30,739 nt of DNA from positions 1 through 30,739 of the forward strand of contig JAKFCT010000063.1 in assembly GCA_036676495.1 (NCBI GenBank). Direction: 5' to 3'. A program made the translations under genes and the position numbers. Source of the stretch: Candidatus Sericytochromatia bacterium. Its GTDB lineage: Bacteria; Cyanobacteriota; Sericytochromatia; S15B-MN24; UBA4093. Positions 1 to 30,739 of this stretch are shown here, one piece after another (positions within the stretch are counted from its first letter, which is position 1; each line of letters starts with the position of its first letter). The notes below the pieces were generated by a model. That model searched no databases. It saw nothing but the letters and a program-made list of their open reading frames with translations, and was not told the origin of the DNA.

Positions 1-339
1 GTCAATCCCGGTCCCGATTTCGGCCCCTACGGGTTGCCGAAGGCGGCGACCTTGTTCCTGGTGCGGCAATACGCGCTCGATTACGGCAACGAAGGCATTC
101 GCGCCAATGCCGTCAACGCCGACCGGATTCGCTCCGGGCTGTTGACCGAAGAGATGATCGCGTCGCGTTCGAAACGCCGTGGCGTCAGCGAACAGGATTA
201 TATGCGCGGCAACCTGCTCGGCCGCGAAGTGGCGGCCGAGGATGTGGCGCAGGCCTTCCTGGCGCAGGCGCTGGCGTTGAAGACCACCGCCGACGTCACC
301 ACCGTCGACGGCGGCAACATCGCCGCTGCGCTGCGATGA
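1..339 (+). CDS. C-terminal part of a short-chain dehydrogenase (likely bifunctional aldolase/SDR); starts before the window
   Basis: Frame open from base 1 (VNPGPDFGPYGLPKAA); SDR YxxxK motif, IRANAVN, and C-terminal TVDGG. Confidence 0.85.
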   Translation, partial: VNPGPDFGPYGLPKAATLFLVRQYALDYGNEGIRANAVNADRIRSGLLTEEMIASRSKRRGVSEQDYMRGNLLGREVAAEDVAQAFLAQALALKTTADVTTVDGGNIAAALR

Positions 340-2021
340 CGACCAGTACGGATCCTGCAACGGCCTCGCCGCCTGCACCGATCCCTGGCGTCACAACGGT
401 ACGCAGCGACATCATCGCCGGGCTGGTTTCGTCGACCGTCGCCATTCCCCTGGCCATGGCGTTCGGCATGTTCGCCTTCGTCACGCTGGGCGATGAGTAT
501 TTTGCCTATGGCGCGATGGCGGGCCTGATCTCGGCTGTGATCGCGGGCTTCGTCAGCGTGCTGCTCGGCGACCGCTCGACGCGCGTCTATGCGCCGCGCA
601 TCACCACGACATTCTTTCTCGGCCTGCTGCTGTTTTCGCTGTTGCAACGCGACCCCACGGCAAGCGCGGCACCCAGCGTCTCCGCCACGCTGCTGGTGTT
701 CTTTGCCATCGTCCTGCTCGGCGGCCTGTTTCAGGCGCTGTTCGGAATATTGCGGCTGGGCTCGTTGATAAAATTCGCACCGCATCCTGTCATGGCGGGT
801 TTCCAGAACATGGCCGCGGTGCTGCTGTTTCTGGTGCAGCTAGGCAATGTACTGGGTTACGAGCACAACATTGCCTTTACCCGCGTGTTCGCGGCGATCG
901 GCGAGGTACAGCCGCTCAGTCTGGTGGTCGCCGCATTGACCTTCGCGGCGATGTGGAACGCGCGCCGGATCTCGACCAGCGTGCCGCCGGTGCTGGTCGG
1001 CCTCGGCTGCGGCACGGTCGCCTATTATGCCGTCGTGCTTTGCGGCTTCGGTGACCTGCTGGGCCCTGTGATCGGTCCGCTGACGGCGAGCGCCGCGATG
1101 CGCGCCGTGCTGGTGGACTTCTCCGGGCTGCCGATGGTTGCGCCATTGGCGCAATCGGCGTCGGTGATCCTGTCGGGTGCGCTGGCGCTGGCGGTCATCG
1201 CGTCGATCGACGCGCTGTTGTGCGCCAAGCTGACCAGCCAGCCCGGCGATATCAGCGCCGGCGACGATCGCCTGCTGGTGCGCCTCGGCATCGCCAATGC
1301 GATTTCGGCCGGCTTCGGCGGCATCACCAACGGCATCAATATCGGTCCGAGCCTCGCCAACCGCGCCTTCGGCGGCCGCAGCTGGCTTTCGGTGATCGTC
1401 AATGCCGCCGCAGTGCTGGCGGCGGCGACGCTGCTGTTTCCGGCGCTTGCCTATCTGCCGCGCGCGGTGCTGTCGGCGGTCATCATGGTGGTCGCAATCC
1501 AGCATATCGATCCCTGGACCAAACAATTGGCCGCGCGCCTGATCAAGCCTGGCACGCCGCAGCGCGGCGCCATCGCGCTCGATCTCGGCGTCTCGCTGTT
1601 CGTTTCGCTGCTGTCGATCGCGATCAACGTCGTGCTCGCGGTTTTCATCGGCATCGTGCTGGCGGTATTGCTGTTCGTGGTGCGCATGAGCCGCTCCAAC
1701 ATCAGGAGATTCTATCGCTGCGACACCGTGCGCTCGCGGCGTTACCGCGATCCGGCGGAGCTTGAGGTGCTCCACGTCCAGGGTGCCTCGGTGCTGGTCA
1801 TCGAACTGCAGGGCGCGCTATTCTTCGGCACCGCCGAGCGGCTCGCCCAGATCGTCGACAGCGAGACCGCGAAGGGAACCAAAGCCCTGCTGCTCGAACT
1901 GCGGCGCGTGACCGAAATCGATTCCACCGGCGCCCGCATCCTCGGCGATATCGACGCAGCCCTGGCCGGTGGACTCATCGACCAGGAAATCGCCGACGAG
2001 CTGAAGGCCGCGAAGGCCTGA
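336..2021 (+). CDS. SulP/SLC26 family anion permease, probably C-terminally truncated or chimeric
   Basis: DIIAGL..VAIPLAMAFG signature, many hydrophobic segments, STAS start (LQGALFFGTAE, VTEIDSTG). STAS stops early and ends in an unrelated-looking tail GGLIDQEIADELKAAKA. ATGA overlap with the upstream gene. Confidence 0.85.
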   Translation: MTTSTDPATASPPAPIPGVTTVRSDIIAGLVSSTVAIPLAMAFGMFAFVTLGDEYFAYGAMAGLISAVIAGFVSVLLGDRSTRVYAPRITTTFFLGLLLFSLLQRDPTASAAPSVSATLLVFFAIVLLGGLFQALFGILRLGSLIKFAPHPVMAGFQNMAAVLLFLVQLGNVLGYEHNIAFTRVFAAIGEVQPLSLVVAALTFAAMWNARRISTSVPPVLVGLGCGTVAYYAVVLCGFGDLLGPVIGPLTASAAMRAVLVDFSGLPMVAPLAQSASVILSGALALAVIASIDALLCAKLTSQPGDISAGDDRLLVRLGIANAISAGFGGITNGINIGPSLANRAFGGRSWLSVIVNAAAVLAAATLLFPALAYLPRAVLSAVIMVVAIQHIDPWTKQLAARLIKPGTPQRGAIALDLGVSLFVSLLSIAINVVLAVFIGIVLAVLLFVVRMSRSNIRRFYRCDTVRSRRYRDPAELEVLHVQGASVLVIELQGALFFGTAERLAQIVDSETAKGTKALLLELRRVTEIDSTGARILGDIDAALAGGLIDQEIADELKAAKA

Positions 2022-2125
2022 CCCTGTCCCCGCCCCTCCTTCGGGGACCAATGCGATCACCGGTAGGGGACGCCGGCGATCGCCCCTGAGCGGTGTAGGT
2101 GTGATTGCGCCTCGCCGCTCTTCTT

Positions 2126-2196
2126 GCTCCAAGCCCACGGTGCGGCGCGCGGACTCAACCATCCGCGTGAGCAGGTTCGAATCCTGCCTTGGGGCC
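2126..2196 (+). tRNA. Degenerate tRNA-like element (anticodon position CAA, 8-nt loop)
   Basis: Acceptor GCTCCAAG/CTTGGGGC; perfect T-arm GCAGG-TTCGAAT-CCTGC; anticodon stem CGCGGA/TCCGCG with loop CTCAACCA. D-arm weak, U8 absent, no encoded CCA. Confidence 0.6.
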
Positions 2197-2308
2197 TCAA
2201 CTCACAACCTCTCCCGGGGAAGGCCGCTACCGCCTGGACCGTGAGACGGGGGATTGCGCCGGGGAGTCGGGACAGCGCTATCCCCCCAAGTTTTCAGCGG
2301 AGGAGCCG

Positions 2309-2485
2309 ATGGTCTGCACGCATCGGGGCTCCATCGCCGTATTCATCCCGCTCGACTTCCCGCTCTGCCGGTACTTCATCGCCTGCCCGAGCTGTGGGCC
2401 CTGGGCCGATGGGGAGACGGAGGATCCGTTCGCGCTGGCCACGGAGTGGAGCCTCGAGGAGAGCCAAGAAGGTAGGAAGCGATGA
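2309..2485 (+). CDS. 58-aa Cys-rich Zn-ribbon protein (Lar-like pattern)
   Basis: GGAGGAG SD before ATG 2309; CTH...YFIACPSCG...ATEW pattern. Confidence 0.6.
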   Translation: MVCTHRGSIAVFIPLDFPLCRYFIACPSCGPWADGETEDPFALATEWSLEESQEGRKR

Positions 2486-2571
2486 CGACTCGGACGGATG
2501 GGCGCTGCCCCCAGTGCCTCTCGGTGCTGACGGCGGGCGCGTGCTGGGTGTGCCAAGGGAGGACGATGTGA
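2482..2571 (+). CDS. 29-aa zinc-finger micro-protein MTTRTDGRCPQCLSVLTAGACWVCQGRTM
   Basis: Two CxxC motifs; ATGA overlap with the upstream ORF and GTGA overlap with the downstream methyltransferase; AGGAAG upstream. Confidence 0.6.
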   Translation: MTTRTDGRCPQCLSVLTAGACWVCQGRTM

Positions 2572-3761
2572 CCGAGCTGCAGATTCACCTGATGCCCGTC
2601 GCCGACCTGCAGCCTGCCGGGTACAACCCGCGGCGGATGCCCGACGAGCAGATGCGCCTCCTCATGCGTGGCATCGAGGAGTTCGGCGTCGTCGACCCGG
2701 TCATCGTCAACCAGCGCTCTGGCAACATCGTGGGCGGCCACCAGCGGGTCGAGGCCTGCAAGCGCCTCGGGCGGGGGAGCATCCCCGTGGTCTACGTCGA
2801 CCTGGACGATGCGCGGGAGAAGGCGCTCAACCTGGCGCTCAACAAGATCAGCGGCGAATGGGACGAGGCTCGTCTCCGGGACCTTCTGTCCGAGCTGCGC
2901 GCCGGCGACCTTGACCTCGACCTTACCGGCTTCTCGGGCGTCGAGCTGGACGACTTGATCGGCGCGATGCCGGCAGAGCTCTTCGTGCCCCAGTGCGACC
3001 CGGACGAGGTGCCGGAGTTGCCCGCGGAGCCGGTGACCCAGCGGGGCGACCTGATCCTCTTGGGGCGGCACCGCCTACTCTGCGGGGACTCGACCGACCC
3101 CGCGGTCGTCGCACGCCTGATGGACGGCGCGAAGGCGGACATGATCTTCACGGATCCGCCGTACAACGTGGGCTACAAGGGCAAGACCAAGGATGCCCTG
3201 ACAATTGAGAACGACGCGATGAGCCCCGAGGAGTTCCGGGCCTTCCTGCTCGCCGCCTATCGGCTCATGCTCTCGGTGACCAAGCCGGGCGGGCCCATCT
3301 ACGTCTGCCATGCGGACTCGGAGGGCGAGGCCTTCCGCTGGGCGATGCGCGAGGCCGGCTGGCTCTTCAAGCAGTGCATCGTCTGGGTGAAGCAGGCCTT
3401 CGTGATGGGGCGCCAGGACTACCACTGGCAGCATGAGCCCATCCTCTACGGTTGGGCCCCCGGCGCCGCGCATCCGTGGCACGGCGACCGCAAGCAGTCC
3501 ACCGTCTGGGAGTTCGACCGGCCGTTCCGAAACGACCTCCACCCGACGATGAAGCCCGTCGCCCTGGTGGAGAAGGGGATCCTCAACTCGTCGGAACCCG
3601 GCGCGCTCCTCTACGAGCCTTTCGGCGGAAGCGGCTCCACGCTGATCGCCGCCGAGCAGACTGGAAGGACGTGCAACCTGATGGAGCTCTCGCCGCGCTA
3701 CGCCGACGTCATCGTCAGGCGCTGGGAGGACTTCACTGGGCAGAGGGCCGTCAGACTTTAG
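2568..3761 (+). CDS. ParB-like N-terminal domain fused to an N6-adenine/N4-cytosine DNA methyltransferase
   Basis: YNPR and IVGGHQR (ParB/Srx-like), HRLLCGDS, catalytic DPPY, HPTMKP, SAM-binding FGGSGST. GTG start with GGAGG SD; the longer 2124 start runs through the tRNA-like element. Confidence 0.92.
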   Translation: MTELQIHLMPVADLQPAGYNPRRMPDEQMRLLMRGIEEFGVVDPVIVNQRSGNIVGGHQRVEACKRLGRGSIPVVYVDLDDAREKALNLALNKISGEWDEARLRDLLSELRAGDLDLDLTGFSGVELDDLIGAMPAELFVPQCDPDEVPELPAEPVTQRGDLILLGRHRLLCGDSTDPAVVARLMDGAKADMIFTDPPYNVGYKGKTKDALTIENDAMSPEEFRAFLLAAYRLMLSVTKPGGPIYVCHADSEGEAFRWAMREAGWLFKQCIVWVKQAFVMGRQDYHWQHEPILYGWAPGAAHPWHGDRKQSTVWEFDRPFRNDLHPTMKPVALVEKGILNSSEPGALLYEPFGGSGSTLIAAEQTGRTCNLMELSPRYADVIVRRWEDFTGQRAVRL

Positions 3762-3773
3762 GGGGTGATGGCG

Positions 3774-4334
3774 ATGGCGAAGCCGAAGAAGAAGACAACC
3801 AGGTCGGCGCTCGATATCGCCATGCGGCGCGAGAAGATCGAAGCCCTGACGCTGATGGAGTTCTCGCCGCTCCAGATCTTCAAGCTGATGCCCGACATCG
3901 CGCTCCGGACGATCGAGCGAGACGTCGAGGCGATCAAGCTCCGGTGGAAGTTGGAAGGCGAGGGATTGCCGGCCCGGGATCAGCTTCGCGAGCAGATGGT
4001 CCGCAAGGCCAAGAAGGCGGAAAACAAGGCCTGGCTGATCGAGACTAAGGCAAAATCGGCTTCGGAAAAGATCGGCGCCGTGCGTGCTGCCATCAAGGCC
4101 CAAGAGCGCCAAGCGAAGCTGACTGGATTGGACGTCACCAAGCAGGATGGCGTCAGCATGCAGGCGGTCGATCAATTCCTCGACCAGCTCGGCCTGGAGG
4201 TGGTGGCCGCGGTGCAGGAGGTGATCCCCGATGCAGATACGCGTGCCAAAATTCTCGGAGCTATCGAGGAGCGGTGGGCAACCCTCCAACTCTTGCCTGG
4301 CAAACCCGGCAATTCGGGGTCTGCAGAAGGGTAG
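3774..4334 (+). CDS. Probable terminase small subunit
   Basis: Directly upstream of terL; N-terminal HTH-like segment (LRTIERDV); AGGGGGTG SD. Confidence 0.65.
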   Translation: MAKPKKKTTRSALDIAMRREKIEALTLMEFSPLQIFKLMPDIALRTIERDVEAIKLRWKLEGEGLPARDQLREQMVRKAKKAENKAWLIETKAKSASEKIGAVRAAIKAQERQAKLTGLDVTKQDGVSMQAVDQFLDQLGLEVVAAVQEVIPDADTRAKILGAIEERWATLQLLPGKPGNSGSAEG

Positions 4335-5742
4335 AGAGCGAGCCGAGCGCGACGAAGAGCGTCGACAGCACCAAACCGAGCCTCGAGTTTCGCTGCGGGC
4401 TTTCCTGGAATACGACGGTGGGGGGAATTGGAAGACAGCTCCTCACCTGGAGTTGCTGTGCGAGAAGCTGGAGGCCGTCGAGCGAGGCGAGATCACGCGC
4501 CTCATCATCACCATGCCGCCTCGGCACGGCAAGTCCGAGGTCACGACCAAGAAGTTTCCCGCGTGGTTCCTGGGGCGCAACCCTGAGAAGGAAGTCATCC
4601 TTTCGGCCTACGGCGCCGATCTGGCTGAGGACTTCAGCGCGATCGCGCGTGACACCCTCAAGCAGTGGGGCCCGGAGTTGTGGGGCGTCTTCCTCTCGAA
4701 CGCCAGCTCATCGGTCAAGAAGTGGGGCATCAGCGGTTACCGGGGCGGCCTGTTCGCCGCGGGCGTCGGCGGTGCAATCACGGGCCGCGGCGCGCATCTC
4801 GCCATCATCGACGATCCGATCAAGAACCATGCCGAGGCGCTCTCCGAGACCTACCGGAAGGGCATCAAGGACTGGTACAAGACCACGCTTCGCACGCGCC
4901 TTGCCCCTGGCGGAGCGATCATCGTCATCCAGACGCGCTGGCACGAAGACGATCTCGCGGGCTACCTGCTTTCAGAGGCCATGCAGGATGGCGAGCAGTG
5001 GGAAGTCCTGGACCTGCCGGCAATCGCCGAGGAAAACGATCCTCTGGGCCGTGCGCCCGGAGAAGCTCTCTGGCCGGAGCGATTCCCGGTCGAGGAGCTT
5101 CGAGCCACCCAGAAGACCCTCGGGAGCTTCTGGTGGGCAGCCCTCTACCAGCAGCGCCCGAGTCCAGCCGACGGCGGCATGCTCAAGCGCAAGTGGTGGC
5201 AGTTCTTCAGGCAGGCGCCCGCCGTCTTCGACGAGATCCTCATCTCTTGGGACTTCACCTTCAAGGACACCAAGAAGGCCGACTTCGTCGTCGGTCAGGT
5301 CTGGGGACGCGTGGGGGCCGATAAGTACCTGCTCGACCAGGTGCGCGATCGGATGGACTTCCCGACTACCGTGCAGGCGGTGCGGAACCTCTCGGCTAAG
5401 TGGCCGAAGGCGCGCGCCAAGCTCGTCGAAGACAAGGCCAACGGCCCGGCGGTTATCGCGACCCTCAAGCGCGAGATCTCTGGATTGATTCCCGTCGAGC
5501 CCCAAGGAAGCAAGGAAGCCCGAGCTTCGGCGGTGTCGCCGGACGTCGAGGCCGGCAACGTTTGGCTGCCTCAGGACGCGCCATGGGTGCAGGACTTCAT
5601 TGAGGAGTGCGCGGCATTCCCGAACGGTGCGAACGATGACCAAGTGGACGCCATGAGCCAGGCGCTGCTCCGATTCAACCGACCGCAGGCGAAGACCACG
5701 ACCATCGACCAGCTCAAGGCAATCCAGCAAGGGAGGCGATAG
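4231..5742 (+). CDS. terL: Terminase large subunit
   Basis: Walker A MPPRHGKS, Walker B AIIDDPIK, TRWHEDDL, nuclease motifs SWD, VEDKANG, DDQVDA; GGAGGTGA SD 6 nt before ATG. Confidence 0.97.
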   Translation: MQIRVPKFSELSRSGGQPSNSCLANPAIRGLQKGRERAERDEERRQHQTEPRVSLRAFLEYDGGGNWKTAPHLELLCEKLEAVERGEITRLIITMPPRHGKSEVTTKKFPAWFLGRNPEKEVILSAYGADLAEDFSAIARDTLKQWGPELWGVFLSNASSSVKKWGISGYRGGLFAAGVGGAITGRGAHLAIIDDPIKNHAEALSETYRKGIKDWYKTTLRTRLAPGGAIIVIQTRWHEDDLAGYLLSEAMQDGEQWEVLDLPAIAEENDPLGRAPGEALWPERFPVEELRATQKTLGSFWWAALYQQRPSPADGGMLKRKWWQFFRQAPAVFDEILISWDFTFKDTKKADFVVGQVWGRVGADKYLLDQVRDRMDFPTTVQAVRNLSAKWPKARAKLVEDKANGPAVIATLKREISGLIPVEPQGSKEARASAVSPDVEAGNVWLPQDAPWVQDFIEECAAFPNGANDDQVDAMSQALLRFNRPQAKTTTIDQLKAIQQGRR

Positions 5743-5745
5743 CCA

Positions 5746-7278
5746 ATGGCAGACAAACAGCAGATCAACCGGCTTGCGGCACGGCGCCATCCCGAGTACG
5801 AGGTGAACGCGAGCGAATGGCGCTTCCTGCGGCAGGCCATCGACGGTGGGCCGGGGTACGTCGAGGGCAACCTCTTCCAGCACCCGAAGGAAGATGACAA
5901 GGTCTTTGAGGCGCGCAAGAAGCGGGCGGCAGATCATCATCTGAACCTGACCGCTCAAGTCACCCAGACCTACCTCGGCTATCTCTTCCAGACGCGACCC
6001 ACCCCTGCCCCGGATCTTCCCGACTGGCTCGAACGCTTCATCGCGTCGGGCGACCAGGAAGGCCGGCCGCTCGTTGAGCTCGCCAAGGATACCGCGGCAT
6101 GGAACATGAGCTATGGCATCGTCTGGGTAGGGGTGGACAAGCCGCCCACCCCAAATGATCCGGACGGCGAGCCCGTCGACCTCAGCGAGGCCCAGGAGAT
6201 TGAGCTTCGTCTCGAGCCATACGCCTACCTGGTTCATCCGACGCACGTCCTGGACGGCCGGATCGAGCGCGGGGTGGTGAAGTGGCTGCTCGTCCAGGAA
6301 GACAAGCGCGACGACGCCGATCCGTTTACGTCCAGCGGCCAGACCGTGACCAAGCTCCGGCTATGGACCGAGGAGAGTTGGGCACTGCTCTCTCGGAAAG
6401 AGGGCAAGGATGCGGATTGGCAGATCGAGCACACGGGCGTCAACCCTATCGGACGCGTGCCCTTCGTCCCCTTCCGTTTTGGAACGGGGTCCGGCTTCGC
6501 TTGCCCCGGTCTCGTTGCCGATATCGCACACATCGACCGCGCGATCTTCAACAAGAGCAGCCTCTTGGACGAGATACACTACTCGCAGACCTTCGGCCAG
6601 CTCGCCATCCCTTACAAGGGCGACCTCTACGAGGACGATGACACAGGCGGCTTCAAGCTCACATCCGAGGGGCAAGGCGTCCTTACGATGGGGCTTCACA
6701 CCGTCCTACCCTACGCGGCGGAAGCGGGGGCTCCCGGCTACGTTGCCCCTCCGAACGGCCCTGCCGAAGTCTTGGACAAGGCGATCGCAGGAATGGCGCG
6801 CATGTTACTAGGCTTGGCCTTGCTGGATGGCGAGACTGCCACGGAAGAGGGCGGGCAGCGGGCGTCTGGGCTCTCAAAGGCCTATACCTTCGAAAAGCTG
6901 AACCGCAGGCTCGCGGCCATCGCGGATCGACTGGAATCCGGCTTCAGACAGGTCTTTGACCTGGCGGCCCGGTGGCTCCGCAAGGATCTTGAAGAGATTC
7001 CCTGGGATGCGTGGGATTTCCCGGACAGCTTCGAGGTTCGCAGCTTGGCTCAGGACCTCGAGGAGTTCTCCTTCCTGATGGTCGGAAGCCCTCCGAGTCA
7101 CACGGCCTTGGCGCTACTGTGGAAAGCGATACTCCGCAAGGCGCTGCGCAAGGTAGATCCCGAGACCTGGAAGGAAATCGAGGCCGAGATTGACGCCATG
7201 GCGGCGACTGGCTGGCGCAGCCCGTCGGAAGAGGATCTCGACGAAGTGACCGAGGTGGAGAATGGCGGATTGGCATGA
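5746..7278 (+). CDS. Portal protein
   Basis: 510 aa right after terL; HPEY N-terminus, NPIGRVPFV and SGLSKAY motifs typical of portals. Confidence 0.85.
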   Translation: MADKQQINRLAARRHPEYEVNASEWRFLRQAIDGGPGYVEGNLFQHPKEDDKVFEARKKRAADHHLNLTAQVTQTYLGYLFQTRPTPAPDLPDWLERFIASGDQEGRPLVELAKDTAAWNMSYGIVWVGVDKPPTPNDPDGEPVDLSEAQEIELRLEPYAYLVHPTHVLDGRIERGVVKWLLVQEDKRDDADPFTSSGQTVTKLRLWTEESWALLSRKEGKDADWQIEHTGVNPIGRVPFVPFRFGTGSGFACPGLVADIAHIDRAIFNKSSLLDEIHYSQTFGQLAIPYKGDLYEDDDTGGFKLTSEGQGVLTMGLHTVLPYAAEAGAPGYVAPPNGPAEVLDKAIAGMARMLLGLALLDGETATEEGGQRASGLSKAYTFEKLNRRLAAIADRLESGFRQVFDLAARWLRKDLEEIPWDAWDFPDSFEVRSLAQDLEEFSFLMVGSPPSHTALALLWKAILRKALRKVDPETWKEIEAEIDAMAATGWRSPSEEDLDEVTEVENGGLA

Positions 7279-8080
7279 GCGCTTCATCCGGCGCCAGGAC
7301 AAGGTAAAGGACGCAGCGGCGCGCACGCTGACGAGCATCTACAGGCAAGCGGCCCGAGAGCTTCTCGGGTCGCTTTTCCTTGAAGGTGACGCCCCTCTCG
7401 ACGTGGTCCGGAACGGGCGCATCCTGGCCCAAGTGCTTCCGCTCCTCCATCGCCTGGACAGCCGGGCGACGACGGTTCTAAGCACGCTCCTGCTGGACGC
7501 ATACGCGGTGACCAGGCGGGACGTGTTCCGCGTCGCTCTGGTGCGCGCCGGCGACGTGCCACCTCCACCGACGCCTGGGATTCGCGTCTCCTTCGAGACC
7601 ATTCCAGAGGAGCGCGTGCGCGAGACGGCCCGGGCGAGCCTCGAGTACGTCAAGGGGATCGGGGACGACCTGCGGACCAAGATCCGGGCGCAGATCGGCA
7701 TCTCCTACGTCCGTGGCGAGGGCGTGCGCGACCTTGCCATGCGGATTGCTGGAACCGGTCTCACCCCGGAGGGCGGGCACCCGAGCTTCCACACGGCCGA
7801 GGTTCGGGCGAACGTGATCGCCCGGACGGAAACCGCACGGATCCACTCAGTCACCACCGAGGAGGCGATCGCCCAGATCCCAGGCGGTCTGATGGAGTGG
7901 AGCGCACTCCTGGAGGGGACCTGCAAGTTCTGCCGTGACCTCGACGGCCAGCTCGCGAAGCCCGGGGAGCTCTTCGTCGGACGGCGCTACTCCGGCAAGT
8001 GGATGGTGCCTCGGCATCCCCGCTGCCGCTGCGTGATCGTCCCGCACATACCGAAATCCGACGCCACCCGCCCCGCCTAG
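7262..8080 (+). CDS. Minor head/head morphogenesis protein (Mu gpF/SPP1 gp7-like)
   Basis: IARTETAR, CKFC and PRHPRCRC motifs. Confidence 0.9.
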   Translation: MADWHERFIRRQDKVKDAAARTLTSIYRQAARELLGSLFLEGDAPLDVVRNGRILAQVLPLLHRLDSRATTVLSTLLLDAYAVTRRDVFRVALVRAGDVPPPPTPGIRVSFETIPEERVRETARASLEYVKGIGDDLRTKIRAQIGISYVRGEGVRDLAMRIAGTGLTPEGGHPSFHTAEVRANVIARTETARIHSVTTEEAIAQIPGGLMEWSALLEGTCKFCRDLDGQLAKPGELFVGRRYSGKWMVPRHPRCRCVIVPHIPKSDATRPA

Positions 8081-8294
8081 CGCGGGGCGTCCTCTTGAAA
8101 GGGGGGATGCAAATGGACCTGGTCTCCCACGGCTCCCGCGCTCTCGCCTGAAAGGGGGTGATCGGCATCTCGGGCAGGCTAACCCCCTGCCGCCCTACTC
8201 GCGGGTGAATGCGAGGGCATGACGGCCTCACCCGCTGGCCTTGACGCGGGGGAAGACGGTGACGGGCACCTGAACCCGGGAAAGGACAATCACC

Positions 8295-9059
8295 ATGTAT
8301 ACCAATCGTCAGCCTGGAGCACTCTCGCTCGCCATCAACCCCATGCGCCCGATGTTCGGGATGCCTCGCTTCTTCCATGACGCCCCCGGCGACGGCGGCG
8401 GCCCTGGCGGTGGCGGGGGCGGCGACCCGCAGGACCCCAAACCTGGCGCGGAATTCACTCCCGAGCAGCAGGCCAAGCTGCAAGAGCTGATCAACGATGC
8501 CTTCGGCAAGGGCGCGAGCAAGGCCGAGAAGGCGCAAGCCAGCAAGATCCAGCAGCTCGAGGCCGAGCTTGCGAAGCTGAAGACTCCGAAGCCGCAGGAC
8601 AAGCCCCAGGACAAACCCGAGGGCAAGGTCTACACCCAGGCCGAACTCCAGGATCTCTTGAACCAAAAGGACCAGGAGTACAAGCCCAAGCTCACGGCTG
8701 CGGAAGAGCGCGTCGCCAAGCTCCTTGATAAGGAGCGATTGGCGTCGATCATCAGCGCGGCGGCCAAGGCCAACGCCATCGACCCCGATGACGTGGCTCT
8801 GCTGGTCGGGCGCTTCGTAACCCACGACGATGACGGCAAAGTGATTGTCCTGAACGAGCACGGCAATGCCGCTCGCCTCAACTCCAAGGGCGATCCGATG
8901 AGCGTCGAGGAGTTCGTGAAGTCCTTCGTGGACGGCAAGCCCCATCTCAAGCGGGGAGCGAACACTCCCGGCGTCGGCTCGAGCAGTGCCAACACTCAAG
9001 ACCCCAAGATCCCTCTCACCGCCGCCCAGAAGATCGCGGCGGGACTCAAGAAGCAATAA
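8295..9059 (+). CDS. Capsid scaffolding protein
   Basis: Gly-rich N-terminal linker, FTPEQQ, coiled-coil region; lies just before the capsid gene. Confidence 0.8.
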   Translation: MYTNRQPGALSLAINPMRPMFGMPRFFHDAPGDGGGPGGGGGGDPQDPKPGAEFTPEQQAKLQELINDAFGKGASKAEKAQASKIQQLEAELAKLKTPKPQDKPQDKPEGKVYTQAELQDLLNQKDQEYKPKLTAAEERVAKLLDKERLASIISAAAKANAIDPDDVALLVGRFVTHDDDGKVIVLNEHGNAARLNSKGDPMSVEEFVKSFVDGKPHLKRGANTPGVGSSSANTQDPKIPLTAAQKIAAGLKKQ

Positions 9060-9068
9060 GGAGGCACC

Positions 9069-10241
9069 ATGCCGCTTCTCAAAGACGAGGCTGCCAAGCT
9101 CTCGAACAACCTCCTCATCCAGGGTGTGATCGAAGAGGTAATCACCGAAGACGATCTCTGGGCTGTCCTCCCCTTCAAGCAGGTCAACAGCCTGGCCTAC
9201 GTCTACAACCGCGAGCGCGAGCTCTCGGAGCCCGACTTCCTCGGCGTCAACGAGAACGTCAGCGAGGGCGGGGCGAAGTTCGAAAAGGTCACCGCGTACT
9301 TGCGCGCGCTGATCGGCGACGTGGACGTCGACAAGTTCATCCAGCACACGATGGGCGACACCAACGACCAGAAGGCGATCCAGATCGCCAAGAAGTCGAA
9401 AGCCCTCAGCCGTAAGTGGCGCCGGACCCTCATCAACGGATCGGCGTACGCAGCCACCTGGGCGGGCGCCCCGGCAGGCTTCATCCTGGCCACCGAGGTT
9501 TCGGACGCCAACGGCCCCGGCTCGGGCACCCTGGAGATCGACATCGCTCCCACCCTCAAGGTTCGCTACGCCGCCCCTGGGGACGCCGCGGGAGCCTGGG
9601 TGGAGGCGGCCGCCGATGGGCGCTTCATCGTGCGCTCCGCCAACCCCGCCCGCTACCTGATCCTGACGCTCGACGTTTCGGAGAAGGGCGCGGCCGATGC
9701 CACCGCCACCGCAACCATCGCGGAATCCAAGGAGTTCACCGGCATGAAGTATCTGGTGGACCCCGCACAGACCATCTCCATGGGAACCGACGGGGGTGAC
9801 CTCTCGTTCGAGAAGCTCGACGAGCTGCTCGACGCGGTGAAGGTGGGCAACGAAAAGGTCCTGATCATGCCCTCGCGCACGATCCGCTCCTACAAGGCTC
9901 TACTTCGTAACGCCGGCGGCATCGAGCCCGCGATGATCATGATTCCGCAGTTCGGCAAGCCCATGCTGACCTACAACGGCGTCCCGATCCTCAAGAACGA
10001 CTACATCCCGGTCGACGAGGCGCAGGGAAACGGCACGGGCCTGACCCACGTCTACGCGGCCTTCCTCGACGAGGAGGAAGGCGTCACCGGTCTGGCCGGC
10101 GGCCCCAACGCGGGCTTCGCCGTGGAGGACGTCGGCACCGTCCAGAACAAGGACGCCGACCGCACCCGCGTCAAGCAGTACGGCGGTCTCGCGGTGCATA
10201 GCACCCTCAGCCTCGCCAAACTCGCTGGCGTCAAGAACTGA
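9069..10241 (+). CDS. Major capsid protein (HK97 fold) with an internal insertion
   Basis: LPF..V...AYVYNRE, GDVDVDKFI, YNGVPILKNDYI, RVKQYGGLA; AAGGAGG SD. Confidence 0.9.
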   Translation: MPLLKDEAAKLSNNLLIQGVIEEVITEDDLWAVLPFKQVNSLAYVYNRERELSEPDFLGVNENVSEGGAKFEKVTAYLRALIGDVDVDKFIQHTMGDTNDQKAIQIAKKSKALSRKWRRTLINGSAYAATWAGAPAGFILATEVSDANGPGSGTLEIDIAPTLKVRYAAPGDAAGAWVEAAADGRFIVRSANPARYLILTLDVSEKGAADATATATIAESKEFTGMKYLVDPAQTISMGTDGGDLSFEKLDELLDAVKVGNEKVLIMPSRTIRSYKALLRNAGGIEPAMIMIPQFGKPMLTYNGVPILKNDYIPVDEAQGNGTGLTHVYAAFLDEEEGVTGLAGGPNAGFAVEDVGTVQNKDADRTRVKQYGGLAVHSTLSLAKLAGVKN

Positions 10242-10249
10242 GGCCTGCC

Positions 10250-10540
10250 ATGGCGCTCACCGAAACCGAGAAGCTCCAGTCCAAGATGCTGCTCGGCATC
10301 CCGGCGAACGCAGGCGGTGACATTGACGGACTCCTGGGCGGCCTCACCGCCGCCCAGGAGTCCGAGGTCACCGCCATCCTCGGACAATGGAACACGCTCA
10401 AGCTGGACGCCGACAAGATCGTGGCGGAAGGCCTTGACTCCAATCCGGCCCGTACCGAGGCCAAGCTCCGGCGCCTGCTCGCCTTGGCGATCGGCTATCA
10501 ATTTCCGGGCGGCGGGTGCCTGCGGATCGCGAGGGGGTAG
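10250..10540 (+). CDS. Probable head-tail adaptor
   Basis: Position after capsid gene, small helical protein; synteny only. Confidence 0.55.
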   Translation: MALTETEKLQSKMLLGIPANAGGDIDGLLGGLTAAQESEVTAILGQWNTLKLDADKIVAEGLDSNPARTEAKLRRLLALAIGYQFPGGGCLRIARG

Positions 10541-10543
10541 TCG

Positions 10544-10945
10544 ATGGCCGACGCACTCAGCAAGCTCCAGGCTGGCGCCGACAAGGCGCGCGCCAAGCTC
10601 GCGGCTCACCGTCTCGGCGGCCGGGAGCGCACCGTCGCCATCCGGACCGTCACGGAGACCGGGGGAAACGCGGCGCTCGGCATCGCTCCGGCGCGCACGG
10701 TGACGGACACGGCCATCGAGCCCCGTCCCGTGGCCCGGGACGGCGGCTTCAAGCTCATCCAGTACGCCGAGGCCCATGGCGGCCGCCTCGAGGATGGCGA
10801 CCTCCTGGTCGACGCGATCTCCCGGTCCTACCCGGAGGAGCAGTTGCGCGGCGCGGACGCCTGGCTCGTGGATGGCGTCGAGTACTCCCTGATCCGGCTG
10901 GCGCGAAAGCCCACGGAGTGGGAGGCCTTCCTGCGGAGGGTTTGA
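10544..10945 (+). CDS. Probable head closure/stopper protein
   Basis: Position; beta-rich C-terminus (EDGDLLV, WLVDGVEYSL). Confidence 0.6.
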   Translation: MADALSKLQAGADKARAKLAAHRLGGRERTVAIRTVTETGGNAALGIAPARTVTDTAIEPRPVARDGGFKLIQYAEAHGGRLEDGDLLVDAISRSYPEEQLRGADAWLVDGVEYSLIRLARKPTEWEAFLRRV

Positions 10946-10946
10946 C

Positions 10947-11525
10947 GTGAGCGAATTCAAAATCACGACGGACGGCATCGAGGAGTTTATGGCCGATCTC
11001 TTGGAGTTCGGCGAGCTCGGGGAAGCGAACCTCGGCGCGGCGACCAAGCGGACGACCGGAGAGGCCTACCGGATGATCGTGGATGCCACCCCGGGCTCCC
11101 AGAAGCGCGAGTGGGACATGCGGTTCCCCGAGAAGATGGTGGGCGAGGTCTCGACCAACTCCAAGATCATGCACTTCCTCGAGTACGGCACGGGTCTCTA
11201 CACCGAGGCGGCGGACGGCAAGCGCGCCAAGTACAAGATCGCGCCGCGCTTCGCCAAGGCTCTGGCCTTCCAGGGTTCGGGCGGCAAGGCCTACCAGGTC
11301 GCGTCTCGCTTGGATGGCCGCGCCGTTTACCGCTCCAAGGCTGGCAACATGACTGTCGACAAGCGCCGCGCCGCCAACCTGGTCGTACGCAACTACGTCA
11401 TGCACCCGGGCATCAAGCCTGTCCGGATGGTCCGGAACAACCTGGCTCGGATGGGGCAAGCCTACGACGAGCACCTGCAGGCCGCCCTCGACGCGACCGT
11501 GAAAGGAGAGCGCCTTGGACCCTAG
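10947..11525 (+). CDS. HK97 gp10-like tail completion/neck protein
   Basis: HFLEYGTG, KALAF and VMHPGIKP motifs. Confidence 0.75.
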   Translation: MSEFKITTDGIEEFMADLLEFGELGEANLGAATKRTTGEAYRMIVDATPGSQKREWDMRFPEKMVGEVSTNSKIMHFLEYGTGLYTEAADGKRAKYKIAPRFAKALAFQGSGGKAYQVASRLDGRAVYRSKAGNMTVDKRRAANLVVRNYVMHPGIKPVRMVRNNLARMGQAYDEHLQAALDATVKGERLGP

Positions 11526-11958
11526 CCGCGTGAGCCAGAACATCAAGCGCACGGTGCAGGCCTACCTCGAAGGCGCGATCGTGGGAGCCCCGATCCTCTT
11601 CGACGGCCGCAAGCCACTCCCGAGCGAGCCCGCCTGGATCGATCCCGAGTGGAAGGCCCTCAACGAGACGGACCTTGGAAACTACGAGAAGCAGGCCAGC
11701 TGGAATCTCTTCCTCGACTGCTGGTCCTGGCGGTCGACTGACACCTTCGGCGGGATGCTCGACGCCTTGGCCGATCGCCTCAAGGAAGCCTGCCGGGACA
11801 GGCGCGTCCCGCTGCTCGACTACTCCGACCCCGAGAATCCGGCACCTACCGGCTACTTCGTGCGCCTCCGGATCGCCGGCGACGATCAGCTCGACCGCAC
11901 CGACCGCGTCCAGGGGCGCGCCATCCACATCGCCGTCGGATGGCTGATGCGCTCCTAA
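11515..11958 (+). CDS. Probable tail terminator protein
   Basis: Position before tail tube gene, size ~147 aa; TTG start after AAAGGAG. Confidence 0.55.
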   Translation: MDPSRVSQNIKRTVQAYLEGAIVGAPILFDGRKPLPSEPAWIDPEWKALNETDLGNYEKQASWNLFLDCWSWRSTDTFGGMLDALADRLKEACRDRRVPLLDYSDPENPAPTGYFVRLRIAGDDQLDRTDRVQGRAIHIAVGWLMRS

Positions 11959-11975
11959 CCCAGTTCAAGACCTCG

Positions 11976-12000
11976 CCCCCGGCCACGCGCCGGGGGTTTC
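11976..12000 (+). terminator. GC hairpin, weak terminator-like
   Basis: CCCCCGGC-cacgc-GCCGGGGG followed by TTTC. Confidence 0.45.
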
Positions 12001-12018
12001 GCGTGAAAGGAAGGCGCC

Positions 12019-12969
12019 ATGCCGAATCCCGAAATTATCGTCAAGACCGAAGGAAAGCTGATCTGGCTCAACAAGTCGAAGACGGGGGCCGTCCCCAAGA
12101 TCCTGGAACTGAACCAGGGGGGCATCCGGATCAGCGCCCCGAAGTCGATCGTCCCCATCCTCAACGACAACGGTACCCTCAATCACTGGAAGAAGACTCA
12201 GGAGCCCGAGACCACGGTCAACCTGTCCATGCTCTACCGGGACAAGCTGGGAAGCCTGCTCGGCGACACCCCCATGGGCTTCCAGGACAAGGATGCTGGG
12301 GTCTCGACCGCCTTTGGCGACCTCTACCATCAGGGCGACTCCGGCGGCATCACCGACGTGCTGGGCATGCCGTTCGTCACCCTCTCGAGCTACACGATAT
12401 CCTCCGCCCCCGAAGGTAACACGCTTGAGCTCGCCTTCCGCGGCATCGGCGAGCCCACCAACGATGACGAGGCGATCGCCCTCGCCGAAGCCATCACGCT
12501 CGGCAACCCCGAGGTCATCGTCGCGGCCGAGAGTTATATCCGCTGGCTCTCCAGTGGCGCCGGTGCGCCGGCGGCCCGGACGCTCGGCTTCACGAATGCG
12601 GGATGGCGCCTCACGGTCAACTTCAACACCCTGCTCGTCCGGAAGACCGATACGACCTTCTCCCATGCCAAGGTCAACGGCCCCCCGACCTGGGACCTTA
12701 CGGTCAACCAGTTCTACCAGGACGGCGTCACGAACCTGCTGTTCGACACTGTCAACGGCTACGGGGTGAAAGCCGCCGGCAAGTCGGTGCCCTTCGGGAC
12801 GATCGCCGTCGAGAGCATGCTCGCCGCGGGCGGTGTCGAGTCCATCCGCCTGGCCGACGCGGTGCTGACGCAGTGGGACTTCTCGCAGGCCGCCGAGGGC
12901 AACCCGCTCGCCCTGACGTTCCGAGGCATCGGCGCCCCGCAGTTCCTGGCGGCGAGCTTGGGAAGCTAG
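12019..12969 (+). CDS. Major tail tube protein with internal duplication
   Basis: Position; two homologous halves (NPEIIVKTEGKLIWL/NPEVIVAAESYIRWL; EGNTLELAFRGIG/EGNPLALTFRGIG). Confidence 0.75.
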   Translation: MPNPEIIVKTEGKLIWLNKSKTGAVPKILELNQGGIRISAPKSIVPILNDNGTLNHWKKTQEPETTVNLSMLYRDKLGSLLGDTPMGFQDKDAGVSTAFGDLYHQGDSGGITDVLGMPFVTLSSYTISSAPEGNTLELAFRGIGEPTNDDEAIALAEAITLGNPEVIVAAESYIRWLSSGAGAPAARTLGFTNAGWRLTVNFNTLLVRKTDTTFSHAKVNGPPTWDLTVNQFYQDGVTNLLFDTVNGYGVKAAGKSVPFGTIAVESMLAAGGVESIRLADAVLTQWDFSQAAEGNPLALTFRGIGAPQFLAASLGS

Positions 12970-12978
12970 GGGGCGACC

Positions 12979-13173
12979 ATGGCCAAGACGATCGAGCAAC
13001 TCCATGCCGACTGGTGCGCGGCTCGCGGCACCTCCGCTGAAGCCGAGCGCGCGGCGTGGGAGGCCTACCAGGCGGCCGTGAAAGCGGAGAAGGATGCCGA
13101 GGGCTCCAGCGGCCCGGCAGCACCCTCCAACACCCATGCCGTGACGACCCAGAAGGCCAAGCGCAGCAAGTAA
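12979..13173 (+). CDS. Small hypothetical phage protein
   Basis: AGGGGG SD, co-oriented, followed by a hairpin. Confidence 0.65.
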   Translation: MAKTIEQLHADWCAARGTSAEAERAAWEAYQAAVKAEKDAEGSSGPAAPSNTHAVTTQKAKRSK

Positions 13174-13193
13174 AGCTCTCCCGCGAGGGAGCG

Positions 13194-13228
13194 GCGCCCC
13201 GGGTTCCCTCCTCGCCCGGGGCGCTTTG
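13194..13228 (+). terminator. Terminator-like hairpin
   Basis: 10-bp stem GCGCCCCGGG/CCCGGGGCGC followed by TTTG. Confidence 0.55.
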
Positions 13229-13263
13229 CCGTTTCCAGAGGAGAACGAGAGGAGAGAACCCCC

Positions 13264-13788
13264 ATGCCCAAGCTTCACGAAATCATCTCCGGTCGCAAGA
13301 TCGGCGTGTTCCCCGTCGGGAAGGTTAAGCCCGCGGTCGCCCGCCTGGCCGATATCCTTCCCCGCTTTGGCCTCACCGCCGAGAACATCGCCCAGGCGAT
13401 CGCCGACTTCCAGTCCGATGACGAGGAGATCGACTTCGAGATCCACTTCCGGCGCATCACCTCGACCGAGAACGACCGCTTGCGGGCGATCGCCAAGAAG
13501 AAGCCGAGCACGATGGATCCGAAGACCAAGCAGTGGTCGAACGAGGAAGTCGACCTCGAGGACCTCGCCCTCCTGCGCCTGGGCTACGCTCTGACCAACC
13601 CGGAGTTCCCTGATGGGATGGAGCTTCCCGAAGACCTGCACTCCCCCGAGCTCGAGGCAGGCGTGCGGAAGCGGGCCTCCTACATCAAAGCCAACTTCGC
13701 CGATACGGAGATCCGGCAGCTTGCCATCGCCCTGGCCGAGCACTGCTCCTTCGACCTGCAGGCGGCCAAGGATCGCGTAAAAAACTAA
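13264..13788 (+). CDS. Tail assembly chaperone (gpG-like)
   Basis: Between tail tube and tape measure; ends ...VKN at slippery A AAA AAC. Confidence 0.8.
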   Translation: MPKLHEIISGRKIGVFPVGKVKPAVARLADILPRFGLTAENIAQAIADFQSDDEEIDFEIHFRRITSTENDRLRAIAKKKPSTMDPKTKQWSNEEVDLEDLALLRLGYALTNPEFPDGMELPEDLHSPELEAGVRKRASYIKANFADTEIRQLAIALAEHCSFDLQAAKDRVKN

Positions 13789-14042
13789 TCGGCCCCGAGC
13801 TGGCCGCCGATCCTCCCAAGCTCCCAGACAACCCCAAGGCCCCGAAGGTCAGCATCCCCCCGATGCTGACCTCCATGGAGTTCGTGCTGGGCTCGGTGTG
13901 CAAGGAGCATGGCCTGACTCGGGCGCAATTCGACTCCCTGAGCGACGAGGCGCAGATCGACCGCGTCGCTCACTATTTGGCAGACCAGCAGATCGCCAAG
14001 TGGCAGAACTATCGCGACGCGGCGCAGATGCAGCAGAGGTGA
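13782..14042 (+). CDS. -1 frameshift extension of the tail chaperone (gpT-like)
   Basis: -1 frame open from the slippery site (KLIGPELAADPP...DAAQMQQR) to TGA 14042, 4 nt before the tape measure ATG. Confidence 0.8.
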   Translation, partial: KLIGPELAADPPKLPDNPKAPKVSIPPMLTSMEFVLGSVCKEHGLTRAQFDSLSDEAQIDRVAHYLADQQIAKWQNYRDAAQMQQR

Positions 14043-14046
14043 TGAG

Positions 14047-17000
14047 ATGGCAGAACGTGTCTTGAGGGCTCGCTTCGAGGGCGATGCCAGCGGGCTCAAG
14101 CGCATGGCGCAGGAGGGCAAGCAGGCCATCGACATGGTGGTCGATGCCCAGGAGAAGGGCTCTCGTGAGATGGTGACCGCTACGGCCCAGGCCGAAGCCA
14201 AGATGGTGTCCGCCGTCCAGAGTGCCTCCCAGCGCCGGATCTCGTTCATCCAGCGCGAGACCAACGACGCAATCCAGGCAATCGAAAAGCTCCCCATCGC
14301 TAGAGAGGAAAAGGAGCGCCAGATCGCCCGGATCGTGGAGACCAATGCCAAGCGCACCTCCGAGATCCTGATCCAAGAGATCCGGAGACAAGAGCAGGCA
14401 CACCAGCAGGTATCAGATGGCATGGGCTCGCAAAGCGAAGCGGCCATCGCTCTCACCCGGAACATCGCGGGCCTTGTGGCGGCCTACGTCTCGCTACAGA
14501 GCATCATCGGGATGGCCGGAAAGGGACTCGCCGGCAACGCTGACCTTCAACAGGCCGGGTTGACCTTCGAGGTCCTCTTCAAGGATGCCGATCGAGCGAA
14601 GGCCAAGATCGAGGAGCTGTACAGCTTCGCAGCCAAGACGCCTTTCGAGTTCGCTCCGGTCAAAGACGCGGCTCTCGCCCTGGAGACGTTTGGCCTGAAC
14701 TCGTCGGTCTACCTGCGGGATGCCGGCGACCTGGCCGCCGCCTTCGGCGCGGAAATCTCGGAAGTGGCGCGCGTCTTCGGGCGCATCAACTCGGGCGACT
14801 TCGGCGAAGCCTTCGAACGCCTGCGGGACTTCGGCATCTCGCGTGAGCTCCTCGAGGGTGAGGGGCTCGTCTTCGACAAGTCGGGTTCCTACCAGGGATC
14901 CGTCGAGCAGGCCCTGGCGGCTGTGCAGAACATCATCCGCACGAAGTTCGGCGGCATGATGGAGCGCCAATCCGGGATCTTCAACGGCCAGATGAGCAAC
15001 CTGGCTGACAATTTCCAGACGATCCTCAACTCGACCATGGCTCCGACATTCGATACCCTGACCGGCGCGGTCACGGAGCTGAATACCGCACTGGATGGTG
15101 CGTTCGGCGACGAGATGCAGGCGAACATCCGCGTTCTCGGCGACATCGTGAACGGCGTCGCCGTGGCCTCCCTGGCGCTCGGCAAGGCGATTGGCGAAAC
15201 CCTGGACGAGATGATGGCCCCCCTGCGCTGGCTGCGGGACACCGCCGCTTCACTGGGCAGGGGGGCTGGAGAGCGCGATGTTGCAAAGTCCCTCGTCCTA
15301 TCATCCGGCATCAACCCCAACCGGGCGCAGCATTACGCCAACCTCGTGGGGCGCGGCGAGAATCTCCAGAACATCGCTCGTGATTTCCGGGTGAACTCAT
15401 GGGGTGATCAGAAGGGCGTTCAAGAGGACCTCGGGCGCCTGGCGGTCATCATGGCCGACGCGAAGCAGATCGTCGCCGGCACCAAGCAGTACCAGAACTT
15501 CGAGCCGTTCGGCCCCCCACTGCCACCAGGCGGCACCCCCCCAAAGGATCCTCGCGACAGCGGCGCGGCTAAACCCATGGAAGGCCACCAGCTCTTCGCG
15601 GCCCAGCACAAGGCGGGCTTCCTCTCCGACGACCAGTACCTCGCGAAGCTCAACGTCGAGCTCGGTAAGGTGGTCAAGAACTCCTCGGACTACTTCTCGA
15701 TCCTCGAGAAGATCAAGGCTCTTGAGACCGGGGCGCCGAGCTTTGCTCTGCCGGCCAAGACCGGCAACGGGTATTACTTCCCTGGAGGCGGCCCGGATCA
15801 GTTCTTTGGCCCTGGCTACGGCAAGGACTTGGTAGATTTCGAGGGGCGCGAGGCAAAGCGCACCGAGGACCTTGGCGCACGAATCGAGCGCGAGGCCACT
15901 GCCTACGCCAAGAAGCAGGAGCAAATCCGCAAGGAAAACGAGAAGATCGCAAAAGACCTGGGGTTGGAGGCTGACAAATCTCTTCGTTCCGGACTCGAAG
16001 CAGGAGTCTCTGCATTCCTGGATGGCGGTCTCGGGAACCTCGGGGAAGCCACCTACTCTCTATCGAAGGATGCCTTCAGCAAGGCGCTCGTCGATGGGAT
16101 CATGAGCGGCGAGATGAAGGATGCTTTCGGTGGTCTCGGGGCGTCTCTCGGCGCGGCGCTCCAGCATCCGATGACCGCGGCCGTTGCTGTCGCTGCCGTA
16201 GGCGTCATGCAGATTAAAGACGCCTTCGACAAAATCCAGGTGCACAACCAGAAGCTCGCCGATCTGCGTAAAAAGTACAGCGATTCTTCCTTTTCCGATA
16301 CGGACTCTGCTCGCGATCTCAAGCAGTTGACCACGGAACGGGCAGCTTACGAGAAGGAGGCGAATAGAAATCCCAACCTGCTCGAAGCCATGATGGGCTT
16401 CGGTTACACGAAGGCCATATCCAGGGAAAAGCTCAAGACCTATGACGCTATGATCCCCGGGGTTGCTAACAAGGCGTTCGACGAGAGCTGGAAGGATCGG
16501 GATGCGGCGGTCAATGCGTCATCGCTCGCGGAGGCGCTGGCCGCGACGGAGGCGGCTGCTTGGGGATTTGCGACGTCGAACGGACTTTCCGTGGAAGTCT
16601 CGAATCAGCTCATCGAGGCCAAGAAGAACGAAATCAAGGCCGCGTGGAGTGCCGCGAAAGCGCTCGAAAATTTCGACAAACTTGAAAACGTCGCATCTGG
16701 CTTTAATAGGGCAAACGAGTGGATCGAGCAGCTCACCGGCGAGAAGACCAGCGATGAATCGATCTCCATGGGCGTGTATGCCGCAACCCACGGCGCGGTG
16801 AATCTCAGCGACGTTGACAGCATGGATGCCGTCGAGTTGGCCCGTCTCTACAAGGAGCTTATTTACGGCCAGAACAACGGCAATCCAACCGGCGAGGCGA
16901 AATATTCGGTTGGCATGGGTCTCGGCCCTGCCCCGAAGAGCACCAGAGAACAGATCGCCAATATCATCGGGTACGATCCGGGGATGGCAGCTGATGAGGA

Positions 17001-17286
17001 CGGCAACCAGATCGATCTCCTCAAGCCTCTACTGGAAAACGTCATCATGCCGGCATTGATCGAGATGCGGGCAGGAGACCAGGGTCAGGGTTCAAGTCAA
17101 TCGATTGGCTCCATGAGCAACCCGGATCATGCTCTTCAGTTCGATGCCCCGCAAACCCGCAACATCGTCAACAACAACTCCTTCAGCGTCCATAGCCAGG
17201 CCTTCATGGGCAACCGCGCCGAGGCGCGGGAGTTCGCGATGATGATCTGGGAGGAATTCAGGGCGATCGACGGAGAGTCGGTTTAG
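14047..17286 (+). CDS. Tail tape measure protein
   Basis: 1079 aa, Ala/Gly-rich helical; tape-measure motifs FAAKTPFE and GQMSNLADN. Confidence 0.92.
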   Translation: MAERVLRARFEGDASGLKRMAQEGKQAIDMVVDAQEKGSREMVTATAQAEAKMVSAVQSASQRRISFIQRETNDAIQAIEKLPIAREEKERQIARIVETNAKRTSEILIQEIRRQEQAHQQVSDGMGSQSEAAIALTRNIAGLVAAYVSLQSIIGMAGKGLAGNADLQQAGLTFEVLFKDADRAKAKIEELYSFAAKTPFEFAPVKDAALALETFGLNSSVYLRDAGDLAAAFGAEISEVARVFGRINSGDFGEAFERLRDFGISRELLEGEGLVFDKSGSYQGSVEQALAAVQNIIRTKFGGMMERQSGIFNGQMSNLADNFQTILNSTMAPTFDTLTGAVTELNTALDGAFGDEMQANIRVLGDIVNGVAVASLALGKAIGETLDEMMAPLRWLRDTAASLGRGAGERDVAKSLVLSSGINPNRAQHYANLVGRGENLQNIARDFRVNSWGDQKGVQEDLGRLAVIMADAKQIVAGTKQYQNFEPFGPPLPPGGTPPKDPRDSGAAKPMEGHQLFAAQHKAGFLSDDQYLAKLNVELGKVVKNSSDYFSILEKIKALETGAPSFALPAKTGNGYYFPGGGPDQFFGPGYGKDLVDFEGREAKRTEDLGARIEREATAYAKKQEQIRKENEKIAKDLGLEADKSLRSGLEAGVSAFLDGGLGNLGEATYSLSKDAFSKALVDGIMSGEMKDAFGGLGASLGAALQHPMTAAVAVAAVGVMQIKDAFDKIQVHNQKLADLRKKYSDSSFSDTDSARDLKQLTTERAAYEKEANRNPNLLEAMMGFGYTKAISREKLKTYDAMIPGVANKAFDESWKDRDAAVNASSLAEALAATEAAAWGFATSNGLSVEVSNQLIEAKKNEIKAAWSAAKALENFDKLENVASGFNRANEWIEQLTGEKTSDESISMGVYAATHGAVNLSDVDSMDAVELARLYKELIYGQNNGNPTGEAKYSVGMGLGPAPKSTREQIANIIGYDPGMAADEDGNQIDLLKPLLENVIMPALIEMRAGDQGQGSSQSIGSMSNPDHALQFDAPQTRNIVNNNSFSVHSQAFMGNRAEAREFAMMIWEEFRAIDGESV

Positions 17287-17327
17287 TTCTCTCGCCACCC
17301 TGGCAAGCATCAATTGACGCGTAGAAA

Positions 17328-17366
17328 CCCCCATTTTTTGCTCAGCATGGCGGCAAAAAATGGGGG
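17328..17366. repeat. Perfect 14-bp inverted repeat
   Basis: CCCCCATTTTTTGC-N11-GCAAAAAATGGGGG, with further flanking AAA/TTT pairing possible. Confidence 0.85.
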
Positions 17367-17392
17367 GTTTTGGCCAAAGAAAGGGGGCTCCC

Positions 17393-17746
17393 ATGCCAAT
17401 CCCTATCATCATCGCGGGCTTCGAGCTCTTCCCCGAGCCCTTCACCGTCACCCCTTTCCGGATCGGATCGACCAAACCCCGACGCTCGCTCCGTGGCAAG
17501 GGGTTCCAGAAGATCGTTCGGGAGTTGCGCCGACTTCCCATCGCCTGGGAGGCGGCTGACGAGGACGAGATGCAGATCATCCGGATCCTCTGGACTCGCT
17601 CGAAGGATGCGCCGCTCGCCGTCGCGTGTACAGATCCAGCCGTCCAGGGCAATTTCTTCATCACGGACGAGGAGTTCAATTTCACGCGCCTTGATGGCGA
17701 CGGGCACTTCTACCGGGGCTCGTTGACCCTCGAGGAGGAGGGATAG
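17393..17746 (+). CDS. Probable distal tail protein
   Basis: Follows tape measure; C-terminal YRGSLTLEE strand; AAAGGGGG SD before ATG 17393. Confidence 0.65.
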   Translation: MPIPIIIAGFELFPEPFTVTPFRIGSTKPRRSLRGKGFQKIVRELRRLPIAWEAADEDEMQIIRILWTRSKDAPLAVACTDPAVQGNFFITDEEFNFTRLDGDGHFYRGSLTLEEEG

Positions 17747-17747
17747 C

Positions 17748-20501
17748 ATGGCGATCGCAGTCTCGGAGGCCTTCAAGGCACGCTTTCGCGGGCCCATCGA
17801 TCGCTCTCAGCTGCTCGTCGAGGTCCTGTTTGCCGGCGCGACCTGGACGGACGTCAGCGAATGGGTTGAGCAGGCGAGCGGCGAGAAGGAGGAGGGCTCG
17901 GGGCGGGGAACGGCCAGCACCAACACCCTCAACCTGACGCTCATCAACGACGACGGCCGCTTCAGCGCCAAGAACTCGGCCGGGCCCTACTACGGCAACC
18001 TCACGCCGAACAAGCCGATCCGCGTCTCGACGGTCTGGGGCTCGGAGTCCGTGCGCCTCTTCACCGGCTACACCGGGCCCTGGCCGACCAAGGCGAGAGC
18101 CAGGGAATGCCAGATCCAGGCCCAGGACGCCGCCCGGATTCTCCTTCGGAAGGACATCCGCGAGGAGGTCGTCTTCAACCCGACCGCCATGGAGGCGGGC
18201 TACTACCTGACCCCCATCCTGGAGCGTGCTGCCTGGCTCTCGGGCCTCCGCTGGGACGCGGTCACCACGAGGACGGACCTCGCAGGCCATGCCTGGGCCT
18301 TCGCCTCCCACGACGGGACCGCCATCGCGGTCACGAAGAACGCGGGCGCGGCGGTGGCCACGTACACCCTGGCCGGCCAGCTGGTCATGCAGCTCGACCT
18401 GGTCGACCTCCTCATCCCCGTCGCGCCGCTCAAAGGGAAGGCGCTCGCCGTCCTGGACCAGCTCGCCAAGGTGGTAGACGGCAGGATCTACTTCGAAAGC
18501 CAGGGGCAGCTCGTCTTCCGCTGCCCGATGTACCGCAATGACTCGACCCTGGTTTCCGTCGAGACCTTCACCGTCGACAACCTGGACGACGTCCTCACGG
18601 ATCAGGGCTTCGAAGGGGGGCGGTACTCGCCGCTCATCAACCGGGCCGAGGTGACGTCGACGCCGTACACGTTCCGGCTCGATGCCGCGGGGCAGGTCCT
18701 CGAGGAGTCCATCCCGTTCAAGGGCGATCTCTTCGCGAAATTCCACTTCGCGCCGGGAGAGTCCTACCCGGCGTCAGGCGATGCCGACCTCTGGTGCGAG
18801 CTTCCCAGCGGGCTCAAGCTCGCCAGGACTGGCAGCTACCCCACGGCCGCCAACGTGGTCCTGGAGTCCGCACCGAAGAGCGACCTGACGAAGCCCGGAT
18901 CCGGTATCCGCTTCAAGGCCGGCTTCCCGGTCTTCGAGCAAGGCCGGATGAAGGTGGCCTTCGAAAACGCGGGGACGGTGGCCGAAGTCATCAAGACCTT
19001 GACCCTCAAGGCGCGGCTGATGCGCCCGGTTCAGCGCTGCCGCTCGGTCACGGAGAACGCGGCTTCCATCGCCCTCTACGACCAGCGGGATTGGACCTAT
19101 ACCAACGACTTGATCCCGCATGCGACGGGCTGCAAGAACCTCGGTGCCTGGAAGGTCGCAGACGGCAAGGACCCTAAGACCCTCGTCACCCTGACAGTGA
19201 TGCATGCCGTTCCCTGGCTGGAGATCAACGACAAGGTCACGGCCAGCGAGACGATCACCAAGACCTTGCCTGCAGCGGAGGATTTCATCGTGAAGCGGAT
19301 CAAGTGGGCCTTCGCCCTGGCGGCCTTCACCTCGACGATCGAGGGCTGTACGCCGTCTGTCGACTTCTCGGCGAGCGCGCTTCCGCCGGCAGTGGCGATC
19401 ATCGAAACCTCGAACCAGAACCAGAGCGGGGTCGAGCAGGCTGCCTTACCGCCCCAGGTAATCGACGGCACCCAGGGCTTGGTGGGGCTCAACAACGTGC
19501 CCGGCCTAGAGTGGGTAACGCGCAAGGCTCAAAAGCTGACCTACGGCGCCAACGTGGTAAAGGCCAAGTACTGCGTCTATGACGGCTCGTTCGTCCACCT
19601 CTCCGCGGATAGCGGCACGGACGGGAATTTCTACGAGCTCAGCCCAATGACCGGGGACATCAAGAGAACTACGAGCATCAATCCGGACGGCTACAAGGGG
19701 CCACGGATCAGCCTGGCGTCAGACGGGGCGCTGGTGCTCTATGATCAAGGGCAACTCTATAAGCTGAAGGACGGAATCCTTACTCTGAAAGCGAGCCCGC
19801 CGGCTGCCTTGAACAGGTACTTCCACGAGGTGATCTCCGGGGGTGGGATGATCTTCGCGCTGATGTCTGAGTTCCCTTCATTGCTTTCCAACCCTCGGCT
19901 CTGGGTGTGGAATTCCGACGACGACACCCAGCAAAACTCCCCGAATTTCACCAAAAACCTCAGCATTGCGGAACTGTCAGGCGCAGAGTACCTTTCGTTT
20001 GACGGAAAGTATTTGTACATCGTTGAGTGGGCATACAATTGGCTCCACTCAACGAATACGGCAGCGATCAGTCTCTATGATTCAAATGCGAATACCCTGA
20101 CTTCCGGCTACCACAAAATGTCGCCAGGCGAAGAGGTCTATTGCGTCATCTCCGACGGGCAGTCACTCTGGGTTGGCGTTAACGACACGGTCAGCGGCGC
20201 CAAGAAGGTAATTCAAGCATCCCTCACGCCGGGCACCTGGGGCCAGATCGAGAGGAAGCGAGAAATCCTGCTAGCAGGGATCCCCAAGCGGCTCCTTTTC
20301 GACGGGATGTATGTCTGGGCGCTCACCGATTCCCACCTCTACCAGCTATCACCCTCCGGAGCCATCGTGGCGAGCTTCGCGCTAGGTTCCGTCCCTGGGT
20401 CGCCGAAGGGGCTGACCTTCGACGGTACGGCCATCTGGGCCACCCTGGACACCGGCACCGTCTACCGCGTCCCCCGCATCGTCTCAGGCCGCCAGTTCTA
20501 A
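17748..20501 (+). CDS. Tail tip/hub protein with C-terminal beta-propeller-like domain
   Basis: Hub-like N-terminus (LTLINDDGRFS, GRIYFESQGQLVF); C-terminal repeats YDGSFVH, FDGKYLY, SDGQSLW, FDGMYVW, FDGTAIW. Confidence 0.8.
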   Translation: MAIAVSEAFKARFRGPIDRSQLLVEVLFAGATWTDVSEWVEQASGEKEEGSGRGTASTNTLNLTLINDDGRFSAKNSAGPYYGNLTPNKPIRVSTVWGSESVRLFTGYTGPWPTKARARECQIQAQDAARILLRKDIREEVVFNPTAMEAGYYLTPILERAAWLSGLRWDAVTTRTDLAGHAWAFASHDGTAIAVTKNAGAAVATYTLAGQLVMQLDLVDLLIPVAPLKGKALAVLDQLAKVVDGRIYFESQGQLVFRCPMYRNDSTLVSVETFTVDNLDDVLTDQGFEGGRYSPLINRAEVTSTPYTFRLDAAGQVLEESIPFKGDLFAKFHFAPGESYPASGDADLWCELPSGLKLARTGSYPTAANVVLESAPKSDLTKPGSGIRFKAGFPVFEQGRMKVAFENAGTVAEVIKTLTLKARLMRPVQRCRSVTENAASIALYDQRDWTYTNDLIPHATGCKNLGAWKVADGKDPKTLVTLTVMHAVPWLEINDKVTASETITKTLPAAEDFIVKRIKWAFALAAFTSTIEGCTPSVDFSASALPPAVAIIETSNQNQSGVEQAALPPQVIDGTQGLVGLNNVPGLEWVTRKAQKLTYGANVVKAKYCVYDGSFVHLSADSGTDGNFYELSPMTGDIKRTTSINPDGYKGPRISLASDGALVLYDQGQLYKLKDGILTLKASPPAALNRYFHEVISGGGMIFALMSEFPSLLSNPRLWVWNSDDDTQQNSPNFTKNLSIAELSGAEYLSFDGKYLYIVEWAYNWLHSTNTAAISLYDSNANTLTSGYHKMSPGEEVYCVISDGQSLWVGVNDTVSGAKKVIQASLTPGTWGQIERKREILLAGIPKRLLFDGMYVWALTDSHLYQLSPSGAIVASFALGSVPGSPKGLTFDGTAIWATLDTGTVYRVPRIVSGRQF

Positions 20502-20512
20502 CCCGTTCACCG

Positions 20513-20535
20513 GCCCCGCTTCGGCGGGGCTTTTC
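20513..20535 (+). terminator. Intrinsic terminator
   Basis: GCCCCGC-TTCG-GCGGGGC-TTTTC. Confidence 0.8.
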
Positions 20536-20549
20536 TCATGGAGGCCCTC

Positions 20550-23141
20550 ATGCCCGAAGTCTACTCGTCTGCCGAGGTCTCGCTCGAGTTGCTCGACCCG
20601 ATCACCGGCGCGGTTCTCATGACCATTCCCTTCCTGCGGGACGACACCTTCTCCGAGAGCCCGACCTACGCCCCCCGCGGCTACCACCGGAGCGCGGCCG
20701 TCTCTGCAGCCCGCCTCCGCTCCAAGGGGACGATCACCATCCGCAAGGACGTCGAGGGCCTGGCCTTCGCCCAGGAGGTCGAGCGCTGGCAAAAGGGCAT
20801 CGTCTGGTACCCGATGGGCTCGGACCTCAAGGGGAAGCGTTTCCGGCATCCCCACGTCCGCAAGGTCATGATGCAGCCGGATGGCACCAAGGAATACCGC
20901 ACGGGCTACGACGTCCGCCTCTCCGATCGGTCCTTGAGCCGGCCCGACGCGGGCCTCCTCTCGGAGTCGCTAACCTTCGATGTCCAGGGCGGATTCGATA
21001 CCCCGGGGAGCGATCGCGGGGAACCCGTCCGGGCCCTCGACTTCCACCGCACCGGCTCCGCCACCTACATCGCCCCTGACGGCCAGCTCAAGACGGCGGG
21101 GGATGGCGTGGCGCGGTTCGGGGTGCCGTGGGTGGTGCGGCGGAACTTGCTGCTTGATAGCGGGAACTACCGCACCAATTATGTGGCGTTTTCTGGCGCG
21201 AGCATCTCAGGCGACATACTCACCGCATCCGGGATGGATGCCGGTATCTATCGCGAGATCAGCATCTCAGGCGGTACGGCAGGTCGCACCTACACACTCT
21301 CGTGGATCGTCTCTGGCTCCGGCAAGGCGTACGTACAGATCAACGGTCGAGGCGGCGCAACTGCTGATGAGTTTGCAGCCGGCCTACCTGTGACGCTCAC
21401 GGGAGAGCCCCAGCGAATCAGCGTACCGATCACGCTCACGCAGAATGACCGAAATTCGCTCCGCGTCTATCTCAGAAACGGCCAAGCCGGAGCGCTATCC
21501 TGCAAGATGGAAGGTACGCAGATCGACCTCGGAGCCCTCACCCCCTACCAACCCACCAACTCCACCGGCCCCGACCTCACTCATCCCCTCAACGGCGCGG
21601 GGCTGGTGCTGGAGGGATTCGGCGTAAATCTGCTCACCTACTCAGAGCAGTTTGACAACCCGGCATGGCAGACGGACTCCACCGGCTTGGTTGTGACCGT
21701 CAATGCCGCGGCGGCACCAATGTCGCCCGCTATCTCAGCCGCGGATAAACTCACGTTTGGGACAGATGACTACATATACCAAAAGTACACCGGAAACACC
21801 CGCTCTGTAACGCTGGCGACTAGTACGCCAATCACTATGACCTCAGAGTGGCAGAGATTCAGCATTACGCAGGACTTCGGCGCTGGTACTGGGATTTTTA
21901 CCTTCTCTGTTTGGCTCAAAGCCGGGACAATGAGCAAGGTAAATCTTCGTCTATACGCCTCGTCTACTGGAGTCGTAGCACAGATTAGCAACGCGGCGGT
22001 AGACGGAAACCCCGCCCTACCTGCGGGTGATTGCTATGTGTGGGGCGCTCAACTTGAGAAGACCCCATTCTCGACCTCTTACATGCCATCGGGGATTGGG
22101 TTCGGCGTTCGTGAATCCGACCTCGTCGGCATCGTCCCGCCTCACAACTTGCTCAAGTGGAGCGAAGATTTCACCAAGTGGCAAAAAACGGTAGGCATCA
22201 CTGTTTCTGGCGGCACTATCACCAAAACGGCGGGCGCTCCATCCGAGGGAATCTACCAACAGATCACGACGGATGCGGACGGGTATTTCTGTGGAGCGAT
22301 CAAACTCAAGGCAGGATCGCTCTCAAAAGCCACGCTCCGCATCTACGATTACACGGTCAACGCGGATATCGCCCCAGCTCAAGTGCTCGATCTGCCTGCG
22401 GCTGACTACAGCACATTCGCGGTTCGGGGATACGCGGGCAATGGGAGACTCATAGGCTTCATCATCTACCCCGGAGACTCATCGCAAAGCACAACAGGGG
22501 CGATCCAAGTGGCGCAAGCTCGTCTTGTAAAAGGCCATCACCCCGGCATCTACGTCCCGACCACCGACACCCCCATCCTTCCCCCACCGAGTCCCGCGCT
22601 GGACCCGGCATGGCAGCAGAATGGGCGAGCGCGGTTCCGTGTGATGCCGCCGCCGATTAGCACGGGGAAGCACTACAACCTGATCGGCTATCCCTCTCGG
22701 GATGCTTCGGTGTTGGCCCCCATGCGGCTATTCCGAAACGCCGGGTTTACCACCACGCAGCAGACCATCAACTACGTGCGGCAGCACAATGCCGCAACGG
22801 GGTTTGGCGGAAACGCTGGCCTGGGAATCCTGGAAGGAACGGTCGCAAACTTCTACGACGGCACCCCCCACGACGTCATCCTCGAATGGACCAACGAAGT
22901 CCGCGAGACGGACGGCAGGCGCGAGATGTGGCAGCGCCTCTACATCGACGGTGTTCTAGTCGCTCAGCAGGACGTGGCCGCCCTCTACGGTGCAATGGCC
23001 TGGGCCGAGATCGATCCGAGTCGCCTCATCAGCGACGGAACCGCCTTCGCGGTCCTGTCCATGCTGCCCAGCAGAGGAGGAGTGATCGTCGAGTTCGCAC
23101 CGCGCCGCGCCGGCTACCGCCAGGTCGATCGAGCGGCCTAG
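20550..23141 (+). CDS. Virion fibre/receptor-binding protein with three carbohydrate-binding-like beta-sandwich modules
   Basis: FHRTGSATY..DG motif; three NLL..S modules ending TPYQPT/TSYMPS/GIYVPT; LamG-like RLYIDG C-terminus; GGAGG SD before ATG 20550. Confidence 0.75.
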   Translation: MPEVYSSAEVSLELLDPITGAVLMTIPFLRDDTFSESPTYAPRGYHRSAAVSAARLRSKGTITIRKDVEGLAFAQEVERWQKGIVWYPMGSDLKGKRFRHPHVRKVMMQPDGTKEYRTGYDVRLSDRSLSRPDAGLLSESLTFDVQGGFDTPGSDRGEPVRALDFHRTGSATYIAPDGQLKTAGDGVARFGVPWVVRRNLLLDSGNYRTNYVAFSGASISGDILTASGMDAGIYREISISGGTAGRTYTLSWIVSGSGKAYVQINGRGGATADEFAAGLPVTLTGEPQRISVPITLTQNDRNSLRVYLRNGQAGALSCKMEGTQIDLGALTPYQPTNSTGPDLTHPLNGAGLVLEGFGVNLLTYSEQFDNPAWQTDSTGLVVTVNAAAAPMSPAISAADKLTFGTDDYIYQKYTGNTRSVTLATSTPITMTSEWQRFSITQDFGAGTGIFTFSVWLKAGTMSKVNLRLYASSTGVVAQISNAAVDGNPALPAGDCYVWGAQLEKTPFSTSYMPSGIGFGVRESDLVGIVPPHNLLKWSEDFTKWQKTVGITVSGGTITKTAGAPSEGIYQQITTDADGYFCGAIKLKAGSLSKATLRIYDYTVNADIAPAQVLDLPAADYSTFAVRGYAGNGRLIGFIIYPGDSSQSTTGAIQVAQARLVKGHHPGIYVPTTDTPILPPPSPALDPAWQQNGRARFRVMPPPISTGKHYNLIGYPSRDASVLAPMRLFRNAGFTTTQQTINYVRQHNAATGFGGNAGLGILEGTVANFYDGTPHDVILEWTNEVRETDGRREMWQRLYIDGVLVAQQDVAALYGAMAWAEIDPSRLISDGTAFAVLSMLPSRGGVIVEFAPRRAGYRQVDRAA

Positions 23142-23149
23142 GAGGGGTC

Positions 23150-23302
23150 ATGCAGTACGTCAAAGCACTCCTCGGTATCGCCCTGATGCTGGGATCTTAC
23201 GCCCTGGCAGCATGGGCCGCGAGCAGAGAGGACTGGCTCCCCGCTGCTGTGATCATCCTCTACCTGTTCGGATCCTCGCGGCTCTTCGACCCGGAAGTCT
23301 AG
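23150..23302 (+). CDS. 50-aa two-helix membrane protein
   Basis: AGGAGGGG SD; two hydrophobic stretches. Confidence 0.7.
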   Translation: MQYVKALLGIALMLGSYALAAWAASREDWLPAAVIILYLFGSSRLFDPEV

Positions 23303-23312
23303 CAATCCCACC

Positions 23313-23344
23313 GCCCCCGCCTCACCCGCGGGGGCTCGCCTTTT
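23313..23344 (+). terminator. Terminator-like hairpin
   Basis: GCCCCCGC-ctcaccc-GCGGGGGC then TCGCCTTTT. Confidence 0.45.
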
Positions 23345-23354
23345 GGAGGACCCC

Positions 23355-23630
23355 ATGGCCCAGTCCATCACCCCCATCGTCACCCACCGCCAGATCCACC
23401 GCGCCATCATCGACGTGGACGGCGAGCGGATCACCATCGACCACTCCCAGGGCATCCAGCCCGAGGGGGAAGCATACCAGCCCCACCGCCATCTCACGGA
23501 CGAGATCCAGGGCGAGGCCTTCGCCGCGCTCTGCAACACCCCGATCACGGTCAAGGGACCGCATCAGACCTACGACACGACGGTCTACGCCCTGCTCAAG
23601 GATCTCCTGTACGGGGCGCTGCCCGTCTAA
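23355..23630 (+). CDS. Hypothetical phage protein
   Basis: GGAGGA SD; phage-like codon usage. Confidence 0.75.
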   Translation: MAQSITPIVTHRQIHRAIIDVDGERITIDHSQGIQPEGEAYQPHRHLTDEIQGEAFAALCNTPITVKGPHQTYDTTVYALLKDLLYGALPV

Positions 23631-23657
23631 CCCTGACTCGCTGAAAGGACCTACCAC

Positions 23658-23987
23658 ATGACCGAGCCGAGCCGTGATCGCCCCGTAGTTGTCCGTGACC
23701 CTGAAGCCCACCAGAAGCTCGACCGCATCCTTGAGTGGATCCAAGGTGACGGCCTGCGCGGGATCACCGGCGCGGCAGCGCGCATCCTCGACCTGGAGGA
23801 GCGTCTGGACGAGCAGGACAAGCGCATCAACCGACACTCCGAGCGCATCCGCGCGCTGGAGACGCGGGGCGCCGAGCAGCTCCGCTGGACCGTCAAGACC
23901 TTCGTGGAGAAGGCGATCGGCCTCGCGGCGGCCGGCGTTGTCGGCGCCTTAGCTGCCATCTTCGCGGCCAAGCCCCCCGCGCCGTAG
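23658..23987 (+). CDS. Coiled-coil protein with C-terminal membrane helix (XhlA-like lysis accessory)
   Basis: Heptads RILDLEERLDEQDKRINRHSERIRALE plus hydrophobic C-terminus, upstream of holin and lysin. Confidence 0.65.
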   Translation: MTEPSRDRPVVVRDPEAHQKLDRILEWIQGDGLRGITGAAARILDLEERLDEQDKRINRHSERIRALETRGAEQLRWTVKTFVEKAIGLAAAGVVGALAAIFAAKPPAP

Positions 23988-23996
23988 GAGGGCTCC

Positions 23997-24284
23997 ATGC
24001 GCATCTTCAAGGACCTCTTCTATGAGCGGAGCGGCCGGCGCGTCAGCCTGAGCCGAACGCAATTCTGGCTCGCGTGGGCCATCTTTATCCCGACCTACCT
24101 CCGTGCCGCCTGGTCCTCGGTCACTATCCCCGATGTGCCGCAGGGGTGGGTTGCGCTCCTCGCAGTCTCGGGCGGCGTCTACGCCGTCTCCAAGGCGATC
24201 GCCCGCCAGCGCGACGACGCCTACCCGCCGCCCTACACCTACGACTCCCATGACTACCTCGGAAAGGGGGATCCCCACAGATGA
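23997..24284 (+). CDS. Probable holin
   Basis: Two hydrophobic segments, SLSR motif, ATGA overlap with the endolysin. Confidence 0.65.
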   Translation: MRIFKDLFYERSGRRVSLSRTQFWLAWAIFIPTYLRAAWSSVTIPDVPQGWVALLAVSGGVYAVSKAIARQRDDAYPPPYTYDSHDYLGKGDPHR

Positions 24285-24832
24285 GCCGCGCTCTGATCGA
24301 CCCGAAGACGGGTAAGCCCTTCGCCTCGAAGCGCAAGGACCTCTCGCGCCTGGAATTCCTCGTCGTCCACCATGCCGGGCCCGGCACCGAGAAGTGGACG
24401 CCGGAGACCTTCATCCGGCACCGCCACGAAAGCGCCCTCACCTGGCAGAAGGCCGAGCAGAAGGCCAAGCGCCCGGGGACGCTCTACGCCTACTCGGGGA
24501 ACGGCTACAACGCCGTCGTCTTCCCGGATGGGTCCTGGACCCTCGACGTGCCCCTATCCGAGACCGCCTGGAGCACTGGGGGGCTCAACTCCATCTCCCT
24601 GGCCATGTGCTTCGCCGGCGACTACACCAGCAAGCTCCCCCCCGAGCTGGCCTTGAAGCGGGGTGAGCAGATCCTCGTCGCCTGGGAGCGGGAGTTCCAG
24701 TGGCGGCCAAAGATCATCGGGCACCGGGACGCCATCAGGTACAGCAAGGAGGCGACGCGCACAGCCTGCCCGGGCGACAAGCTCTATCCCTACCTGCCGA
24801 CTCTGATCAAGCGCGTGGAGGGCTACCGATGA
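24281..24832 (+). CDS. Endolysin, N-acetylmuramoyl-L-alanine amidase (amidase_2, T7-lysozyme-like)
   Basis: VVHH, GYN, IIGHRD, TACPG zinc-amidase motifs. Confidence 0.92.
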   Translation: MSRALIDPKTGKPFASKRKDLSRLEFLVVHHAGPGTEKWTPETFIRHRHESALTWQKAEQKAKRPGTLYAYSGNGYNAVVFPDGSWTLDVPLSETAWSTGGLNSISLAMCFAGDYTSKLPPELALKRGEQILVAWEREFQWRPKIIGHRDAIRYSKEATRTACPGDKLYPYLPTLIKRVEGYR

Positions 24833-25497
24833 GCAAGCGCCTGTACCTGGCCCTCGCTGCGGCGGGGGCCGCCCTCTTGGCCTTCCTGGGCCTCACCCGC
24901 TGCCCCGCGCCGGATCCGGTCACTCCGCCGGCGGCGATCGCCTCCCCCATGCCCGCGCCCCAGGCGGAGGCTACCAGCTCGGCGGCCGCCACGGCGACGG
25001 GAACACTCAAGGCGACCATCCGGCGACCTATTGGGCCCCATGCGCCTCAAATCAAGTCGGAAAACCTGCACAATGGGCCTGAAGCCCAGGCGGGAAGCGA
25101 CGGGCCCCATGCGCGAGATTTCGAGGAGATCGTCATCGAGGTCAGCCAGACCGCGACGGCAGCCGCCAGCTCCGAGGCTTCGGCTGCGGCCGAAGCCCCC
25201 TCGCTGGAGTGGGTGCGCCGCGAAGAGCCACGCGGACGTGACGACCATGCCCGCCTCGGGGTCATGGGCGCGACCGTTCCAGGAGCCATCGCGATCACCT
25301 ACCAGCTCATGGCCGTCGAGCTGCCGCCCTGGCTCCTCGGCACTCCCCTGGAGCTGGGCCTGGACGCCGCCGTGAACCTCGAAGCGGGGGCGCTGGGAGT
25401 GACGGCTGGCCAGAAAGCCTTTGCAGGAGCCTACTACTGGTCCCGATGGAGCCTGAGCGATCACGGGCCTGCGATTGCGGTGGGCCTCAGATTCTAG
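24829..25497 (+). CDS. Membrane-anchored lysis-cassette protein (spanin position)
   Basis: ATGA overlap with endolysin; N-terminal hydrophobic helix then Cys25; C-terminal amphipathic strands ending AVGLRF. Confidence 0.7.
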   Translation: MSKRLYLALAAAGAALLAFLGLTRCPAPDPVTPPAAIASPMPAPQAEATSSAAATATGTLKATIRRPIGPHAPQIKSENLHNGPEAQAGSDGPHARDFEEIVIEVSQTATAAASSEASAAAEAPSLEWVRREEPRGRDDHARLGVMGATVPGAIAITYQLMAVELPPWLLGTPLELGLDAAVNLEAGALGVTAGQKAFAGAYYWSRWSLSDHGPAIAVGLRF

Positions 25498-25540
25498 GCA
25501 AGACTACCCGAGTATATCCCGATCTCCGTATACTTCCCCC

Positions 25541-25567
25541 CCCCCGGCTTCGGCCGGGGGCTTTTTC
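25541..25567 (+). terminator. Intrinsic terminator closing the late operon
   Basis: CCCCCGGC-TTCG-GCCGGGGG-CTTTTTC. Confidence 0.88.
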
Positions 25568-25576
25568 GTTTCTCGT

Positions 25577-25620
25577 TATTTTTACGGTCGTAGTATTGAC
25601 ATAGTATTTTTACGGTCGTA
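25577..25620 (+). repeat. Two identical 16-bp direct repeats (putative operators)
   Basis: TATTTTTACGGTCGTA at 25577-25592 and 25605-25620; each holds the palindromic core TACG-GT-CGTA. Confidence 0.92.
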
Positions 25621-25624
25621 TTAT
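25596..25624 (+). promoter_or_regulatory. Near-consensus sigma70 promoter
   Basis: TTGACA (25596-25601), 17-nt spacer, TATTAT (25619-25624), in an AT-rich patch. Confidence 0.88.
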
Positions 25625-25670
25625 TAATCTTGTCAGGCGGATGCACCGCCAAGCGAGAGGAGAGATGACG

Positions 25671-25820
25671 ATGGCGAACGTTACGGTCAACGGCATGGAG
25701 AAGGAAGCGACCGGACTCCTCGATCTTTTCCTTGATGGCGAGACTGTCGAGAGCGTCGATCAGATGGAGTGGGCCTCTGAAGCCACTCGTGAGTTTATCA
25801 AAGCTGAGATGGGTAAGTAG
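25671..25820 (+). CDS. 49-aa acidic protein MANVTVNGMEKEATGLLDLFLDGETVESVDQMEWASEATREFIKAEMGK
   Basis: GAGGAG SD, first ORF after the promoter (alternative ATG 25665); below the ORF-track size cutoff. Confidence 0.75.
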   Translation: MANVTVNGMEKEATGLLDLFLDGETVESVDQMEWASEATREFIKAEMGK

Positions 25821-25837
25821 GCGAGGGGATAGAAGCG

Positions 25838-26071
25838 ATGTACCACCTTGTCAACACGATGACCAGCACCGAAGCCAACCACGTCGGGAGGCATATCAGC
25901 TCACACGACACCCAAGAGGAGGCGGAAAAGGCTCAGACTGAGTTTGATGCCAAGTTCGAGCCCGGCTCATATGTCCCTACCACCATCGTCTCCGAGGATG
26001 ATGGTTATTACCTGGAGACGGGGGACGTTTGGCGCCGCCCTTTCGCCGGGGCCGGGGCCGCCCAAAGCTAG
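25838..26071 (+). CDS. 77-aa acidic protein
   Basis: GAGGGG SD; ISSHDTQEEAEKA motif. Confidence 0.75.
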   Translation: MYHLVNTMTSTEANHVGRHISSHDTQEEAEKAQTEFDAKFEPGSYVPTTIVSEDDGYYLETGDVWRRPFAGAGAAQS

Positions 26072-26196
26072 GCGTCAAGTCCCGAAAGGTCACGCTGGAC
26101 GACGAGACCTGGGATTGGCTATCCAGCCATCCGGGAGGAGCCTCTGCCGCAATCCGCCAGCTCGTAGACCAAGCCCGCACCCAGCCCCGCCGATGA
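26029..26196 (+). CDS. 55-aa ribbon-helix-helix-like DNA-binding protein with RGRGRPK arm
   Basis: Translates as (M)APPFRRGRGRPKLGVKSRKVTLDDETWDWLSSHPGGASAAIRQLVDQARTQPRR, resembling the DUF2239 core as I recall it. TTG start after GGGGG, or reached by -1 frameshift. Confidence 0.75.
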   Translation: MAPPFRRGRGRPKLGVKSRKVTLDDETWDWLSSHPGGASAAIRQLVDQARTQPRR

Positions 26197-26210
26197 GCGG
26201 GGCTTTTTTG
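26183..26210 (+). terminator. Intrinsic terminator of the accessory operon
   Basis: AGCCCCGC-cgatga-GCGGGGCT-TTTTT; the RHH stop codon lies in the loop. Confidence 0.88.
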
Positions 26211-26218
26211 CTTTCTCC

Positions 26219-26416
26219 CTACCCCAGACCGAGACGCCTCTCGACCAATGGCATCAACGCGCCGACCACGCCCAACCGATATCCGAGCTCCCATGATTCC
26301 CGGTCCCGAGGTTCTAGGCCGGAAACGACGAGTACGCCCCAGGCCCTGTCGACCAGCTCTTCCAAGTCGAGGGAAGAGAGGTCCAAGGTGGGAATTGGGA
26401 TGGTGGAGTCGAGCAT
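26219..26416 (-). CDS. 65-aa hypothetical protein
   Basis: AGGAG SD before ATG; converges on the terminator. Confidence 0.6.
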   Translation of the reverse strand: MLDSTIPIPTLDLSSLDLEELVDRAWGVLVVSGLEPRDRESWELGYRLGVVGALMPLVERRLGLG

Positions 26417-26429
26417 GGGTGTGGCTCCT

Positions 26430-26457
26430 AGAAGAAGACCCGCCGGAATGGCGGGTC
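26430..26457 (-). terminator. Terminator-like hairpin after the response regulator
   Basis: GACCCGCC/GGCGGGTC stem followed by TTCTTCT on the minus strand. Confidence 0.6.
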
Positions 26458-26465
26458 AGGCAAGT

Positions 26466-26867
26466 CTATTGGTCGGGGTTAGCTGCCACCGAGTTGCCGG
26501 GCTTTGGTTGGAGGCCCAGCGATTCAAGGGCTGAGACTAGTGATTTAACCTTGATCGCCTTTTCCAGGCAGATCGTCGTCTCGGGATCGAGCAGGTCGCG
26601 GACGCGATCCTCGGATTCGGCCGTCACGAAGATGACCGGGACCTGGGTGGTGCGGGGGGATTGCCGCATCTTCCGACAGACGTCGTCACCGTTCATGAGG
26701 GGCAGGTTGATGTCGAGGATGACGGCCGCGGGAACGAAGTCTTCGATCGCATGCAGGGCTTCGATGCCGTTTCGGGCGATCCGGACGGCGTAGCCGAAGT
26801 CGTTAAGGCGACGGACCAGGAACTCGACGGTATCCGGGTTGTCTTCGACCAAGAGAATCTCAGGCAC
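26466..26867 (-). CDS. Single-domain response regulator (CheY-like receiver)
   Basis: ILLVEDN, ILDINLP (phospho-Asp), PVIFVTA, LEK; GTG start after GAGGTG. Confidence 0.92.
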   Translation of the reverse strand: MPEILLVEDNPDTVEFLVRRLNDFGYAVRIARNGIEALHAIEDFVPAAVILDINLPLMNGDDVCRKMRQSPRTTQVPVIFVTAESEDRVRDLLDPETTICLEKAIKVKSLVSALESLGLQPKPGNSVAANPDQ

Positions 26868-26885
26868 GGTCCACCTCAAAGCAAG

Positions 26886-26914
26886 GCGCTCGAAGGCCGA
26901 AGGCCTCCGAGCGC
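26886..26914 (-). terminator. Hairpin with C(UUCG)G loop between regulator genes
   Basis: Minus strand GCGCTCGGAGGCC-TTC-GGCCTTCGAGCGC followed by CTTGCTTT. Confidence 0.5.
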
Positions 26915-26924
26915 ATAGGGATGA

Positions 26925-27773
26925 CTACTTGATCTTGAGGGTCGCCTTGACCTTCTTGAGGGTCTCCGGCAGGTCCTCGGTCTGAATCTGGCCCATCAGC
27001 ATGAGGCGCAGATCCCGCTCGGGGACGTCGGACTCGAGCGCCAGACGGCGAACGTCGAGGTTGCGCTTGCCCATGCCCTGGAAGATCTTGACGACGATGG
27101 GCTCGTAGCGATCCTCGGGGGGGAAGATCTTGAGCATCTCGTCGGAGATCTTCTCGGCCGAGGAGGGGCCCTTGGCGTAGCCGCGCGCCAGCATCAGCTT
27201 GTTGACGAGCAGGTTCATGAAGACATGCTCGATGGCCAGCGGGTTGCGCTCGGCCCAATCCTGAACGGGGGCGAGGTACTCGGCGAAGGTCTCGGGAGCG
27301 AGGTCGAGAGCCTGGGCGATCTTCTCGATCACCTCGGGGTTGCGGGGGAACGGCACGTCACCGCGCAGGATCTCGTACATGTAGGTGCGGGAGATGTCCA
27401 CCCGACCGGCGAACTCCTGGCGCGAGAGGCCCAGTTCCTGCATCCGGCTCCAGAGCTTGCGGGTGGACTCGGGCAGCGAGCTGACCAGCACCTGGTACTC
27501 GGGGAAGACCATCGGGTCGATCTGGGCGACTTCGGCGAAGCGCTCGAGCGTCTCGCGAACCGTGGGGAACTTCACCTTGGCGTTGAAGATCCGCGACACG
27601 TACTCGTAGCTGAGTCCCGTCTCCTTGACGAAGGTCTTGCGGTTGACGCCCGCAAGCTCAAGGCTCCGCTTCAGGATGTCAATCGACGGGCTGCGCGGCC
27701 GGGTCGATGCGGTGGACTCGCCACGCACGGGCATGCGGCTGAGAGAACGAGCTCGGGTGTTCATGGCGATCAT
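26925..27773 (-). CDS. Multi-HTH (XRE-like) transcriptional regulator
   Basis: Two homologous XRE units (GLSYEYVSRIFNAKVKFP...FPEY; DISRTYMYEILRGDVPFP...FAEY) and a third HTH-like C-terminal unit. Confidence 0.8.
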   Translation of the reverse strand: MIAMNTRARSLSRMPVRGESTASTRPRSPSIDILKRSLELAGVNRKTFVKETGLSYEYVSRIFNAKVKFPTVRETLERFAEVAQIDPMVFPEYQVLVSSLPESTRKLWSRMQELGLSRQEFAGRVDISRTYMYEILRGDVPFPRNPEVIEKIAQALDLAPETFAEYLAPVQDWAERNPLAIEHVFMNLLVNKLMLARGYAKGPSSAEKISDEMLKIFPPEDRYEPIVVKIFQGMGKRNLDVRRLALESDVPERDLRLMLMGQIQTEDLPETLKKVKATLKIK

Positions 27774-28066
27774 CCTTTTCTATCAAAGGTTCTCGGTGGC
27801 TTGGCGACTGGTGGCAGGAACCGCTTCGCGGAGCATGCTTCCCGTCGTACTTGGTACGCTCATCATAACACCACGTTTCCGCGTAAGGCCCAATATATCA
27901 AAAAATTTAACATCAGAACGACAGCGATGACCGGATAACGAACCCATGGATTATCAGGTCATTTTCAGGTAGGCTGCATGAAACGGCCTTGCGGGCTACA
28001 ATGGAGGGAACCCGGCGGCCGGCTTTGGCGTCTAGGGAGTACATCGCGCTATAAGGAGTCCCACGG

Positions 28067-28873
28067 ATGAAGAAGACGCTTTTCGCCTCCACCCTGGCCC
28101 TTGCTACCTTGGCCTCGACGGGCTGTGCCCAGTTGCTGCTCGGAGGGTTGACAGCCGCTCAGGCGCTGCAGCCGATCTCTGACGAGCAGGAGATCGAGAT
28201 CGGCCGCGGGGCCGCTCACGAGGTCCTCAACGACTCCAAGACCGAGGTCTACACCCATTCGGGAGTGAATGCCTACGTGCAAGGGGTCGGCAAGCGCATG
28301 GCGGCGCGTTCCGAGCGTCCCAGCTTGCCGTGGGAGTTCCGGGTCATCCAGGATCCCGCGCTCAACGCCTTCGCCCTGCCGGGCGGGCAAATCTTCATCA
28401 CGACCGGGGCCTTGAAGGCCATGAAGAACGAGGCCGAGCTCGCGGGAGTGCTGGGGCATGAGGTGGCGCATGTCGCGCATAAGCACGGCATCGAGAAGCT
28501 CAAGCAGGCCATGGTGGCCCAGGGCGTGGCGATCGCCACCCTCGGATCCAGCCCGCAGATCGCCCAACAGGCCGGTTCCATCGCGCTCCAGCTGGTCTTG
28601 AACGGCCAGGGCCGCAGCGCCGAGCTTCAGGCCGATCGCTACGGCACGATCTACGGGGCCGGCGAGAGCTATTCGCCGCCCGCGCTGGGGGACTTCCTCA
28701 AGACCATCCACGCCTCCTCCGGCGCGACTCCCACCTGGCTGGGCGCGCTCTCGACGCATCCCCCGCTCGAGGAGCGCCTGGAGACCATCCGGCAGACCAT
28801 CGAGGAAAACCGCCTCAGCGGCTCCGTGATCCGGCAGTCCGAGTTCCTCGCGGCGACCGCCCCCCTGCGCTAA
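28067..28873 (+). CDS. M48 family zinc metallopeptidase lipoprotein
   Basis: Signal ending STGC, NAFALPGG, HEVAH, ELQAD, LSTHP. Confidence 0.93.
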   Translation: MKKTLFASTLALATLASTGCAQLLLGGLTAAQALQPISDEQEIEIGRGAAHEVLNDSKTEVYTHSGVNAYVQGVGKRMAARSERPSLPWEFRVIQDPALNAFALPGGQIFITTGALKAMKNEAELAGVLGHEVAHVAHKHGIEKLKQAMVAQGVAIATLGSSPQIAQQAGSIALQLVLNGQGRSAELQADRYGTIYGAGESYSPPALGDFLKTIHASSGATPTWLGALSTHPPLEERLETIRQTIEENRLSGSVIRQSEFLAATAPLR

Positions 28874-28962
28874 ACCCGGAGCCGCGCCCAAAATAGCGTC
28901 GCTTGTCGCTTCCCGTCCCCTTCCCCCCGGCCTACAATCCCGGAGAAGAAGGGGGGTGACCC

Positions 28963-29766
28963 ATGCTGGTTCGGGTCTTGCTGCTTTTCGGGCTCGTCTT
29001 TTCCCTCGCGACGACGGGGTGCGCGCAACTCTTGATCGGCGGCTTGACCGCCGCGCAGGCGTTGCAGCCGATCTCGGACGAGCAAGAGGTCGCCATCGGC
29101 AATGCCGCGGTGCAGCAGTTGGCCGCCGATCCGAACTTCCGTCTCTACTCCGGGCAAGCCCTCAACCAGTACGTCGCCCGGGTCGGGCTGAAGCTCGCCA
29201 AGGAAACCAGCCGGGCGAACCTACCCTGGCGCTTCGGCATCGTCGAGAGCAACGACCTCAATGCGTTCGCCCTGCCCGGAGGCGTGATCTGCGTGACCAC
29301 GGGCGCCCTCAAAGCCATGAAGAACGAGGCCGAGCTGGCGGCGGTCCTGGCGCATGAGATCGCGCACGTCGTCGAGCGGCATGGCATCGACCAGATGAAG
29401 CGGGCGATGGTGGCCCAGGGCCTCGCGATCGCGGCCCTTGGGACCAGCCCGCAAATCGCCCAGGCTGCCGGCAGCATCGCCTTGCAGATCGTGCTCAACG
29501 GCTACGGCCGTGACGCGGAGTTCGAGGCGGATCGCGTCGGCGCCCAGCTGGCCGCAGCCAACCGTTACGACCCCGAGGCCCTGGTGGGCTTCCTTCAGAC
29601 GATCGCCGCGCGCGGCGGAGAGGCCCCCGGCTGGCTGGTTCCCCTGTCCACCCACCCGTCCGTTCAGCAGCGCATTCAGGCCATCGAAGCGATCGTCCGC
29701 GAGCAGAAGCTGACGGGCTCGGTGACGAACGCGGAACAATTCAAGCGCGAGACCGCACCGCTCTGA
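28963..29766 (+). CDS. M48 family zinc metallopeptidase lipoprotein (paralog)
   Basis: Signal ending TTGC, NAFALPGG, HEIAH, EFEAD, LSTHP. Confidence 0.93.
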   Translation: MLVRVLLLFGLVFSLATTGCAQLLIGGLTAAQALQPISDEQEVAIGNAAVQQLAADPNFRLYSGQALNQYVARVGLKLAKETSRANLPWRFGIVESNDLNAFALPGGVICVTTGALKAMKNEAELAAVLAHEIAHVVERHGIDQMKRAMVAQGLAIAALGTSPQIAQAAGSIALQIVLNGYGRDAEFEADRVGAQLAAANRYDPEALVGFLQTIAARGGEAPGWLVPLSTHPSVQQRIQAIEAIVREQKLTGSVTNAEQFKRETAPL

Positions 29767-29892
29767 GCGGGCATGCCGCGAAAGGCCCGGTCGCGGTTAA
29801 GACTTCGTTGTATAATGGGGGCATTCTGCTCGACAACGGCGAGGGCGGGCTCCCGGGGACCGGGGTAACGCCTCGCGCAGGAGGAAGTCCCC

Positions 29893-30606
29893 ATGAATAA
29901 AGTCTACGCCAATGCCCCGGAGGCACTCAGCGGTCTCTTGCGGGACGGCATGACCCTGATGGTCGGAGGCTTCGGCCTCTGCGGCATCCCCGAGAACCTG
30001 ATCCTGGCGCTTCGCGACTCCGGAGTGAAGGATCTCACCATCATCTCCAACAACGCCGGAGTCGATGACTTCGGTCTCGGACTCTTGCTTCAGACCCGCC
30101 AGATCAAGAAGATGATCTCCAGCTACGTCGGGGAGAACAAGACCTTCGAGCGTCAACTGCTCGAGGGTTCCCTCGAGGTGGAACTGGTGCCCCAGGGCAC
30201 GCTCGCCGAGCGCATCCGGGCCGGCGGCGCCGGGATCGGCGCCTTCTTCACCCGCACCGGCGTCGGCACGCTGGTCGCCGAGGGCAAGGAGACCCGGGTC
30301 ATCGACGGCCACGAGTACGTCCTCGAGATGCCGCTCAAGGCCGACCTCGCGCTGGTCAAGGCCTGGAAGGGCGACACCACGGGCAACCTGGTCTTCCGCA
30401 AGACCGCCCGCAACTTCAACCCCATGATGGCCACCGCCGCGAAGACCACCCTCGTGGAGGTCGAGCAGATCGTGGAGGCCGGGGAGATCGATCCCGATCA
30501 CGTCCACACGCCGGGCATCTACGTCGACCGGATCCTGCAGGGCGTCGACTACGAGAAGCGTATCGAGCAGCGGACGGTTCGCCCCCGCGCCAAAGCTTCG
30601 GTTTAG
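29893..30606 (+). CDS. scoA: 3-oxoacid CoA-transferase subunit A
   Basis: [42 protein letters not shown]. Confidence 0.93.
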
Positions 30607-30618
30607 GAGAGGATCATC

Positions 30619-30739
30619 ATGCCATTGGATCGTAATCAGATCGCCCAGCGCATCGCTCAGGAACTGCGTGACGGCTACTACGTGAACCTGGGCATCGGCA
30701 TGCCGACCCTGGTGGCCAACTTCATTCCCGCCGGCATGG
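30619..30739 (+). CDS. scoB: 3-oxoacid CoA-transferase subunit B (runs off the window)
   Basis: [27 protein letters not shown], directly after subunit A. Confidence 0.92.

Follow-up and report, generated by a model that had tools for sequence, protein, structure and literature searches.

A self-contained cassette on a phage-like element of a Candidatus Sericytochromatia bacterium, probably regulated by a DUF2239-derived ribbon-helix-helix protein

We analysed a stretch of 30,739 nucleotides from a Candidatus Sericytochromatia bacterium (the window) and found that it contains a phage-like element of about 24 kb (approximately positions 2022-26219), which bears a moron-type add-on at its right end, after the last late gene. 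This cassette (approximately 25563-26219) carries a promoter overlapped by two identical repeats, three small ORFs and an intrinsic terminator of its own (Table 1). Judged by sequence and by comparison with relatives, the whole is probably a moron-type cassette that is self-regulated by ORF3, a ribbon-helix-helix (RHH) protein derived from the DUF2239 family, and it most likely turns itself off.

Table 1. Features of the cassette and its borders, in window coordinates
Feature	Position	Strand	Details
Lysis-operon intrinsic terminator	25541..25568	+	stem 25541-25560, 8-bp GC, TTCG loop, then T run
Left bounding direct repeat, GGGGCTTTTT-G-TTTCTC	25557..25575		repeat family D3; borders the 642-bp cassette
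Candidate operator repeat O1	25577..25597		T-rich flank and palindromic core TACGGTCGTA at 25583-25592
-35 hexamer TTGACA	25596..25601	+	promoter scan
Candidate operator repeat O2	25605..25625		same T-rich flank and core TACGGTCGTA at 25611-25620
-10 hexamer TATTAT	25619..25624	+	promoter scan
5'-leader hairpin GGCGG-atgca-CCGCC	25637..25651	+	read from sequence; not distinguishable from chance
ORF1	25671..25820	+	49 aa; D+E 11, K+R 4; GGAG 8 nt upstream
ORF2	25838..26071	+	77 aa; D+E 13, K+R 5
ORF3	26029..26196	+	55 aa; TTG start; K+R 12; -1 frame to ORF2, 43-nt overlap
C_CCT_TTC heptamer	26038..26044	+	ORF2 frame; idea only, without supporting structure
Cassette intrinsic terminator	26183..26212	+	stem 26183-26204 and T run; starts within the last codons of ORF3
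Right bounding repeat copy	26199..26219		sister homology stops at this copy

Comparison of the window with the sister element C79 and with the relatives G001 and G008 showed that the cassette is a 642-bp indel. The lysis-operon terminator is kept 3' of the lysis gene in sister elements, and in C79, which is devoid of the cassette, it adjoins the 21 nt found 3' of the cassette in the window; the right bounding repeat is 95% identical to the sister-element sequence directly 3' of this terminator. In G001 and G008, also without the cassette, a tRNA-Leu gene is located 3' of the terminator. The GC content of ORF1 (53%) and ORF2 (59%) is lower than that of the adjoining phage genes (61-70%). No tRNA and no Rfam family were found in the whole window, and a search of sequencing runs found the stretch in one soil-metagenome DNA run only, perhaps that from which it was assembled, with no RNA run among the matches listed.

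Phage morons are promoter-gene-terminator add-ons in the late regions of lambdoid phages, and classical ones are usually single genes without a dedicated repressor. The cassette resembles them in its own promoter and terminator, its location after the last late gene, its absence from sister elements and its deviant composition, while it differs from them in carrying a putative dedicated repressor of its own with predicted operators. The parts listed in the original prediction (two terminators, a near-consensus promoter, two identical 16-bp repeats, a hairpin and three small ORFs, two of them acidic) were all recovered where it had placed them, with the same sizes and charge counts. Its description of the unit as self-contained was borne out as well, by the cassette's own promoter and terminator, by the lysis-operon terminator that shields it and by the indel relative to the sister elements.

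The promoter, with 17 nt between its hexamers, matches the consensus at 11 of 12 positions and is the sole sigma-70-like site in the region 24500-27500, shuffled sequence giving a mean of 0.5 such sites. The repeat TATTTTTACGGTCGTA is identical at 25577-25592 and 25605-25620, 28 bp from start to start, and extends to 21 nt at 95% identity; its 10-bp core, TACGGTCGTA, has exact copies in the 4.1-Mb assembly at O1 and O2 only. The core of O1 ends 3 nt 5' of the -35 hexamer and would be centred at about -43.5 if transcription starts at about 25631, while that of O2 is located in the spacer, its last two bases being the first two of the -10 hexamer. A spacing of 28 bp sets O1 and O2 on different helix faces. 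Folding of the 5' leader was no better than that of 12 of 200 shuffles (z -1.6), so that the hairpin alone is not beyond chance.

ORF3 is composed of a basic arm, RGRGRPKLG, which we take to be AT-hook-like, and of a predicted RHH. Comparison with the Pfam profile of DUF2239 (PF09998), a family of uncharacterised proteins of about 200 aa, gave 71.7 bits (cut-off 25, E 9e-20) over positions 73-120 of 182, and 67.3 bits in the genome scan. On this alignment to 48 central positions, ORF3 is the central RHH part of DUF2239, devoid of the N-terminal domain (about 75 aa) and of the C-terminal helical domain (about 65 aa). The distance from the GRP motif to the C-terminus is 46 residues in ORF3 versus 105-130 in 85 of 87 loci (the exceptions being one of 78 and one without the exact motif) and in all 13 metagenome loci. 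ORF3 retains the invariant residues of the family (GRPKLG, V, L, W.WL, GGAS and R.L) and is 50% identical to the DUF2239 paralogue of the host. These extra domains might bridge dimers; their absence from ORF3, together with the location of O1 and O2 on different helix faces, counts against the control by ORF3 proposed below. The gene signals of ORF3 are weak, with a TTG start, a merely fair ribosome-binding site and the 43-nt overlap with ORF2.

The AlphaFold model of ORF3 (mean pLDDT 75.7, 87-89 over residues 21-50) predicted an extended segment at residues 19-24 and helices at 25-32 and 37-51. VIA-align of this model returned 29 structural matches that are mostly RHH proteins by their titles, with low Z-scores (2.0-3.1); they include the PutA RHH with its operator, Arc, ParD2, NikR, omega, AcrIE10, MazE, TacA and PrpA. 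Foldseek found no match to the model, and a sequence-profile search of the PDB found no RHH match; PDB-profile matches of the DUF2239 N-terminal domain to designed beta-trefoils were rejected as spurious. In the phage collection ORF3 matched only two records, both of one metagenomic 'Acinetobacter phage', in which the protein bears the annotation of a conserved bacterial one. It also matched 158 records of plasmids or chromids, and those of the matches listed that had an annotation were named 'DUF2239'.

The same genome encodes a full-length DUF2239 protein, whose promoter is formed by TACCCGGGTA, 3 nt, TTGACT and a second TACCCGGGTA that overlaps TATTAT, with a spacing of 28 bp. Comparison of this promoter with that of the window showed that the two layouts are the same base for base, the core excepted: in both, TTGAC follows the first palindrome after 3 nt, and the second palindrome, at a spacing of 28 bp, overlaps the -10 hexamer. 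We extended the comparison to 110 DUF2239 loci (80 from genomes, 7 from IMG/VR, 13 from metagenomes and 10 from relatives), 104 of them with complete upstream DNA, and scored as paired the TACCCGGGTA-like sites that had at most two mismatches each and were 24-32 bp apart. Excluded from the operator counts were L031 (matched by chance over 13 residues), L021 (only a C-terminal fragment, at the edge of its contig), L023 (which scored under the cut-off), L022 (a short form) and six loci with incomplete upstream DNA.

The results of this comparison showed that paired palindromes are present in 63 of the 104 loci versus none of 103 size-matched control stretches, with one site before the -35 hexamer and the other over the spacer and the -10 hexamer. 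Among the 63 paired-site loci, 33 have the 28-bp spacing and 44 have TTGAC 3 nt after the first site, so that the window has the family mode for both (28 bp and 3 nt). A simple search found no paired site in the other 41 of the 104 loci, which makes the operator rule of DUF2239 common, not universal. The family is overwhelmingly chromosomal and full length, and a promoter is located directly before the DUF2239 gene in all 110 full-length loci. Searches of the literature found no paper on DUF2239 and, for the operator word, none about an operator among the matches listed.

Several differences separate the window from these loci. The operator core is CCCGGG in the family and CGGTCG in the window. 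The strand REV[TS]LLP[RE]HW is nearly invariant in 96 full-length DUF2239 proteins, an invariance that is inflated because the loci were gathered by peptide patterns that favour this strand, whereas the window has RKVTLDDETW; on our reading of which positions alternate along the strand, the predicted DNA-reading strand of ORF3 keeps the hydrophobic V and L and shows changes of E to K and of L to D. ORF3 belongs to a phage-like element, where two small genes unrelated to it come first, and the cassette is without the small GIY-YIG-like gene that adjoins DUF2239 in 7 of 10 relatives and in 24 of 100 wider loci. The short form L022 encodes a 61-aa DUF2239-like RHH protein as the first gene of a cluster, ahead of genes for an acidic protein of 85 aa and for a toxin of the ParE family, which suggests that the RHH module serves as a free-standing regulator elsewhere too. 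This order resembles the three-part toxin-antitoxin loci with a separate regulator, of the paaR-paaA-parE type, while in the window the RHH protein is the last gene and a toxin family is absent. No short DUF2239 relatives were found in IMG/VR or in the metagenome scan.

Analysis of GC by codon position showed a fit to the frames of ORF1 and ORF2 (GC2 lowest and GC3 highest), and ribosome-binding sites are present at both. They are called genes of the protein collection (P0002 and P0001, respectively), where ORF3 is not called. Comparison of ORF1 and ORF2 with Pfam, PHROGs, NCBIfam and PADLOC matched no family. ORF1 is an orphan, with no relative in searches of IMG/VR and of the protein collection, no usable match in the ESM Atlas and a protein-likeness recognition score of 1842, under the guide value of 2300. 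ORF2 belongs to a very small family, with three homologues of 71, 84 and 89 aa (60%, 47% and 48% identity, respectively) that are free-standing small proteins ending soon after a conserved GD[VA]W motif. Among the ORF2 matches, two long repetitive proteins (983 and 487 aa) were treated as low-complexity artefacts. The best ESM Atlas matches of ORF2 (score 0.85) are unnamed small-protein clusters and serve as a lead only, and its single-sequence model (mean pLDDT 51.6, helix at 26-38 and hairpin at 49-60) was too poor for a fold search. ORF2 was absent from 60 relatives and from 400 other genomes of the phylum and had no match in the phage and plasmid collections. Each of the three ORFs used as a query in IMG/VR gave no cassette relative. 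The idea that ORF1 and ORF2 are split-off DUF2239 domains was rejected, hhalign against the family alignment giving a probability of 0.1%. ORF1 and ORF2 most probably target the host or rival phages.

Autoregulation of the cassette by ORF3, which the original prediction had thought probable, now stands on much firmer ground: ORF3 is a DUF2239 member, and genes of this family from different phyla have paired palindromes at the same promoter register, which makes the predicted autoregulation well supported. We infer binding and repression as follows. The host RNA polymerase would read the cassette from the near-consensus sigma-70 promoter, shielded from the late and lysis operon by the terminator of the latter. 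Dimers of ORF3 would bind both TACGGTCGTA palindromes, with their basic arms in the flanking AT-rich minor groove. Occupation of the site over the spacer and the -10 hexamer would block the polymerase, so that ORF1 and ORF2 would be produced in a burst while the promoter is free and then at a low level that the operon itself sets. Cooperativity, or even activation, could come from the upstream site, at about -43.5. The promoter-operator-RHH unit would have been derived from DUF2239 and respecified in the operator core and in the sheet residues, and as both are changed the cassette should not cross-react with the DUF2239 gene of the host.

The original prediction had gone further and proposed an anti-defence or host-takeover module of acr-aca-like architecture. 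An operon of the acr-aca type, in which ORF1 and/or ORF2 inhibit host immunity (CRISPR-Cas or other) and ORF3 is an Aca-like repressor that curbs their expression after entry, is a reading that we consider rather unlikely. The strong promoter, the small acidic proteins, the small terminal repressor, the inverted repeats at the promoter and the mobile element all fit it, and RHH regulators of acr operons do exist, namely Aca14 (bioRxiv 10.64898/2026.07.27.740549) and the N-terminal RHH of AcrIE10 (PMC13530269). In these two cases a small RHH protein, last or fused, is encoded in a small operon of a mobile element, with an inverted repeat over the -10 and -35 hexamers and negative autoregulation expected, and the cassette resembles them in this; it differs in that ORF3 is an RHH protein of the DUF2239 type with a basic N-terminal arm. 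[quoted passage not shown] Aca10, which the prediction had cited as an RHH protein, is described as a predicted helix-turn-helix regulator (PMC9410881). However, no link to an anti-defence or anti-CRISPR function was found: no Acr gene was recognised in the cassette, ORF1 and ORF2 are without a family in the four libraries searched, and Cas1 (PF01867) was not found in the host assembly, which is 91.9% complete, while the control was positive in 7 of 14 genomes. Searches of IMG/VR and of the phage and plasmid collections returned no relatives of the cassette. The prediction also expected homologues of the RHH protein to follow promoters with repeats and variable small ORFs; the repeats were found (63 of 104 loci), but upstream cargo was present in 0 of 110 full-length loci, and L022 opens its cluster. 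With a regulator family that is overwhelmingly chromosomal and full length and that has no such cargo in these loci, the guilt-by-association logic that defines aca genes fails.

Three other readings were considered. It is very unlikely that the cassette is a decayed DUF2239 gene, one that has kept its promoter and RHH and lost its C-terminal domain, with ORF1 and ORF2 as fortuitous reading frames in what is left of the N-terminal domain. The promoter, operator register and RHH are indeed clearly homologous to those of DUF2239 loci, ORF3 has a weak TTG start within ORF2, and ORF1 is without a relative and of low protein-likeness; against this, the profiles of the N- and C-terminal DUF2239 domains gave about 0 bits with ORF1 and ORF2, with each of the three frames of 25625-26060 and with the sequence downstream of ORF3, ORF2 is conserved in homologues of similar size, both ORFs have ribosome-binding sites and a coding-type GC periodicity, and a clean terminator is located 3' of ORF3. 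A -1 slip at C_CCT_TTC would fuse residues 1-69 of ORF2 to residues 6-55 of ORF3, at least in part of the products, and yield a 119-aa two-domain regulator like DUF2239 (N-domain, arm and RHH). ORF3 is in the required -1 frame, the heptamer has the form X_XXY_YYZ in the right frame within the overlap, the fusion reads into the RGRGRPKLG arm, TTG is the only canonical start of ORF3, and DUF2239 always has a domain before the arm. This slip is nevertheless highly improbable: no stimulatory structure is predicted, folding of the 81 nt from 26030 being no better than that of shuffled sequence (z +0.42), ORF2 is unlike the DUF2239 N-terminal domain, its three homologues are free-standing and end soon after GD[VA]W, and by our estimate a few per cent of overlaps as long as this one would contain such a heptamer fortuitously. 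That the cassette is an addiction module of a toxin-antitoxin-like kind, in which the RHH protein would serve both as antitoxin and as autorepressor, is extremely unlikely, since ORF3 ends at its second helix without a C-terminal toxin-binding tail, the gene order is reversed, and ORF1 and ORF2, small and acidic, match no toxin family, even though many type II antitoxins are RHH autorepressors, ParD2, MazE, TacA and PrpA are among the structural matches, and the sole other short DUF2239-like RHH protein found, L022, precedes a ParE-toxin pair.

The moron-type cassette, probably under the control of ORF3, also invites a broader proposal, which we regard as quite unlikely to hold as a whole. DUF2239 proteins may be pan-bacterial AT-hook and RHH autoregulators that retain TACCCGGGTA as a pair spaced by 28 bp in lineages ranging from Deinococcus to Burkholderia and Acidobacteria, and that often control a small GIY-YIG nuclease-like gene; the phage-like element may have captured this unit and may use the recoded RHH core and operator to drive two new acidic effectors. 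The residues of the dimer interface are conserved, at 50% identity to the host paralogue, so that mixed dimers of ORF3 and the host DUF2239 protein could form. If they do, such dimers would disable the host regulator, and ORF3 would be a dominant-negative mimic acting on a possible nuclease-based system of the host.

The layout of acr-aca operons does not by itself identify anti-defence genes, and caution is needed in reading it so. Beside Aca14 and AcrIE10, the cassette would be a third independent case of a minimal RHH repressor on a small mobile accessory operon, here with cargo that the libraries do not recognise. For DUF2239, uncharacterised and widespread, the findings provide a concrete hypothesis, namely that its members are DNA-binding proteins which regulate themselves through a defined operator. 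The genome moreover holds a matched pair, REVSLL with the CCCGGG core in the host and RKVTLD with the CGGTCG core in the cassette, which could be used to decode how RHH proteins of this type read DNA and to build orthogonal small repressors.

In the cassette at the right end of the phage-like element, TTGACA at 25596 and, after a 17-nt spacer, a TATTAT hexamer ending at 25624 form the sole sigma-70-like promoter found in a scan of 24500-27500 (11 of 12 matches; 0.5 expected). The original prediction had described this cassette as a self-contained, probably autoregulated operon of two acidic cargo ORFs (ORF1 and ORF2) and a small ribbon-helix-helix (RHH)-like ORF (ORF3). All the sequence features that it claimed, namely the promoter, terminators, repeats, hairpin and three ORFs, were present, and the charge balance given for ORF1, ORF2 and ORF3 was borne out. 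Exact matches to the 10-bp palindromic core of the repeat occur only at the two repeat positions in the whole 4.1-Mb assembly.

Features of the cassette
Feature	Coordinates	Strand	Length	Remarks
Intrinsic terminators	25541-25560 and 26183-26204			scan of 24500-27500
Repeat TATTTTTACGGTCGTA (operators O1 and O2)	25577-25592 and 25605-25620			extends to 21 nt at 95% identity; starts 28 bp apart
Small hairpin	25637-25651			leader fold no better than 12 of 200 shuffles
ORF1	25671-25820		49 aa	GGAG-type ribosome-binding site; coding-type GC periodicity
ORF2	25838-26071		77 aa	GGAG-type ribosome-binding site; coding-type GC periodicity
ORF3	26029-26196	+	55 aa	TTG start

ORF3 matched the Pfam family DUF2239 at 71.7 bits (cut-off 25) over profile positions 73-120 of 182 only. 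One full-length DUF2239 gene is also present in this genome. An alignment with ten full-length relatives showed that ORF3 keeps all the invariant residues of the central block (GRPKLG, V, L, W.WL, GGAS and R.L). In the 64-codon open frame of ORF3, no canonical start other than TTG 26029 takes in the conserved arm, and ORF3 must therefore begin there. This arm, RGRGRPKLG, lies ahead of the strand and presumably resembles an AT-hook. The AlphaFold model of ORF3 showed an extended segment followed by helices at residues 25-32 and 37-51 (pLDDT 87-89 at residues 21-50). An all-against-all structural search with this model gave 29 weak matches (Z 2.0-3.1), nearly all to RHH proteins, including PutA RHH on its operator, Arc, ParD2, CopA, NikR, omega, several antitoxins and the RHH domain of AcrIE10; neither Foldseek nor a PDB sequence search found an RHH match.

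Upstream of the host DUF2239 gene, a TACCCGGGTA site is followed after 3 nt by TTGACT and by a second TACCCGGGTA, 28 bp from the first, whose final two bases are the start of the -10 hexamer TATTAT. The window promoter has exactly this layout with a different core. Most of the loci of nine other relatives carry an 18-bp palindrome, ATATTACCCGGGTAATAT or a near variant, twice; one (L019) has a single copy. We compared 110 DUF2239 loci, from 80 genome contigs of many phyla, 7 IMG/VR contigs, 13 metagenome contigs and 10 relatives, with complete upstream DNA in 104. Two TACCCGGGTA-like sites 24-32 bp apart were present in 63 of the 104 loci and in 0 of 103 controls, which were size-matched stretches within or past the DUF2239 gene (first-pass count, 50/84 loci, with 0 and 0 in controls). 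The spacing was 28 bp in 33 of the 63 paired-site loci and TTGAC lay 3 nt past the first site in 44 of the 63, the same values as in the window. The taxa included Bradyrhizobium, Bosea, Burkholderia, Achromobacter, Cupriavidus, Deinococcus and Bryobacteraceae. A literature search on "DUF2239" found no paper, and the matches listed for the operator word were all unrelated, as judged by titles and abstracts. This promoter layout, which the sequence comparison indicates to be shared across the family, is the main new result. At one locus (L016, genome G010, contig C25), the operator copies upstream of the DUF2239 gene are mirror-imaged (TACCCGGATGA ... TCATCCGGGTA), so that the -35 is enclosed by a single large inverted repeat made of both rather than by direct copies of a palindrome.

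The presumed DNA-reading strand, REV[TS]LLP[RE]HW, is almost invariant in 96 full-length proteins, a set collected with patterns that favoured the strand motif itself, and the strand of ORF3 is RKVTLDDETW. RHH strands alternate inward and outward residues (Arc, MetJ, CopG). On this usual alternation, ORF3 would retain the core-packing hydrophobic V and L and would have outward E changed to K and L to D. The operator core is CCCGGG in the family and CGGTCG in the window; the outer TAC...GTA is unchanged, as are the AT-rich flanks. Both operator copies changed together, as would follow if they are read by the protein encoded behind them, and because the strand and both copies changed in step we infer that ORF3 binds its own promoter. 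The comparative evidence strengthens the claim of a self-contained, probably autoregulated unit.

The cassette promoter would be a strong host-type promoter, and an RHH dimer on O2 should exclude RNA polymerase since O2 lies within the spacer and overlaps the first bases of the -10. O1 ends 3 nt ahead of the -35, with its centre at about -43.5 if transcription starts at about 25631, and may add cooperative repression, or activation at low occupancy. Under this mechanism, expression of ORF1 and ORF2 would begin with an early burst and then limit itself.

No relatives of ORF1 were found: a word-based search and its own genome returned ORF1 itself only, IMG/VR returned none, and the Atlas gave no usable match. 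An exhaustive phmmer search of 1.84 billion representatives gave three small homologues of ORF2 (71, 84 and 89 aa, with 60, 47 and 48% identity, respectively), which have in common a conserved stretch of 50 N-terminal residues and a GD[VA]W motif; two long repetitive proteins among the matches were regarded as artefacts. Searches of 60 relatives, another 400 genomes of the phylum, IMG/VR, and phage and plasmid collections did not find ORF2, which appears to be a real but very rare protein. Confidence in its structure model is low (pLDDT 51.6). In no frame did ORF1 or ORF2 resemble either the N- or the C-terminal domain of DUF2239.

The window is a complete contig of a metagenome-assembled genome. 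Its + strand encodes, at 2124-25497, a ParB-methyltransferase, large terminase, portal, MuF-like protein, scaffold, major capsid protein, tape measure, tail proteins, holin-like protein, amidase and a final lysis-region gene. Among the ORFs scanned, the element of about 24 kb (2022-26219) has only the ParB-methyltransferase and packaging, head, tail and lysis genes, with no integrase, repressor or replication gene seen; possible identities are a defective prophage and a gene-transfer-agent-like particle locus. A second, diverged copy lies at a different site of the same genome (G000 contig C79, about 2220-26800; L122, L123 and L117), with 80% DNA identity in the lysis gene and 83-92% protein identity in the methyltransferase. 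In C79 the methyltransferase is broken (two frames and a TGA); a match to the window's large terminase was not found in that copy. On the left, homology between the copies begins directly past the stop codon of unrelated host genes, and on the right it ends at ...TGCTTTCTCCC. At the left end of both copies (window 2140-2200; L122 2330-2400) is a GGTTCGAATCC-type stretch, a tRNA T-arm look-alike in which ARAGORN called no tRNA and which may be an old attachment-site remnant. Immediately to the right of the element, the minus strand at 26219-27773 encodes a 65-aa ORF, a single-domain response-regulator receiver protein (137 aa) and a 282-aa protein with Cro/C1-type helix-turn-helix domains; these genes probably belong to the host or another island, since the right flank of the sister element differs.

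In C79, the lysis terminator joins the 21-nt end sequence directly, and the cassette is absent. In the window, this end sequence (95% identical to that of C79) lies only beyond the cassette, at 26199-26219, with a poorer copy at 25557-25575 after the lysis terminator. Two related genomes (G001 and G008) also lack the cassette and have a tRNA-Leu gene within about 170 nt past the lysis terminator. Given what abuts this terminator in C79, G001 and G008, the cassette is a 642-bp insertion or deletion between short direct repeats. The GC content of ORF1 (53%) and ORF2 (59%) is below that of their neighbours (61-70%), and the cassette is like a phage moron in this, in its indel status and in having its own promoter and terminator.

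In its proposed control logic the cassette resembles acr-aca operons as well as autoregulated toxin-antitoxin and control-protein units. The evidence does not support placing it in the acr-aca class. It has no recognisable Acr, a search of the genome for Cas1 found none, and variable cargo upstream of the homologues, proposed originally as a test, was found in 0 of 110 full-length loci. The predicted anti-defence role is unsupported and fails that original test. The other short form, a stand-alone DUF2239-like RHH of 61 aa (37.5 bits; L022, G027 contig C116, 1507-2207), is the first gene of a cluster of three, ahead of the genes for an acidic 85-aa protein and a ParE-family toxin. The cluster resembles three-part toxin-antitoxin loci that have a separate regulator, and no TACCCGGGTA-type repeats lie upstream of it. 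The choice of Aca10 as RHH precedent was mistaken, as Aca10 is described as a predicted helix-turn-helix regulator (PMC9410881); RHH precedents exist in Aca14 (bioRxiv 10.64898/2026.07.27.740549) and AcrIE10 (PMC13530269). A -1 slip at the in-frame C_CCT_TTC heptamer (26038-26044) could, in principle, fuse ORF2 with ORF3, but a folding check found no supporting structure and the ORF2 homologues are free-standing. Judged from sequence, the cassette is best described as moron-type, with a control unit that would derive, in minimal and re-specified form, from the promoter, operator and RHH system of DUF2239.

Full-length DUF2239 genes often have as a partner a gene of about 121 aa carrying a GIY-YIG-type nuclease-like domain (L001 2084-2443, equivalents in L012-L017, and 24 of 100 wider loci), which matched the PADLOC "HEase" model (E 1e-7) and, below cut-off, TIGR01453 (E 7e-5). 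The partner gene overlaps the DUF2239 stop or is divergent from the operator region, and from this pairing DUF2239 may be a regulator of the small nuclease-like gene. As a by-product, the analysis gives the uncharacterised DUF2239 family a testable function and operator.
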